Shown piece by piece: positions 1-64,000 of a DNA stretch of 64,000 nucleotides (the first letter of the stretch is position 1; each line of letters starts with the position of its first letter). The notes beneath the pieces are model-generated. The model saw only the letters and a program-made list of their open reading frames with translations, searched no databases and was not told the origin of the DNA. Origin of the DNA: a virus. Taxonomy: Duplodnaviria > Caudoviricetes. Both the position numbers and the translations under genes were made by a program. Location: IMG/VR virus record IMGVR_UViG_3300021256_000078, positions 31,238-95,237 of that record; one strand, given 5' to 3'.

Positions 1-141
1 CTTTTGTAGATCCTTTGCGCTTTCCGGTCTCAAGACGGCACACGGTAGCCGCTGAAGTATTCGATATTTCGGCAAGTTCTCTACAAGAAAGCCCTTTACG
101 AATTCGTTCTGTGTGAATAATGCTTCCGATTTCTTTTACTG

Positions 142-387
142 TCATGTTTCCTCCAATCTCATCAATTTCACAACTCCACCAGGATACCTTTCATCAAACC
201 AATGCCAAATATCCTCACGATTTGTTCCTTTCCGCCACCAGAGAAATGATTCCTGAATGATTCCATCGTCATCTACCGGAGTATTTCCGAATATATCCCA
301 GAATCTTTCAAGTGTTTCAGCAGGATACATCAGTTCGACCGGTTCTTCGACTTCTCTCAAGTTTTTTACAAGCTTGTCATACATCAT
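142..387 (-). CDS. hypothetical phage protein
   Basis: ORF packed in an operon, GAGGGGTG RBS. Confidence 0.7.
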   Translation of the reverse strand: MMYDKLVKNLREVEEPVELMYPAETLERFWDIFGNTPVDDDGIIQESFLWWRKGTNREDIWHWFDERYPGGVVKLMRLEET

Positions 388-741
388 TTACCACCCTCTC
401 CATGCTTGCATCCCATAATTGTATGGGTAGAATTGTGTTACAGGGACGTACTGCACAACTTGGGCGTACTGAGTAACCGGTCGCTGCATTTCTTTCAATG
501 TGCGGTTATAGGTGGCAAGTTGTTCCTCGGTCAGCGTTGACAGTGTGTTGGCAAGTTTAGCTTTTATTTCTTGGTATTCCTTCTCTATTTTTGCTGCGCT
601 TTTTCTTGCTTCTTCTGCCCTGAGTTTTGCCTCGAATAGTTTTATTTCATCCTTTGCTTTCACGTGCGCAGCAATCGCTTGCACAATCACAAATGCCGTC
701 ACCGCGACGACAAGCGCAGCTATGGTCAATGTAGTATTCAT
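388..741 (-). CDS. membrane-anchored coiled-coil protein
   Basis: N-terminal hydrophobic helix followed by a charged coiled coil; GGAGG RBS. Confidence 0.7.
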   Translation of the reverse strand: MNTTLTIAALVVAVTAFVIVQAIAAHVKAKDEIKLFEAKLRAEEARKSAAKIEKEYQEIKAKLANTLSTLTEEQLATYNRTLKEMQRPVTQYAQVVQYVPVTQFYPYNYGMQAWRGW

Positions 742-1106
742 TATTTGTGATCCTCCATTAATGATATTCTGTCATCTGAAAGTTTAGTCATCAGCTTTCC
801 TCCAACGTAATCAGTTCCGCCCTTGCAGAGATTCATTAGGAGCTTGTGGTCATTTGGACCAATCAATATGGTTTTGTCTTTGTTGTGTTTCATTCGCTCG
901 AGGAATATTTCTTTATCATCAGGATCGTCTGAACAGTGATCGTAATAATCATCGTTCGGAATAAGATCATGGTAATAGTAAGCGCCTTCCTCCTGTGACT
1001 CCAAAAACCAGCTATCCGACTTCTCCCAGGAATTCATCGGATTTCTTGCACCTCTGATGGCTGCCTCCCAGCCGAATATCTGTACATTTTCAATTTTAAT
1101 GCTCAT
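741..1106 (-). pseudogene. N-terminal part of a phage ThyX-like protein, apparently truncated
   Basis: GWEAAIRGARNPMNSWEKSDS...IGPND..L..GGTD resembles the family N-terminus as I recall it, but the ORF stops about 22 aa later. Confidence 0.5.
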
Positions 1107-1383
1107 TTAATTCTACCTCCTGAATATAATAAAAAGATCCGAGAGTATAGTACCCTTCGAATATTTGATCCCTGTTTCTATATGTTACTTGTTTTAGTTC
1201 GTCATCCCAGTCTTCTGCATCAAATTCCGCAAGTTCATAGAGCTTTTCTTTGGCCCTTTCTATTGATGTCTCTGCGAAGTGCACTGCACTATGGCAACCA
1301 GAGTTAAGTTCATCTGCTGATACGTATGAATTCTCAGGATCCGTATAAAATCCCCAATCTTCAACTACGAGAAATATTTTCAT
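1096..1383 (-). CDS. hypothetical protein
   Basis: Coupled ORF with AAGGAG RBS. Confidence 0.7.
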   Translation of the reverse strand: MKIFLVVEDWGFYTDPENSYVSADELNSGCHSAVHFAETSIERAKEKLYELAEFDAEDWDDELKQVTYRNRDQIFEGYYTLGSFYYIQEVELNEH

Positions 1384-2172
1384 TTAGTTCTCCTTTAAAA
1401 CACCATTTAGCCGATCTAAATCGACACTGAAACGATCGTAATCGCCAAATTCATCGTACGTTGTATAGCCTTTTACTTTAATTCCATGCTTATGGTACTT
1501 TTTAGTTACCAGTTTCCCTTTATACCAGATCCAGGACAGATGATCTCCATCAACATATGAGCGCCCTGAAATATCCATTTTCCCAGCGCAACCATCAATA
1601 GCCCCAATCCGAAGAAATGTTTTAATATCTTCAAGTTTCTTAAGATTCTCTTCGGTCATAATGCCATTACTCATAAGATAGTTGGTTATTGTTCCAATCC
1701 TATCATTCCATTCTCTAAAAACGACATTTGTATCGTAATATGCTTTAAGGCCATTATATAAGCAACCGAAATACCATTGCGCCGTATCCGGAGCTAAATT
1801 TTCTTTCAGTCGATCATCGCTTCTCCACCCCATGAAATAAGTGGTCTCGTATAAACAATCCTTCATTAATGAATATATTTTATTCGAAATGTCGGAGTGT
1901 TTATCGAGTTTTCCATAAAGTTTTGGAAGCTTTATGAATTCATCTCGGTTGCGCCATGTCTTCTCGTCTAATAGATCGTAGTCATAGAACGGACGATTAA
2001 GCCACCATCCGTACTCATAGATCTTATCTGCTGTTTTTACAACCAGAAAATCATCTCCATGATCAGAATATAGTACTGCAGCAATAATATCTTCTGGCGC
2101 CTCGTCAACATCAGCTTTAAGCTTGATTCCGTCCCAATTGTAAATTGTGATTTCCTTAAAGTTTATGCTCAT
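1384..2172 (-). CDS. hypothetical protein (start reassigned to MSINF)
   Basis: AAGGAG RBS before the ATG at 2172. Confidence 0.75.
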   Translation of the reverse strand: MSINFKEITIYNWDGIKLKADVDEAPEDIIAAVLYSDHGDDFLVVKTADKIYEYGWWLNRPFYDYDLLDEKTWRNRDEFIKLPKLYGKLDKHSDISNKIYSLMKDCLYETTYFMGWRSDDRLKENLAPDTAQWYFGCLYNGLKAYYDTNVVFREWNDRIGTITNYLMSNGIMTEENLKKLEDIKTFLRIGAIDGCAGKMDISGRSYVDGDHLSWIWYKGKLVTKKYHKHGIKVKGYTTYDEFGDYDRFSVDLDRLNGVLKEN

Positions 2173-2190
2173 ATTGTTCTCCTTTTTTAT

Positions 2191-2301
2191 AAAAAAAATA
2201 AGAGAAGATGTCTTCAACTATTCCTCACTCGTCCTCACCTTGTTGCTAATGCGACGCGGCGATTTTTTTTTGAATAGTTATCCAATTCCAACATCTTCTC
2301 T
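2191..2301 (-). ncRNA. candidate small RNA downstream of a motif promoter
   Basis: Motif at 2299-2326; 11-bp closing stem 2201-2211/2291-2301, inner AACTATTC/GAATAGTT stem, followed by a U tract. Confidence 0.45.
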
Positions 2302-2340
2302 ATTATAGAAACTGTTATTTTTGCGATTCTTTCGTGCAGA

Positions 2341-2601
2341 TCAATTGTAGTCTCCTTCCGCTCTGAGAAGCTCCACATCTAATTCCATCTCAGGATTTCT
2401 AACATATATTCTTTCATCCGGCAACATTTCTCTGGCTTTCATCAGAAGTTCTTTGCTGATGTAATATTCCATTGTCTTATCATCAAGGGTATACAAGATT
2501 ACTGGAGGCGTGCATACATTATCGTATACAATAAACTCCTTCTTGCCCCAGCTCATTTTGTCATGGTTGTACTGATCTTCAGTAATTACAAATGGTTTCA
2601 T
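2341..2601 (-). CDS. hypothetical protein
   Basis: AAGGAG RBS, operon packing. Confidence 0.7.
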   Translation of the reverse strand: MKPFVITEDQYNHDKMSWGKKEFIVYDNVCTPPVILYTLDDKTMEYYISKELLMKAREMLPDERIYVRNPEMELDVELLRAEGDYN

Positions 2602-2615
2602 TTAGTTTCTCCTTT

Positions 2616-2813
2616 TCAAATATAATCCTTACAGATTCGGCAATCTAGACCCATCGCATCTACTATTGCCACCATACTCTCTGGAAAAGTTCTTCCATCT
2701 CGAAAATCATTCCATGAGATAACGTCCATATAATAATCAGTATCGAGTTCGTACGGGTATGATTTAATGAAATCGACAAATTCACCTCGACTTACTTTCT
2801 GCCAGTTTTTCAT
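2616..2813 (-). CDS. hypothetical protein (start MKNWQ)
   Basis: GGGAG RBS, coupled to the upstream gene. Confidence 0.6.
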   Translation of the reverse strand: MKNWQKVSRGEFVDFIKSYPYELDTDYYMDVISWNDFRDGRTFPESMVAIVDAMGLDCRICKDYI

Positions 2814-2814
2814 A

Positions 2815-3087
2815 TTAATCTCCCTTCCAAAGCATGGGACTTCCGTCGGGATTAACCAGTACCGTGAAATTACCAGTATTATAGGTTCCACAAGATACAG
2901 CATACATGACTTTAGTATCACGATGATATACGATTCGATATGAGTCCATTCCGCTCCCTTCGACGATAATAAACATCGAGACGGGTTTTTGCGGTTTCTC
3001 GTCTACTCGCTCAATTGGTGTACCGCAGCCAATTAGAAAGAACGCAAATATCACGCAGAGTAATGCACAAATGATTCGTTTAATCAA
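2815..3087 (-). CDS. small lipoprotein
   Basis: Signal peptide with lipobox LIG-C; HRDTKVMY...LVNPDGSP pattern seen in Firmicutes phage lipoproteins. Confidence 0.7.
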   Translation of the reverse strand: MIKRIICALLCVIFAFFLIGCGTPIERVDEKPQKPVSMFIIVEGSGMDSYRIVYHRDTKVMYAVSCGTYNTGNFTVLVNPDGSPMLWKGD

Positions 3088-3262
3088 TTGGTTCTCCTTT
3101 CCTATTTACCCAATCCAATGAACAAATATAACGAATTGACTCTACAGTACTGTATGAACATTTGTCGCAATGCCCATTGCATGTAGAATTTCGATTTAGA
3201 CATCTAAATGACGTTTGAGGTATCCCATGTGCACAATGTTGACAGTTGTTCGAACAGGTCAT
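3080..3262 (-). CDS. Cys-rich small protein
   Basis: CxxxCxxC twice; overlapping start and stop codons. Confidence 0.6.
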   Translation of the reverse strand: MTCSNNCQHCAHGIPQTSFRCLNRNSTCNGHCDKCSYSTVESIRYICSLDWVNRKGEPID

Positions 3263-3702
3263 TCAGATTCTCCTTTCACGTTGCTTTCATCCACACCTTT
3301 AAACCCGCCATGCTTTTCGATGAGCTTCTCTACAATATCAACTGGAACATAGCCATAAACAGTGTTAATATAGTCATCGCCCTCAGCATATTCGTTGATA
3401 AGTTCGTCCTCTTCTGACGGATAGCCAAGTTCTACAGATTCGTACGGCGTGAAGCGATCGGTTTCGAAATTTCTTTGCGTTTTACTCGATGTCCACCAGC
3501 TGCCGTTAATAACCTGCCATCCATCTTCATTTTGCCACTGCGTATAACGAGGATCGCAATACATGTATTCGCTTGCCTGCACAGATACAGAATATCCATC
3601 ATTGCAGACAATCCTGGGTCTAACTTCTTGATAAAAAGGCTCTGGCCCTAAACTGATAATACTAATGGTTTCTTTAAGCCAATAATTCAGATCAAAGCTC
3701 AT
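3259..3702 (-). CDS. hypothetical phage protein
   Basis: CNDGYSVSVQAS...YCDPR motif; operon packing. Confidence 0.7.
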   Translation of the reverse strand: MSFDLNYWLKETISIISLGPEPFYQEVRPRIVCNDGYSVSVQASEYMYCDPRYTQWQNEDGWQVINGSWWTSSKTQRNFETDRFTPYESVELGYPSEEDELINEYAEGDDYINTVYGYVPVDIVEKLIEKHGGFKGVDESNVKGESE

Positions 3703-3715
3703 TATGATTCTTCTT

Positions 3716-4030
3716 TCAAATATCATGCTCTAACAGTTCCCGTTCCCAGTCCTCAACTGGATGTGCATACAGTTTGACCATTTTCCCTGATGCCAGAGTG
3801 TCCAGCTCTCGCCATGGGAAAATATAAGTGCAGTCCATATACCAGTTATAGATTGTGTGACCTGTCTCGAAATTGTTCAGACAATAAGTCTCTCCGATAA
3901 AGTCACAGTTATTCCAGCTCAGCAGCTCTGAAAGATAGAGGACCTGGTCTTTCAGATAATCCTCCAGGTCCTCTTTCGGGATTCTCAGGTTGATGTTCCC
4001 ATTCTTGAATTGTATGCACTTTTTGCTCAT
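3716..4030 (-). CDS. hypothetical protein
   Basis: ORF in operon. Confidence 0.65.
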   Translation of the reverse strand: MSKKCIQFKNGNINLRIPKEDLEDYLKDQVLYLSELLSWNNCDFIGETYCLNNFETGHTIYNWYMDCTYIFPWRELDTLASGKMVKLYAHPVEDWERELLEHDI

Positions 4031-4044
4031 TGTGCAGTTACCAT

Positions 4045-4596
4045 TCAGAGTAGCCTCTTCAGAAATTCCTTTTCGGCCAGAAGACGGAAATATAATTTCA
4101 GCTCCGGGATTCCTTCACAAATGATCGCAAGGCACTTATCATAATGCCATTTCGATAGTGTGTTCCCAGTTGGATGAATAAATTCCACCTCTTCGAAGTG
4201 CTTTGGATTCTCAGGCTCCTTGTTGGTTGCTGCCAGGATGTGATAGTCTGTTGAAAAGCTGAAATTTTCAGTGACGTTCCGATACAGTTTCGGAAAATCA
4301 ACGTCCTGGGCGATGCTCAGGATCCGGTTATATTGCCCATAGTCTGAGGAAGTACTCCCAATGCAGATCCAGCCGTCTTCAAACATACGGGACAATATGG
4401 CGATCAGCGTTGACTTTCCGCTTCTTGCCCCTCCGACCAGGGTTATCCATTTCGGCAGCCAGTGCATCATACCGAGTTCCATGTACTTGATGATGGTCTC
4501 GATTCGCTGTTTGCCGTCCGAACCATACAGGGTCAGGATCAGCTCATTCCATGCATCAATAGATGCGTAATGACCGTTCATGTGTGTTCCCTCCAA
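4045..4596 (-). CDS. P-loop NTPase-like protein
   Basis: Walker A motif GGARSGKST. Confidence 0.65.
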   Translation of the reverse strand: MEGTHMNGHYASIDAWNELILTLYGSDGKQRIETIIKYMELGMMHWLPKWITLVGGARSGKSTLIAILSRMFEDGWICIGSTSSDYGQYNRILSIAQDVDFPKLYRNVTENFSFSTDYHILAATNKEPENPKHFEEVEFIHPTGNTLSKWHYDKCLAIICEGIPELKLYFRLLAEKEFLKRLL

Positions 4597-5325
4597 TCAT
4601 TTCTCAAATTCCTTCCACATCATACTCGGCTGAATGCCGGAATTTTTCTGATACTTACCGCCATCTTCGTATTTCATAATGTTCTTGTTGTCATCATCTG
4701 GAATCCAAATATCACAGTCAGGAGCAATCGTGTGATAATAGATTTGACAAATTTCCACCCCGGGATAAATTCTGATCGGCTGCACACAGCTGATTTCCAA
4801 CGTCCAGTATCCACTGAACCCGATGTCCCCGAATCCAGCTGTCGAATGAACTGAGATGCCAAGCCGTCCAACTGAGGATCTCCCTTCCAACATAGGCACG
4901 AACTTATGGGTTTCGGTGTATTCCATGGTCCGTCCCAAATATAAGACCCCTGGCAAAAGCGTGTGGCCTTCTTTTGGGATCTTAAAGGAATAGGTCTCCA
5001 TATTTTCTTTCATGTCAAGTACAATCGGATCGCTTAGACTGGAATATCTTTTGCGGTAAGATTCGAGAATCTGATAGTATTCTGTCTCGCTGACTCGCTT
5101 CTGTAGATATTCTTCATAAAGCTGTTTATGGGTCAAAATCGCATCCATAGACCGTACATAGTATTTCCGTTCATCTAAGGATGGCAATGGATAACTGTAT
5201 ACTATCAGCTCATCCGCCAGTCTCAGATTGTAGCTGTTCGGATTGAGCCGTTTCTCATCCCAGTCCGAAATGCTGAGATAACCATGTTCTCTTGCCCATT
5301 TGATCTGGTTTCCGGTTAGAATCAC
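4597..5325 (-). CDS. dcd: dCTP deaminase
   Basis: LNPNSYNLRL, GRSSVGRLG, AGFGDIGFSGYWTLE, IYPGVEICQI, KYQ motifs. Confidence 0.92.
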   Translation of the reverse strand: MILTGNQIKWAREHGYLSISDWDEKRLNPNSYNLRLADELIVYSYPLPSLDERKYYVRSMDAILTHKQLYEEYLQKRVSETEYYQILESYRKRYSSLSDPIVLDMKENMETYSFKIPKEGHTLLPGVLYLGRTMEYTETHKFVPMLEGRSSVGRLGISVHSTAGFGDIGFSGYWTLEISCVQPIRIYPGVEICQIYYHTIAPDCDIWIPDDDNKNIMKYEDGGKYQKNSGIQPSMMWKEFEK

Positions 5326-7061
5326 TCAAACTCTCCTCCAATCAGGCCTTCTTTGAGCCAGAAGTTGCCGATTCCCTGAATGTCCGACTGACTGAGTGAG
5401 ATTTTTGGCGTTGTCGATATGGTTCCAGAACGATTCACATAATCGAACCAGATGAGGAATTCTTTTGGCGTTCCATCGCTGTCTCTCGTTATTTCACAAG
5501 TGCATCCTTTTGCCTCATAGGATTTTTTTCTGGTGTATTTTTCCTGAAGTTTCTCAAGTATTTTCACGATTTATTCTCCTTTTTATGTTCAATATGTTGT
5601 GCAAGCAGTTCTTTGAATAAGTCAGTGTAGTGTGATCCGGTAAATCCGCTGCCTTCCCCAAGACCACGCCACGGTGACCAAATATCAGGTTCTGGTTCCG
5701 GATCGTAATACATCGTTACATCATCTGGCACCTTCCCGCTTGGCTCAAATGTATATCCTTCAAATAGTTCGCTCATCTAACCTTCTCCTCAGGAATCATG
5801 AACCTTGACGCCTTGCCTTCGGCTTTACCGGATTCTGGTGAAGCTTTCTCTCTTCGGTCTGCTCCATGTAATAGACCGCATGAGCATAGGTGTCGCAATA
5901 AGGGCATTTGATGTACGGCAGGTCATCCATAACACCGCTTTTCGATGCCAGGAATTCACATCGCTTCTTAGTGACGGCAAACTCCTGTCCGCAGAACCAG
6001 CATCTGACCTTCGTACTAGCCGGCATCACCAGATGTTTGTTGTCTCCGCCGTACCGCATATCGATTTCCATTGGGAACCTGACTTCTCCATGAGCTGATG
6101 TCATCTGAATTTCCTCCTGCTTTTGTTCTTTTGTTCAATCACGACATCCGGGTTTTGGAAATATAAATCCGAAAAATCCCGTTCAACGCTGCTGTTTCCA
6201 CGGTTAAGATAGCGTCCGTGGATTCTCCAGTAGTTCCGATAAATACCGCGTTCCTCATCGAAAACCCATTTTTCCGGATCCTGTGTGTCGAACATCATAA
6301 CTTCGATCCGGTCCCTGACTTCCCGTCCTGTCTTTTTGTCGATGTACGGCCGATAGAAAATATCACCGACTTCTACGGGGCACGCAACTTTCTGTGCATT
6401 AAGCGTCATTCTAAAGCTCCTCTATATAGAATTTCTGTTCCAAAAAACTTATGAAATTCTCACTTTTCCGTGAGCAATGCGTTCCCGGATCACGTCATCC
6501 AGAACCGTCTTGATGGTATACCGGTCCATTCCATTCGGTCTGAGTGTCCGTTCAAGAGCCCGAAGCTTTTCTTCGGCATCCTTTTTGTTCTGCTCACTCT
6601 TGTCTCCATGGTACCGAATAATGGCATCCGCCGCCTCTTTAAACAGTCTGTACATTATCGTTTCCCTCCTTTCTGATGTCCCTGAAGCTTTTCCAGCCAG
6701 ATGGGTCTGGTAACCCGATAGATTTCCTTCGTTGCAAAGCAACCCTTTTCGAAGGTTGTCCACTGACTGATGGGCCTGCTCTTGTAATTGCTGTAACGTT
6801 CCTCAACAATGTTGATGTATTCCTGACCTGTCATGAATTGTTCTCCTTTCCACTGAATGCTTTAATGAAAGCTTCTTCACCAATTGTTTCCATGTGCTTC
6901 TTACAATTCCTGCAAATATAACTGTTACGCCATTTGTAGAGTGTTACGTTCAACGCTCCGCATCCGACACAGAAAACATGAGACCCTGCACGTCTGATCT
7001 TTTTCTGGTGCAGAATCTCATCAATCTGTTCTTGATAACCGATTTCGCCGACAGAACTCAT
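5322..7061 (-). CDS. run of small coupled hypothetical genes (5322-5567, 5564-5776, 5796-6104 Zn ribbon, 6101-6409, 6449-6655, 6655-6834, 6831-7061 Zn ribbon)
   Basis: Overlapping ATGA start/stop junctions and GGAGG RBSs; CxxC pairs in two products; 6655-6834 (59 aa) read by hand. Confidence 0.6.
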
Positions 7062-7065
7062 GGTA

Positions 7066-7602
7066 TCAGCCTCCGATAAACGGGTTCGGGCATTCCCAGA
7101 GCCAGTCCTTGTAATCGTGGCCTCCAACTTTTACAATCTCTCCATTGTGAATCTCGACCTCGTCATCGAACTCAAGCCCGCATTCCCATCCGAAAAGATG
7201 CAGATCGATATCGTAGTTTTTCGAAATATTAATCCAATCCTCGTAATTGATTCCAAATCCCCAGGCTTGCTTGACCGGAAGAATGACAAGCATTTTCCCG
7301 TCTTCAATCCACGAGAAAATTTCATTCTTCCGCATTCCGATACTCTGACCCCAATCGACAAAGGCTCTTTTGGTTCCGGAAATATAAATGTACTCGCCAT
7401 TGTCCTTCAGATCCACGGGGATACCATAGCCATCTTCCAGATCCTCTTTCTTGATCCGTTCCATCATTTTGCAGATGTACTTGGTCTGTCCATGAACATC
7501 ACGTTCCCGCTCATTGTAAATCTCAAATCCCTCGTTCAGAAATTTCATGACGTTTTCTGTTTTGCCACGAAATCTCAGTGTTCCTGCACACCAGTTTGGC
7601 AT
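7066..7602 (-). CDS. YubB/Api92-like ferredoxin-fold protein
   Basis: MPNWC N-terminus with an AW motif, typical of this family. Confidence 0.6.
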   Translation of the reverse strand: MPNWCAGTLRFRGKTENVMKFLNEGFEIYNERERDVHGQTKYICKMMERIKKEDLEDGYGIPVDLKDNGEYIYISGTKRAFVDWGQSIGMRKNEIFSWIEDGKMLVILPVKQAWGFGINYEDWINISKNYDIDLHLFGWECGLEFDDEVEIHNGEIVKVGGHDYKDWLWECPNPFIGG

Positions 7603-7616
7603 TTATTTCTCCTTTC

Positions 7617-8413
7617 TTAGTCTTCATATGCGGGCAGTGTTTCGGTATCTTCCAGGATGACCTCACCTTCCCAATAGAGATCCTTTCCGTCTGCTGATCC
7701 ATTCAGCTTGTGAAAACGCTCAGGATCTGTTCTCGGGTCGTCGCAGGGTCCGTTCAGCGCGTGCTTCGGATTAGTGGTGTGGTGACAATAATCGAATCCC
7801 GGTTTTCCGCATCGAAAACATCCGAGCTTGTCACTGCACTCATCCAGGCCGTCGCATATGTAAGCGGTCAGAATATCATCCATTGCTCTTCTCCTTATAT
7901 CGCACGGGTTTCTCGGTTCCCTCTCGAACCGATTCCTCGAGGCAGTCGTCACAGTACTGGACTTCCACCCCATCATTCCAGTATTCGCAGTTTGGGCAAT
8001 ACTTGTCGAATCTCACAAGCTTGTTTTCACTGTTCGAGATCATTTTCGTCATCCTCCTCTTCATATGATTTGTTTGTGGCCTCAACTCTTGCTTCTTCTG
8101 TCATTTTGTGAATTGCACGGCCGAGATCTAAACCGGAAATGGTCTCGTTCTTATGCTGGCTGACATACACGGCGAGTCTCTGCCGAAAGCTCCGATAGCG
8201 CTCTTCCCACATGGATCCACGGTTCTTGGCCCGGATAAATGGCATGCTGAGATCCATGATGGTCCGATAGTCCGATTCGCCCAGACCGAATGTCCGTTTG
8301 ATCTTTCCTACTGTGTCCCTGGTGTCCGCCCGAATGATTCGTTCCATGGTCGAAACGATAAGCTGAACCTGGTCCGGTGTGAGTTCCGGAAGCTTGTTAT
8401 CTGAAGTTGTCAT
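7617..8413 (-). CDS. three small coupled genes (7617-7883 Cys-rich, 7876-8043 Zn finger, 8027-8413)
   Basis: Overlapping ORFs with RBSs; CxxC motifs. Confidence 0.6.
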
Positions 8414-8907
8414 CAGAAATCTCCTTTCGAAATATCCGCGATGATTTCAATGATTTCGTTCCGGTAGTAGGTGCTGCGGCACTTGTCAGCCAGGGTTCTG
8501 AGCATAGTAATCGCATAGGTCATGGTGCTTGCCGAGATGCTGCTCTGGTTACTGCTCAGAATATCCTTGATCTGATCGGCTGCCTGCGCGATATAGTATT
8601 CACTGCTGCTGGTGCTGATCGTGGACGTTACTGCTGCAATCCCGGCTTCAATGGGATTATTCGGAAGCAGCATGATGGTCGAGGGGTAGGAACTCTGGTT
8701 TCCGGAAGCTTTGCTCTCCACCCGAAGGCCATAGGGATCGGTCAGAACATCATAGGGGATGTTCAGTTTCTTGCAGAGCAGCGCCAGTCCGATGGTCGCT
8801 CCTCCGCTGACGATAAGCGGCATTCCGGCCGAGAGAATATCTCCGCAGGTTTTGCTGACGCCTTTCGCTACTTTTTCCCAGTCGATGCTGAAGTTGAATT
8901 TCGCCAT
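8413..8907 (-). CDS. membrane-associated hypothetical protein
   Basis: AAGGAGG RBS before MAKFN; hydrophobic segment. Confidence 0.7.
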   Translation of the reverse strand: MAKFNFSIDWEKVAKGVSKTCGDILSAGMPLIVSGGATIGLALLCKKLNIPYDVLTDPYGLRVESKASGNQSSYPSTIMLLPNNPIEAGIAAVTSTISTSSSEYYIAQAADQIKDILSSNQSSISASTMTYAITMLRTLADKCRSTYYRNEIIEIIADISKGDF

Positions 8908-8997
8908 GATTGGTTCCTCCTTAAAATAAAAAATTAGAGGAAGAGCCATTTCGGTCTCTCCCTCACTATAGGCTTTGTAGATTTTACGAATTGTTCA

Positions 8998-9046
8998 TTT
9001 CATTTTTGAAAGAACTCTTTCAAATCTGAAAATTTTATGTTAGGAT
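8998..9046 (+). promoter_or_regulatory. tandem TTTCA-N4-TGAAA palindromes overlapping a rightward extended -10 promoter (TGTTAGGAT)
   Basis: Palindromes at 8998-9011 and 9018-9031; nearly the same element occurs at 22867-22915. Confidence 0.6.
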
Positions 9047-9067
9047 GAAAAGGAAATGCGGCCTATC

Positions 9068-9331
9068 CTACAGTTTCTCACCGCAGAACGGACAATACTG
9101 AATCTTGACACTGACCGCTTCCAGCGCGATGCCCTTGAACTCACCTTCAAGACCTTTTACCTGAGCCTCAAGAGTCATGAATGGCTTCTCGCCTTTTCTG
9201 GCATTCTTGAGATCGGGATTCCAGCGCACCATGTACAGTTCAAGGGCCTCGTTTCTACTGTGAAACGGATTGGATTTCAGACGCTTGTTTACAACACGGT
9301 AGTCGTCACTCAGATCGCAAAATTCGCACAT
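9068..9331 (-). CDS. Zn-ribbon protein
   Basis: MCEFC...IQYCPFCGEKL; AAGGAG RBS. Confidence 0.75.
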   Translation of the reverse strand: MCEFCDLSDDYRVVNKRLKSNPFHSRNEALELYMVRWNPDLKNARKGEKPFMTLEAQVKGLEGEFKGIALEAVSVKIQYCPFCGEKL

Positions 9332-9374
9332 AATGATTCACTCCTTAAAAATTAGTGTATTGGAGGTAATAACG

Positions 9375-9578
9375 ATGACAATTTGTGACAGATGCAGAGC
9401 CGAATTCAACATGGCCAGGGTAAAAGCTGACATCAATCGGCACTGGGGTCCAGGCCGGTATGAATATGTTCAGCGACATAGCGGCACATTGTGCGAAGAC
9501 TGTTGCACGGATTATCTTTACTGCGAAGATGAAGATGGCAATCCTATCGATCCGAAAGACATAGTTTATCCGGACTGA
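9375..9578 (+). CDS. small Zn-finger protein, the only credible + strand gene
   Basis: GGAGGT RBS; CDRC and CEDC. Confidence 0.6.
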   Translation: MTICDRCRAEFNMARVKADINRHWGPGRYEYVQRHSGTLCEDCCTDYLYCEDEDGNPIDPKDIVYPD

Positions 9579-9912
9579 TTTCCCATTTTTCCTGTCTTAG
9601 GGGTTTCATTCGAAGGGTCCACATGATTTTTCTTACCGGGAAAATTGGGTACATGCCGTTTTCATCAGGAACTGACGCATTCTCGTTAAAAAACCGTGGA
9701 AAGTTTTCATGAGCACAAATATCATAGGAAAGCCAGGGATCGACGGTGCCCCATCATCGAGCCTTGGTTTTTTCATTGTAACGTTCCTGAATAAGGATAA
9801 TACCCTTGCCGCCTCGTTTAATAAGCGTGCATCTGTTGAACAGCACATGGTCACAAATATAAATTTCTCCTGCACCGCTCCATTTCTCAGGTTTCTCGTA
9901 ATAGTACTTCAT
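9544..9912 (-). pseudogene. phage protein interrupted by an in-frame TGA
   Basis: MKYYYEKP...KTKAR*WGTVDPWL; the frame stays open to TAG at 9544. Confidence 0.65.
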
Positions 9913-9974
9913 GTCACTCCCATTTTGAAACAGAAAGGAAAGGCCCTGTCTCCAGAGCCCTTCCTGGTTAAACA

Positions 9975-10247
9975 TTATTCTTTTCCGATTTTGTCCGGAT
10001 GCAGATAGCACTTGATTCCATGAGACGCCAACTTTGCCGTTTTCTCAATCAGGCCGACCTTATCGTGTAATTCCTGCTTGTTTCTCGGAATCCGGTGGTC
10101 TCCTTTGGTCCACTCGTACTCACAGTCTGGATCCAGATTGTCCTTCTCCATCGCGAGGCCGGTAAGGGCCATTATGTAACACACCCATTCCTGAATAACC
10201 TTCGCCACGATGATGCCTCCGATTATTTTCGCTGCCGTTTTCTTCAT
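9975..10247 (-). CDS. cassette gene, membrane protein
   Basis: Downstream of the motif at 10295; hydrophobic N-terminus. Confidence 0.65.
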   Translation of the reverse strand: MKKTAAKIIGGIIVAKVIQEWVCYIMALTGLAMEKDNLDPDCEYEWTKGDHRIPRNKQELHDKVGLIEKTAKLASHGIKCYLHPDKIGKE

Positions 10248-10369
10248 GCTGTGTTCCATCCTTTCGATAAAAAATAGTGTTTGAGGTTTTATCCTCATTA
10301 TACGAAGTGTAAAAATTACGAACGAAATAGAAGAGGAGCTGCAAATATAACAGTCCTCTTGCCTGAGTA

Positions 10370-10576
10370 TTAATCATCCACGCGGATGAAATCGTTGTTG
10401 CTCATGCCGCAGTAACTGAGAATGGTCACATACAGCAGGGCCTCATCAAATGATCCAAGCTTGTTGGTATAATATTGCACAATGCCGATGATTACGATTA
10501 GCATCCACAATAAAGCCAACAGGGCACTGATCCCTAACAGCCATCCCAGTGTGTGCCATATAAGTGTTGCGAACAT
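10370..10576 (-). CDS. cassette gene, membrane protein
   Basis: Motif at 10606, AAGGAGG RBS, long TM segment. Confidence 0.7.
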   Translation of the reverse strand: MFATLIWHTLGWLLGISALLALLWMLIVIIGIVQYYTNKLGSFDEALLYVTILSYCGMSNNDFIRVDD

Positions 10577-10680
10577 AATGATTCCTCCTTGTATTTGTTT
10601 TGTTCTCATTACAGGAGGTGTTATTTTTACGAAAAGAAAAACGGGAGAAGACGTAATGTCTCCTCCACAGTTCATCTTTG

Positions 10681-11172
10681 TCAGATAATCTCGTCGTGGT
10701 AGAACCCGTTATCCAACATATGGAATATTTCCTTTCGGAAACTTCCCGATTTGTCCTTCACGGTATTCACCGAAAAGTACTCACCGGGCTCCATGTCCAT
10801 GTTTTCGAACAGGCCCTTGACGAGCTTGAACTTGCTCTTGTTATTCTTCTCCCATTTTCCGTGGTTCTCCCACAGACTCTTGAGGTTGGCTCCAATGGCC
10901 ATTCCTTCCGTCATATTGTCGGTATACCCGCACTGCTCCTTGAGTTGCTTGTTGAAGAGCTTCCCCTGCCGGATCTCGTGAACGAGTCCCCAGATCGTAG
11001 CCGCGGCACACACGCCCTGAACGGTATACACGATAGCATCTGTTCCGTGTCTCCGCCAGAAGCGTCTGAATCCGCTTGGCTTCACTTCGACCTGGACTTC
11101 ATCCTCTACAGGCTCCACCTGCAGGTTTTCAATCTCTTCCATGCTTACTCCTTGAAATGTTTTCTTGCTCAT
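10681..11172 (-). CDS. cassette gene, hypothetical
   Basis: Motif at 11215, RBS, downstream terminator. Confidence 0.7.
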   Translation of the reverse strand: MSKKTFQGVSMEEIENLQVEPVEDEVQVEVKPSGFRRFWRRHGTDAIVYTVQGVCAAATIWGLVHEIRQGKLFNKQLKEQCGYTDNMTEGMAIGANLKSLWENHGKWEKNNKSKFKLVKGLFENMDMEPGEYFSVNTVKDKSGSFRKEIFHMLDNGFYHDEII

Positions 11173-11248
11173 TTGGGTTCTTCCTTTCGTAAATATGATT
11201 TTGAGGTTCTTTCCTCATCATAGAAAATGTAAAATTTACGAAAAAAAT

Positions 11249-11343
11249 AAGAGTTGTAAGCTTCGAACTTACGTCTCCGGTTTCATTCACCATCAGACAC
11301 CACATTTCTGTGGCCCGGCGTGCTACCATTGCACCATTACGGC
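11249..11343 (-). ncRNA. degenerate tRNA-like element
   Basis: D arm GTGC-AATGGTA-GCAC, CCGG/CCGG stem with a 34-nt loop, T arm GTAAG-TTCGAAG-CTTAC; the acceptor stem does not pair and there is no CCA. Confidence 0.5.
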
Positions 11344-11541
11344 GTTAAGGCATTTCAGCCTCCGGGGCATGACCCCCGTGGAGTTTCCGAAACATTAAAT
11401 CTGAATGTCGGTTGTCCTTCTCGGATGTCGATTCATCCATTTCGTTCGCCTCCTCTCTACTATAGTGGTTGTCAATCTTGCGAATTGATGAAAAAATAAA
11501 GGAGAGTCCGCCGATTTTGCGAATCTCTCCTCGAAATCACG

Positions 11542-11676
11542 TCATTTCATAATGAACAGGAGTAATGCACCCACCAGCACAATGCCTGCTGCTCCATAAT
11601 ATGCATATGCCAGGGCGCATAAAATCCCGATCATCAATACCTTTCCTGTGATTTCGGCATGTTTTTTCTCGCTCAA
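11542..11676 (-). CDS. 44-aa two-helix membrane peptide (not in the ORF track)
   Basis: Motif at 11716, AAGGAG RBS, TTG start, ...VLMIGILCALAYAYYGAAGIVLVGALLLFIMK. Confidence 0.6.
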   Translation of the reverse strand: MSEKKHAEITGKVLMIGILCALAYAYYGAAGIVLVGALLLFIMK

Positions 11677-11791
11677 TTTACATCTCTCCTTTAATATTGA
11701 TTCAGAGCCTTTGCTCTACTATAGGAGATGTATTTTTTTCGAACCAAAAAAGGAAAGCCATTGTAAGACTTTCCTTTTGCCTGAAGCTGAT

Positions 11792-13383
11792 TTATTCTGT
11801 TATTCCCAGTCTTTCGTTGATGCTGTCCTTGTTTTCTTCGGCCAGAGTCGCAAAAGTCTGTGCCACCATCAGTGCCTGCTCGCCATCGAGTCCATCGAGT
11901 ACACTGAATATATCCTTCAGTTCTTGTTTGTGTTCCTCCATAAACCCGATAAATTTGTCAAAGGTCTCTGTGGCTCTCTGCACAACATTTTCTGCTCCTA
12001 CAGTTTCTACAATGTTCCAATCATCCATCTCTTGAATTTCCTTTCTTAAATCTAAGATAGCAGATCTTCTGCTTCACTATATGAGTTGTCAGATTTACGA
12101 AAGAAGATAGACCATGCAAATAGTTTTCGGTCTTCGTTCTGATTCTATATGGAATGATTATTCGTAGTCTTCCTCAAATCCTGCATCGTATCGATTCGGG
12201 TTATGCAGCGCCTGCGAAATGTGCTTCCGAACGGCCTCTTCCGTTACTTCTTTCGATTCGTTCACTACTCCATTTTCAAACGTGCTGCAAAATGCACCGT
12301 TCCGATATGTATAATAATTTTCGTACATTGAAGTTGAGACTGTAAATGTCTTTCCTGATTTGATTCCTTCAATAATTTGATCTATTGTTTTATCCATTAT
12401 TACTCTCCTTTCGGTCTATCTTCATCATAAGCGTTGCGGATTTTTCGAATAATGCGAAAAAAATAGAACCCGTGAAAATCACGAGCCCTATTCTTCGGAA
12501 TTACTTCCGTTTTCTCTCCTTGCGGAGCAGCTTCATATCCTGAAGTGCTTCTCCGGTTGTCTGTCCTTCCATGAGCTTGCTGTCCAGCTCCAGAATCTCC
12601 TGATTGGTCAGGGGATGCTTTGTCACGAAATCGAGTCCGGAAACGTCATCCTGTACCTTGCAGGCTTCGATCTTGCCCTGCTCAATGCTGTTGATCGTCC
12701 TGATCACTCCCAGTGCGACCATTCCAGCTGCCGTGAGCACGGGTTTCACGACCTGTGGATACTTTTTGACGGTTTCCTGGATGATTTCTTTCTTTTTCAC
12801 CGCCTTTTCCTTAGTTTCTTCTGCTTTTTTCTTCACTGTGCTCCAGATTTCTTCGAACATTTACTTTTGGCTCCTTTCTGATATGGTAGCTTACTTGCTC
12901 CATTATAGACTCTGTTAATTTTTCGAAAAAAAAATAAAGAGACTGTCAAATTGACAGCCCCTTTACTCTGATTTTTGCTTACTTTCTGTTGATCAGCTTG
13001 TTTCGCAATTCCTTGATAGGTTCCATCATGCCGCGATAAGCCTGCTTTGTCTCGTCCATGTTGTACATGAGCGTCGGGCCTATAAACGTCCCGCCGGCAA
13101 ACCATGTGATGTCCTCACAGACTCTGATGACCCGGTTGATCTTCTCCGCTTCGATCTTCGCCGTCTCGTTCGCAACCTTGTCTTCTTCGATATCGTTCTT
13201 CCGGTTGTTGTCGAGTCGGGTGTTCTCGCGGGTTTCCCATCCTCCGTTGATGTCGCTCAGAGTCTTGAGTGCATTGACACACTTCAGGTATTCCGAGGTT
13301 GTCGCCCCATATTTTTTCATTTCCTCAAGTATGAGACTCCTGGCTTCTTCGATCGCTTCATAGTTCGTCTTTGCGTCAACCAA
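11792..13383 (-). CDS. four single-gene cassettes (11792-12028, 12158-12397, 12501-12860, 12979-13383), hypothetical proteins
   Basis: Each is preceded by a motif copy and RBS and followed by a hairpin, mostly with a U tract. Confidence 0.7.
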
Positions 13384-13437
13384 TTTTTGCCACCTCCAAA
13401 AATATAATGCAGGGATCTCTCCCTATTATAGAACCTG

Positions 13438-14053
13438 TCATTTTTTCGAAAGATTGTTCTGAACCTTTACCGACAGAAATTTTCGTTTCAGTAGCTCATC
13501 CTCGCTGATTCCTGAAAAATCCCATAGTGCTTTTTCCCTGCCGTCCTCTTCCTGAATAGTAATGATCCCGTCCGGTTTTCGGTGGCCTTCACCCTTTCCG
13601 AGAATTCCGATAACATAACCGAGCAGCATGCCAACCGCAAATAAAATGACGTACAGTACCTCCTGGCGCATAATTTCACCTCCTTTCGAAAAAAAAAAAA
13701 GAGACCGGTCAGGTCTCATTTGAAGCTGCCATTTGTTCCCAGAACTGATCCCAGAAGGCTTGTGCTTCTCCTTCTGCCCAGGTTCTTTCAGGCTTAATCT
13801 CCTTGAATCCTGCCGGTTTCTCTTTCTCCTTTACCAGTTTTTCACTGGTCCTGATTTCTCGGATTTCTCTAAACATAAATTTCCCTCCTTATTCGTCATC
13901 GTCATCAAGTTCGATTTTCGGTCCGATCAGGCTTGTGATGATTTTGCTCAGGAACATGATCTCACCGGGGTCCAATGTCCCGATGAACTTCAGTACCTTC
14001 GCAATAAGCCCTCTCATTACCTTACGGTCTTCCTTGCTCATTTTCTTAAACAT
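13438..14053 (-). CDS. three small genes (13889-14053, 13709-13876, 13438-13671 with a TM helix)
   Basis: Motif at 14087; AAGGAG/GGAGG RBSs; the first two were translated by hand. Confidence 0.6.
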
Positions 14054-14162
14054 GACTGAATTCTCCTTTTCTGTTTAAATTTCTTCCTACTATAGAAGCT
14101 GTAAATTCTTCGAATAACGATAAAAAGAGAAGTCGGTGTGACTTCTCTCAGAAATTCTGTGC

Positions 14163-15528
14163 TTAAATCATCTGTTGATAGATCCAGGTTGTGTCTTCAC
14201 TTCCCAGGGATACGACCCTCCATTTTTCCTTCAGGATGTAGTGTTCATCCCGTAATTCGAACACTTCATCCGTGTGGCCCGGTCTGATCGGTCCCATAAA
14301 CTTGTTGTAAATTGCCGCCTTGATTTTTCTTATTTTTAACATTTTAAACAACTCCTTTCTTTCCACTATAGGAGTTGTAAATCTTACGAAATGGCAAAAA
14401 TATAAGGGACTGTCAGCTTCGACAATCCCTTTTCCGTGACAAGGCCCTTACTTATCCATGTAGCCGGAAATGTATGCCATGAATGCAATAAGTCCAACCA
14501 GCCATAGCGCAAGTCCCAGTGTGATGCTGACGTACATCAGAACCGCTTCCCATCCGGTGTCTACCGCATAGACGAGAAACACTCCGATTGCCATCGCCAG
14601 CAACGCCATCAGGATTGCAAAGATTTTTTCTGAGTTTTTCTTTTTCATAGTTTTTACTTCCTTTCTGACAATAAATCCTTGTCACTATAGGAGCTGTCAA
14701 TCTTACGAAATATCAGTCCGTTTTCTCGGATCGTCGTACTGAAGGCCGTAAAACTCATAGAGTTCATTCTCCCGATCCCACAGTTCCATGAGTTTTGTTT
14801 CCATATACTGATCGGCTTTCGAAATATCATCAACCGTCCGAAGCACATCCATGACTTCCTCTTCAAACTGCGTAACAAGAAGCTGGCTCAGAATCGCACA
14901 TTTCTGTGTTTTCATGTCCGGCTCTTCCGGAGCATTCGATGCGGTTTTCAGATCCGGTCTGTAATGCTTCCAGATGGCTTCTGTTTCAGCGAAATATAAT
15001 TCCAGCATCGGGCCAATCTGTCGATCAAGTTCCTGAACGGATCGGACCTCAATGAGTTTGTTGACAACATCCCGTTCGAATTCCGATTTTGTCAACTTAA
15101 TCAGAAGCCCGATTTTGTGCAGGGCAAAAAAGTCTTTGTTCGGTGTTTCCATATTTCCCTCCTGAAAAAATAAAAGAGAGTCATTGCTGACTCTCAGTTT
15201 TTTACTCGAGAACTCTTTCCTGAAGTTCATAACTGATTCTCTGTTCGGTGCACGTCCCTGCAGAACGTTCCAGAATATAACCAAGACGATACAGATCGGG
15301 TGTCCAGATATCCATGGTTAGTTCATTCTTGTGGCACAGATTTCCATTCCGGTATTCATCACGTAGCTCAGCGATATACTTTTCTGCTTCCTCACGTGTT
15401 GCAAATATCCGGCTGATCTCTGTGAAGCTGTCTTTTGTCTGACCTTGGCCCATCTGATCCCATATAATCTTATAATGGTCGTGCATGATAACGTACACCG
15501 TATTGATCTTATAATTCATTTGTCTCAC
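14163..15528 (-). CDS. cassette genes 14163-14366, 14448-14648 (2 TM), 14703-15152, 15202-15528
   Basis: Motif copies at 14363, 14682 and 15544, with RBSs and terminators. Confidence 0.65.
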
Positions 15529-15564
15529 CTCCTTTTATTGTTCTCATTATGGGAGGTGTGATTT

Positions 15565-15885
15565 TTACGATCTTCTTTTCGAAAGTTCCCAGAAAAATAA
15601 TCGATACTGATATCGAAGCTCTGTCGGCAGAACAGTCTGGCTATCGGTTACAAACCGCAAAATATCCTTTCCGACCAATCTGGCGCATTCCTCGATCAGT
15701 TCAATATTGCTACCGATCTGGGCACGCCGGATTCCATCACGAGAAGTCGTATCGCCTTCATTTTTGCTGATTTCGTCAGGCCAGCCGTCCAGTTTGGCAT
15801 AAATACGTTTCCACTCCGGATACTGCAGACAGAAGTGTTTCAGCTCATAAAAACGGTGCTTACTCAGTTGGTATTCAGTTTTCAT
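15565..15885 (-). CDS. conserved phage protein, possible regulator
   Basis: SKHRFYELKHFCLQYPEWK motif; coupled to the HTH gene. Confidence 0.6.
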   Translation of the reverse strand: MKTEYQLSKHRFYELKHFCLQYPEWKRIYAKLDGWPDEISKNEGDTTSRDGIRRAQIGSNIELIEECARLVGKDILRFVTDSQTVLPTELRYQYRLFFWELSKRRS

Positions 15886-16150
15886 TGCACTTACCGGTTG
15901 GAAGCCCTAAAATATAACGAAGGTCCTCATTCGAAGCATTGAAGAGTCTGAGACAGGAGCAGATAACATCAAATGGGGCCCGCTCAAATGATTCGACATG
16001 GTTTCGGTACCGCCATAGTGACGCCGGGCTGCAGTTAATCTTTTTGGCAAGAATATCAACGGATTTTCGATACGTTCTCAGGTAATCCCTGACAAGTCTG
16101 TCAAAACGATCCATGCGTTTCTTGGTCTGCTCATACTTTTCGTCTTTCAT
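15875..16150 (-). CDS. XRE-family HTH regulator (Cro/CI-like)
   Basis: VDILAKKINCSPASLWRY helix-turn-helix; palindromes upstream. Confidence 0.7.
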   Translation of the reverse strand: MKDEKYEQTKKRMDRFDRLVRDYLRTYRKSVDILAKKINCSPASLWRYRNHVESFERAPFDVICSCLRLFNASNEDLRYILGLPTGKCNEN

Positions 16151-16244
16151 AATAGCAATCCTCTTATGTAATAATAGATTGCCGGCCAGCACTAAAAATA
16201 TAGCACGGACCGACTGCTTCATCAAGTAAATCTGTAGCCATTTG

Positions 16245-16303
16245 TTTCCATTTTGAAATTTTCTTTCAGCTTCGAAACATAAACTTTTCTTTCATTTCAG
16301 AAA
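16245..16303. promoter_or_regulatory. three TTTC-N6-GAAA operator-like palindromes upstream of the HTH gene
   Basis: 16245-16258, 16264-16277, 16290-16303. Confidence 0.55.
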
Positions 16304-16368
16304 GATCGTTGTTCAGGATGCTGAAAAAGAATAGATCCTGTAAAATTCAGGATCCATTCTTTTGAGTT

Positions 16369-17087
16369 TTACTCATTTTTGGTGCTTGCACGATACTGTT
16401 CCATGGCAGCTGTATACTTCGAGTACTCTTCATTGTACAGATCTTTAAGTTCTTCGTGTTTTTTCTGGCAACATTTTGCTTCTGCAAGTGCCTTATCGAA
16501 TTTTTCGGTTGAGTCATAGTATGCGTGTATCGATGCATTTGCAATTTTTCTCATGGCTTTATACCTGATGCTTTCGATTTCGGCCCTCAGAACGCATTTT
16601 GCCTGCTTTTTAAGGTTTTTAAATTCTTCTTTCCAGATAATTCGTGATCTGTTCCAATGGACGTTCGCTATTTCTCGATAGTTTTCCATTCGTTTCACAC
16701 CTCCTTTCTACCATAAAAGCTGTAAAAAATGCGAAAATGTCAATAAAAAATGCTTGCAGGAGCGAATGGAAATTCTTCAGATGAACCAATCATCATTCAG
16801 AACTCACAGAATCGCTCCTACAAGCACTGTTTTCCTTATAATCTTGTACTTTTGTAGACATCATCGTTTCGAATCGCATGGTACAGATCTCCGACCGCGT
16901 ACAGGGGCCATAATCCAGAGATAATGAAATTTGCTACAATGATACCTGCGGCATATGGGATAAGGCGATCTCCCTGGTGCCTTCGGTCTATGTTGTAGTG
17001 CTTCTTGAGATAATCCCAACTAAAAATCAGATCATACAGAAACGATAGCCCCCATCCAATAAAGTACAAAATCCATGAAACACTCAT
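16369..17087 (-). CDS. coiled-coil protein (16369-16698) and 2-TM membrane protein (16836-17087)
   Basis: Motif at 16708, RBSs, hydrophobic segments. Confidence 0.65.
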
Positions 17088-17106
17088 AGTTCATTCCTTT
17101 CATATA

Positions 17107-17523
17107 TCAAAATAGTTCCGGCATCACCTCCTTCATACTCACATAGTCATGTGGCGTAAATATAAAGTGATCCAGAACACGAATACCGAGCATCCTGCCG
17201 GCTTCAATAATTACCTTCGTTGCAGAAATATCCTCAGTTGACGGATATGCCGTGCCTCCCGGGTGGTTGTGGCAGATAATAATGGAAACGGCATTCTGCA
17301 GAAGTGCAGTCTTGAACATTGTGCTGACCGGGAAGTGCGTCGCGTTCGTATCTCCGATTCCGACCATATGGTAACTGATTGGTTTCCCACTGGACGTTAC
17401 GTTCACGACATAAACATATTCCCGGTCAAAGTCGGCAAACTGCTCTTTTAGGATCCTTGCGGCGTCAAAGGTATTTCTGATCGGCTCTCTTGCATAAACG
17501 GCATTAATCTCTTCGATGTACAT
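17107..17523 (-). CDS. RadC-like JAB/MPN domain protein
   Basis: DRE, HNHPGG...PSTEDI, LGIRVLDHFI. Confidence 0.9.
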   Translation of the reverse strand: MYIEEINAVYAREPIRNTFDAARILKEQFADFDREYVYVVNVTSSGKPISYHMVGIGDTNATHFPVSTMFKTALLQNAVSIIICHNHPGGTAYPSTEDISATKVIIEAGRMLGIRVLDHFIFTPHDYVSMKEVMPELF

Positions 17524-17557
17524 CCGGACATGAACTTCCGGAATTCTGGATTCATCC

Positions 17558-17875
17558 TTAGTCCGTGGTCCTCAAAAAATAGCTCATATCATCGTCCTTG
17601 AGGTTTTCCATGGCCCAGAGATCGGCCTTCTCCCAAAGACTCTGATATAGTTTGCTGTATGCTTCATTGAATTCGTTCCAGTACCAGATCTTCCAGTTCA
17701 GAACCATGACCAGTTCCGTGAGGTATACGACATTATCTTTCCAGCCTTCAAAGGCCCGATCGAACGTATTCGTAATGGATGCCTCACCGAAAATATCAGC
17801 GGTACTGAAATCTTCCCAGAAGCTTGTCTGAGGTTCCAGACCGGTCATTTCGCACATGTTCTCGAAAAAGCTCAT
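17558..17875 (-). CDS. hypothetical protein
   Basis: FWEDFSTADIFG...YLTELVMVLNWKIW; coupled ORF. Confidence 0.7.
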   Translation of the reverse strand: MSFFENMCEMTGLEPQTSFWEDFSTADIFGEASITNTFDRAFEGWKDNVVYLTELVMVLNWKIWYWNEFNEAYSKLYQSLWEKADLWAMENLKDDDMSYFLRTTD

Positions 17876-18270
17876 TATATCGATTCTCCAAAGATTTCAC
17901 GAAAGAGTCCACGTTCCATCAGAACAGAATCCTGACCGGAATAATCGTTGACAAAAAGCTTCTCAGCAGCAGACTTCTTAAGGACAGCCCAGGACCCTGT
18001 CGGATAAATCCCATTTTGGATTTCGACAATATTCTCATGGATCGGCTCCTGAGTAACTTCGATAACTGTTACACCGAGACACATCTGTTCCAAACAGCTG
18101 TCGCAGGGTTCATAATCTAGGATACAACGTTTGGGAGCTTCAAGGTCCTCACCCCTACCGCCAAGTTTTCCGAGAAGTGCAATCTCGTTCTTTTCCTGGC
18201 CACACCAGAAACAGACCGGAATGCTTGGATTAACACCATACTTTTTAGAGAGACGAATAGAATTACTTAT
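17875..18270 (-). CDS. Zn-finger protein with an ATA start
   Basis: The frame is open from ATA at 18270 (SNSIRLSKKYGVNPSIPVCFWCG...PCDSC), downstream of AAAGGA. Confidence 0.6.
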   Translation of the reverse strand: MSNSIRLSKKYGVNPSIPVCFWCGQEKNEIALLGKLGGRGEDLEAPKRCILDYEPCDSCLEQMCLGVTVIEVTQEPIHENIVEIQNGIYPTGSWAVLKKSAAEKLFVNDYSGQDSVLMERGLFREIFGESI

Positions 18271-18713
18271 AGTACATCATCCTTTCTTTTATTAATAATT
18301 ATTTATGGTTTAGGCATAGCACTCACCTCAAATATAATTAGATTTGTCTAACTCTTTCCGAAACGTAAAGCCTCTAACGCTTCACGCCCTCCATTGTCAT
18401 AAACCTCAAGTAAGTGAATGGCAGTTCTCAGCGCAATCAGACATTCGAGAATGCTCTCTGCACCTTCGATGTTCTTGAGCTGCTGATAGAGTTCAGGCCA
18501 CACTTCCTTAAGGGCGTCTTCGAACATGGATTCGTCGTAGTTGTTGCCGCATTCCTCCTTTAATAATATTTGTATCGGTCGGCTAATGAACGACTTACTA
18601 TATAAAAATAAACCATGACGAAAATGATCTGGTCATGATTGCACAGCGAATAATTGGTGATGATTTGATTTTTGGTCCCATTTCATTCCCGCCATGGTTT
18701 ATTGACAAAAAAG

Positions 18714-18946
18714 TCGTGTGCACTTTCGTGTGCATTATTTTCTTTCACGTGTGCATTTTTCGTTTCAACCCTAATAAATATCTTTCAACTGTGAAACCGG
18801 TAAACCACCAGTAAAACTTAAGAGGCCCAGTATTTACTGAGCCTCTCAAATGGTGGAGATGAGGGGAGTTGAACCCAGTAAAATTACCCCTCAAACTACT
18901 AGCAATTACTGGCTTTCTTGAAAACCGTGTGCACTGTCGTGTGCAT
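18714..18946. other. attP: core 18851-18876 (3' end of tmRNA or tRNA-Ala) with CGTGTGCA arm repeats
   Basis: - strand GGGTTCAACTCCCCTCATCTCCACCA; five direct repeats at about 18715, 18727, 18748, 18926, 18938; adjacent to the integrase. Confidence 0.85.
18821..18846 (-). terminator. hairpin downstream of the attP core
   Basis: AGAGGCTCAG/CTGGGCCTCT stem just after the CCA end. Confidence 0.6.
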
Positions 18947-19982
18947 TTTTGAATAGTTCTTCCATTTTTTCGTTGATGACATCCGCAAACTGGTCTTCTT
19001 TGTCACGCATCACATGCTGATAAACAGTCTTGAGCATGTTGTCAGTTTTATGCCCCATCCGTTTCATGGAATACTTGTCAGGAACTCCTAAGCTGTGAGA
19101 TTCACTAGCCGCAAAGTGTCTGAGATCGTGAAATCTGCATGGCTTAACCCCAACCTTTTCACAGATTCTCTGAAAGCCTTTGTAGATCGCAGCTCCGGTC
19201 ATAGGACAAATATAATCGTTTTCAGATGCTCTTGGAAGCGCATCGATCTTTACAATCAGCGTTTCCGGAACCTTGATCCAACGATCTCCAGACACACTTT
19301 TGGTTGCCTTCAGGGTTTCTCCTTCTTCACCGGTCACTATGGCTCTCTGAATGTGAACCCGGCCATCCGAAATATCACTGAATCTCAGTCCTTTAATTTC
19401 ACTGAGCCTGAGTCCAAGCCAGGAAGCAAGCAGAATCGGAATCTCATATCTGGTTCCTTCTGCTCCCTTCCAGACAGCCTGCATCTGTTCTTCGGTAAAT
19501 ATCATGGCTTCTTTAGGCTTTTTCTGCGGGAGTCTCGTAATGAGAACGAACTGAGGCCTGTATACCCGAAGCACTGCGCTTAGAAATCCATGGGCATTTC
19601 GAATGGTTTTTGGACTGACACCTCTCGCAATATCAGTTCCGATGGCACACTGAATATCTTCCTGCGTCAGATCCGAAATCTTGATGCCTTTCAGATCTTG
19701 AAGTAGGTTTTTCCGAATTCTCTTATACCCGAGAACCGTGGATGGTGACAAAGCTTCCTTCTTACTTTCAATGTACTGGTCCATTGCCTTTCCGACAGTC
19801 AACGGAGTTTTCTTTTCGGTTTCTATTCCTCTCAGAATATCAAGATACTTTTCCTCTGCTTTTTCGATGACGACTACCTTGTCTTCATCGGTTACAGAGT
19901 ATCTTGTTCCATCAACCTGAAACTGAATTCTCCAATTTCCTGACGGGAGTTTTTTCGGTTTTGGAAGTTTGACCTTAGGCAA
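18906..19982 (-). CDS. int: tyrosine integrase
   Basis: Arm-binding N-terminus and core-binding domain; catalytic GLRLSE, TKS, HDLRH, MGH, VYQH. Confidence 0.95.
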   Translation of the reverse strand: MPKVKLPKPKKLPSGNWRIQFQVDGTRYSVTDEDKVVVIEKAEEKYLDILRGIETEKKTPLTVGKAMDQYIESKKEALSPSTVLGYKRIRKNLLQDLKGIKISDLTQEDIQCAIGTDIARGVSPKTIRNAHGFLSAVLRVYRPQFVLITRLPQKKPKEAMIFTEEQMQAVWKGAEGTRYEIPILLASWLGLRLSEIKGLRFSDISDGRVHIQRAIVTGEEGETLKATKSVSGDRWIKVPETLIVKIDALPRASENDYICPMTGAAIYKGFQRICEKVGVKPCRFHDLRHFAASESHSLGVPDKYSMKRMGHKTDNMLKTVYQHVMRDKEDQFADVINEKMEELFKNAHDSAHGFQESQ

Positions 19983-20023
19983 AGAAACCAGTCCTTAAAT
20001 GAAATATCATTCTGAATTGTACT

Positions 20024-20338
20024 TCATTCCTGCGGATTTGTCAAACCCTGTTTCTTCTCATAGTATTCTTTGAGGGCAGTTGCGTAGTCCTGCTTATCGG
20101 GAACAGCAGGAAAGATTGTTCCGAAAACCTTGTATTGAGCAAAGGTCTCTTTGTCGCGATCTGCCATCTCAAGAATTTGCTTTATGACAACGTAGGCCGA
20201 TTCGATTTGAACAGGATCATTCACTTTAAAGTCAATCTCGTTCGTAATTGAGTCGATCAGTTGCTCAGAACGACGGTCAATGGAGTCACAGATGGCTTGA
20301 TATACCCGCTGGTCTTCACCCAACGTCTTGAATATCAT
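20024..20338 (-). CDS. hypothetical protein
   Basis: Coupled by ATGA overlap to the upstream gene. Confidence 0.65.
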   Translation of the reverse strand: MIFKTLGEDQRVYQAICDSIDRRSEQLIDSITNEIDFKVNDPVQIESAYVVIKQILEMADRDKETFAQYKVFGTIFPAVPDKQDYATALKEYYEKKQGLTNPQE

Positions 20339-20829
20339 TCTGTGGTCTCCTTTACGGTCTGGACCTCAACGCCGGTGTCATCACTCTGTACTTCGGCCTC
20401 TGAAGGAATGAACCGCAATTTAACCTTCACATCTGAGAGATCAAGCGGTTCCTTCATATACTGATTCTCGACAGCATAGTTCAGAACGGACTTCAGGAAA
20501 TAAAATGCGTTCTTGACAGTCTTTTCGGATTTTCCGGAGCTGAGTTCGTCCCAAATGGCTTCCTGGATCAGTGTCGGTGTCAGGCTGCTGAGTCTGTGAT
20601 ACCGGATTCCCTGAAAATACTTGCTCTGATAGTTCTTGTAGGTTTTGACAGTGTTCTCGGACTTGGTCTCCCGACAGGCGTAAATATAATAGTCCATGAC
20701 GTAGTCCAGTAAGCAGTAGTCTGCAGGATCCTCTTCGACTTTCTGCTGGAGTTCGGTTGAATAGCTGAATGTTTCCTTGAAGAAGTTTCTGATCTTCTTG
20801 AATGCTGCAAAAACTTTAGTGAGTGACAT
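20335..20829 (-). CDS. stand-alone integrase core-binding (SAM-like) domain protein
   Basis: SENTVKTYK...LSSLTPTLIQ...KSEKTVKNAFYFLKSVL aligns with the core-binding domain of the neighbouring integrase; no catalytic domain. Confidence 0.7.
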   Translation of the reverse strand: MSLTKVFAAFKKIRNFFKETFSYSTELQQKVEEDPADYCLLDYVMDYYIYACRETKSENTVKTYKNYQSKYFQGIRYHRLSSLTPTLIQEAIWDELSSGKSEKTVKNAFYFLKSVLNYAVENQYMKEPLDLSDVKVKLRFIPSEAEVQSDDTGVEVQTVKETTE

Positions 20830-20943
20830 TTTCTTTTTCTCCTTTATTATAATAGTAGTCATCGCCTGTTAATTAGGCCTTTAATCTAGTAGGTGCTATC
20901 AACGACAAACGGGCCTTTCATCTGATGCATTACAGTAGCCCTT

Positions 20944-21141
20944 TTAATTTAGGTAGGCATTATCGACACCCAGAAGAATATTCATGTCAAACGGTGTCAA
21001 TAAACCTCTTTTGTGCATTGCATCTTGAAAAGCGGCATATGCTATAGCTTCACGTTCTCTTTTCGATGGCGGTTTTGGCTTCGGTGGGATTTCACCGTTT
21101 TTAGCAGCAATCGCTGTCGGATTATACTTATGTTGACCCAT
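20944..21141 (-). CDS. hypothetical protein
   Basis: GAGG RBS before MGQHK. Confidence 0.55.
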   Translation of the reverse strand: MGQHKYNPTAIAAKNGEIPPKPKPPSKREREAIAYAAFQDAMHKRGLLTPFDMNILLGVDNAYLN

Positions 21142-21172
21142 TATAGTCGACCTCTTCCTCGCTGTACCACTA

Positions 21173-21901
21173 TTAATAACGAACCCGTCTGGCATAACCG
21201 TCAACTCCGAATTCGTTTGTCAAATAAATACCCTGAGGTGTCAGCTCTGCAAATCTATAGCTTACATCCCAGGGCTTTGAGGTTTCGTGGTGCCAAGTCC
21301 AAATCTCTTCTCTGACAATGTCATAGTATTCAGTAAGGACCGGATTGTTTTCAGAATATCCGAGAAACTGCGCTTCCTGAGCGACAATGGAATTGAAATC
21401 GTTAACTCCGCCACCAAAGTCCACTCTGTCACACATGCAGCGGATATAGGTCCTGATGTCCCGTTCACTGTATCCGTATTTGTCGATAAAGTTCCGGATA
21501 CCGTAAATGGCCTTTGCTCCGTCTTTGGCTTCCTTGTCGATAATGGCTTCCTCCGTCTTAAGAGCTGCTTCAGCCTGAGCCGCGATCTCTTTGGCCTTGG
21601 CATCCTGATTAGCCTGATAGTCAGCAAGGGCAGTTGCCGCGAAAGCTTCCGCAATCCGATTGGTCCGAATATCAAGGGCCCAGGAGACAAGTGACGCGAT
21701 AAGCAGGATGACCATCAGAATGGCAAATGCTCTGGTCAGTGGCAGAACCCAGGGATGCTTGTGGTCCAGCCTCTGAATTTCGTCGTTGTATTCCTTGGTA
21801 AGGTCCTGAAGGATTTCCAGGTTGGTTCTCTTTTTATATTCTTTGACTGCCTTTGGTCTTTCCGCCTTTTTCGGCATGTAAATTCTCATCGTTTCGTCCA
21901 T
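21173..21901 (-). CDS. membrane-anchored SleB/Hydrolase_2-like protein
   Basis: TM helix, coiled coil, then AKAIYG..DRVD..IVAQEAQFLGY. Confidence 0.5.
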   Translation of the reverse strand: MDETMRIYMPKKAERPKAVKEYKKRTNLEILQDLTKEYNDEIQRLDHKHPWVLPLTRAFAILMVILLIASLVSWALDIRTNRIAEAFAATALADYQANQDAKAKEIAAQAEAALKTEEAIIDKEAKDGAKAIYGIRNFIDKYGYSERDIRTYIRCMCDRVDFGGGVNDFNSIVAQEAQFLGYSENNPVLTEYYDIVREEIWTWHHETSKPWDVSYRFAELTPQGIYLTNEFGVDGYARRVRY

Positions 21902-22511
21902 TGTGAATAGATTCTCCTTCCATTTTGATTTTGTCGAATAACTTGAAAACCTTATTGATGTCATGGCGCTTCTTTCGGTTCTTCGCCGCATAATAGTATT
22001 TTCGATCCTGCTTTGACGACTTAGGAAGTTTTCGATAGTCTTCTTGAATAATCCGCTTGTTCTTGTCGTGAGCCAGGATATAGTTCAGAATGCTTTCGAA
22101 AGACTCCTGGGGTGCTACATCTTTCTGCCTGTGAAATCTTCCCTTCACAAGTTCCTTTGGGTTCAGATCAGGATCAAAGTGGTCACGTCCGAATGAGTTC
22201 ATGTGATATAAACGCCAAAGTCTATCCTCCTTTCCGTAAACTGCTTTCCAGAATCCAATACTTGTTTTCACACAGATCGAATTGGAAAACTTGTCGAACA
22301 TGCAGTCGAGTTTTTCTATAGTTCGGTAATAGTATGCGATGCCGGGTGGTCTCTGACAAAAACTGCAGGGCTTGTAGCCTTGTTTTCTGAGTTCTCTGAA
22401 GTTACTTGTCTGCCATTTATTGTCGCTCTTGATATTTTTGGCATAGGGACACCAGCTGTCGTGATAAATCTTCTTATCCTTGCTGACGACCCTGCCATAT
22501 TTGTGTCTCAT
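21834..22511 (-). CDS. Ada-type metal-binding domain protein
   Basis: IYHDSWCPYAKNI...GYKPCSFC. Confidence 0.6.
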   Translation of the reverse strand: MRHKYGRVVSKDKKIYHDSWCPYAKNIKSDNKWQTSNFRELRKQGYKPCSFCQRPPGIAYYYRTIEKLDCMFDKFSNSICVKTSIGFWKAVYGKEDRLWRLYHMNSFGRDHFDPDLNPKELVKGRFHRQKDVAPQESFESILNYILAHDKNKRIIQEDYRKLPKSSKQDRKYYYAAKNRKKRHDINKVFKLFDKIKMEGESIHNGRNDENLHAEKGGKTKGSQRI

Positions 22512-22582
22512 AGTTCCATCACCTCCTTTCAGATAAAAGAAAAGAGAGCCGCTGTATAAACGACTCTCATTTCATCCTCTTT

Positions 22583-22699
22583 CTACTTTCCAATCAGAAA
22601 AGTATCAATATACGCCTCCCCTCCAGTTGAATTCCACATGTTCCAGGCAATTCCTCCTTTACACATATAATCCAATACCTTTTTGAGTATTGCTAACAT
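22583..22699 (-). CDS. 38-aa peptide (not in the ORF track)
   Basis: Motif at 22740, AAGGAG RBS, downstream terminator. Confidence 0.5.
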   Translation of the reverse strand: MLAILKKVLDYMCKGGIAWNMWNSTGGEAYIDTFLIGK

Positions 22700-22866
22700 A
22701 ATTGATGCTCCTTCCTATAAGTAAAGTTTATTGTGTTCTCTACTATAGAAAATGTAAAAATTACGAATTTACCAAAATATGTTCTAAAAACAAAAAGAAA
22801 GGGCCACTGAATTCCCTTTCCACTATAGGAATTGTAAATTTTACGAGGCATTTACAATTGATAGCC

Positions 22867-22915
22867 TTTCAGTTCTGAAATATCTCTTTCAATTTTGAAA
22901 GTTTTATGTTAGAAT
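22867..22915 (+). promoter_or_regulatory. tandem TTTCA-N4-TGAAA palindromes with an extended -10 (TGTTAGAAT)
   Basis: 22867-22880 and 22887-22900; near copy of 8998-9046. Confidence 0.6.
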
Positions 22916-22957
22916 TGCCCGGATCTTTCAAAAAATATAAGACGCTGTAAAACAAAC

Positions 22958-23017
22958 GAAGAGACCGGAAAGTCCTTACGGATCCCAAAGGATTCATAAA
23001 GCTTTTCGGTCTCTTCA
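22958..23017. terminator. long hairpin at the end of the late operon (or a + strand sRNA)
   Basis: GAAGAGACCGGAAAG/CTTTTCGGTCTCTTC with an inner stem. Confidence 0.6.
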
Positions 23018-23034
23018 TGCTTATGCGTGCTTAG

Positions 23035-23499
23035 TTACGGCAATTTTCCGATCAGTTTGAACACTGCCATGTAGTTTTCGGCACCCTCCCGATCGACACA
23101 GCCCACACACGCGATATCAGTCGGGAGCCTGAGATACACTCCTGCCCCATCCAGCTGGTAGCCATGCCGCAGAACCCTTACTCTTGCAACATAAAGGCAT
23201 CTGTACTGCAGGGTTTCGTTCGGCATAATCATGAACGCAGTGTCATCCGGACGGCATTTCCAGATATCCCAGCTTCCTTTTCCGGCATTGCTCTTGGATT
23301 CAGCATGATCGGCGATAAGTTTTCCGACACCGAAGTTCTGAATGGATGCCGCATTTTCCGTATCGACAATCTTCTGAACCGTATAGCCGTTTGCCTTATA
23401 TACCGGAATAGAAACGTTAAGCTCCGGAAGTTGCCAAACGCCATATGCTCCGATCGGAACTTCAGTCGTTCTCGGAATAGCAAAAACCGACGGATTCAT
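23035..23499 (-). CDS. sortase-like protein
   Basis: LPELNVSIPVY, LIADH and CVGC occur in sortase order; no TM anchor. Confidence 0.45.
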   Translation of the reverse strand: MNPSVFAIPRTTEVPIGAYGVWQLPELNVSIPVYKANGYTVQKIVDTENAASIQNFGVGKLIADHAESKSNAGKGSWDIWKCRPDDTAFMIMPNETLQYRCLYVARVRVLRHGYQLDGAGVYLRLPTDIACVGCVDREGAENYMAVFKLIGKLP

Positions 23500-23511
23500 A
23501 GAAATTGCTTA

Positions 23512-23772
23512 TTATCCTTCGGTATTTTCCGGTTCAGGAGTCGGCTCCGGAGTGTGTTCGGGCTGTGCCTCGTGATGAATGAACTCCTTGTAGCCTTCAA
23601 CCGCGTCAAGCTGCTCATCCGCAATCATGACATAGCCGGTGAGAACATCAGGGGCATTCCAGAGGGTCTGGCAGAGGCCGTGGAACTGAGTTTTTGCCTG
23701 TGCAATATCAGTGATACCCTCTGCATGCACAAAGAAGTTACCATTGATAACTTTAATAATAGAATATTTCAT
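23512..23772 (-). CDS. small tail-fibre-associated protein
   Basis: AGGAGG RBS; follows the fibre gene. Confidence 0.65.
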   Translation of the reverse strand: MKYSIIKVINGNFFVHAEGITDIAQAKTQFHGLCQTLWNAPDVLTGYVMIADEQLDAVEGYKEFIHHEAQPEHTPEPTPEPENTEG

Positions 23773-24020
23773 TGATTTGTCCTCCTAATTAAGAATTGGC
23801 GATCGCCTGAGCAATCTTATTGTTGATATAAAGTTTGGTATCCTTCGGAGCTATGACTTCAGCATTATCTGTTAATAGGCTTTAACATCACCATCACCAA
23901 GGATTTGCCATCCATGTAAAGGCATCCATTAATAATTTCTCCTTTAGTGTGTATTATTGTATTCTAAATAGGCCGTTAAGTGACGTAAGATTGATTGCAA
24001 ACTGTGGCATAAAGTGCCAT

Positions 24021-27000
24021 TTAATAAATGTTGTCATACGGTAACGCCAGCCCGATCAGGTTGACGATCTCGCGGAACATGATCAGGTAGCCAGTATCGT
24101 TCGGGTGCAGGGTGTCCGATAGGCAGGTGTGCTCCCAGTCGGTGCCGGTGAACCTGCAAAACTTTGAAACCGCGTTGTATACGTTGCAAACCTGCACGTT
24201 ATTGTTGAAGCAAATTTTCGAAATATAATTGGCAATGTCAAACAGATGAATCCACCGTTTCGCTCCCTCTACTACGTTCGTTTCGTCTGCCACTCCGCTC
24301 GGCGGCGGCGTATTGATGATGAAAGCAACGTCATTGTTCCGGCAATATTCAATGATCTGTTTCATGTTGGATGTGAGCGTCGAAATTCGAAGGGCTCGGT
24401 TATTTTCAACAACTCGTTTCCGATCATTTGTGCCATATGATATGATTACCACATCTGTATCGGTTGGGATCAACGTCTGGATATATGTGAGAAGGAAACT
24501 ACTGTCCGTTCCGCTGCACCCATTGTTCAGAACTGTTGCGTTGTAGTTGTCTTCAATGTAATCTTTGAAAAGGTTAGCCCAGCAATAACCGGAGGTATTC
24601 CGCTTATAGCTGAGGCCCGGAACGATTACCTCTCCATCATTAGCATATCCAGTGCCGCCGACACCCGCTGTAATGCTGTCCCCGACTAGAACAACCTTTG
24701 TGGTTTTAGTTTCATCGACAAGCCGGTTAAGTGCCTCTTCAATGTTTTTCCAGTTTTCAAACTCTCTGGTGAAAGTTGTTTCGCGTTTCTTGATAACGAT
24801 TTGCGCCGTGCCAGATACTTTGGTCGAAGCGATGATATAGTTGATGCTATCGGGGATGCTTAGCTTATAGTTGACAAACGTATACGTATCATTTTCGGCA
24901 ATGCGATCAAGGATCGATGCCACAAAATAATTAACGTTTGGCTCACTATATCCGCAGACCCCGGAAAGCTTCTGGATTGTTCCAGTGTAATAATATTCTG
25001 CGTTATGATCGACCTCAATAAACGGAGTCCTTGCGTAGTTTTCGGATGCACTGCTTCGCTTCCCGTTTGTGCAATCTACATAGCCCTCTTCCTGTGTGAA
25101 GCTCAGATTGGTGTCCATGTACACATATCCACCCACAGCGTCGATCTTAGTGTTGAGCGCCGTTGTCTCGGCGTTAATATCGTCCAACGCGCTCGGTATC
25201 GTTTTGCCGCTATAAGACTCGCTCCCACTATTGTCATTAAGAATCAAAAACGCTGCAGAAGGAGGTGCGGTAATCACTAGATTTGCTGCGATCAGTGACT
25301 GGGGAGAAACCGATAGGACGTTGTATAAAGCATCAGTAAAGCACCAGAGCCGCTGAACGCCGCCTCCCTGGCCGTTGACAGTGAAAACGTCCCCCGGAAC
25401 ACACGGAACAACCATATAGCGCCACGAGTATGAGGCGCTGTATGACTGGCTATTAACATCAACAGTGCTTCCATTAGTGATAAGGTAATAATGCTCTTCC
25501 GACCACCCGGTCAAGGAGGTACAGCCTGTAATGTCACTTAATTGGCGACTTAAGTCCTCAATGTCATTTTCCTTAATATCACTTATTTGCTGAGACAAAT
25601 TATTTACTATGCTATCATTCCGACTTCTAATCTCTGAATCAACAGTGGTACTAACAATATTTGTCCCTGGTGTCAGCGTCGCACCTGCAGGAATAGCAGA
25701 TGCTACCTTGTAAAGCTGATTATTGTATACAAGCATGTCCCCAACTGCATAAGACTTGCTGGCAGCTGAGGTTGTTTCAATGGTCGCGAACATTGACTGA
25801 GTGGCGGAGACTTCCGATTTTACAGCATCAGCTTTAGTGTCAACTATGGCCTTGGTGTCTGCTGGATAAGTGACCTCAACGTCTCCGGTTGAAGACCAGA
25901 TGTTGTTTGTGCCGTAGAGGGTGGTCAGCTTGTTTCCAGTCAGAGTGTATTCGACAGGCTCGGCAAGCTCATAGCAGAGCTGAACGCCTGACATGGCAGT
26001 TTTGAACGATTCTGCATCTGAATACCGATTATCAATGATGTCAACATTCGCAGAGTTCGTCGGCACAGAACATGTTTTGTCTGATCTTACATTTTGTGCC
26101 ACATATGGATAAGCAGAACAAAGTAGTTTAATTTTCCCAGCCGTATTTGTAATTTTCTTGATGAGTGGTATGGCAGCTCTAAAAAGAGTCCCTTGATCAA
26201 CATTGTATTTTGTCCACGTCAAAGTTCCAAGATCTGGAATATATCCCATATCAGAAACATACTTCCCGCCAATAATATCGCCTTCGCCACCGTAGATCGT
26301 CTCTGGGAACGTGACTGAGATTTGGTCGCCGGTGTAAGGGTGGTACGTGGTAGCAGTAGAACCAAACTCTAATTGCGCAGGAATAGTACCATCAGCATTC
26401 TGTTTGAAAAATTCAACTAGTGAGCACCCTGACGGAACTGTGAATACGATTGGTTGATTTGTATTGGAATAGTTCCAATGACTGCTATTTGAATGAGTCC
26501 ACGAAGAATCAAGCCCTAATGCCGACTTTGAATCGTAATAATTTCCACTGCTGTCTTTCGCTCTCATGTACCAAAGACCACTCTGTGAAAACGCACGATT
26601 CCATGACAACACATAAGTTCCGGGCTTCAAATATACAGCTTTGGCCGTTGAAGATACTTTCCAATCTATCAGGTTTTCCCCTGTCCCTGTCACCTCAGCG
26701 CCCGTCCATCCGCTGATCGGGCAAATGTTGGAGTAGGGAGAGAACTGCGCTGAAGGTGTTGAGCCGTTTTCAAGTTGAAAATATACTTTCTGGTTGTTAT
26801 ATGTCGTTCCGTTTGTAACCGCCGTACGGAAAAGCACGGTTGTTTCTTCTGAAAGCGTAAAGGTTGGACTTCCAGTAATAGCAAGCCTTGTGGAATCACT
26901 CGTCCTGTAAACTTCAAAACCGATATTATCTATCTGCCCGAATGCGCTGAGAGTGTAAGTTCCTGCTGGAAGTGTATCCGTGTATCCATTTGAAACCGCC

Positions 27001-29582
27001 AGCGCAATAGACGGGATTCCGGTTGTTGCTGCTGCCGTTCCGTTAAAAGTTACACTTCCGTCATCTGCATAAGTGAATGTCACACCAGCACTGGCGTTAG
27101 TGCAGACATAAGGTTTATGCAGATTCTTCCCACCCCCCGCAGGCCACGGATGATCATACCCGTGCAAATCCTGCGCAGGCTCGATCTGAGCCACCAGCTT
27201 CTTCACGGGAACAGAATCTGCTCCATCGTCAAAGGATGCAATAGCCGCAGGACCGACTGTTTCCATAATGGCCGGGGCTTTGCTTCCAAGACCGGTTTCC
27301 GGATCGGATACGGTTTCTTCAAGCGTACTTACCTTTTCATTCAGAACTTCAATCGGCTCGGTGAACACTTCGCCATAGTGGATTGTTGGGTCCTTGTAGT
27401 AGGTAAGCTTCTGAATATCACCGCAATCAGCCCAGATGTTGTTTGTGCCGTGAAGGGTAGTCAGAATATCGGAGACTTCGGCAGAGGTGAGGTGGATGGT
27501 CTGAGGCGAGGCGAGCTGGTAGACCAACTGGACACCGGACATTGCTGTCTTGAATTCTGCGGATGTCAGGCTACTATACAATTTTGATCTGACCCAAGTA
27601 CGATGATAGGTGCCAACACGAAGTTCAATAACATTATCTTCAGCGGCCGTATAAGCTTGGCCATATCGGAACATACTACAAAGTATATTTGTACTATTTG
27701 AAGCGCCAAAGTTCGTTTCGCTGAAAAACTGATAAAGACCGGCTTCGCCTTTCACCCATGCCAAACTGCCGAGATCAACCAGTCCTTTATCCACCACCAG
27801 CATCCCCGTTTTGTCGGGGTTGATCGTAAGCGTACCGCTGTAGACTGTGCCGCTATCACCAGCTTCTGACGGGAACGCGACGGAGATTTGGTTGCCGGTG
27901 TAGGGTTCGTAATCGGTAGCGGTAGAGCCGAGTTCAACCATGATATCAAATCGTGCAAAGATTTTTTCAAATGCTTCCTGTGTCTTAGGATAAATGAACA
28001 GGTTAGAACAAATAATACCTGAACGTATGCTTATATTCGAAGCGTTAGCAGAAACAGTGCTATTTTGCAGTGCCCAGTTATATTCGATTGCTTTATCTAC
28101 TTTGCTGAAATCATCAGCAGTAAATCCGACAGCTATGCCTTCCAACGAAATTGATGTATCCTTATCAACAAATGTATATCGAGCGATTTGCCCGTCTGGT
28201 ATGGCATTATTGATATATAAGTAACTTTTACCTGTAGACCATGCCGAAAAATCGGAATTGAACAGATTCTTCCCCGTCCTCGTCACGTTTGCACCCGTCC
28301 ATCCACTGATCGGGCAGATGTTGGAGTAGGGGGAGTAAGTCGTTATAGTCGCAGGATAATTGATGGCGATGTTGTTGTTATAAGTCGTACCATACGATGT
28401 GACAGTCATGAAATTTATATAATAACAATCCGAAGATACGGAAAATGAAACGTCTGGGCCAACAAAGTTTCCGCTGTTTCCTACACGCAAATAGCTCTTA
28501 TCCGAATCATATTCAAACCAGCATATCCTTGCTCCTGTAATATAATACGTAGTTCCGGGAGTTACTGGAATATAGTTTTTGTTCCTAATGCGATCGGTAG
28601 AAGTATTTTTTGCTCCGCTGTCATCGTGATATCCGCCGACTTCCCACTGCTCATCCCACTGATTAGCTCCACCACCCGCAGGCCACGGGTTATCATACCC
28701 ATGCAGATCCTGCACAGGCTCGATTCCAACCGTCAGGGCTTTAACTGGAATGTTGTCGGCGCCATCGTCAAATGACGCGATTTTCGCATCCTCAATGGTG
28801 TTCTGCGGATAAACACCGCGCAGAAAATCGCCGACGATTTCAGCATCTGCCGCCTTGCCGGATTGAGTCAGTGTCTCGTCGGTGTAACGATATACCGTAA
28901 CACTGATCCCGGCTGCATCACTCGGTGCAATCGTTCCATTATTGGTCTTCGCAACCAGCAGACGGATGTATTTACCATTTGAGTGCTGAATCATCGTGCT
29001 TTCACTGATCCAGTCAGGGGCCGCATCGACAAAAGTCTCTGGTGTGTCGCCGTTGTACGCAAACCACTTGAACGTAAGACCGCTCGGAAGCGTCACGTGA
29101 TAACCGCAGTCAGGTTCGATCTCATAGTAACCGGAACGCAGCCGGATCGTAGAATCTACCGTAGTCGGGATTCCATCTCTTGTGTCCAGGCTTCCGTTTT
29201 CAAAGCTGGGCTTCAGGTCGGACTCAGTCACAAGTCCCATTTTGAATTCTTCGAGATCGTCGATTTCCTTCTCAATGGTTTCGATATTGGTATCGAACTC
29301 CTCAGAACTCGGCAGATTCTGAACCTTGTCCTGATCTTCGTTTGTATAGTCGTTCGTCGAAAGGCCTTTACCCTCAACTGCGTTCACAAGTCCAAGCTCA
29401 GTTCCGGTCTTATTCCCAGTCAGGGTAACGCCGTTGATCTGGGGCTTGTTCTTCAGCTGAACATAGTTTTTCGTACCCTCGCCGATCTCATCGGTCAGAT
29501 CCATACCGAGGAGCGACTGATCGGAGCCGAAATCCAATGCGTTGTTCAGATCGCCGTCTGTAAAAGTAACATCCAATTTCAT
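24021..29582 (-). CDS. modular tail fibre / receptor-binding protein with a C-terminal SGNH (GDSL) esterase
   Basis: NKPQINGVTLTGNK and EGKGLSTNDYT fibre motifs; two ~500-aa homologous modules; GDSIT, GTND, DTLHPN. Confidence 0.85.
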   Translation of the reverse strand: MKLDVTFTDGDLNNALDFGSDQSLLGMDLTDEIGEGTKNYVQLKNKPQINGVTLTGNKTGTELGLVNAVEGKGLSTNDYTNEDQDKVQNLPSSEEFDTNIETIEKEIDDLEEFKMGLVTESDLKPSFENGSLDTRDGIPTTVDSTIRLRSGYYEIEPDCGYHVTLPSGLTFKWFAYNGDTPETFVDAAPDWISESTMIQHSNGKYIRLLVAKTNNGTIAPSDAAGISVTVYRYTDETLTQSGKAADAEIVGDFLRGVYPQNTIEDAKIASFDDGADNIPVKALTVGIEPVQDLHGYDNPWPAGGGANQWDEQWEVGGYHDDSGAKNTSTDRIRNKNYIPVTPGTTYYITGARICWFEYDSDKSYLRVGNSGNFVGPDVSFSVSSDCYYINFMTVTSYGTTYNNNIAINYPATITTYSPYSNICPISGWTGANVTRTGKNLFNSDFSAWSTGKSYLYINNAIPDGQIARYTFVDKDTSISLEGIAVGFTADDFSKVDKAIEYNWALQNSTVSANASNISIRSGIICSNLFIYPKTQEAFEKIFARFDIMVELGSTATDYEPYTGNQISVAFPSEAGDSGTVYSGTLTINPDKTGMLVVDKGLVDLGSLAWVKGEAGLYQFFSETNFGASNSTNILCSMFRYGQAYTAAEDNVIELRVGTYHRTWVRSKLYSSLTSAEFKTAMSGVQLVYQLASPQTIHLTSAEVSDILTTLHGTNNIWADCGDIQKLTYYKDPTIHYGEVFTEPIEVLNEKVSTLEETVSDPETGLGSKAPAIMETVGPAAIASFDDGADSVPVKKLVAQIEPAQDLHGYDHPWPAGGGKNLHKPYVCTNASAGVTFTYADDGSVTFNGTAAATTGIPSIALAVSNGYTDTLPAGTYTLSAFGQIDNIGFEVYRTSDSTRLAITGSPTFTLSEETTVLFRTAVTNGTTYNNQKVYFQLENGSTPSAQFSPYSNICPISGWTGAEVTGTGENLIDWKVSSTAKAVYLKPGTYVLSWNRAFSQSGLWYMRAKDSSGNYYDSKSALGLDSSWTHSNSSHWNYSNTNQPIVFTVPSGCSLVEFFKQNADGTIPAQLEFGSTATTYHPYTGDQISVTFPETIYGGEGDIIGGKYVSDMGYIPDLGTLTWTKYNVDQGTLFRAAIPLIKKITNTAGKIKLLCSAYPYVAQNVRSDKTCSVPTNSANVDIIDNRYSDAESFKTAMSGVQLCYELAEPVEYTLTGNKLTTLYGTNNIWSSTGDVEVTYPADTKAIVDTKADAVKSEVSATQSMFATIETTSAASKSYAVGDMLVYNNQLYKVASAIPAGATLTPGTNIVSTTVDSEIRSRNDSIVNNLSQQISDIKENDIEDLSRQLSDITGCTSLTGWSEEHYYLITNGSTVDVNSQSYSASYSWRYMVVPCVPGDVFTVNGQGGGVQRLWCFTDALYNVLSVSPQSLIAANLVITAPPSAAFLILNDNSGSESYSGKTIPSALDDINAETTALNTKIDAVGGYVYMDTNLSFTQEEGYVDCTNGKRSSASENYARTPFIEVDHNAEYYYTGTIQKLSGVCGYSEPNVNYFVASILDRIAENDTYTFVNYKLSIPDSINYIIASTKVSGTAQIVIKKRETTFTREFENWKNIEEALNRLVDETKTTKVVLVGDSITAGVGGTGYANDGEVIVPGLSYKRNTSGYCWANLFKDYIEDNYNATVLNNGCSGTDSSFLLTYIQTLIPTDTDVVIISYGTNDRKRVVENNRALRISTLTSNMKQIIEYCRNNDVAFIINTPPPSGVADETNVVEGAKRWIHLFDIANYISKICFNNNVQVCNVYNAVSKFCRFTGTDWEHTCLSDTLHPNDTGYLIMFREIVNLIGLALPYDNIY

Positions 29583-29595
29583 GGTATCACCTCAT

Positions 29596-29952
29596 TTATT
29601 CGTCAACGAGAACCTGATCGTCAAGAACATCCTTCACATTGACAAACTTAATGTCGCTGGCATATGCATGATCGTTTGCATCCAGCACTCTCACCTGAAC
29701 GGCCGCAACAGAATTGTACTTGCCGACCGAGAACGTGTTGGCTTCCTCCTGGGTAAGACGCAGGGATCCCTTGTAGATTATGCGTTCATCTTCAGTTTCC
29801 GTGGTGAAGGTGAGATCCGCTTCGGTCTTCTCAAACACCACGTTTCCGTTCTGAGAGTAGGTGATCAGGATTTTCTTGTAGGTTGCAGGATCGTCCGGGA
29901 AAGTAAAAGTATGCAGTGGTGTAGTTGCACGAAACATGGCGTTTACCTCCAT
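29596..29952 (-). CDS. BppU-like baseplate protein
   Basis: RATTP..F, LTQEE, VQVRV; precedes the fibre gene. Confidence 0.6.
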   Translation of the reverse strand: MEVNAMFRATTPLHTFTFPDDPATYKKILITYSQNGNVVFEKTEADLTFTTETEDERIIYKGSLRLTQEEANTFSVGKYNSVAAVQVRVLDANDHAYASDIKFVNVKDVLDDQVLVDE

Positions 29953-29956
29953 TAAT

Positions 29957-31561
29957 TTAGTTTGCGTTTATTTCCAAAAGCTTTTTCCAGGTTTCAAGGT
30001 CCACAATTCCGTTCGCCTGAAGTCCAAAATGCTTTTGAAAATCTGTTATTTTTTGCTGCATTTCCTTGCCGAAGATGCCGGTCACAACAATTGTATAGCC
30101 CCAGCAAAGAAGTGCCGCCTGGGCGAGTTTCACATCGGCCCCCTCATCTTCCATTTTAATTTCACGAATCTGAATGACCTTGCGTGGAACTCCAGTGTCA
30201 GGTTCGGTTTCCAGTTCAGTTGTGGAGGACTCTGGTTTTTTGAGAATCTCATTAAGAACCTTTCTGGTGTCGTCGCCGACTTCTCCGTCAACCGGCTCAA
30301 GGTGATGCTGCCTTTGAAACTTCATGACCGCACGCTTTGTGTTATCGCCGTAGTCTCCGTCAGCGCCATCAGGACCGACATCATAACCCATTTTCAGAAG
30401 ATCCTTCTGAAGCTGTCGGACATCTTCTCCTATGCAGCCGAGTTTCAGAATTCGCTCGCCCGATGCCGGCTGGTCAACGTCGAATGCCGTATTGTCGTCC
30501 AGACTTTCCACAAGAGCCCAGTTTGGTCTGCCATAACCGATAATGTTACTCGAGTTAATCGGATAGGTACGCCTTGCCACCATGTCGGACGTGTTGCCCT
30601 CAATCGTTGTGACGGTTCCATTTTGAACAGACTCGACCATTCCTGTATGACTGTATTCTCCCGGCGCATAGGTGAAAAAGATCTGGTCGCCAGGCTGAGG
30701 ATTGCTCGTATACCAGGCTCCGTTCTGCTTATAGTATTGCGCTGAATAAAGACATCCGGCTCCAGCAGAACGAAGCGGCTGATAGAGCATACGTCTTCCT
30801 ATGTCCGGTCCAAAGCATGTGACAAAGCACCAGTCATAGGCAACATCGCAGTAGGGATAGCCGTTTTTGCCGCCGTTATAAAAGTTTTTGAGTTTATCGA
30901 GATCTCTGGCGTACTTCGTCCAGTTCCCGGCTCCGGCATTCGCGGTTTTATCATCAAGCTGCGAATTGGAAGCTTTTTCGCAATAGCCAACTTCGGAACG
31001 TGCAAGATTAAGAACCGCATTCACGGCTTCCTGTTTTGTCATACTGCTCGTCCCTCCCGTATCGAGATTTTTGAATCGTTCATAGAATTGTTCAGAAGAT
31101 GCATAACGGATTGGTTTCTGCCGGTCTTTGCCGTCCGGATTTTCCCATTTGTCCAGCAGCTGCCAGCTGAGGTCCGCCAGGTCATGGCTAGTTGTAACAA
31201 GCCGCCACTGTACCGGGAAGTTGTGCTGCATTTCCCAAAGCAGAAAAGCAATCTGCGTTTCCGAATCTCCGATGGACTTTCCTCGTGCCCGGCAGAAATC
31301 ATACAGGTTCCCCTTGCGGTCCGGAAAAGTCCACTGAGCATAACCGTAACCGATTCCATCATACATGAACTGGTGTCGGGTGATCAGTCCGCTGTCAACC
31401 TGACTTGTGTAAGCAGCATCATTTCTGCCCTTGGAATCTTCTGCGTTGTTAGAAAGAAAGACGCCTTCATGCTGAATCTGTCCGAGTACAGCACAGGCGC
31501 CTTCAATTGTCATACCGGCTTTTCGAAAAGTTCGGTACATATGTTCCTGGATGGTCATCAT
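29957..31561 (-). CDS. endolysin: phage-tail-lysozyme domain, CHAP domain and two PG-binding domains
   Basis: GQIQHEG..GYGYAQWT; YPYCD..HTGMV..TIEGNT; DGDYGDNT..AV..FQ. Confidence 0.9.
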   Translation of the reverse strand: MMTIQEHMYRTFRKAGMTIEGACAVLGQIQHEGVFLSNNAEDSKGRNDAAYTSQVDSGLITRHQFMYDGIGYGYAQWTFPDRKGNLYDFCRARGKSIGDSETQIAFLLWEMQHNFPVQWRLVTTSHDLADLSWQLLDKWENPDGKDRQKPIRYASSEQFYERFKNLDTGGTSSMTKQEAVNAVLNLARSEVGYCEKASNSQLDDKTANAGAGNWTKYARDLDKLKNFYNGGKNGYPYCDVAYDWCFVTCFGPDIGRRMLYQPLRSAGAGCLYSAQYYKQNGAWYTSNPQPGDQIFFTYAPGEYSHTGMVESVQNGTVTTIEGNTSDMVARRTYPINSSNIIGYGRPNWALVESLDDNTAFDVDQPASGERILKLGCIGEDVRQLQKDLLKMGYDVGPDGADGDYGDNTKRAVMKFQRQHHLEPVDGEVGDDTRKVLNEILKKPESSTTELETEPDTGVPRKVIQIREIKMEDEGADVKLAQAALLCWGYTIVVTGIFGKEMQQKITDFQKHFGLQANGIVDLETWKKLLEINAN

Positions 31562-31611
31562 AAATCACCTCCAGACTTCTATTTTGATTATTCAGTTTTG
31601 AATAGGTAAGC

Positions 31612-34600
31612 TCATAGTAGATCTACGATTTGATTGATAGCATCTTTAAGGCTGCCGGAACCGTTATACTGCGACGTTACAATCTCATCGCCAGCGGATA
31701 CGGTTGACGGAAGCACAATGCTTGAGTTGTTTGGTATCATTGGATCAATATTGTTGCGAACTCTATTAAAATCAAACGCAGAGAATTCCTCTCCAGCGGT
31801 AACTTTATGAAAGTCGATTCGAGCCAGTCCTGCCTCTTCTCGCACATCATTGACGAAATCGAGAAAAGCATTCCATGCGGTCGCGGTAATGGCAAGATCC
31901 ACGCGCTCTCCGACTGCAAAATAAGTCGCATCGGCCTGGTCGCTTCCATGCCAGTAGAACTTATCTCGTGCTTTCCATACCGCGTACAATGTCAGACTGC
32001 GAGTCGGCGTAAATGATTGAAGCGGTTGTATCGTCTGTGGAAAGCCATCATCATCCGTATAGGACCAGTGTTGAAAGACAGAACCGGCTTTGGTAAAATG
32101 GCACTGCCCGACCGTCCAAATATCGTAGGTAATTGCAAGCGGTGTATGAACCACGCTATTTCCCCCGCCGGAACCACCGTCGTTGTATGTCAGTGTGTAG
32201 CCGTTTTGCCAGATGGCATCGAGGATGAAGCTTATGGTAATCTCTAAGGTCTGTCCTGGCGTATATATTATTGTAGTGTCATCCCGTCGTTGCCATCCGG
32301 TACATACCTGTGTTGTGGTAGGTTGAGGAGACGGAAGAGTAATTTCCCCACCGATTCTGGCATACAGAGACGAGCCGTATTGACTCCCATTGCTGTAACA
32401 AATAACAACAACCCGCCAGATGGCATACAGGACTGCAGATTCATTTTTGCTATAGGTGTCACCGGCTTCATACTGCCTAGCTGCCATTCGATCTGAATTT
32501 GTTGACCAACCGAAAAACGTATGTCCACTCCAAGTTGGTATAATGGTACTTAATGTCAGATCGACATCTTCCCATTTTCGTTGGCTAGAGGGTACGCTAG
32601 CAGCATCGCCGCCATTGGCATTATATGAAATATCATAAAATGTCTTCCAGACGGCAAGCAGCGTAATACTTTCACTCAGGTTTTGAATGGTGGCGCCGGG
32701 AGAATAGGAGTCTGTACTATGGGCAACCTGCCACATATAGAGCCCTTTGCCCCCGGAATCTGCCATAGTCGGGCATGTTACCGAACCGCCAATGGGACAC
32801 AATTTTTCTACTAATAAGCTGGACCCATTATAGAAAGCAGCCACGCAACGCCATACTGCATAAAGATCTAAGTCATCATTACCACTGTAAGTTGCACCGG
32901 AAGCATACTGAGCAGATGCGCTGGCAGCAGAACTGGTTGACCATCCCATAAACCTGAGGTTGCCATTTGTCGGAACCGTGCTGCTTAATGTAAGATCGAC
33001 ACCATGCGTTTTTGTCTGCGCACTCGGTGCTCCAGTACCGCCATTGGCATGATAGGAAACTGTATAGGTTTTTCGTCTCCACTGAGCGTATAAAGATGCG
33101 GGACTATTAGCCCTATAAGTTCCTCCAGGACTATAGTAATCTGTACCATCATACCAGTTGACAAAGTCGTAACCGCTCCTTGTCGGAACCGTGCTGCTTA
33201 GCGTGAGATCGACGCCATGTGTTTTTGTCTGTGCGCTCGGTGCTCCAGTGCCACCGTTGGCATTATAGGAAACCGTATAGGTTTTTCGTCTCCATTGGGC
33301 ATATAGAGACGCGGGACTATTAGCGGTGTAAGTTCCTCCAGGGCTATAGTAATCTGTCCCGTCAAACCAATTGACAAAATCGTAACCACTCCTTGTCGGA
33401 ACCGTGCTGCTTAGCGTGAGATCAACGTTGTGTATTTTTGTCTGTTCGCTTGGGGCCCCTGTACCGCCATTTGCGTGATAGGTAATGGTGTATGCTCTCA
33501 GCCAGAAAGCATACAGTGTCATGTTCCTTTTCGGTGTTACCCGATCTCCAGGACGATAGATGTGCTCTTGATCATATTCGTCCGAATACGTCCAATACTG
33601 AAATGCATACCCAGTTCTTTGAAACCAGTTTTCATATATAGTATAAGTTGAACTGCCGGACTGAGTTCGTGAAGAACCGCTGGTCGCGTTGCTTCCGTTA
33701 TAGGTGATACTATAGTAAGTCGTTTTCCATGCTGCGTAGAGAGTAGTATCGCCGGTGAAATCCTCATAACAGATTTGGTCTTCAAATACTACAATTTTGC
33801 CATCGATGGTAGCATACCAGTATTGGAATTTCTCGGTTTCTGTGTCCTTTGGGACCGGCAACGACATGCATTCGCCTTCATATAAGTCGAACTCTTCACC
33901 CAAATCATGATCGAACAAGGTAATGGTGATTTTATCCTCTGTTCGTGTAGTCCAATGCGCGTAGAGTGTAGTGTCTTTAGAAAAAGACGCAAAGTCCCCA
34001 TCGTAGTATTTGGCCCAACTACCATCACTCAACTTCTCATACCAGTAATCGAACTTTTCTGTTTCCGTATCGTCCAACCCGGTAATCATGAGTCCGTCTG
34101 TAATATATTGTTCATCCACCAGCACTCCTTTGCTGATGAATGAAATCTTGATCCGCTTAATTTCCGACCATTGCGCGTATAAAGTAAGATTGCGGGTTAG
34201 GGTTATTGTGTCCCCGACATTTACTGTTTGCGGAAAGCCATCATCATCGGTATATACCCAGTCCTTAAATTCATAACCATCCCTGTAAAAACCGCATCTT
34301 GGAACGACATATGTTGTGGCACCTGTCTTGGCAGTCATGCTGCCGGTTGCGTCTGTAGCGCCGGGGTTAAAGGATAGTGTATATGTTACCGCGGGCTTAA
34401 CATAAGTTGCTACAAGAGTTCCTGTTTTGTCGGCAGTGAAACTGATTATACGGTCCTTCCAAGTACCATCACTGTTCGTTATTTGCTGCTGGGATTGGTC
34501 AGTACGTTCGTAATAAACCGGATGCTTGTAGCTTGAGGAAGGAGCGCAACTTGTAATCGTTAGTTCAGTTCCTTCCGCACGAGTCCATGATGCTTCAGGT

Positions 34601-35004
34601 CCGTCGTTCTGTAGACTCCATGTACCACTTCCGCCATCTGACATACTCCACGAAAATGAAGGAACACTGGTAGAAGGCTTTATTTTAACGGTGTAATATG
34701 CGGTTGCATATAATGTACCTACTTTATCTACATTGCAGTTTATATCAGCATCTTCGAATGCGCCATCAGCATTGACAATCGTTTGCTTATATGCCCAAGG
34801 TTGTGTTCGATCAAAAATAATAGGAGCGTGATATCCATTCTTAGTTGTGACATTGGTAATGGTTAGCTTTGCACTTGCATTCCCTTGTACACTGATCGTA
34901 CCGCCGCCCTGGGTTGTGTCCTCCAGACGAGTTTGTCCGCTTACGAATACCCATTTAACATACCTAATACTGTCACTTGATACACTTATGCTTATACTTG
35001 GCAT
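31612..35004 (-). CDS. InlB B-repeat (Listeria-Bacteroides repeat) virion protein
   Basis: More than 10 repeats of the type Y.ANGG..P...GY.F..W...LYAQW. Confidence 0.85.
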   Translation of the reverse strand: MPSISISVSSDSIRYVKWVFVSGQTRLEDTTQGGGTISVQGNASAKLTITNVTTKNGYHAPIIFDRTQPWAYKQTIVNADGAFEDADINCNVDKVGTLYATAYYTVKIKPSTSVPSFSWSMSDGGSGTWSLQNDGPEASWTRAEGTELTITSCAPSSSYKHPVYYERTDQSQQQITNSDGTWKDRIISFTADKTGTLVATYVKPAVTYTLSFNPGATDATGSMTAKTGATTYVVPRCGFYRDGYEFKDWVYTDDDGFPQTVNVGDTITLTRNLTLYAQWSEIKRIKISFISKGVLVDEQYITDGLMITGLDDTETEKFDYWYEKLSDGSWAKYYDGDFASFSKDTTLYAHWTTRTEDKITITLFDHDLGEEFDLYEGECMSLPVPKDTETEKFQYWYATIDGKIVVFEDQICYEDFTGDTTLYAAWKTTYYSITYNGSNATSGSSRTQSGSSTYTIYENWFQRTGYAFQYWTYSDEYDQEHIYRPGDRVTPKRNMTLYAFWLRAYTITYHANGGTGAPSEQTKIHNVDLTLSSTVPTRSGYDFVNWFDGTDYYSPGGTYTANSPASLYAQWRRKTYTVSYNANGGTGAPSAQTKTHGVDLTLSSTVPTRSGYDFVNWYDGTDYYSPGGTYRANSPASLYAQWRRKTYTVSYHANGGTGAPSAQTKTHGVDLTLSSTVPTNGNLRFMGWSTSSAASASAQYASGATYSGNDDLDLYAVWRCVAAFYNGSSLLVEKLCPIGGSVTCPTMADSGGKGLYMWQVAHSTDSYSPGATIQNLSESITLLAVWKTFYDISYNANGGDAASVPSSQRKWEDVDLTLSTIIPTWSGHTFFGWSTNSDRMAARQYEAGDTYSKNESAVLYAIWRVVVICYSNGSQYGSSLYARIGGEITLPSPQPTTTQVCTGWQRRDDTTIIYTPGQTLEITISFILDAIWQNGYTLTYNDGGSGGGNSVVHTPLAITYDIWTVGQCHFTKAGSVFQHWSYTDDDGFPQTIQPLQSFTPTRSLTLYAVWKARDKFYWHGSDQADATYFAVGERVDLAITATAWNAFLDFVNDVREEAGLARIDFHKVTAGEEFSAFDFNRVRNNIDPMIPNNSSIVLPSTVSAGDEIVTSQYNGSGSLKDAINQIVDLL

Positions 35005-35008
35005 TCAA

Positions 35009-37633
35009 TCACGCTCCAAACACTGCTTTTGCCTTTACATTTACCTTATGGTCTCCACCGGTCCAGTCTGCAGCTCCGATCTTAAGATCTCCATTGCTGT
35101 CTAACGTAAGCTCATGGGTATGCAGACTCATACTATATGCGGCTCCGTTCTTTCGGATGAAGTACGTGTCGCCATAATATCCTGCGGCGTCAACGTATCG
35201 ATCAATCAGAGCACGATCGGCCATGACTGTCATAGCGGCCACCACATCTGAATAGAACAGCTGCAGGTCCTCGTCCAGTTTCTTAAGTTCAATAGCCTTG
35301 TCCAGAATCTTGTTGCTGTTCACTGCTCCTGCGGCTATTTTTTCGGCAACAACCGCCCCATTTTGAATTTTCGCAACGGTAACCGCTCCATCCTTGACTT
35401 TGGTCTCCGTAACAGCTCCGTCTACCAGATGCCAGCCGGAAATACCGCCTGATGCGATATTCGAACCACCGACAGCGCCTGTCGCGATATGCTCTGATGT
35501 GATACTGTGACTTCCGATGCGTTTCGGAGGGATCATGCCGCGACGAAGTCTTGAGGCATCTTCCAGGCTTGACCATTCAGAAGATGCTTTGGCGTTGCTG
35601 ACTTCGATTTCTGTACAGCGTTCTTTCAGTACGTCATAGGTGTAGCTCGTAACCTTCGCCTTAACATCGATTCCAAGCTTTGCAAACCGTACTGTAACAG
35701 CATCATACAGGCGAATATTCTCTTTAGCGATCGGATCCATATACGGACTGCTCATGATGTCGGCATAACTGACGGTCAAATCAATTGCCGGGATGCCGAT
35801 GTCGTTGATCAGGATCCATTCCTTTGCTTTTTTATTGAGATACTCTGCCTTGATGTTCCTCTGCAGTTCTTCCGGAGTTTCTGCAAAAAAGTATTCACTC
35901 AGGTCAAGAGGCTGAATCTTTTGCTGTCCGTTTGGCAGGCTCTCGCATCCTTCAGCATACTGAACCGTTCCATACACGTACTTTTCTTCATCCGTATAGC
36001 TTTCGGTTACATAATAAACGCCGCCTGCTGTCGGATTTCTAACGACACTATAGCTATAACCGCTGATAACATAATACGTCGGAGGTGTGTAGCCTTTAGC
36101 TGGATCCGCAACTCCGAAATCAAAGTAAGAAATATCTGCTTCGATAAATGAACCCAGGGTTGGAGAAGTGACGTAATATGTCTTGGTTCGGTCATAGTGC
36201 TTATCTGTCGTGGCGGTATACTCAGTAACGGTCTGCTCCCAGTATCTGATTCCGGTCTTAAAACCAAGGTCTTCCTGACCGATAACAGGCACATAGGTAA
36301 CCTCACCGACTGGTTCCTGAGTCTCTTCATCATATTCCTGCAATTCACTTTCGATGTAATAAGTTTTCTGCCAATTATAATGCTCATCCTGCGTGACTGC
36401 AGAGGCCTCAGGCGCATCATAATAGGTTACTCCAGATCTGAAATCGAAATCACTCAATACACATTTTCGATACTTTCCATTTTCTAAAATATAATAGACG
36501 GTACCACTTTCAGGATCGATATCCGGAGTCTCTGTATATACAGGATCAGTCGCCTCATAATAGACAATGTTCCGATAGTCTGGATCACAGAAGTCCAGGT
36601 CCCATATTTCAAGAGCCCGATATCCCCCATCATTGACGTAAAACGACTGTTCGGTTGTATAATGTTCAATTGATGACGGTTTCGGAGAATAGCTTGGCAC
36701 CCTTGCGTAGTACGTGACGCCGCTTTCAAAAGTATCTCCGGTGTACAGCGTATAGTTCGTTGATTCTGAATTTCCGCGAATGGTTCCCTTCCAATACGGG
36801 ATTACACCGGTAATCATTTCGGAAATATTCTTTTCCTGGGTGAGATCAATAAGATCGATGCCATACTCAATCACCACACCGCGGTCTGCTCCTCCGCTCT
36901 TTTGAAGCTGAACAGTGCAGTTATCGAAGATAATATCTCCGCCGTAAAAACCGAGCACACTGGAATCTCCATCCAGTAGCGCCGCCCGCAGGGATGTCGG
37001 TGTGTCGAGTGAAAAGCTTTCAATAGCGACCCAGTGACTCGGATTGAATTCTCCTTCCGCCGTCGGAATATCCTGGATGCACTGAAAAGTCGTAACACCT
37101 CCGACTGTGACGTAATCGCCCTTGGAATAAGTACCACGGTTGCTGTACGGTGAAATGTTATAGCCCGAAACTTTAAACGGAAACAGAGTATCGCTTCCGA
37201 CATGGATCAGATGATCCGCATCCAGCATGGTGGAAATGGCGGTCGACGGCATGAGGACATTCTTGAAGGTTTTCACCGGATAATTCCCAAGATCATAGGA
37301 AATATGCTGACAGTTTATCGTCGTCATCCCGTTGATGTTTTTCTCAATGCCGTAAATACGGAACATCTGATAACTTGACAGCCAGTTATTCGCCTTAGCC
37401 GCAATGATCCTTCCGATCGTCAATTCGGAATATAAAGTTCCGTTCGGCGGATACTGAAGCGAAAGTTCAAATTCACCTTCCGAGTTCTGCGTAACCTGGC
37501 ACTCTGTCGCTTCCATCAGGTCCCCAATGCCATGGGTTTGGAGCAGGGATTGAAGGGCGAAGTAGCCCGCCATCGTTTTCGTATCGAATTTATTGATATT
37601 GGATTCGAACAGAATTGGAATCATGAGCAGCAT
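35009..37633 (-). CDS. Tal / tail endopeptidase-like hub protein
   Basis: GEFELSLQYP, QMFRIY, YGIDL, LYDAVTV; follows Dit. Confidence 0.8.
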   Translation of the reverse strand: MLLMIPILFESNINKFDTKTMAGYFALQSLLQTHGIGDLMEATECQVTQNSEGEFELSLQYPPNGTLYSELTIGRIIAAKANNWLSSYQMFRIYGIEKNINGMTTINCQHISYDLGNYPVKTFKNVLMPSTAISTMLDADHLIHVGSDTLFPFKVSGYNISPYSNRGTYSKGDYVTVGGVTTFQCIQDIPTAEGEFNPSHWVAIESFSLDTPTSLRAALLDGDSSVLGFYGGDIIFDNCTVQLQKSGGADRGVVIEYGIDLIDLTQEKNISEMITGVIPYWKGTIRGNSESTNYTLYTGDTFESGVTYYARVPSYSPKPSSIEHYTTEQSFYVNDGGYRALEIWDLDFCDPDYRNIVYYEATDPVYTETPDIDPESGTVYYILENGKYRKCVLSDFDFRSGVTYYDAPEASAVTQDEHYNWQKTYYIESELQEYDEETQEPVGEVTYVPVIGQEDLGFKTGIRYWEQTVTEYTATTDKHYDRTKTYYVTSPTLGSFIEADISYFDFGVADPAKGYTPPTYYVISGYSYSVVRNPTAGGVYYVTESYTDEEKYVYGTVQYAEGCESLPNGQQKIQPLDLSEYFFAETPEELQRNIKAEYLNKKAKEWILINDIGIPAIDLTVSYADIMSSPYMDPIAKENIRLYDAVTVRFAKLGIDVKAKVTSYTYDVLKERCTEIEVSNAKASSEWSSLEDASRLRRGMIPPKRIGSHSITSEHIATGAVGGSNIASGGISGWHLVDGAVTETKVKDGAVTVAKIQNGAVVAEKIAAGAVNSNKILDKAIELKKLDEDLQLFYSDVVAAMTVMADRALIDRYVDAAGYYGDTYFIRKNGAAYSMSLHTHELTLDSNGDLKIGAADWTGGDHKVNVKAKAVFGA

Positions 37634-37650
37634 TCACCCTTTCTTTTTGC

Positions 37651-38436
37651 TTATATGGTCCACCATCGAGGAACCAGCCGGACATTTTTGATATCGCCAT
37701 CCCAGATAATCTGCATTTGTTTTCCGAGGTGCAGTCCTTCAAATGCCCCGGTGATTCTTCCATTTGCAGAGCTGTATGATGTCTCCGGTTCGGTTTTTCC
37801 AATTGCCTGGTGAGTCGCGGTATCGATGATACATGTATAATTCTGCGTATAGATCGGAATGAGGTCGTCATCTGAGAGTGCCCCAAATGCGATTGCCCCT
37901 CCGCCGCTACCCGAAGTTGGAGAAACCGAAATATGCCCACTTCCGTATATGGTATCAAGATCAAACTTTATAATCGGTTTTGCTGTGAAATTAGATGGAT
38001 TTGTGAGGATCTGACCGTTGGTCAATGCGATCTCATCTGACCCAATTTTGTAATATTTTTCCGGTGCACAGTTGAACGTCAACGTTCCCTCGCCGTATTC
38101 GTTGAAGAAACTGACGAATTCATAGCCTCCGATAACATAGGCCATCCGATAAAATCCTGGAAAATAACTGTCTTCCAGTCTCTGGTAGCCCGTATTACCG
38201 AGCAGCCAGTCGGAGAGCTTGGGGATCACTTCCTCAAGCCCTCCTTTGCATTTGGCATCAAGAAAAACCTCGTACTGCATTTCATAGTTTTCAAAGGCAT
38301 CCTGTTCAATGATAACGTCGCCATTTCGCCCTGGGATCTGCACTACTTCGATTTTTCGTCTCGGAATCTGGACTTTCGGATAATGTTCTACGATAACGCC
38401 CAGATCATCGCTGCATGTTCCAGCCCATGTAATCAT
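37651..38436 (-). CDS. distal tail protein (Dit)
   Basis: IPGRNGD, GYQRLEDSY, FNCAP, PRWWTI; follows the tape measure gene. Confidence 0.85.
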   Translation of the reverse strand: MITWAGTCSDDLGVIVEHYPKVQIPRRKIEVVQIPGRNGDVIIEQDAFENYEMQYEVFLDAKCKGGLEEVIPKLSDWLLGNTGYQRLEDSYFPGFYRMAYVIGGYEFVSFFNEYGEGTLTFNCAPEKYYKIGSDEIALTNGQILTNPSNFTAKPIIKFDLDTIYGSGHISVSPTSGSGGGAIAFGALSDDDLIPIYTQNYTCIIDTATHQAIGKTEPETSYSSANGRITGAFEGLHLGKQMQIIWDGDIKNVRLVPRWWTI

Positions 38437-41400
38437 CCGAAAGCCGCCCTCCTTCTGATCATTTTACTGTTAATTCTGCTGATAACAGCATCGGCAAGGG
38501 CATCTGTGCTCTCACCGGGCTGCTGATAAATATTAAATGTAATTTGGTCTCCATTAACTGTCTGGTTTCCGCCACCTGACATGTTCGCTGCAATCTGTCC
38601 GACCTCGCCGAGGCGTCTGGAGACAGCATTACTCATAGAGGCAGACATGCTGTAACTTCCGCCAAATGCACCGTTCACATAGCTTGCCGCTGAAGATACA
38701 TTTCCCATGTCCACAACCGGCGTAATCCTGGGTGAGAAGTCAAACTCATCCGATGCGATATAGGCGGCCTGAGCCATGGTGCTCATGATCGCCTTAACCA
38801 TCTGATCGCCGAATCCGACAACTTCTGTAATGCCCTCAGAGGCAGCATCAGATACACCGCCGGTGAAACCGAGAATAAAGTTTTTACCTGAAAGCCAGGT
38901 TTTTCGAGAAGGCGAATGCTCATCAAGGGACCTCCGCCCATTGAATGCACCGATCAGCTGCTGACCGATATTCTCAACATTCTTCTGAAGAACGCCGCTG
39001 TTGAACATGTCCGTAATACCATTATTCAGTCCGGTGATCATATTCTCACCGCTGGTATAGTATTGCGGAACGGTAGCGTCCAGTGTGCTGGCTCCGTTTT
39101 TCCCAAGTGCAGTAAACTGATCCATAATCTGCTTGAATCCACCGTCATCTCCGGCCATGCCACTGAGATAGGCTTTGATATCCGTTGCTCCAGCTATCTG
39201 AAATCCATCGAGTGTTTCCGGTGTCTGCAGGTTCGCGGTCATATCTGTCGTGAGTCCAGTCAGTTTTTCCATGATTCCGGATTTGCTGTTTTCAAAGCCC
39301 TCTCCGACTTTGCCGCCAAGACTCTCTGCCGAGTTCAGTACGACCGTTTCCGCTTCTGGCGGGATCAGCCATTCCTGAAGTTTTTCAGATGTGATTCTAG
39401 TGGCGTCTGTGTATCCTGCATCGAGGAACTCAGATGCATCAAAGTTAGCAAAATCCGTAAGCCATTGTGGTGCTTTCATGTCATCGATGCCGAACATATC
39501 ATGCATCCACTTTGGTACAACCCCGAGGGAATTAATTTTATCCGTGATACTCTTAGCAATTGACTGAAACGGCTCAAGTACAATATCGATCAGTATCTTG
39601 CCAATCGATCTGGACAACCATAGAAACGCTTCAGCAACAACTTCCAGAATAACTTCAATCACATTAAACACTGCATGCAGCAATGCTGCCTTGTTTGCTC
39701 TCAAGCCTTCCGCCAGAGCTTCCAGAACGCTGATTACCGAAACAACCAGGAACGAAACCAGAATATCAAGCAAACCGGACACAAATGTCAGGATGTTGGT
39801 AAATAATGTTCTCAGAACCTCAAGTATTTCAGGCCCTTTGAGTGCAATGACCGTCAGGATGGTTACAATCAGTTCCACCACGGCCAAGGATATGTCAAGC
39901 TTTCGTGCCAGGATCGCTGCTGCAATTCCTGCGATGATAAGCCCGAACATTTCGATGAATGTGGTCATATTATCTTTTATGATAGTAAAGGTATCTAAAA
40001 GTGCCTGCACGAATTGCGGAAGCGAATCTGACAGCAGATGAATGGCCGCCGCTACCGCCAGAATTGCGAGGCTAAACACCAGGACTGATCCGGTTACCGA
40101 CAATGCTCCGGCACCAAATCTGAGAACACCGGTGCCAATTAGTTTCATGGCAATCCCAAACAATATCATGGCTCCGGCAAATCCAACCATATAAGCAAGC
40201 GCTTTTCCAAAGCCGCCGACATGCTCGATTAGTTTATCCCATGGAATTGCTGCAATCACTCCACCGACAACTCCGGCGATCATCATGAATGCCGGCACCA
40301 GAATATCAATTGCGACCGCCATAACTACCATTGCGCCTGCCGTTACGATCATTTTGCCGGGATTGATCTGAGACATCCATGAGGCCAGACCGCCAAGTGC
40401 GACCATAAGAAGACCAATTCCGACAAAGCCGCCAAGAATATTCGGCCACTCAAGCTTTCCGATCATGGCAAGCGGCTTCGCAAGAAGACGGATGGCAAAG
40501 GCAAAAGCAACAATTCCGGCTGCGATGCCAATAAGACCATTCCCGTTTTCGACCTTGAGCTTGGACATCCACGTCATCATTCCGCCGAGGGCCACCAACA
40601 GCACGCCAACACCGATAATCCCCTGAATGGCTTGACCGATTTCAAGCTTTCCGATTTGCTTAACAGGCACAGTTATCATCTTAATGGCGAGGGCAACCGC
40701 GATAATTAGGCCGGCGACATGAAGAATCGTATCGCCTTTGAACTTCTTATACCTTGCGCCCTCACGAACCACAAAGCCAATCGCTGCCATAATTCCGCCC
40801 ATACCGATCAGTGCGATCAACAAATTTTGCCATGGAACATCTTTTACAGATTTAACATATTTTCCGACATAATATATGACAGTTGCCATGGTAACCAATA
40901 AGCCGAGTGATTTACCAAAATCATCAAGTTTCAGTTCCTTCATAACGGCCATAGCGCCAATGGCGGCACCAAATATCAACGTAACGGCTGCGAATACTTT
41001 AACAATATCCATCCAGCCAACGTCATTTTTTTTGAATGATACAATCGCATGCGCCAGAACGCCAATCACCGCTGCCAACCCAAGCAGATTCGCTGCCAGT
41101 TTCGGAAGCAGATTGATGGTCGCGCCGTTCAGAATACCCTTAAAATTCTTATTGACATTTTCTTCGCTGAATAAAGAAAGTCCGCCGCCCTTCATCAGTT
41201 TCTGCATCAGGAACAGAATGCCGCCAAGTGCAACTGTCGCAACAACTAGTTTATCTGTCGGCACTTTGGAGAGCAGGAACAGTGCCCCTGCAAGAAGGCC
41301 GATTGCAACTGCGAGTTTGATAAGAATGTTCGCCTTGATGCTATCCTGCATCGCTACAAAGGTATCTTCGATACTCCCGAACATGCCGGAAACCGATTCC

Positions 41401-43973
41401 AGGACACCCTTTGAATTCTTCGCTACCCAATTAATGTTCTTGATGATTCCGATCAGGTAACTGACCAGAGATACCTTCAGCGCCATCGAGATAGCCTTGA
41501 AAATATCAGCGAAGGTAATGCTGGATACAAAACCTTTCAGACTGGTCCACGCTTGCTTCAAAAGTTCAATGATACCGCTTGGATCGACACCCTTCGCAAA
41601 CGCATCCTTCAGAACGTCTCTGAGGATACTGAAAGACTCTGCAACGCTGGCAATATTGGGTTTCAAATTTTGGAACCATATTGCGACTTTTTCCCAAATG
41701 ACTGCAAAGATATTGGCATCCTTAAAGGTATCCTTAATCTCCTGGAATTTATTATTGATAACCGGAAATACCGAAACCAGCCTTTCAACTCCCGCCATAA
41801 TAAGTCCAAACGGAATGAGCAGAAACTGAAGACCCGAAGTAATTTTCGAAAGCCATGCCGGCTTTTCCAGATGCTTGAACCAGATCTCAAAACTCTCAAG
41901 TGCTCCGGCAATACCATTTCTACCAAATCCCGTTCTCAGCACAAAAAACAGCTGCTGAAGTTTGTTCGTAAATGGATCAATCTTTTCGAATATTCCGATG
42001 AGCGCCGGTCCCATAATGGTAAGCAGCAGATCTCCAACTTCCATCAGTGATGGAATGATTCCAGACAGTGCGCCTCGAACAACCTCCAGGGCTGAAGCAA
42101 CGTTTCCATTAGACAGCAATGCGTCAACAAGAACATTGAGTGCATAAGCAACTCTTAATATAAAGGATATCGCAGTACCAAGAACCTTAAGTCCGGCCTT
42201 CAGTATGGTGAACAATGTTTTAAAGATCGCTTTCAGCCCTTTGCCGGCTTCTTCTGAAAGTCCGAGTCCACTTGTAAACTCTTTTAAACGCCGTGTCAGG
42301 TCAATTAATGTAACACCATCTACGCCGAAGACTTCACTAAAGGCTTCTTTAATCGGATCCGTCACACTGTGAATTGCATCGATAATGTCCCAGAACGCAC
42401 CCTGGAATTCCTCAACCTGTTTCTCTCCGAATTCATCGATATATTCGACGTTTTTCTTCCCAAGAAGATAATCCCGTCCGGTATTGCCAAGCTCATCAAA
42501 AGTCGTCGCCCATTCCTTAAGAACTTTGTTTCGTTTATTCCCACCAGAGGCGAATATTTCCCAAAGTTCTCCCGTGACATCTGTCCAGAACTGTTTTGCC
42601 TGCAAGTAGTCACCGAAAATCAGTTTAAAGGTCTGCATCCAGCCAGAACTGACGGCGTCCTTGGTTGCTTCCAGGGCATCTGTCCAGGTTTTTGCTTCCT
42701 GGCCCATTCTAAAGCCCAGCTCACCGGACTCAAACTGCCATCCGATGGCATTAAGATCTTCCAGGATTTTCTGAAATTGCTCTTCTGTAACCTTTGCTTC
42801 ATCTGCCCAGCCTGCCAGATTAAATGCTTTTGCGTCTATTGTTCCATTTAGAAATTCACGATACTTACTCAAGGCATCAAGAATACCACTGGCCTCAAGA
42901 TCCGTATTCTGCGTAGCTAAATATAATTGATTCGAGAATTCTCCATAACGCTTAAAGACTTCGGTCATGACTTCTGTGTCAAACCATTTGTCTTTCAGAC
43001 TCTCGCGGAAATTTGTGGCCGTAATCAGTGAATCCTTGACAGTCGCGTCAAATTCCTCAACAGACTGTTTTCCGCCAAAGGTCAGGTGATAGAGACCGTC
43101 TTCTGCCAATTGCAGCTCTGACTGTAATTCTGAGGCATCGGCGGCCATGTATCCGATCATGGACTCATCGTCACCGTACTGAACTTTTACAAACTTATTA
43201 AGTTCTGCAGCAACATCCAAAACGTTCTGCTTGAACTCGAGGGTTCCCATGTTGGCGTTTTCGATGGATTTCCAGTCCATAAGCTGCATATAGCCCTGAC
43301 CCATGGCCTGTGAAATGTTATACATTGCTCTGGAAACTTCCGCCGGTTTCGCGCCCGCCGAAGCACCCCATGAAGCAATACCCATCATTGACTGAAAAGC
43401 ATCGTCAACCTTTACACCAGCAGACAGAAACTTACCGACATTGCTCGCCATATCTGTGAAACTGTAGGAAGTCTCATCGGTATACCAGAGCATCTTTTCA
43501 AGTTGGGCATTGACATACTTCATCTGATCGCTCTGGTCTTTCCAGCCTAGTCCGGATGATTCATCGCCGATCAGATCTCTGGTGGCCGCCATGATCGTCT
43601 GTGTGGCCTCGATCATTTGCTCATATTTATCGAAGCCTGCTCCAACCTGTCCAATGGTAAGGTCCTTAACGGTTTTGGTCGCGAAATTATAAACGCTGTC
43701 CGTCAGATTTTCGATGACTCGCTTACCGATGACTTCCATCGCGCTAAACGAATTTCCGACTTTCTCGATGGCCGTTGTCATGGGGCTCGCGTCAAATTTG
43801 TTAACCTGATCCGCCAGATCGGAAATAGCGCTGTTTTTCGGTGTCTTTAAATTAAGTGCCTTTTCCAGCTTTTCGAGTGTACTGATGGTAGTTTTCGCGC
43901 CTCGTTCAAACTGCTGGTTGTCGATCCGCATTTCTACGATGCGTTCGTCAACGTTTCTGGTTCCGCTCGGCAT
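38433..43973 (-). CDS. tape measure protein
   Basis: About 1846 aa, helical, hydrophobic repeats, HSPSR motif. Confidence 0.93.
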   Translation of the reverse strand: MPSGTRNVDERIVEMRIDNQQFERGAKTTISTLEKLEKALNLKTPKNSAISDLADQVNKFDASPMTTAIEKVGNSFSAMEVIGKRVIENLTDSVYNFATKTVKDLTIGQVGAGFDKYEQMIEATQTIMAATRDLIGDESSGLGWKDQSDQMKYVNAQLEKMLWYTDETSYSFTDMASNVGKFLSAGVKVDDAFQSMMGIASWGASAGAKPAEVSRAMYNISQAMGQGYMQLMDWKSIENANMGTLEFKQNVLDVAAELNKFVKVQYGDDESMIGYMAADASELQSELQLAEDGLYHLTFGGKQSVEEFDATVKDSLITATNFRESLKDKWFDTEVMTEVFKRYGEFSNQLYLATQNTDLEASGILDALSKYREFLNGTIDAKAFNLAGWADEAKVTEEQFQKILEDLNAIGWQFESGELGFRMGQEAKTWTDALEATKDAVSSGWMQTFKLIFGDYLQAKQFWTDVTGELWEIFASGGNKRNKVLKEWATTFDELGNTGRDYLLGKKNVEYIDEFGEKQVEEFQGAFWDIIDAIHSVTDPIKEAFSEVFGVDGVTLIDLTRRLKEFTSGLGLSEEAGKGLKAIFKTLFTILKAGLKVLGTAISFILRVAYALNVLVDALLSNGNVASALEVVRGALSGIIPSLMEVGDLLLTIMGPALIGIFEKIDPFTNKLQQLFFVLRTGFGRNGIAGALESFEIWFKHLEKPAWLSKITSGLQFLLIPFGLIMAGVERLVSVFPVINNKFQEIKDTFKDANIFAVIWEKVAIWFQNLKPNIASVAESFSILRDVLKDAFAKGVDPSGIIELLKQAWTSLKGFVSSITFADIFKAISMALKVSLVSYLIGIIKNINWVAKNSKGVLESVSGMFGSIEDTFVAMQDSIKANILIKLAVAIGLLAGALFLLSKVPTDKLVVATVALGGILFLMQKLMKGGGLSLFSEENVNKNFKGILNGATINLLPKLAANLLGLAAVIGVLAHAIVSFKKNDVGWMDIVKVFAAVTLIFGAAIGAMAVMKELKLDDFGKSLGLLVTMATVIYYVGKYVKSVKDVPWQNLLIALIGMGGIMAAIGFVVREGARYKKFKGDTILHVAGLIIAVALAIKMITVPVKQIGKLEIGQAIQGIIGVGVLLVALGGMMTWMSKLKVENGNGLIGIAAGIVAFAFAIRLLAKPLAMIGKLEWPNILGGFVGIGLLMVALGGLASWMSQINPGKMIVTAGAMVVMAVAIDILVPAFMMIAGVVGGVIAAIPWDKLIEHVGGFGKALAYMVGFAGAMILFGIAMKLIGTGVLRFGAGALSVTGSVLVFSLAILAVAAAIHLLSDSLPQFVQALLDTFTIIKDNMTTFIEMFGLIIAGIAAAILARKLDISLAVVELIVTILTVIALKGPEILEVLRTLFTNILTFVSGLLDILVSFLVVSVISVLEALAEGLRANKAALLHAVFNVIEVILEVVAEAFLWLSRSIGKILIDIVLEPFQSIAKSITDKINSLGVVPKWMHDMFGIDDMKAPQWLTDFANFDASEFLDAGYTDATRITSEKLQEWLIPPEAETVVLNSAESLGGKVGEGFENSKSGIMEKLTGLTTDMTANLQTPETLDGFQIAGATDIKAYLSGMAGDDGGFKQIMDQFTALGKNGASTLDATVPQYYTSGENMITGLNNGITDMFNSGVLQKNVENIGQQLIGAFNGRRSLDEHSPSRKTWLSGKNFILGFTGGVSDAASEGITEVVGFGDQMVKAIMSTMAQAAYIASDEFDFSPRITPVVDMGNVSSAASYVNGAFGGSYSMSASMSNAVSRRLGEVGQIAANMSGGGNQTVNGDQITFNIYQQPGESTDALADAVISRINSKMIRRRAAFG

Positions 43974-44347
43974 TATCTCACGACCTCCTTCCATGCAGCC
44001 TCGGCAATTTTGTCAAAAACCGGCTGTATGGCCGGAGAAATGTAGTGTCTTCCTTGTACATAACCGCCCTGCCCAGTTCCATGTCCGTATTCCAGAACAA
44101 CGGCAATCGGAACGCCTTCATTCATATTGGAGTTCGTCCAGAAAATCGAAACCCGGTCTTTTTCCTTGACAATTTCGTAATTCCAGGCATCGGCGGTTCT
44201 TCCCGTGTCAATCGGGGTGGCGGAGGAAAGAGCCTGAACCCCCTCCTCCGCGTATTTTGTCAGGATACTGTAGAAGTCCAGTCTCAGAATTTTCTTAATA
44301 AAGCTTCTGGTTTTCTTGAAGTTTCCTTTTACTGTGCACTGGATCAT
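43973..44347 (-). CDS. HK97 gp10-like tail completion protein
   Basis: TPIDTG, LEYGHGT..GGYVQG. Confidence 0.75.
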   Translation of the reverse strand: MIQCTVKGNFKKTRSFIKKILRLDFYSILTKYAEEGVQALSSATPIDTGRTADAWNYEIVKEKDRVSIFWTNSNMNEGVPIAVVLEYGHGTGQGGYVQGRHYISPAIQPVFDKIAEAAWKEVVR

Positions 44348-44367
44348 GGCAGTCCCTTCTTTATGTC

Positions 44368-44916
44368 TTACCCGTGAGTCTTGTACTTTGCTTTACGCTG
44401 TGCGTTCAGCGCGTTTCTCTGGCTGATCATTTCTTTTCGACCCATTTTCTTCGGCGGCTGCTTCTTAATCGATGCCACCTTGATGAGCGTCATGAGCCGG
44501 TTTAGATGCCACTTTTCGCATGGGTCGAATGGCAGTCCAAGCTCAGCCATCCAGTAATAGACAAGCTCATTGGTGATGATTTCTCTATTCGGACGCTCAT
44601 TCGGATCTTTTCGGAAAGTGGTCGCAGTCATCGGATTGTTGATGTAATCTGTGATCTCTTTCAAAGTCCGGTTATCGAGCGCCATAAAAGTTTCCGGGTT
44701 CACATTCTGTGTAATGCACATGCAACGAATGTAATCCAGAGCTTCCTCTTCTGTCTTCGCTGCCGTGGAGAGATAAGGTTTGTGCCATTTCGCCTCCCAT
44801 TTTGAAATGCTCAAAAGAGAGTGCTCCAGTATGAGCGTCGTTGGTTTGGTCGTGATGAACATGGACGTTCTCTGATCAAACATGTCTCTCCCCGGAACGG
44901 TAATGGTCAGCGGCAT
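44368..44916 (-). CDS. tail assembly chaperone-like protein
   Basis: Between the major tail and tape measure genes; EHSLLSISKWE, WHLNRL. Confidence 0.65.
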   Translation of the reverse strand: MPLTITVPGRDMFDQRTSMFITTKPTTLILEHSLLSISKWEAKWHKPYLSTAAKTEEEALDYIRCMCITQNVNPETFMALDNRTLKEITDYINNPMTATTFRKDPNERPNREIITNELVYYWMAELGLPFDPCEKWHLNRLMTLIKVASIKKQPPKKMGRKEMISQRNALNAQRKAKYKTHG

Positions 44917-44923
44917 GATTCAC

Positions 44924-45436
44924 TTATTCCTTGGCGGCCTCGATCGGAATGACATTCCCGGCGTTCCCGGAAATCTCGCCATTATCCGTAAGCAGTCCTT
45001 CATCCCTGAGCAGCTTTTCGGCCTCAGCCTGCTGCTCTTCCGTAATCTTCGGCATGGCGAACTTTCCAAATTCAGACAGGGCATCCTCATCTGTAATCAG
45101 CAGATAGATGTACTCGTCATAAGGAATCGTATCCTTAAAATCATCGATCAGCCGATGGCCGTCTTCCGCGACCTTCAGGAACTTGTTCGGATTGTCTTTC
45201 GGCCGAACGCCATAGGCCATGTCAACCAGCCGGCGGACGAAATCAATGGAGGGCTTCTTGACGAACCCATTGCGGTCTTCGATCAGTTTCTTGAAATATC
45301 CTGCGATCCCGCCGACAGTCTCGTATTCGAGGTTCAGATCGGTGATCTCCATTTTGGAAAGATTGAAATACGCCTCGCACTCCTGCATATTTCCATCGTA
45401 GTCTTCGTAATGAATAACCTTCCTTAACATTGCCAT
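44924..45436 (-). CDS. tail assembly chaperone
   Basis: YEDYDG...YFNLSK; follows the major tail gene. Confidence 0.65.
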   Translation of the reverse strand: MAMLRKVIHYEDYDGNMQECEAYFNLSKMEITDLNLEYETVGGIAGYFKKLIEDRNGFVKKPSIDFVRRLVDMAYGVRPKDNPNKFLKVAEDGHRLIDDFKDTIPYDEYIYLLITDEDALSEFGKFAMPKITEEQQAEAEKLLRDEGLLTDNGEISGNAGNVIPIEAAKE

Positions 45437-45509
45437 GTTCTCCTTTCAAATAATAAAAGAGAGGCCCTCGGTTAAGAGAGCCTCTATACAAATACAATTG
45501 GATTTTAAA

Positions 45510-46187
45510 TCAGGTAGAAAGAATGCTCATGAGCTCTTTCGGCTTGGGCAGACGTGCAGTTGTGCCTGCGGTGCCGCCGGAGCCGTCTGTGCCGTAGAGA
45601 ATGTCCTTGATCGCCTGAAATTTTGCTTCCTTGCCCTTGAAGTTGGTGGACTTGAGCTGTACATGGGCGGTGGGCTTGAATCCGGGAACTTCCTCAGGAA
45701 TTGTGTCAACTTCCCAGCTGAACTCAACCGCCTCAGGGCTGTCGTTGATGGTCTGGAAATCCTTACTGGACGGGGACGCGGTGCAGCCATACACCAGATG
45801 AATGATTTCGCCATAGTCTTCGTACTTAAGGTCATTGCCGATGGTAGTCACGTAAGAAAAGCCGAAGGGCTTGCGAGGCTGCTGGGCAACAACCATTCCG
45901 GCCACGGGTTCAGCAGTGCCGTCACAGAGCAGGAACTCATCCGGATAGGTGTAAGCCGTAATAGTAAGGCCAAAGTCTTCTCTGGCACGAATGCTGAGAT
46001 ACTTCTGGTCATCAGCATAGATCTCAGTAGCATCGCCGCCGTCGGGCTCTTCACTTACGCCGGTAAGACCGTTCCAGGCAACACCTTCCGGATAGTTGCC
46101 TTCTTCATCCTGTCTATACAGAACGCCGTTCTTGACGCCGGTTTCATAAAGCCGTTCGCCGACCTGATCCCACAATAACTTAGCCAT
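45510..46187 (-). CDS. major tail protein
   Basis: WDQVGERLYETGV, AWNGLT, YADDQKY, IHLVYG; AAGGAGG RBS. Confidence 0.9.
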   Translation of the reverse strand: MAKLLWDQVGERLYETGVKNGVLYRQDEEGNYPEGVAWNGLTGVSEEPDGGDATEIYADDQKYLSIRAREDFGLTITAYTYPDEFLLCDGTAEPVAGMVVAQQPRKPFGFSYVTTIGNDLKYEDYGEIIHLVYGCTASPSSKDFQTINDSPEAVEFSWEVDTIPEEVPGFKPTAHVQLKSTNFKGKEAKFQAIKDILYGTDGSGGTAGTTARLPKPKELMSILST

Positions 46188-46200
46188 TGGGGTATCCTCC

Positions 46201-46536
46201 TTAATAGTAAAGTGTAAACGGGAAGTGGTATAAATTGTCCCGCACAAAATCCCTTCCGGGACTGATCATGCGGAAATGCTCCAGAATCTTTCGCGGAAAC
46301 TCCGATTCGATGTCCCGCGTAATGAAGGTCACATCATACTGAGTCTGCACGTTATACGAATAGTTGTTGGCTCTTCGTACATCGTAGCCCTGCCGGTTAT
46401 AGACGATGCAGGGATACTTCAGTTTGATCGATTCCGGAGGCTGAAAGTAAATATGAACGGTACTGAAATTTTCCCGAAGCAGGGTCCTCAGTTCCTCATC
46501 CAGCATCAGGCGTCGGTCCATTGTAGATCCCTCCAA
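46201..46536 (-). CDS. tail terminator-like protein
   Basis: YFQPPES.KLKYPCIVY; position. Confidence 0.7.
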   Translation of the reverse strand: MEGSTMDRRLMLDEELRTLLRENFSTVHIYFQPPESIKLKYPCIVYNRQGYDVRRANNYSYNVQTQYDVTFITRDIESEFPRKILEHFRMISPGRDFVRDNLYHFPFTLYY

Positions 46537-46831
46537 ACGATATCCGAAGTCTTGGGTATTCGACTGTCACACTCTGCACTTCCCACAAAGTGTTCATGAA
46601 CTCGATATACCGCATGGAAGAGAAGTGGTTGAGCGCGTAAGGATCCGCCACAATGGAAATATCATTGTTGATACCGAAATCGTCAGTAGGCTTGTCGGCT
46701 CCCTGTGTCCGCATGAAATGCTTAAACAGTTCCCCAGCATAATACCGTTCCTCGATCACCGGCTGAAATACGCTCGGCCTCACCTCAACGTCCTCTCTGA
46801 CAAAGCCGATTTTTCCGTAGAATTTTGGCAT
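46496..46831 (-). CDS. head closure / head-tail joining protein
   Basis: KFYGKIGF, ISIVADPYA, YPRL; follows the capsid gene. Confidence 0.7.
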   Translation of the reverse strand: MPKFYGKIGFVREDVEVRPSVFQPVIEERYYAGELFKHFMRTQGADKPTDDFGINNDISIVADPYALNHFSSMRYIEFMNTLWEVQSVTVEYPRLRISFGGIYNGPTPDAG

Positions 46832-46889
46832 GGTCTCACTTCTCTCCCATTTTGATTTTAATTAGATGCGACTAACTCCCTGGTAAAAA

Positions 46890-48782
46890 TCAGGAGACCT
46901 CTTCCTCGAGAACGATCGCGGAGTAGATGCGGGTATTCGCGCCGGAAACACGGGTCTCGATCAGGGACTTGTTCTGGTTGAAGTCGATATCGAAGTCGGT
47001 GAAGTGGGTAATCTCCCCACCCTTGGTGCTGCCCAGAGCGTAGTCGTTCAGGTTCACCAGGATAGCCAGCAGCTTGTAGGTCTTAGCGGAAGCACCTTCG
47101 CCGACGGTGCGGGTCTTGTTCTGGAACTCGGGAACGTTGTACACGTTGGTGGCCTCGAGGGCGCTCATGAGCTCGTTCTTGTTGTTGTACAGACGGCGGC
47201 CATTGAGGTCCTTCGCCAGCAGCATCTTGTTGTAGAAGCTCTGCTCACAGAACATTTCCAGAGCGCCGGAGCCGCGGTAGTCGACCTTCGCATCAAGGAT
47301 GGCTTCCTCAGCAGCCTGCGCATACAGGTAGCCGGGGCCGAAATTCGCGCTGGTGTTGCTGCCGTTGGAGGCGGCGGACACATTGAGGGTCTTATAGATG
47401 GTGAACAGGCTTGCATCACCCCAGATCGGACGGATGTTCTCGGGATTGATCTTGTCGGCGGCTGCGCTGTCACGGCCGTCACCGATCAGAATCGCACGAG
47501 CCAGCTCCTTCTCAAGCTGCATGCGGTCGATCTTGTACTGGTAATCGACATAGTCGAAGTCGGTGATGTCCACGATGTCATCACGGTTCAGAGCACTGCG
47601 GACATACACGGTCTGCGGGGAGGTAGTACGCTTGGCAACATTGTACTGGCCGGCGAGGATCTTCTCATTGCCCTTCTGATAGCCCTTGGCACGGATTGTC
47701 TCGATCTCACGAAGGTCAACCTGGCTGGTGCGGATGCGGCTGAACGGACTTCTGTGAACCTTATTCAGAACGTCCTTGACCCAGGCCTGGTCATTGGTGA
47801 CGAGCTCCGGGGCGCCGGGGCGAACGTCATGCCACTCGGGGAACAGAGCGTCAACTGCGGCAGGCTCTCCACTGACAGGATAGGAACCGAAACCGCTGAC
47901 TGCAGCGAGGCCATCATGGGAAAGGCTGTTCTCGTCACAGTAAGCGCTGAGGGCTTCCTTCAGGCTGCCGTACTTTTTGGCGACGGCGAGAATGTTCTCT
48001 TCGTCGGCATGGGAAATATAAGCTGCATTGTCCATCGTCGGGACTCCTTCAAAAGCATTGTAGTTCATGGGATAACCTCCAAAATCATTATGTTCGACGG
48101 CGTCATCGTCGTCATCGTCGGAACCGCCGGCTTCTGCAGCGGCCTCTGCTACAAGGTAGGAAAGCACCTTGAGCTGGTCGTCATCCATACTGTCGATGAC
48201 ATCTTGTACGGTTTTTTCTTCGTCCATGATTTCTTCTCCTTCATCATTGTCGATAACTTCTTCTGCGAAATCATCCTTGTCGAGGCCTTCATCTGTGTCC
48301 TCGTGATAGAATTCAAGGCCGTAGTCGTCACCGACATAAATGTAAGCTTCATCAAACAGAGTGTCGCCTCCATCGGAATGCGCCATCACAGGCGAGACGA
48401 TCTGAGCCCCGATGTTCGCACCGGCCAGCACCAGACTGACTTCCTTGATAACGCCGTGGAGTACGTCTCCGCCTCTCTGCTTCAGGTGATTTGCCCAAAT
48501 AGAGAGAGAAGAGACATCACCGTGATCCACATCTTCTTTTGCGGAACGGGCTGCCTCTCCGTCATTGAAATATCCATATGCAAAAACGCCTTCCGGACGA
48601 TTCTCCAGATAGGCGTGGCCGAGCACCATGCTCGGATCGTCGTGATTGTGACCCCAGACAAGAGGGACCTTTTCCCCATCCTGTCCGGCGAAGGCATCAC
48701 GGCGGATTGTGCGGCCGTCGGAACACCGAATGTCGTTTCGAGTTGCCCAGCCGCAAAAGTCATAGCCTTTATACTTTGCCAT
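46890..48782 (-). CDS. fused prohead protease-scaffold-major capsid protein
   Basis: VPLVWGHNH..LGHA, SLSI, EVSLVLAGAN (HK97-type protease), acidic linker, then a capsid domain. Confidence 0.9.
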   Translation of the reverse strand: MAKYKGYDFCGWATRNDIRCSDGRTIRRDAFAGQDGEKVPLVWGHNHDDPSMVLGHAYLENRPEGVFAYGYFNDGEAARSAKEDVDHGDVSSLSIWANHLKQRGGDVLHGVIKEVSLVLAGANIGAQIVSPVMAHSDGGDTLFDEAYIYVGDDYGLEFYHEDTDEGLDKDDFAEEVIDNDEGEEIMDEEKTVQDVIDSMDDDQLKVLSYLVAEAAAEAGGSDDDDDDAVEHNDFGGYPMNYNAFEGVPTMDNAAYISHADEENILAVAKKYGSLKEALSAYCDENSLSHDGLAAVSGFGSYPVSGEPAAVDALFPEWHDVRPGAPELVTNDQAWVKDVLNKVHRSPFSRIRTSQVDLREIETIRAKGYQKGNEKILAGQYNVAKRTTSPQTVYVRSALNRDDIVDITDFDYVDYQYKIDRMQLEKELARAILIGDGRDSAAADKINPENIRPIWGDASLFTIYKTLNVSAASNGSNTSANFGPGYLYAQAAEEAILDAKVDYRGSGALEMFCEQSFYNKMLLAKDLNGRRLYNNKNELMSALEATNVYNVPEFQNKTRTVGEGASAKTYKLLAILVNLNDYALGSTKGGEITHFTDFDIDFNQNKSLIETRVSGANTRIYSAIVLEEEVS

Positions 48783-48844
48783 AGCTGTCAGGCCCTCCTG
48801 TATTGTTTGCTTCGTCTCCCATTTTGATTCGGAAACCTTTCATC

Positions 48845-50182
48845 TCATTCCGGGTATTCTTCATATCCTTCATCCTCCACCGGCTCTTCTTCTCCGTTCA
48901 TGCCGCTCATCGCTTCCTCCGGGCTCATGCCCATGGCGTCCAGCTGGTCACGGGACGGAAGTACCGGAGCTCCGCCCATTCCCATATCCGGCATGTTCGG
49001 GTTTCTCAGTTCATCGGCGCCTTCCTGATCAGAGGGCTTAAATCCGAGAATACCGCGCATTTCGTTTGCCGTAAGGATCTGGTTGCGGATCATCTTATCT
49101 CCAAGATCTGCGACATTGTTGATTGTCACAAACCGGAACGGATCTCTGAAGAACATAATGGTATGACCGCGGGTTCTGGCGTTCTTAGTCAGCCATTTAC
49201 GGCGTATCTCTTCTACCAGTGTAGTCAGAAGCGGTTCGATAATATTGTTGGTGTAATTCAGCTCGTTTGTCTCATTGGCATTGCCGTTGAGAATCTCAGG
49301 ACTGACGCCAAGCTGATCCATAAGCTGCTTCTGTAACCCCTCTACCTGAGATGACAGATTGTTTTCAAGAGGGTGCCCAAGCTGAATGATTTTTTCCGTC
49401 GCATCGATATAGGCGATTCCATACTTGGAATTATTCAGCTGCATTTCGATATCCTTTTTGCGCTGTTCGGCACGTTCAACCTGCGTCTGGTGCCGTGTCG
49501 CATAGGGAAGCTGAACAATCATGTCCAGTTTGCCGGAGGCCGTCTTTTCATCGATCTGATCCAGAAGCGCCAGCTTTCGTTTATACCGCTGCATAATGGA
49601 GTTCGGCGCATTCATAATCTCGTAAAACGGATTTCTCAGAATCAGGCACATGCTCTTTTTCATATTGATCTGCTGCTTTTCACAGGTCTGCTGATTAAAG
49701 ACTTCCACATCGATGGAATCTGAGTGCCAGTCCTTGATTTTACCGACACGGGCTGTTCCGATGGTGTCCACGGTCATCGTGGTGTAATTAATATCTGCAT
49801 CGATCGGAACAACGGCGATATAGCCCTCATCCAGAAGAGATGCGAAAATATCCTGTCGGAATTCCCGTGCGGCCTGATCCGGATTTGCTTCGACATTAAA
49901 GAGGTCGTTCAGGGCATCGTTGATGTTGTCCTGATAGTGACCTTCCTGATCGATGACGATATGCCGGATCTCAACCTGTGATGCGTCAACAGAGATACGA
50001 TTTAAAATGGGCGCAATAATAGACCGTTCGCTTCCCGCCGAGTAGCGTCTGCGATCCGGTCTGTAACTGCCGCCGAAGCTGTAATAGGACCCCATGGAAG
50101 TTGTTGCCAGCGTGGGGTCTTTGTTTCGAAAGGCGTTCCAAGCCTTTTGGATTCGTTCACCCAATGTGGGCAATGGAATCAC
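48845..50182 (-). CDS. portal protein
   Basis: NRISVD, LTANEMRGILG, ADELRN; precedes the capsid gene. Confidence 0.9.
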   Translation of the reverse strand: MIPLPTLGERIQKAWNAFRNKDPTLATTSMGSYYSFGGSYRPDRRRYSAGSERSIIAPILNRISVDASQVEIRHIVIDQEGHYQDNINDALNDLFNVEANPDQAAREFRQDIFASLLDEGYIAVVPIDADINYTTMTVDTIGTARVGKIKDWHSDSIDVEVFNQQTCEKQQINMKKSMCLILRNPFYEIMNAPNSIMQRYKRKLALLDQIDEKTASGKLDMIVQLPYATRHQTQVERAEQRKKDIEMQLNNSKYGIAYIDATEKIIQLGHPLENNLSSQVEGLQKQLMDQLGVSPEILNGNANETNELNYTNNIIEPLLTTLVEEIRRKWLTKNARTRGHTIMFFRDPFRFVTINNVADLGDKMIRNQILTANEMRGILGFKPSDQEGADELRNPNMPDMGMGGAPVLPSRDQLDAMGMSPEEAMSGMNGEEEPVEDEGYEEYPE

Positions 50183-50188
50183 CTCCGT

Positions 50189-51895
50189 TTATTTGTTTAA
50201 TTGGTCAACAAGTTTCTGAAGTTCTCCTTCATATTCCTGCTGTGCTTTCTGCATGGCCCGCTGCGCAGATGCCCGTTCCTGTCCGGAAGAGCTTGAGCTG
50301 TTCAGAAGTCTGTTGTACTCCCGCTGCGCGTTCAGATATGCATCATCGGCCGTTTCCAGCTTTTTGGTGTCAATGCCGCTGTTGGAAGCCAGATTCATGA
50401 GATACTGGGCGCTGACCTTGGAAGCATCGATCTTCGGTCTACTTCCGGAAGAACCAGCTGAACCGGTGACGCGACTGGCAATCTGCTCCGTTCTGGCCCC
50501 TTCAGTACCGAGGTCAAATGACCGATCAGAAGTGTCATCGGAACCAGTTTTCTCTTCGGCCTTGGTTTTCTCATCAGACCTGGAAGCCGGCTTGGAATCC
50601 TGTTTTGTCCCGCTGTTCTTGTCGGTAGTACCCTCATCGGCAGCTTTGGTTTCCGCTTCCGGAATCTTCGCATGTTTCCGGATATAATCATCAATCCACT
50701 TCTGTCCGGTTGGGCCCTGCATGTCGGGATGCCTGAGGTTTCCGTCAATGATGTTCAGGGTCTTCTCATCCAGACCGTACTTCTTGCCGAGATTCTGGCG
50801 TTCTTCGATGGAAAGAGACCGGTCGCTGTTCGCAGCGATCTTTCTGATTTCCTGAATGGCTGCCTCATCCGGTTTTGAAGTCTTCTCTGAATTCTTAGGG
50901 CTTGCCTTTGCGGAGTTCTTCGAAGTGCTATCATTCTTGGAGAATTCCCCTTCGGCACCGGATACGATCTTGGTCTTACTCTCTTCTGCGGATTCAGCAT
51001 GCGCATTCTCGTGAGCCTGATCGTTCTTTAGTTTTCTGGATTCTGCTCTCGCATCTTCTTTTTCAGACTCTTCGGACTTCGGCTGTTCATGAGCCTGGGT
51101 ATTTTTCAGCTGCCTGGATTCCGCCCTCGCATCTTCCTTCATAGCCTCTTCGCTCTTGGCCTCATTCTCAGTCTGAGTGTGGGCCTGAGCATTCTTCAGC
51201 TGTCTGGATTCCGCCATCGCATCTTCTTTTTTAGACTCTTCAGATTCCATAGAACGACGTTTAGACCAGCCTTCTTTCGGTGTTCCGCCTGCTGTAAGCT
51301 CTCGTCCGTACCGTTCGATCGTATCCTCATTTTTGGGCTTTGCGGAACGGCTCTGAGCCTTCTTTTCAGCGAACTTCTCGCTTCGTGCAGTTTCGGCGCT
51401 TAAACTGTCCGCTTTCTTTCGATTCTCACGTTCATCTGCCTTGCGGCGAAGATTCTCTATGGAATTCGAAATCGAAGAAACTACCTTTTCGCCATACTTC
51501 TTTGCTCTGGCCGTAGTCTGTTCAGCTCGTCCAAGGGGGGTGCTGTCATAAGCTTCTCGTGCGGCATCGAGTTCGCGATTCCGTTTACGGCGGTTCAGGA
51601 AATTGGCATTGTTCGCCCGTTCCTGAGCTCTCTGAAGATTGTTCCTGGCCGTAATGCCCGTGACATTTTTGACAGCCGTGACCCCCTGATTGTAATAAGC
51701 CTTCAGTTCTTCCGGAGTATAGAAATATCTGTATCCACGGCGTTCCTGAATTCTTGCAATGTACTTGTGGTTCCTTGATTGAGTACCTCTCTGTCTCCCG
51801 GATACGGCATTACCGCCGCTGTCAAACATTCCGGCATGACAGATATAAGGTTGGCCATCTCTGTCTACCAGTATCTTATAGTCATAGTCGTACAT
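50189..51895 (-). CDS. low-complexity charged protein, candidate internal head protein
   Basis: N-terminus paralogous to 51918-53120; three KEDA.AESR.LKN.QAH repeats. Confidence 0.7.
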   Translation of the reverse strand: MYDYDYKILVDRDGQPYICHAGMFDSGGNAVSGRQRGTQSRNHKYIARIQERRGYRYFYTPEELKAYYNQGVTAVKNVTGITARNNLQRAQERANNANFLNRRKRNRELDAAREAYDSTPLGRAEQTTARAKKYGEKVVSSISNSIENLRRKADERENRKKADSLSAETARSEKFAEKKAQSRSAKPKNEDTIERYGRELTAGGTPKEGWSKRRSMESEESKKEDAMAESRQLKNAQAHTQTENEAKSEEAMKEDARAESRQLKNTQAHEQPKSEESEKEDARAESRKLKNDQAHENAHAESAEESKTKIVSGAEGEFSKNDSTSKNSAKASPKNSEKTSKPDEAAIQEIRKIAANSDRSLSIEERQNLGKKYGLDEKTLNIIDGNLRHPDMQGPTGQKWIDDYIRKHAKIPEAETKAADEGTTDKNSGTKQDSKPASRSDEKTKAEEKTGSDDTSDRSFDLGTEGARTEQIASRVTGSAGSSGSRPKIDASKVSAQYLMNLASNSGIDTKKLETADDAYLNAQREYNRLLNSSSSSGQERASAQRAMQKAQQEYEGELQKLVDQLNK

Positions 51896-51917
51896 ACATA
51901 CTCCTCCTGACTACAAG

Positions 51918-53120
51918 TTACTTTTTGCGAAGAAAGCTGGTAAGTTCTTTAAACTGGTCCGGTGAAAGGAATTCTTTCGCCTGTTTCAATGCATCCTGAG
52001 CTGCCTTCTGCGCGTTCTCGAGGGTCTCCTGAGCTTTCTTTCCGGTATTGCTCGCTCTTCCGCCGAGAGAATTGTCATAAGCATTCTGGGCGTCAACAAA
52101 ATCGCCGATTGCACCGTCAAGACCCATCAGGGCTGCCTGCTGAGCCTGAGATGCGGCTTTCTTCTGGTTGGAGCCTGTCACATTGCCGGCCTGCTCTCTG
52201 ACATCATCTGCAGTATCTTCAATGTTTTTGCGAATATCATCGCGAAGCTTCTCGGCTCTGCTTGCGAGATTACCGACTGCTTCCCGTGCCGACCCTGCGG
52301 CATCTCTGACTCTGTCATCAAGCTCGCCGACCTTCTCACGAGCGTCCCTGACCGCATTTTCAGCTTTGCCGAGAGCCGTATTGTCATAGGCTTCCTGACG
52401 CTTCTTGCGGTTGAAGATATTGGCGTTCTCAAGATCTTCACGCTCGTCAAAACCGAGACGATCTTTTGCATTGTCAACAGCACCGCGGGCTTTATCACTG
52501 ACCGTACCGGCACCTTTGCGCAGCTCTTCACGCATACGTTCGGTTTTGGACTTCAGATTGGAACCAAATTCTCCGCTTTTCTCGCGAAGACCTTTGACCG
52601 CATTTTCAGCTTTGCCGAGAGCTGTGTTGTCATAGGCTTCCTTACGTTTCTTGCGGTTGAAGATATTGGCGTTCTCAAGATCCTCACGCTCGTCAAAGCC
52701 GAGACGATCTTTTGCATTGTCAACAGCACCGCGGGCTTTGGTTCTCAGTCCGGCAGTTGCAGATGATGCCTTGTCAAGCGCCCCACGAGCTGTCTTTTCA
52801 GCTCTGCCGAGAGCCGTATTGTCATAGGCTTCCTGACGCTTCTTGCGGTTGAAGATATTGGCGTTCTCAAGATTCTTTCTTGCCGTGATTCCGGTGGCAT
52901 CTTCAACCTTTTTTCTGCCACCGCGATAATAATTCTCAAGTTCCTGCTTGGTGTAGAAATACAGATATTTACCTTTATCTGCAATTCTGGCAAGGTACTT
53001 GTGGTTTTCTCTCTGAGAACCCTTCTGGGTTCCGCCTTTGTTACCGCCAAAGATGCCGGCATGGCAAATCACTGGACGGCCGTCACGGTCAACAGTGACG
53101 ATGTAGTCATAGTCTCTCAT
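51918..53120 (-). CDS. repeat-rich helical protein, candidate internal head protein
   Basis: LENANIFNRKKR.EAYDNTALG.AE three times, with near-identical DNA repeats. Confidence 0.7.
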   Translation of the reverse strand: MRDYDYIVTVDRDGRPVICHAGIFGGNKGGTQKGSQRENHKYLARIADKGKYLYFYTKQELENYYRGGRKKVEDATGITARKNLENANIFNRKKRQEAYDNTALGRAEKTARGALDKASSATAGLRTKARGAVDNAKDRLGFDEREDLENANIFNRKKRKEAYDNTALGKAENAVKGLREKSGEFGSNLKSKTERMREELRKGAGTVSDKARGAVDNAKDRLGFDEREDLENANIFNRKKRQEAYDNTALGKAENAVRDAREKVGELDDRVRDAAGSAREAVGNLASRAEKLRDDIRKNIEDTADDVREQAGNVTGSNQKKAASQAQQAALMGLDGAIGDFVDAQNAYDNSLGGRASNTGKKAQETLENAQKAAQDALKQAKEFLSPDQFKELTSFLRKK

Positions 53121-53162
53121 GAACTCATTCCTTCCATTTTGAAATTAAAAAGCTGATCAAAA

Positions 53163-53786
53163 TCAGTCAACCGTAACATGCTGACGGCGCTTGTCTGCCC
53201 GCACAGTATCGAGATAGGTTTGTTCATACATGGCCCGTCCGCGATCGCCTTTTGTCATGGGCGTAAAGACCGTCACAACCGGAGCCGCTGTCAGAGTACT
53301 GAGTGCTACACTTCCTACATTAGCAAGGGCAATGCCGACCATTTGCCCGCCAGTCATAACTTTCTCATTAATTCTGCCGTTTTTGTCGTACTTAATGTCG
53401 GAAATGGCCTCATCGCCGTACTTTTTCTTAAGCTTTGCAGCATGAGCTTTGACTGCTTTATTGGACAGATCGGCCTGCTCATGAAGCTTTCGATTGGTCT
53501 CTTTCTCATAGTTCAGACGGTCCAGACTCTGCGTGTCGAGTTTTCGATCGTATCGCTTCTGGGCTCTGGCGAGCCGTTTGTCAGAATATCTTGAGGCCCG
53601 TTCGGCATCGGTAGCATAGCGTCCTTTTTCGAAAGCTTCCTTATTGTCTGCTTTATATTCAGACCTGGCCCGTTTCTTTCCTTCCGATGTCAGAGACCCA
53701 TCGGCGTTCTGAAACCGTCTGACACCCCACTTCTGACCTCGGATACCGTAATGCGCCAGATAGTTCTGATTGTCATATTGAGGCAT
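53163..53786 (-). CDS. H.GI.GQKWG-motif protein
   Basis: LAHYGIRGQKWGVRRFQNADGSLT. Confidence 0.75.
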   Translation of the reverse strand: MPQYDNQNYLAHYGIRGQKWGVRRFQNADGSLTSEGKKRARSEYKADNKEAFEKGRYATDAERASRYSDKRLARAQKRYDRKLDTQSLDRLNYEKETNRKLHEQADLSNKAVKAHAAKLKKKYGDEAISDIKYDKNGRINEKVMTGGQMVGIALANVGSVALSTLTAAPVVTVFTPMTKGDRGRAMYEQTYLDTVRADKRRQHVTVD

Positions 53787-53867
53787 GGTTCAGCCTCCTT
53801 CTGAAAAATAGGTATAAAAAATCCGCCTGCCCCATTTGAGGTAGACGGTTGGGAATGATATATTTTC

Positions 53868-54578
53868 TTATTTCTTCAATTTATTCAGAAACCGATTCAG
53901 CACCTTTCCGGCTGTATGCGTGGCACTGTTCAATAGCCCACTTGAATCATCAGTTGTAGCCGAAACATTTATCACGGATGCTTTGCTCCGAATCTGTCGA
54001 GACAGCGCGTCAGGATCAATCGTCTTGAAATATCTTTTGTTATCCGCAAGATATGACAGCCAAGCGTCTCCGCACTGTTCGACAAAATAACTGTCCGATC
54101 CATATGCATCACGCACTTTGGTATAGACTGCTTTGTAAATCATATTCGGCGTTTCTAGGTCCTGCGATGCAGTTTCGGCCATTTTCATTTCATTTATAGG
54201 TATGTTGTAATCTCTCGCAATACCTTCCAGATGTTTTTTGATAAGCTTATAGAAATTCTCCGTGTCGTCAAGAATATCAATTATGCAGGCACTGACTGCT
54301 TCATCAGGATCATCGTAATCATCCGCGTGTTCAATAAGCGTATCGATGATTTCTTCTGCGCATTTACATTTCAGACCGGCGACTTCCGACATTCTTCTGG
54401 CACCGCCATCGCTCAGCAAGATCTGACTGCACCGACTCCGATAGTACATGGTACGAGCATAAAGATTCTCAGGTGCTACATCCAGTATTTTGCGATAGTA
54501 AAAAGCCGCCTCTGAATATCTCCCGTCATCGAAACTCGAATCTGCCTTATCTCTGTATGCTTGATAACTGTCTGACAT
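53868..54578 (-). CDS. TPR-like moron protein
   Basis: TPR-like N-terminus; own promoter and terminator. Confidence 0.65.
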   Translation of the reverse strand: MSDSYQAYRDKADSSFDDGRYSEAAFYYRKILDVAPENLYARTMYYRSRCSQILLSDGGARRMSEVAGLKCKCAEEIIDTLIEHADDYDDPDEAVSACIIDILDDTENFYKLIKKHLEGIARDYNIPINEMKMAETASQDLETPNMIYKAVYTKVRDAYGSDSYFVEQCGDAWLSYLADNKRYFKTIDPDALSRQIRSKASVINVSATTDDSSGLLNSATHTAGKVLNRFLNKLKK

Positions 54579-54610
54579 GACACGACCATCCTCTCCATAT
54601 GATATATGCA

Positions 54611-54639
54611 ATCATATCATACTGGATAAGAAATATCAA
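54611..54639 (-). promoter_or_regulatory. sigmaA-type promoter TTGATA-17-TATGAT with extended TG
   Basis: Exact 17-bp spacer, followed by a GGAGAGG RBS. Confidence 0.65.
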
Positions 54640-54656
54640 TTGTTCATGTCCTAATA

Positions 54657-56402
54657 TCATTCGAACATGTCGCGGTTAGCCTTATACGCAATATAGGCGT
54701 CCATCAGGGCCGAGACATTATCGATTTTTTCCTGTCTGCGCTTTTTCATCAGTTTCCGGTTTCCGTTGGTGTCTTCGATCGCAACACAGTGTGCCATGCA
54801 GAATGACATAATCTCTTCGTCAAACAACAATTCCCGTCGTTCTGCAAAGATTTTCAGTTCTCCAAGTGGCACAGATTCGGTCTTTACTCCCTGCGGCACT
54901 TTTTCAATTCCGTACGGCCCGTTATCGATCTCCCACCTGTTCACGAATACGGCTGCATTATACGGGTCATAACCGAGGCACATGACGTTGTATTTTCTAT
55001 CGTCAATGAATCGATACAGGTCCTCATATACTTCGCCGATATCCAGAACTGTGGAATCCATAACGACCATGGAACCCTCGCGGATGAACTTATCGTATTC
55101 CCCGCGAAGAGCCGGAGGAAGTTTCTTATAAGTAATCCCGGTAATATAGCTTCTTGCCTTAATACCGAAGCCGACACCCGGAATTGGAAACAGAAATGTA
55201 AATGCACAGAAATCGTCGCCGAGGGAAAGGTCTGCCCCAAGTGCGCAGGTCATTCCATTGAAGTTCTGCATGCGGTGGGGTTTGGTTTCCTCGTACGTAA
55301 AGAAATAGGTATAGCCCTCCATGGCCAGGCCGAAACGCTTCGCCAGAATATCATTCCGGTTGGACGGCGACTTCTCGCTGCGTTCCTTTTCGTCCTTATA
55401 AGTTTCATAACTGACAGTCGCTCCAATGTTCGGATTAGCCTTCACCCAGAGGGACGGGATCTCAAGCTCCCGATCACTGTCCAGTTTATACCACCAGATC
55501 GACACATGCGGATTGTAGTACTCCCCGTGCAGAATCTTCTTGAGCTCGATTTTGATGTCATCGCCAGCTCCGTTTCGAACTGTTCCTTCAGAGCTTGTCG
55601 CGATAATCAGCCAGTTGTCAACCTTGGCAGCTCCCTGCTCAAGAGCTCCGATGACATCCTCACGGATATCGCCCGAGAGCCATTCGTCTACGCTGGCATA
55701 CTTACATCTTGCGCCCTGAAGCTTGTCAATTCGCATCGGGCGGGATTCAAGAAGCGATTCGCTGATGAAATTCTCAATGCCTTTTTTCGTTGAGGCAATT
55801 TTAACTCTGTCCGCTTTGTTTCCGGTCGTGTTCTGCAGCGATCCTTCCGTCATGAATTTCATGACCGGACCTTTTGCTTTCGAGATGGCAACCTTAAGCG
55901 GCAGAAGTGTTTCTTCGGACTGTCTGATTGTAGGGGCGGTCACAATCTGATCGGTGGTTTCCGGATCCATTACCAGACCGTAAGCCTGCTGACAGGTGCA
56001 GTATAGACTTTTGGCGGCTCCGCGTCCGACAATCAGATACTGTTTGTTCCGAAGACGCTTTTTGATCTTTCGGAGTTCGAAGTGTCCTCCCGGTCCATAC
56101 TGATTCGGAACCCATACGGATCGTTCCGTAAAGTAAAACCAGCTCAGAACGTCTTCAGCCCACAGTTTAAAGGAGTCTAGAAGAATCAGATCCCCGCCGT
56201 CGGTAAGGGTCAGTTCCTTTTCGCAGAAATTGATCCATCCGTCCATAACCTGATCATCATAATAGAATCTGGGATCCAGAATCAGATTGTCGATGAGATT
56301 CATCTGGTCGGCGATCTCCCTGCAGACGGGAATCTCTCTTCGCAGTACGGCGTCTCGAAACGCGCCGTAGTATTTCGGAGTGGCGGTATTCGATAACGAC
56401 AT
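54657..56402 (-). CDS. terL: terminase large subunit
   Basis: GRGAAKS Walker A, SVDEW Walker B, GADLS, YDPYN, KIDNVSALMDA. Confidence 0.95.
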   Translation of the reverse strand: MSLSNTATPKYYGAFRDAVLRREIPVCREIADQMNLIDNLILDPRFYYDDQVMDGWINFCEKELTLTDGGDLILLDSFKLWAEDVLSWFYFTERSVWVPNQYGPGGHFELRKIKKRLRNKQYLIVGRGAAKSLYCTCQQAYGLVMDPETTDQIVTAPTIRQSEETLLPLKVAISKAKGPVMKFMTEGSLQNTTGNKADRVKIASTKKGIENFISESLLESRPMRIDKLQGARCKYASVDEWLSGDIREDVIGALEQGAAKVDNWLIIATSSEGTVRNGAGDDIKIELKKILHGEYYNPHVSIWWYKLDSDRELEIPSLWVKANPNIGATVSYETYKDEKERSEKSPSNRNDILAKRFGLAMEGYTYFFTYEETKPHRMQNFNGMTCALGADLSLGDDFCAFTFLFPIPGVGFGIKARSYITGITYKKLPPALRGEYDKFIREGSMVVMDSTVLDIGEVYEDLYRFIDDRKYNVMCLGYDPYNAAVFVNRWEIDNGPYGIEKVPQGVKTESVPLGELKIFAERRELLFDEEIMSFCMAHCVAIEDTNGNRKLMKKRRQEKIDNVSALMDAYIAYKANRDMFE

Positions 56403-56430
56403 ACTTGTTTTCTCCCATTTTGAATTTTAA

Positions 56431-57606
56431 TTAGCGATCATCGCGGGTTTCATCCATGTAATCTTCGAAATCATTTGGAAACCAGCTTTGAGCGTCTGCC
56501 CAACGTCCCTGATTAATAAGATCCTTAAAGAACTCGTTCTTGGTCCAGGCCCCGGTGTACTCGCGTCTTCCACCTTTGTTTCCTTTGTTACCCTTTCGTT
56601 GAGCTTCGGCCTCGCGCTCGGCTTTCCCTTGCGTGGTTCTGTCATGAACGCTGTCGCTGTTCCTCTGATAATTGAGCCAGTCTCGAACAGCATCAGGATG
56701 CAAATTCGGAAGATTCCGTTCAACTTCATCAGGATTCATGTGATTGGCAAGCCAAATTCTGCTTTCATCTTTGTAGTCCTGATCTTCTCGACGCTTGCGA
56801 TCTTCGAATTCTTTATTTTGTTGTGCTTCTTCTTCCCTGGCTTCCTTACGTGCCCGTTTGTTTTTATTATCAGCACTGTAATAATCTAAACGGTCTTTAG
56901 TACTGAGAACATCGCCGATTGCACGCATGTCATCTACGGAAAGCTCTCCCTTATTATACATGTTGATGAGTTCATCACCATTTTTATTGGAAAGCTTTCT
57001 ATAAAGATCACTACGATCTGCCTTCTCACCGAACCTTTGCATTTTCTTGCCATTCGGGAATACTCCCATGTCAACAAATGCATTATTAACTTCCGCAATA
57101 TTGTTATACACATTCTTGCCGGTTTGATAAAAACCGTTTACTGTTTGAAAGGCAGTCGATGCATTCTTCATCATACCTTGCAGAGTGTTCAAATTTCTCT
57201 GATTCTCAGCCTGTGAGATATCCTTCAATCTTTTGTCAAACTGAACGTTCCGCATGATTTCATCCACTTCGGCAGGTTTCAGCTCCTTGCGGTGCCTATA
57301 CATCTGCTCCGGATGATCGCGGTAATAGTCCATCCGCTTCTGTTTTTCAGCGGCTTCTTTTTCGGCTTTTTTTGCCTCAGCTTTTTCAGCTCGTTTGCTC
57401 TTTGCCATATCGACGAGCTTTTTAACGCTGCTCTCTTTCTTGTTTCCTTTTGGATTCAGAGAGTAACCGAGGTGCTTACGACCCTCAGCCGTGAGAGAGC
57501 CGTCAAGGTTCTGGTATCTTCGCTGTCCCCACTTCTGGCCCTTGATTCCATGATGGGACAGGTAGTTATCATAATGAGCTGTCACAGCGTCTGCCCTCAC
57601 TTTCAT
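56431..57606 (-). CDS. H.GI.GQKWG-motif protein
   Basis: LSHHGIKGQKWGQRRYQNLDGSLT. Confidence 0.75.
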   Translation of the reverse strand: MKVRADAVTAHYDNYLSHHGIKGQKWGQRRYQNLDGSLTAEGRKHLGYSLNPKGNKKESSVKKLVDMAKSKRAEKAEAKKAEKEAAEKQKRMDYYRDHPEQMYRHRKELKPAEVDEIMRNVQFDKRLKDISQAENQRNLNTLQGMMKNASTAFQTVNGFYQTGKNVYNNIAEVNNAFVDMGVFPNGKKMQRFGEKADRSDLYRKLSNKNGDELINMYNKGELSVDDMRAIGDVLSTKDRLDYYSADNKNKRARKEAREEEAQQNKEFEDRKRREDQDYKDESRIWLANHMNPDEVERNLPNLHPDAVRDWLNYQRNSDSVHDRTTQGKAEREAEAQRKGNKGNKGGRREYTGAWTKNEFFKDLINQGRWADAQSWFPNDFEDYMDETRDDR

Positions 57607-57613
57607 AGTAGAC

Positions 57614-57665
57614 TTTTGAGAGATCCTGAAAGAAACTATTCAGAACTCATCAGGATCTCTCAAAA
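57614..57665. terminator. 16-bp perfect inverted repeat closing the accessory module
   Basis: TTTTGAGAGATCCTGA / TCAGGATCTCTCAAAA. Confidence 0.55.
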
Positions 57666-57672
57666 AGTTCTA

Positions 57673-58266
57673 TTAATCGGACATGCCTGCGGCACGAATC
57701 ATTCTGATGTACTTCCTGAGTTCCTGACGTTCATAGTCAGATTCGCTGGAGTCCATCATGTGTTCAAGCTGCTCAACTGCTCTGTCGCTTACGCTGTGGC
57801 GACTGTATCCACGATCTCTCATGGGCATATCCCCGCCGTAGTAATACGGATCGCAGTAGCTGGCATTCATATGCTGAACCGGATACCCCGGAAGATCGGA
57901 GTAACCGTTCATCATGGAGTTTCCGTCGTGTGATGCATACCATCCGCCGATACCATACCGCGGTCTTCCGGAACCGCCATTTTCGTAAGAGCCATTGGAA
58001 CCGTTCTGTCCATAGGATCTTCCGTTTGCGGTATTCCAGCCATAGCTTCCATGGCGGCGGTAAGAGGATCTCTCAGAATACATGTCATCAGTATTCTTGT
58101 AATCCCCTGCCTCACAGTCTTCAATCTCTTCGCAAAGTGTTTTACGAAGCTCCATCCCGTCAAGTGCAGCTTTGGTCTCGGCGGGAGTCAGATCGCCCTT
58201 TTGGAAGAGCTCTTCAAGGCATCTTTCGACCGTAGTCTTTGCCTTTTTCATGGATTCAACTTCCAT
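57673..58266 (-). CDS. Tyr/Gly/Ser-rich low-complexity protein
   Basis: Helical termini around an SYG-rich core. Confidence 0.75.
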   Translation of the reverse strand: MEVESMKKAKTTVERCLEELFQKGDLTPAETKAALDGMELRKTLCEEIEDCEAGDYKNTDDMYSERSSYRRHGSYGWNTANGRSYGQNGSNGSYENGGSGRPRYGIGGWYASHDGNSMMNGYSDLPGYPVQHMNASYCDPYYYGGDMPMRDRGYSRHSVSDRAVEQLEHMMDSSESDYERQELRKYIRMIRAAGMSD

Positions 58267-58284
58267 TTTGAATTTCCTCCCGCT

Positions 58285-58737
58285 TTATTTCTTAATGACG
58301 AGATTTGCATTTGAGACCAGAATCGGAATCTCGCTGATGTTTCGGATGCTGAAGCTTTCGCAGCAGCAGAGCCAGATTGGAACGTTGGTCGCCCTCGAGA
58401 TATTAAAAAACTGCTCAACCGCGGCAGGGGTCACCGTCATAGTGGTTCCGGCAAGTGTGGCACCTTCAAGCGCAAAGGCCACGCTGATTGGACCGACTGC
58501 TTCTCCTGTCGGAATGGCAATGTTCGCACCGAAGTCAACCATATAGTCGACTGACGGATAGCCCATGCACGGACACCGACGCATGAAAGTGTTTCCGTTC
58601 GAGCCCTTAATCAGGAAGAGTCCACTATCCTCACGATGGAGGATCAGGCCCTTGTAGCAAGGACGATTGGTTTCCGTAAAGAGGATGGACTCTCCTGGAT
58701 TGACCGTCTGTACAGCCACGCTAGTCCATTCAGCCAT
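58285..58737 (-). CDS. beta-sandwich protein, possibly BclA-CTD/C1q-like
   Basis: QTVNPGESILF...YMVDFGANI...CCCESFSIRN...NANLVI pattern. Confidence 0.55.
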   Translation of the reverse strand: MAEWTSVAVQTVNPGESILFTETNRPCYKGLILHREDSGLFLIKGSNGNTFMRRCPCMGYPSVDYMVDFGANIAIPTGEAVGPISVAFALEGATLAGTTMTVTPAAVEQFFNISRATNVPIWLCCCESFSIRNISEIPILVSNANLVIKK

Positions 58738-58749
58738 CGTGGCACCTCC

Positions 58750-59574
58750 TTATGCTCCGCAGGCACAACCGAAGTTCTGAGTGCAGCAGTTCGGGTTCTG
58801 AACAACGTAAGCGGGACGAGGAGTCGGCAGAACATACTGCTCAACCTCATTCGCAAGCGCCCTCTGACCGGCCATGATCTGGGCAGTCTGATCATTCTGG
58901 GAAGCTCTGCGGTTGGCCTCATTGAGGGCCGCCTGAAGCTCCGCAATCTGAGCATTCTTTCCGTCCAGCTCAAGCTGGCAGATCTTGCTCATCACGCCGT
59001 CAATCTTCGCACTGAAGGAATCCACCAGTCTCTGCGTATTGGCATTGTCGGCCATCAGGAGGTCACGGAGGCCTTCGTTCATAGCGGTTCTGTCTGCGCA
59101 GTTTTCGGTGGCCACGGTATACTTCAGATCGGCAAGTCCTGCGCGATTTTCGCAACAGCAATTCTGAAGATTCATGGCAAGGCCGTTCATCGCGGCAGTG
59201 GATGCGGCCTGGTTGGTGTTCAGGGTCTGGAGGATGTTCATATTGGCATTGCAGCGGGAAACTTCCGCATTGGCAAAGCCAGTAGAAACACCAGTGCTGA
59301 TTCCGTTCAGAGCGCCCATAATGGCGGACTGATCGAACCCGCGCTGAACTTCATTGCCCTGCTGGTTGCCCATCATGCCGCCCATCATCCAGGGCATCAT
59401 GCCTCCACCGAAGCCGAAACCGTTGCCCCAGCCATTATTGGTGAACAGCAGAAGAATGATCAGCCACCAGAGACCGTTGTTTCCAAAGCCGAAACCGTCA
59501 TTTGCGCCTCCGCCGTACATCGGCGCTACAGGCATCGTGAAACTGGTACCATTTGTATTCTCGGAATACGACAT
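58750..59574 (-). CDS. Gly-rich, hydrophobic-segment, Cys-cluster coiled-coil protein
   Basis: GLWWLIILLLF flanked by GFG repeats; long heptads; CCC and terminal CC..CAC. Confidence 0.8.
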   Translation of the reverse strand: MSYSENTNGTSFTMPVAPMYGGGANDGFGFGNNGLWWLIILLLFTNNGWGNGFGFGGGMMPWMMGGMMGNQQGNEVQRGFDQSAIMGALNGISTGVSTGFANAEVSRCNANMNILQTLNTNQAASTAAMNGLAMNLQNCCCENRAGLADLKYTVATENCADRTAMNEGLRDLLMADNANTQRLVDSFSAKIDGVMSKICQLELDGKNAQIAELQAALNEANRRASQNDQTAQIMAGQRALANEVEQYVLPTPRPAYVVQNPNCCTQNFGCACGA

Positions 59575-59888
59575 CTTTCATCTTGTCCTTTCGCAAGTAG
59601 TCCGGTGTTTGTGAGGTTCGTTATTCAGCTCTCTAGAAAAGCTTTAAGAACCATCACAAACTTTTCGTTTATACTTTTTATTCAAAAACGGATGAGGTTA
59701 GCTACTCCTCACCCGCTTCGAACCGCTGTAAAACTTCAGCCCGGCAAAATACCGGACTGTCAGTTAATCGAAATACATTGCATTGACGCTCAGACTAAAA
59801 ATAAAAGAAATTCCGCCAGAAATGCGAATCCTCTGTATTTTCATAAAACTGGCGTCGGGGTTTCTTCCTGGCGGAATTCAGGCAAATA

Positions 59889-60128
59889 TCAGTGCTGCTC
59901 CTCGGAAGGAAACTCTTCCTCCATCATGGCCTGCTGTTCTTTGTAATACTGTGTAGAACTGAGCTTGAGGACAGCACCCAGGAACAGGTCGATCGCCGAC
60001 AGAGTCCCTACAATCTCTTCGCCATATGGAAATCCCCAGATCTTTGAAAGCGCCAGATACAGAGAGCCAAGGGCCGGCAGCAGAATCTGTGCGACAAATT
60101 TCAAAACATCATAGACTTTATTACTCAT
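59889..60128 (-). CDS. holin (Dp-1-like)
   Basis: MSNKVYDVLKFVAQILLPALG.LY..L..IWGFPY; two TM helices. Confidence 0.88.
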   Translation of the reverse strand: MSNKVYDVLKFVAQILLPALGSLYLALSKIWGFPYGEEIVGTLSAIDLFLGAVLKLSSTQYYKEQQAMMEEEFPSEEQH

Positions 60129-60631
60129 GACAATTCTCCTTCCTTCAGGAAACTATTTTCCCGAATGCATTTTGAGTGCAGACGCCTTATTTCATTGATG
60201 GCATCTGTTATTTCACCATTCTTCAGGTTGTTCTTTTCGATATACTCTTCATACTGATCGCATTGCTTTAAAACAAACCGGAACTGTTCTCTAGTATGCT
60301 TCCGATCATTCATGCAGGAATTACAGAATTCCAAAATATCTCGTCTGGTATCCTGCAATGACTTGATCTCCGATTCGGCAATGTGATCAGATAGCTGCGT
60401 CTGGACCTTGTCGACTTTTTCATCGAGTGCTTTGATTTCGCCTCGAACCGTATCAAGTTTCGTATCAATCGCACTGTTAAACTGTGAGCCCAGAAATTTA
60501 ATGAGGCTCCGCCATGGGTTCCACTTAAACTCTGGGCGCCAATCAATGAAGACCGACACCACAAACGCCACAATACCCCAGAATCCTAAATCTGAGATTC
60601 CGAGGCTGTGCAGAAAATCAAAAAAGCTCAT
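60125..60631 (-). CDS. holin-associated membrane protein
   Basis: TM helix, KWNPW, coiled coil, RRDILEF...YE.Y..KNG; coupled to the holin. Confidence 0.7.
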   Translation of the reverse strand: MSFFDFLHSLGISDLGFWGIVAFVVSVFIDWRPEFKWNPWRSLIKFLGSQFNSAIDTKLDTVRGEIKALDEKVDKVQTQLSDHIAESEIKSLQDTRRDILEFCNSCMNDRKHTREQFRFVLKQCDQYEEYIEKNNLKNGEITDAINEIRRLHSKCIRENSFLKEGELS

Positions 60632-60842
60632 AAAGCTTACCCTCCGTGAAACCCTGCGGATTTCGTCGTGTTTAAAATTTCATAAACAAAGAGCATGCCG
60701 TCTTCCGCACCGAAACTGTCTTCGGCCGTTTTCTTGACATGCTCTGTTTAATAAAACCCTTCTTTTGTGCATGCCGAAAGGCAGAGGCTGAAGGGATCTA
60801 CTAAGACCGCTATGGGGCCCCTGTGGTCCGTTCGTTCAAAGT

Positions 60843-61388
60843 TTAGATGCCACGGATCGCTTCCACGACTTCACCTGGAATCTCAATTTCCTGTCTTGGG
60901 AAGTCTGTGCAGTAGAACACGCCTAGCTTCTCAACGAGAATGTCACGTGCAATGTTTTCGGCAAGCGTGGACCGGAAACCATGAACATCCCCGATGTTAT
61001 CGGTGTAGTACTGCAGGACCTCATTTTCAAATACGACGTAGGTGAACTCGAACATAGACTGCTTCCCGAGAACTTCACTGCGCAGATAATGCGGATTCTC
61101 AAAAAATGCCCGCTCGTAAATTGTCGCCATAAGATCATTAGGCTCATGATACGAATCCGGTTTGGAATTGGCCGGAATAACGGTAACCTTGATCTTGGTC
61201 TTACCGAAGACCTTTTCCGGAATGAGGATCTGACTAATTGCATCCGCCTTTACATAGTCCTCAACGTAAAGCTTGATTTCATGCTTGTCTTCATCGAAAA
61301 GCACAACAATCTGCGGATCTTCACCGAACAGCGTGTTGATTTCATTGTACAGTTCGACCCATGGTGAAACTAAACCGAGTTTTGCCAT
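60843..61388 (-). CDS. hypothetical phage protein
   Basis: GGAGG RBS before MAKLG. Confidence 0.7.
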   Translation of the reverse strand: MAKLGLVSPWVELYNEINTLFGEDPQIVVLFDEDKHEIKLYVEDYVKADAISQILIPEKVFGKTKIKVTVIPANSKPDSYHEPNDLMATIYERAFFENPHYLRSEVLGKQSMFEFTYVVFENEVLQYYTDNIGDVHGFRSTLAENIARDILVEKLGVFYCTDFPRQEIEIPGEVVEAIRGI

Positions 61389-61413
61389 AATGTTTTCCTC
61401 CTGTATACGAGAT

Positions 61414-61635
61414 TCAGGATCTGTTTCTTCCAGTAATCTGGTCCGCGATGGCGGAGAACTGCTGAAACTGTTCCATGGACATCTCATTATTCTGAATCTT
61501 CTGTCGAACAATTTGTTCTGGGGTCATGCCCTGCGGAATCGATCTTGCGAGATTCATAAGCGCCTGCTGGAAGTTCATCTGACCTCCATTTTGATTTTTC
61601 TGAAACGATTGAAAAAGTGGATTCATGTTCGGCAC
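61414..61635 (-). CDS. Gln/Met-rich small protein
   Basis: GAGGT RBS, coupled ORF. Confidence 0.7.
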   Translation of the reverse strand: MPNMNPLFQSFQKNQNGGQMNFQQALMNLARSIPQGMTPEQIVRQKIQNNEMSMEQFQQFSAIADQITGRNRS

Positions 61636-61636
61636 C

Positions 61637-62137
61637 TCACTTCAAGAGATCGGACAGCTTGTCGGTCATAAGGTTTACTGCCTTTGCAAGCTGATCGAAT
61701 TCTTCACGAGAAACGACACTGGGAACCGTTTGGAGATTCTCCTGAACCGATTGCTGCGGTGTCGTCTGCGGATCCTGTTGCTGTACTGGCGCCTGTGGCT
61801 GAACTTGCTGCTGAGGAACCTGGTCTTCAAACGTATAGCTCAGTCTCCGAATCGGCTGAGTAACACCGTTGAGATCAGTTTCCCGGATGTAGAACATGTT
61901 CTTATTTTTATCGCCAAAGAGCTGCTGCCAACCTCTGCCACTTGGATAGTTGTTGATCTCCTGCTCATTGTTTACCCAGATAATATTGCTCTGAGGTGTA
62001 AACGACTGAGGTGTCGGTGTTGTATAGCCTATTCCATTTCCAACTCCGGTTCCAGTTCCGGTTCCGGTTCCAGTTCCATATCCGCCATATCCGTAAAGGT
62101 TCTGATAAGGACCAAATCCACCAAATAACCCTGCCAT
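61637..62137 (-). CDS. Gly/Gln-rich protein with an IIWV...FYIRETD core
   Basis: GT repeats, Q/P-rich linker, VSREEFDQL helix. Confidence 0.7.
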   Translation of the reverse strand: MAGLFGGFGPYQNLYGYGGYGTGTGTGTGTGVGNGIGYTTPTPQSFTPQSNIIWVNNEQEINNYPSGRGWQQLFGDKNKNMFYIRETDLNGVTQPIRRLSYTFEDQVPQQQVQPQAPVQQQDPQTTPQQSVQENLQTVPSVVSREEFDQLAKAVNLMTDKLSDLLK

Positions 62138-62140
62138 TGT

Positions 62141-62521
62141 TTATTCTCCCTTCATCCAGTAATATAATGGTAACTCATTTCCGGAATCCCACGTGTCGTA
62201 ATAGTCGCCGTCTACAACTGTCACCACGTGCTGATCCAGAGCAAGCAGAAATCTTCCTGTCGGATGATCCATGCAGAAGTCTTTCACCGTATAGAAGCCG
62301 AGTTTGCTGTCCGGTATGAACTTTCTGACGTAACCTTTTCGAACAAGATATGCGCCCCAGGTTGCATTTCCTGACGGCATGTCTTTCCGGAGAAATCCTT
62401 CAAAGGAAGTGCCTGCATAAACAGTATCCCATTCCTGATCAGTAAGACGACAGATGGCGCGAATCGTACAGTCGCCAACAAATCTTCCTGCAGGATTGGG
62501 ATTGTAGAATCTGTAGCTCAT
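62141..62521 (-). CDS. putative papain-like peptidase
   Basis: GDCTIRAI...HVVTVVDG..YDTWDS gives a possible Cys-His-Asp triad. Confidence 0.55.
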   Translation of the reverse strand: MSYRFYNPNPAGRFVGDCTIRAICRLTDQEWDTVYAGTSFEGFLRKDMPSGNATWGAYLVRKGYVRKFIPDSKLGFYTVKDFCMDHPTGRFLLALDQHVVTVVDGDYYDTWDSGNELPLYYWMKGE

Positions 62522-62549
62522 TTTGTTTCATCCTGGAAATATCTCCATG

Positions 62550-62942
62550 TCAATATCCAAACCGTGCTGTTTCCATCAGCGTCCATTCCAGCATGTTGAG
62601 CTGTTCCTGAATGGCATTTGCCATGGAGCTTGACTGCGGAGTGTCAAATATCATTCGGACTTTCAGGCAGATATACTGTTTGATCTCTTCCTGATAACCT
62701 TCTGTCATGAACTCATCCCAGGTATTTTCTTCACCGGTAATATGATACGGCGTTTCCGGACCAACACCAATCTGGCATAGCCTGGAGAACGCCGCATTAA
62801 TATCCATAATGAGATCGTTGTCAAACACATCGTACTGTGCGGACGGCCCGATCCTTTGTCGAACAGTTTTTAGAATTGAAGCGATCGGAGCCTTATCGGT
62901 TCCTTGCGTTTCCGTTGTCGTAGTCGTAGTTTCGTCAGGCAT
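62550..62942 (-). CDS. head-tail adaptor-like protein
   Basis: SILKTV..IG..FDNDL..IN...LKVRMIFD.P. Confidence 0.6.
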   Translation of the reverse strand: MPDETTTTTTETQGTDKAPIASILKTVRQRIGPSAQYDVFDNDLIMDINAAFSRLCQIGVGPETPYHITGEENTWDEFMTEGYQEEIKQYICLKVRMIFDTPQSSSMANAIQEQLNMLEWTLMETARFGY

Positions 62943-63006
62943 TTTGAGGCTCCTTTCTTCCACCAAAGAGTGGACTATTAATTACAGATCTTTAACCTGA
63001 ATTGAA

Positions 63007-63447
63007 TCAGGTAGCATAGTTTTTCCAAGGGCAAGTATCGTTCGGTCGTCTAATTACTGGTTCATAAGCCAGGATTAAACTTTCATCACCGTAATGAATT
63101 GCATCGTGTGTTCTTTTTCGAGTACAAATTACATACTCTGGATTCATTAGATACTCAGATGCGTAAACGATGTCATTCGTGTTGATCGGATTCAGATGAT
63201 GGATGATGATTTTTTCACCATCTGCAAACTCATAACCTGGAACTCCAAGATCACAGCCATTGTCACGAATGATGATCTCTCGTCTGAAATCTTTCCACTC
63301 TCTTGACCTATAAAAACTCTGATTTAAATATCGCTCCCAACCAAAAGTTTCTTCAGCGACTTTACCACCGAGTTTCAAATATCGGTAACGCTCAAGAAAG
63401 GTTGGGAGCTTTATTAGTTCAGTATACGTAAGGATCTGGTGGCTCAT
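63007..63447 (-). CDS. HNH endonuclease (packaging-associated)
   Basis: RDNGCDLG, IHHLNP, THDAIH. Confidence 0.85.
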   Translation of the reverse strand: MSHQILTYTELIKLPTFLERYRYLKLGGKVAEETFGWERYLNQSFYRSREWKDFRREIIIRDNGCDLGVPGYEFADGEKIIIHHLNPINTNDIVYASEYLMNPEYVICTRKRTHDAIHYGDESLILAYEPVIRRPNDTCPWKNYAT

Positions 63448-63793
63448 CTGTTGACTCCGTTCTGTATCCTCCGATTGCAGCAAGGACCTCTCGATACAAA
63501 CTTCCTCTTTCCTTCTCAGATTCAATAGCGGCAGTCTTTGCTCGAAGAAGTGCATTCTCTTCACGCAGCTTTTCGATTTCCTGTCGTTGTTTTATCGATC
63601 CAGCCCTCAGCAACCAAGTATACTCGGCCGCCGAAGCTGTACCATTGTCGATTCGCTCTTCGACTGCGGCAAAGCCTTTTGCAATTAACCTGTTTTCCCA
63701 TTCTTCAGGAGTCTGGGGAAGCTGTGCAGGAATTACGGTTTCCGTTTTACTAGACTTTCTGGCGGACAAGTTACTCATCACCTCTCTTTCCAT
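63419..63793 (-). CDS. putative terminase small subunit
   Basis: First gene of the late operon, helical, next to the HNH gene. Confidence 0.5.
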   Translation of the reverse strand: MEREVMSNLSARKSSKTETVIPAQLPQTPEEWENRLIAKGFAAVEERIDNGTASAAEYTWLLRAGSIKQRQEIEKLREENALLRAKTAAIESEKERGSLYREVLAAIGGYRTESTDEPPDPYVY

Positions 63794-64000
63794 GGGCTTT
63801 TCCTCGGTTCTGATACCTTTTAGGTGGATATGACATGCGTTTTATTAATGGACGGAAAGGAGAACCCATGGCAGGAAGGTGATGACTGGAAGGCAATCAA
63901 GCTGGTAATGAGCGAACCCAGCTGTTCATGGAATAATGTCATACCCACTTAAAAAGTATCAGGACCGTTTGGAATATAAACCCCCGGGGAAAATATAAAG

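Follow-up and report, generated by a model that had tools for sequence, protein, structure and literature searches.

A conserved six-gene accessory cassette of gut and rumen phages that may encode a rod-and-knob appendage

The late operon of the tailed phage studied here, represented by a 64,000-nucleotide stretch of DNA (the window), contains six small genes of odd composition, which raises the question of whether they work together and, if so, what they build. The original prediction took them for one module encoding a disulfide-crosslinked, self-assembling structure, either a decoration of the spore coat or exosporium type or a trimeric membrane-inserting spike matured by a peptidase. No paper describing this cassette was found in the literature.

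All six ORFs are present within 57673-62521, all on the minus strand, and residue counts bore out the compositions that had been ascribed to their products. Among relatives, the third codon position was the most variable in all six genes (for the 274-aa gene 4, the variation per codon position was 0.19/0.14/0.47), thus indicating that they are real protein-coding genes. The opposite strand also holds a 436-aa reading frame (58636-59946), which is artefactual. A connector gene (PF24829) and TerL flank the cassette at short distances; it showed no promoter-like sequence of its own in the window, and the early promoter motif is absent throughout the late half of this phage.

To survey the cassette, profile HMMs of the six genes were run against 80 viral loci and 80 bacterial-genome loci. 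The complete set was found in 67 of the viral and 52 of the bacterial-genome loci, and the order and strand were unchanged in 115 of these 119 copies; the copies, from viral as well as bacterial contigs, span 2.9 kb in the median. Genes 1, 2, 3 and 6 were individually detected in 73, 75, 77 and 75 of the 80 viral loci, respectively. This co-occurrence is far beyond chance and supports the proposal of a single module, which a lack of co-occurrence would have refuted. The cassette is widespread, with thousands of carriers among gut and rumen phages and at least 7973 relatives of gene 4. Across 117 cassettes, the median junction gaps within the two halves were 2, −8, 13 and 10 nt, the gene 3/gene 4 junction being the sole wide one (median 75 nt); genes 1-3 and genes 4-6 each make up a tight sub-operon, with translational coupling inside each half. 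It is very improbable that the six are unrelated small cargo genes with no joint function, co-travelling through tight linkage. Relatives of gene 1 do occur without the cassette, in Bacillus Tsamsa-like phages, Geobacillus GBK2 and Lak phages, such lone copies sitting in early regions, and there is internal mosaicism (one locus, L022, is 58% identical in gene 4 vs. 82% in gene 5), but the fixed order and coupling persist at identities down to 30-45% across many phage backbones, and linkage alone would not maintain such conservation.

Gene 1 (126 aa, 62141..62521) encodes a small papain-like Cys-His-Asp enzyme. Its putative description as a peptidase held in one respect, since Cys18, His98 and Asp109 are invariant in the family alignment along with D17 and R21, and failed in another, as no curated family was matched: searches of Pfam, NCBIfam and PDB gave nothing, the PF03412 HMM (Peptidase C39) found nothing in the genome, and the matching phrog_3754 has no assigned function. 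In the ESM Atlas, its neighbours carry the automatic names ‘Peptidase C39-like’ or ‘Endopeptidase’. It resembles Peptidase C39, which serves bacteriocin exporters as their double-glycine leader peptidase domain, in its small size, its papain-like character and the placing of Cys (around residue 18) and of His/Asp (around residues 98-112); the Gly-rich N-termini encoded by neighbouring genes, with their conserved leader-like peptide, are a further parallel. It differs in lacking a fused ABC transporter, in that the motif before the glycines is not the canonical LSxxELxxIxGG, and in that its peptidase role is putative.

The next two genes encode low-complexity proteins. Gene 2 (166 aa, 61637..62137), which starts 3 nt past the gene 1 stop, combines a G/Q/P-rich N-terminus (Q 13%, G 12% overall), a small core conserved in the alignment (WV.G...YP..PG....D....Y.K..D..G.P) and a C-terminal helix, with no family or PDB match. 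Gene 3 (73 aa, 61414..61635), starting 1 nt past the gene 2 stop, is rich in Q, N and M (19%, 12% and 10%) and bears an N-terminal NP(L/F)F and a conserved V..ll.sG.m.Q.Qf in the cluster consensus. The last gene of the cassette, gene 6 (197 aa, 57673..58266; G 11%, S 10%, Y 9%), belongs to the same low-complexity group: helical N- and C-terminal parts surround an S/Y/G/R-rich middle with the aligned motif YS...SY.RGR...GRY.S...YS.HS..DR, and no family or PDB match was found.

Gene 4 (274 aa, 58750..59574; phrog_16490) was said to combine a long coiled coil with a Gly-flanked hydrophobic segment, and the AF2 secondary structure and family hydropathy agree with this. From the N- to the C-terminus, a conserved peptide (FTMPVAPMYGG in the window) is followed by a Gly/Asn-flanked hydrophobic core of 11 residues, by helices predicted at 73-136 and 143-248 with a CCC at the break, and by a Pro/Tyr/Cys-rich tail, the long helix amounting to about 170 residues; the fold search returned generic coiled-coil matches only. 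The protein has 10 Cys, including those of NCCCEN and the CC..GCAC tail, and W37, G79, F80, C140, C141, E157, C159, R162, C199, P254 and Y256 are nearly invariant. An N-terminal motif, either MPV.P[MYF] or SxAD[IV]AAV, occurs in roughly 78% of the copies that are full-length, and the tail motif reads L.P.P.PAY...CC..GCGC. Among family members the median length of the hydrophobic run is 11 aa, K/R being absent from its N flank in 81% and from its C flank in 70%. The suggestion of a membrane-inserting fusion spike found no significant support: the only similarity to influenza HA2 was sub-threshold (E 0.07-1, or 0.17-1 for the region of its fusion peptide), the protein has no C-terminal anchor, and the carrier is a tailed phage.

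Gene 5 (150 aa, 58285..58737; phrog_20016) gave no match in Pfam. Its AF2 model, predicted like that of gene 4 as a single chain, reached a pLDDT of 90.7 and a pTM of 0.82, and Foldseek against PDB retrieved 9h38 (E 2.8e-7), 7r1m (TM 0.71), 8d02 (TM 0.72) and 1wck. On the strength of this model, gene 5 is confidently predicted to be a stand-alone jelly roll of the TNF/C1q type, closest to F-BclA, ExsFA/BxpB (TM 0.72 vs. BxpB) and BclA, in agreement with the BclA-CTD/C1q-like beta sandwich anticipated earlier. BFVD yielded phage proteins that likewise stand alone (TM as high as 0.81), and many phage fibre tips were among the matches. Q10, C27, N72, A74, C125 and C126 are invariant, and the six Cys include those of LCCCE. 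The fold is thus shared with the C1q/TNF-like knobs of phage tail-fibre tips and of giant-virus collagen-like fibres; those knobs, however, are C-terminal domains of fibres, whereas gene 5, which lies outside the tail module, encodes a protein of 150 aa in its own right, with invariant Cys.

The best fold matches of gene 5 come from the BclA/F-Anchor-ExsF system of the Bacillus cereus-group exosporium (comparison structures PDB 1wck, 9h38, 7r1m, 8d02 and 9h3d). Common to both are a stand-alone TNF/C1q-fold protein of ~150 aa, the adjacency of its gene to one encoding a fibrous protein whose proline-rich terminal peptides are conserved, and CC-type cysteine motifs. Neither uses signal peptides, none being found in any of the six proteins, and assembly in the cytoplasm with release by lysis would be a further shared trait. 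In the exosporium, ExsF takes the proline-rich leader in its trimer cleft, and proteolysis removes residues 1-19 of BclA (PMC12357932); the cassette has a candidate enzyme for such trimming. Unlike BclA, it has an alpha-helical rod and not collagen as a stalk, gives no match to BclA_C or the exosporium leader, is phage-encoded in a late lytic operon, occurs in non-sporulating hosts, and adds three low-complexity genes and a dedicated enzyme.

This likeness bears on the idea that the cassette decorates the spores of lysogens, for which the closeness of the knob fold to exosporium proteins, the Cys-rich and Tyr/Gly/Ser-rich compositions and the presence of SpoIVA in 16/29 carrier genomes would speak. 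The idea is close to refuted. SpoIVA is absent from the other 13/29, including two cultured isolates, Selenomonas sp. AE3005 and Eubacterium ruminantium ATCC 17233, and the hosts comprise both monoderm and diderm Bacillota, Selenomonadaceae and Butyrivibrio among them, which makes a spore role unlikely. Furthermore, the cassette is present in the Butyrivibrio phage Ceridwen, seen only in lytic growth, its context is that of a late lytic operon, and it matches no sporulation family. The function of the cassette is not tied to spores.

We put forward, tentatively and with low confidence, the reading that the cassette encodes a rod-plus-knob appendage, which would be produced late, put together in the cytoplasm and set free when the cell lyses. 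The six genes would form one self-contained accessory unit transcribed with the late genes. The gene 4 protein may assemble into a rod by oligomerisation of its long helices, and the short uncharged hydrophobic element would form one of the rod's ends, either dipping into the inner membrane face or bundling several rods. A conserved terminal peptide of the rod, be it the N-terminal MPV.P[MYF] or SxAD[IV]AAV or the C-terminal proline- and cysteine-containing tail, may dock onto a trimer of the gene 5 protein, much as the proline-rich leader of BclA or F-Anchor enters ExsF/BxpB, and the clustered Cys on rod and knob could lock this contact via metal or disulfide. Disulfide cross-linking, a feature of the original prediction, is doubtful, because signal peptides are lacking, the hosts are strict anaerobes, and both cytoplasm and gut are reducing. 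The gene 1 enzyme would trim or process one of the Gly-rich N-termini, and the conserved N-terminal peptide of the rod could be the target, while the three low-complexity proteins may act as assembly helpers or matrix. As no component has a signal peptide, the product would be outside only once the cell lyses; it would then ride on progeny virions or form free particles, with the knob as a binding head.

Several observations count for such an appendage, beginning with the linkage, fixed order and translational coupling of the six genes. The best matches of gene 5 are proteins that dock fibre termini or cap fibres, the rod has its long helices, and leader docking in ExsF and the trimming of BclA are precedents. 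The conservation of the rod's terminal peptides, with P254 and Y256 in the tail, is suggestive, as is the concentration of Cys in genes 1, 4 and 5 (3.5, 4.0 and 3.3% vs. 0%, 0% and 0.8% in genes 2, 3 and 6); the Cys counts of rod tail and knob correlate weakly (rho 0.32, relatives counted as independent). The late-operon context, nearby lysis genes and the lytic-only carrier point the same way. Against it count the lack of any rod-knob fusion in 160 loci, the low-complexity G/Q/S/Y-rich proteins and the hydrophobic element, which are unusual for virion fibres, and the enzyme, which matches no peptidase family by HMM and also occurs alone. The mobility of the cassette counts on both sides. It moves among late-operon junctions, adjoining terminase or lysis genes, independently of the phage backbone: within one TerL lineage it was found before terS/HNH, between HNH and connector, between connector and TerL, and between TerL and portal, and carrier genomes overall range from 33 to 95 kb. 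This independence speaks for a self-contained accessory unit, but such hopping between unrelated backbones leaves no obvious fixed attachment site on the virion.

In many prophages the cassette is the final block past the lysis genes, at the prophage end, as in Vescimonas fastidiosa MM35, where host genes follow directly; an integrase adjoins it in at least 27/119 loci, and some copies have their own small Sigma70_r4-like regulator upstream (a weak match, E 0.004). Cargo genes in such positions often serve conversion or exclusion, and the rod, tethered to the inner membrane face, could with the knob block superinfecting phages or alter the host. We consider this cell-side role improbable: in the window, the late operon encloses the cassette, which has no separate promoter-like site there; a phage seen only in lytic growth carries it; known defence systems gave no match; and the exclusion proteins known so far are each encoded by one small gene rather than by a set of six.

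Rather unlikely as well, if less so, is an accessory role in lysis or egress at the cytoplasmic membrane, where the Gly-flanked hydrophobic element of the rod would insert and the helical hairpin with its Cys-rich turn would act like a spanin, a class I fusion protein or a holin regulator, completing or timing envelope disruption. The architecture (a hydrophobic, uncharged, Gly-rich segment, a helix, a CCC turn and a second helix) and the sub-threshold HA2 matches would fit, and holin or endolysin genes lie within 3 kb of the cassette in at least 51/119 loci, being nested inside it in 7. This adjacency is weak evidence, since cargo of all kinds collects where late operons end. In addition, the HA2 matches fall short of significance, the roughly 11-residue hydrophobic core has no positive flank, there is no second membrane anchor or lipoprotein partner, and the combination of monoderm and diderm hosts argues against an outer-membrane spanin. 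Nor do known lysis systems make use of a TNF-like knob or of three low-complexity proteins. XepA and YomS, the beta-sandwich accessory proteins of the PBSX and SPbeta lysis cassettes in Bacillus subtilis, are likewise uncharacterised beta-rich proteins beside holin and endolysin in Firmicutes phage elements; they are single genes and not a six-gene set, and our searches gave no sequence or fold link to them.

The window itself offers evidence on both sides of the lysis reading, as its cassette contains a holin with a partner gene, whereas the endolysin of this phage is 28 kb away. The two belong to a three-gene insertion between genes 3 and 4, at the usual insertion hot spot of the cassette, which also receives BppU_N and SGNH-esterase genes of the fibre type, a point against a lysis role and a likeness to the fibre-tip knobs.

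The three inserted genes, all on the minus strand, are outside the conserved set and had been passed over in the original prediction. The first (182 aa, 60843..61391) starts at either ATG 61391 or TTG 61511; it matched no family and has no relative in any of 83 loci. The second (168 aa, 60125..60631; phrog_37604), the holin partner, combines an N-terminal membrane segment (maximum KD19 hydropathy 1.95, at residue 11) with a helical, coiled-coil domain, and its stop overlaps the start of the third, a 79-aa Dp-1 family holin (59889..60128) matching PF16938 (E 3.2e-26, 91.9 bits vs. a cut-off of 25) and the holin family phrog_881. The same pair, together with a GH25 endolysin, occupies the same position in the cassette of another locus, L016. 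Between the holin and gene 4, on the same strand, lies a structured spacer (59575..59888) with two terminator-like hairpins, each followed by a U run; its MFE is −103.2 kcal/mol (z = −5.64), and 0/100 shuffles fold as well.

All six open reading frames of the original prediction were confirmed in both position and composition. They lie on the minus strand and encode a Cys-His-Asp protein of 126 aa (gene 1, 62141–62521), a G/Q-rich protein of 166 aa (gene 2, 61637–62137), a Q/N/M-rich protein of 73 aa (gene 3, 61414–61635), a rod protein of 274 aa (gene 4, 58750–59574), a knob protein of 150 aa (gene 5, 58285–58737) and an S/Y/G-rich protein of 197 aa (gene 6, 57673–58266), with cysteine concentrated in genes 1, 4 and 5. 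In close relatives, the third codon position is two to three times more variable than the first two in each of the six genes. A 436-aa ORF on the plus strand (58636–59946) is antisense to gene 4, and similar antisense ORFs are present in 28 related loci; the third-position variation follows the minus-strand genes and thus indicates that the plus-strand ORF is non-coding. Gene callers favouring the longest ORF may mis-annotate 58636–59946.

Co-occurrence was examined in 160 fetched contigs, 80 viral ones found via the gene 4 protein and 80 from bacterial genomes found via the gene 5 protein, whose ORFs were clustered and turned into profile HMMs for counting. The results clearly showed that the genes co-occur across phages as the module that had been proposed: all six families were found in 67 of the 80 viral loci and in 52 of the 80 genome loci. 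The order and strand are the same in 115 of these 119 complete copies, and the median span is 2.9 kb. Incomplete patterns mostly had just one end of the cassette, as expected where a contig stops within it. Fused cassette proteins were not found, as no ORF in the 160 loci matched two cassette families. A collection of 5.8 billion proteins contained at least 7973 relatives of the gene 4 protein (993 clusters at 50% identity) and 1044 relatives of the gene 5 protein, and the gene 1 family has at least 7788; all of them are unnamed. Searches of Pfam, NCBIfam, PHROGs and PADLOC returned nothing informative for the six proteins: none of the genes is represented in Pfam, and what matches there were fell in PHROG families without an assigned function. 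Profiles from five family alignments, searched against PDB sequences, matched nothing significantly, and a literature search found no description of the cassette.

Few unexplained gene sets are as widespread as the cassette in phages of gut anaerobes. It remains whole as it hops among phage backbones that are unrelated and among hosts both monoderm and diderm, and therefore must confer a general advantage on phages. Its role, once learned, would annotate thousands of viral genomes and might uncover a novel mode of phage attachment to, exit from or persistence around hosts in the gut.

The window represents the last 64 kb of the 95,237-bp virus record, and all genes of the cassette region are on the minus strand. 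In the order of transcription, which runs towards lower coordinates, a 124-aa ORF is followed by a 185-aa ORF (minus strand; labelled HNH from the sequence of its family, with no Pfam match), the head-tail connector (62550–62966, minus strand; PF24829, E 1.7e-26), the cassette region, a DUF7211 protein (56431–57606, minus strand) and the large terminase, TerL (54657–56402, minus strand). Phages that share the terminase lineage of this one carry the cassette at four positions: before terS/HNH, between HNH and the connector, between TerL and the portal or, as in the window, between the connector and TerL. Such hopping within one terminase lineage is new here. The two proteins that flank the terminase (56431–57606 and 53163–53786) have a short N-terminal DUF7211 motif in common (E 1e-7 and 3e-7) on otherwise unrelated bodies, and relatives of both recur beside TerL in related loci.

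In other phages the cassette lies beside lysis genes. A holin or an endolysin was found within 3 kb of at least 51 of the 119 complete copies (34 upstream, 10 downstream and 7 inside), a lower bound given by a limited HMM set built from the same loci. In the cultured Vescimonas fastidiosa MM35, for instance, tail, holin and amidase genes precede the cassette in that order, and host genes follow it. One reading of this neighbourhood would be a membrane-acting lysis accessory, which we consider possible but rather improbable.

The cassette consists of two halves. The median junctions inside genes 1–3 and inside genes 4–6 are 2, −8, 13 and 10 nt, and genes 3 and 4 are a median of 75 nt apart. This wide junction is an insertion hot spot, where 11 of the 14 expanded cassettes are expanded; in three loci the halves are swapped. 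Both the two-half structure with its single hot spot and the contents of the insertions are new here. The window carries an insertion at this place that the original prediction did not list, composed of a 182-aa gene (60843–61391) with no relative in any fetched locus, a 168-aa gene (60125–60631) with an N-terminal membrane segment, and a 79-aa gene (59889–60128) belonging to the Dp-1 holin family (PF16938, 91.9 bits vs. a cut-off of 25, E 3.2e-26; also phrog_881, a holin family). In a close relative (L016), the insertion comprises a GH25 endolysin, a homologue of the 168-aa gene and a Dp-1 holin. Elsewhere, a BppU_N protein and a 1105-aa protein (locus L020), SGNH/GDSL esterase proteins (L046 and L074) or a DUF4886 protein (L022) are inserted.

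The holin of the window overlaps its 168-aa partner (59889–60631), the pair being 28 kb from the endolysin. The only recognisable endolysin (29957–31561; 534 aa, Phage_lysozyme2, CHAP and PG_binding_1) is 28 kb from the cassette, and its neighbour is an unannotated 118-aa protein (region 29596–31561). The distance of the holin from the endolysin, together with the endolysin's own 118-aa neighbour, suggests that the phage may have two holin-type genes. Between the holin and gene 4, a spacer of 314 nt (59575–59888, minus strand) has a predicted fold far more stable than that of shuffled sequence (z = −5.64), with two long terminator-like hairpins, each followed by U runs. Transcription may therefore stop after the holin and then restart or read through into genes 4–6. 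A similar terminator-like hairpin is present at the same junction in three close relatives (L004, L005 and L015).

The gene 5 protein had been predicted to be a β-sandwich resembling BclA-CTD/C1q, and its structure model bears this out. The AF2 model of the single chain (pLDDT 90.7) is a ten-stranded jelly-roll β-sandwich of the TNF/C1q type, that is, of the fold of the BclA-CTD/C1q-TNF superfamily. Foldseek matched it in the PDB to 9h38, the F-BclA C-terminal domain (E 2.8e-7), 7r1m (ExsFA), 8d02 (BxpB, TM 0.72) and 1wck (BclA), with E from 2.8e-7 to 6e-6 and TM of 0.62–0.72. In sequence searches, gene 5 had no Pfam match, BclA_C included, at E ≤ 0.1 and no PDB sequence-profile match. In a viral structure library, the model matched stand-alone phage proteins of 130–142 aa and many fibre tips. 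The residues Q10, C27, N72, A74, C125 and C126 do not vary among 74 sequences.

For the rod protein encoded by gene 4, the single-chain AF2 model comprises a disordered Gly-rich N-terminus, a short helix (35–45), helices 73–136 and 143–248 with a CCC motif at the break between them, and an unstructured tail. In the family, P254 and Y256 are retained in this tail, which has four cysteines as the median. Fold searches with this model found just generic coiled coils, and a search of the ESM Atlas restricted to named clusters gave no usable match. A match to a protein of Bacteroides phage C3_41T2LP annotated as “outer capsid protein/viral fiber” was rejected, as it covers the helical part only and no knob gene adjoins it.

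The hydrophobic element of the rod has a median uninterrupted run of 11 aa (range 3–16) and a median KD19 hydropathy of 1.52 among family members, and its flanks are 60–73% Gly or Asn. No K/R precedes the run in 81% of the family, and none is found in the 25 aa after it in 70%. A canonical single-pass anchor has about 18 hydrophobic residues or more in a row and a positively charged flank; with its short run and uncharged flanks, the element is probably not a canonical membrane anchor. The proposal of a trimeric membrane-inserting spike was not sustained: profile matches to HA2 chains were sub-threshold (best E 0.17–1), Foldseek gave no match, and no second anchor was found. Class I fusion proteins such as influenza HA2 have a C-terminal membrane anchor, whereas the rod ends in a Cys-rich tail.

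Ahead of the glycines, about 78% of full-length rod copies carry a conserved N-terminal peptide in one of two alternative forms, (M/F)xMPVxP(M/Y/F) or (L/M)(S/T)xAD(V/I)AAV; the window rod has FTMPVAPMYGG. Peptidase C39 cleaves after a double-glycine leader, and this leader-like peptide followed by glycines may be a target of the gene 1 enzyme. This peptide and the apparently atypical, uncharged hydrophobic element are new here. A resemblance of the rod N-terminus to the YjcZ tiny membrane sporulation proteins was considered and discarded, as NCBIfam gave no match. Knobs of the ARY type pair almost only with the MPV.P motif of the rod (24 to 1). The idea that the rod motif tracks the knob subtype was set aside, and the pairing was not used as evidence because it probably reflects shared descent.

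The residues of the putative Cys-His-Asp peptidase of gene 1 were borne out, but no curated family matched it. D17, C18, R21, H98 and D109 are invariant in 34 of 34 aligned sequences, D112 is conserved in at least 90%, and C18, H98 and D109 follow the papain-like Cys/His/Asp order of Peptidase C39. No match of gene 1 to Pfam, NCBIfam or PDB profiles was obtained, and the PF03412 (C39) model had no match over the whole genome at E ≤ 10. Its ESM Atlas neighbours are automatically named C39-like or endopeptidase, which we treat as a lead only. Relatives of gene 1 occur without the other five genes in Tsamsa-like Bacillus phages (gp15 of Bacillus phage Tsamsa, L164), in Geobacillus phage GBK2 (GBK2_35, L165), where the gene lies in the early region upstream of recombinase genes, and in Lak phages; therefore, the enzyme family is broader than the cassette. 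Directly upstream of gene 1, locus L061 (8669–8878) encodes a 70-aa protein that weakly matches Sigma70_r4 (E 0.004), found at the same position in L001 and L081 and absent from the window. Genes 2, 3 and 6 encode proteins of low complexity; a small core is conserved in each.

Most carrier records are assigned to Lachnospiraceae, Oscillospiraceae, Ruminococcus and Selenomonadaceae, and some carriers are isolates, of Eubacterium ruminantium and Selenomonas; a few MAG contigs are labelled Bacteroidales, Methanobrevibacter or Saccharibacteria, and such labels can be binning errors. Cultured carriers include Butyrivibrio phage Ceridwen, which infects Butyrivibrio fibrisolvens and for which only lytic growth has been seen, and prophages in V. 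fastidiosa MM35, Eubacterium ruminantium ATCC 17233 and Selenomonas sp. AE3005. A cell-side function in exclusion or conversion appears quite improbable to us; at E ≤ 0.01, no anti-phage defence model of PADLOC matches any of the six proteins.

Decoration of the spore surface, another suggestion of the original prediction, is very unlikely despite the fold of the knob. SpoIVA is missing in 13 of the 29 carrier genomes, two of them the isolates Eubacterium ruminantium ATCC 17233 and Selenomonas sp. AE3005 and the rest subject to MAG incompleteness, and the cassette is situated in a late phage operon. The exosporium system is restricted to endospore formers and made by the mother cell, and the cassette conforms to neither. 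Moreover, the BclA/F-Anchor–ExsF system has a collagen-like GXY stalk and the exosporium leader TIGR03720, whereas the cassette rod is α-helical, with no NCBIfam match at E ≤ 0.1.

The reading that we prefer, tentatively and with more doubt than confidence, is a rod-and-knob complex made late, assembled in the cytoplasm and exposed at lysis as a binding appendage. It is suggested by a stand-alone TNF-fold protein beside a rod whose Pro-rich terminal peptides are conserved, by Cys clusters that the two share, and also by the lack of signal peptides, the late expression and the dedicated Cys-His-Asp enzyme. The rod and the knob would be expressed late and build the complex in the cytoplasm; lysis would then expose it, and it could serve for binding, either attached to virions or in the form of free particles. 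We infer the rod–knob contact, the processing step and the location. In BclA or F-Anchor, a proline-rich leader docks in the cleft of the ExsF trimer, BclA is trimmed by proteolysis, and docking and trimming proceed inside a cell that later lyses (PMC12357932). The features of the cassette recall this system. A further proposal, to which we assign a low probability, is that the cassette is a portable kit of gut and rumen phages for a cysteine-locked rod-and-knob appendage, put together inside the infected cell with no secretion step and set free at lysis, a viral counterpart of the nap/appendage systems of endospores (BclA–ExsF, ENA). Such an appendage would either decorate virions or form an extracellular matrix binding host or gut glycans; if true, thousands of uncultured phages would carry a phage appendage of a new class.

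As for transcription signals, Rfam returned nothing in 56–64 kb, and scans for sigma-70 promoters and terminators did no better than on shuffled sequence. An early-array motif, TTCGWAA-N5-ACA-N4-CTATAG, occurs at 17 sites in the window vs. 0.8 expected; 16 are on the minus strand at 2.3–22.8 kb (2303–22847), and the seventeenth (35460–35484, plus strand) is weak, with three mismatches. None lies in the cassette region, and the late half (23000–64000) has no good copy, so that it uses another kind of promoter. The 95-kb record lacks terminal direct repeats of at least 20 bases. The sequence CCCCCGGGG is found near both ends, about 10–35 bases from the end (63981–63989 of the window and within the first 60 bases of the contig), and may be related to a packaging site next to the HNH gene.
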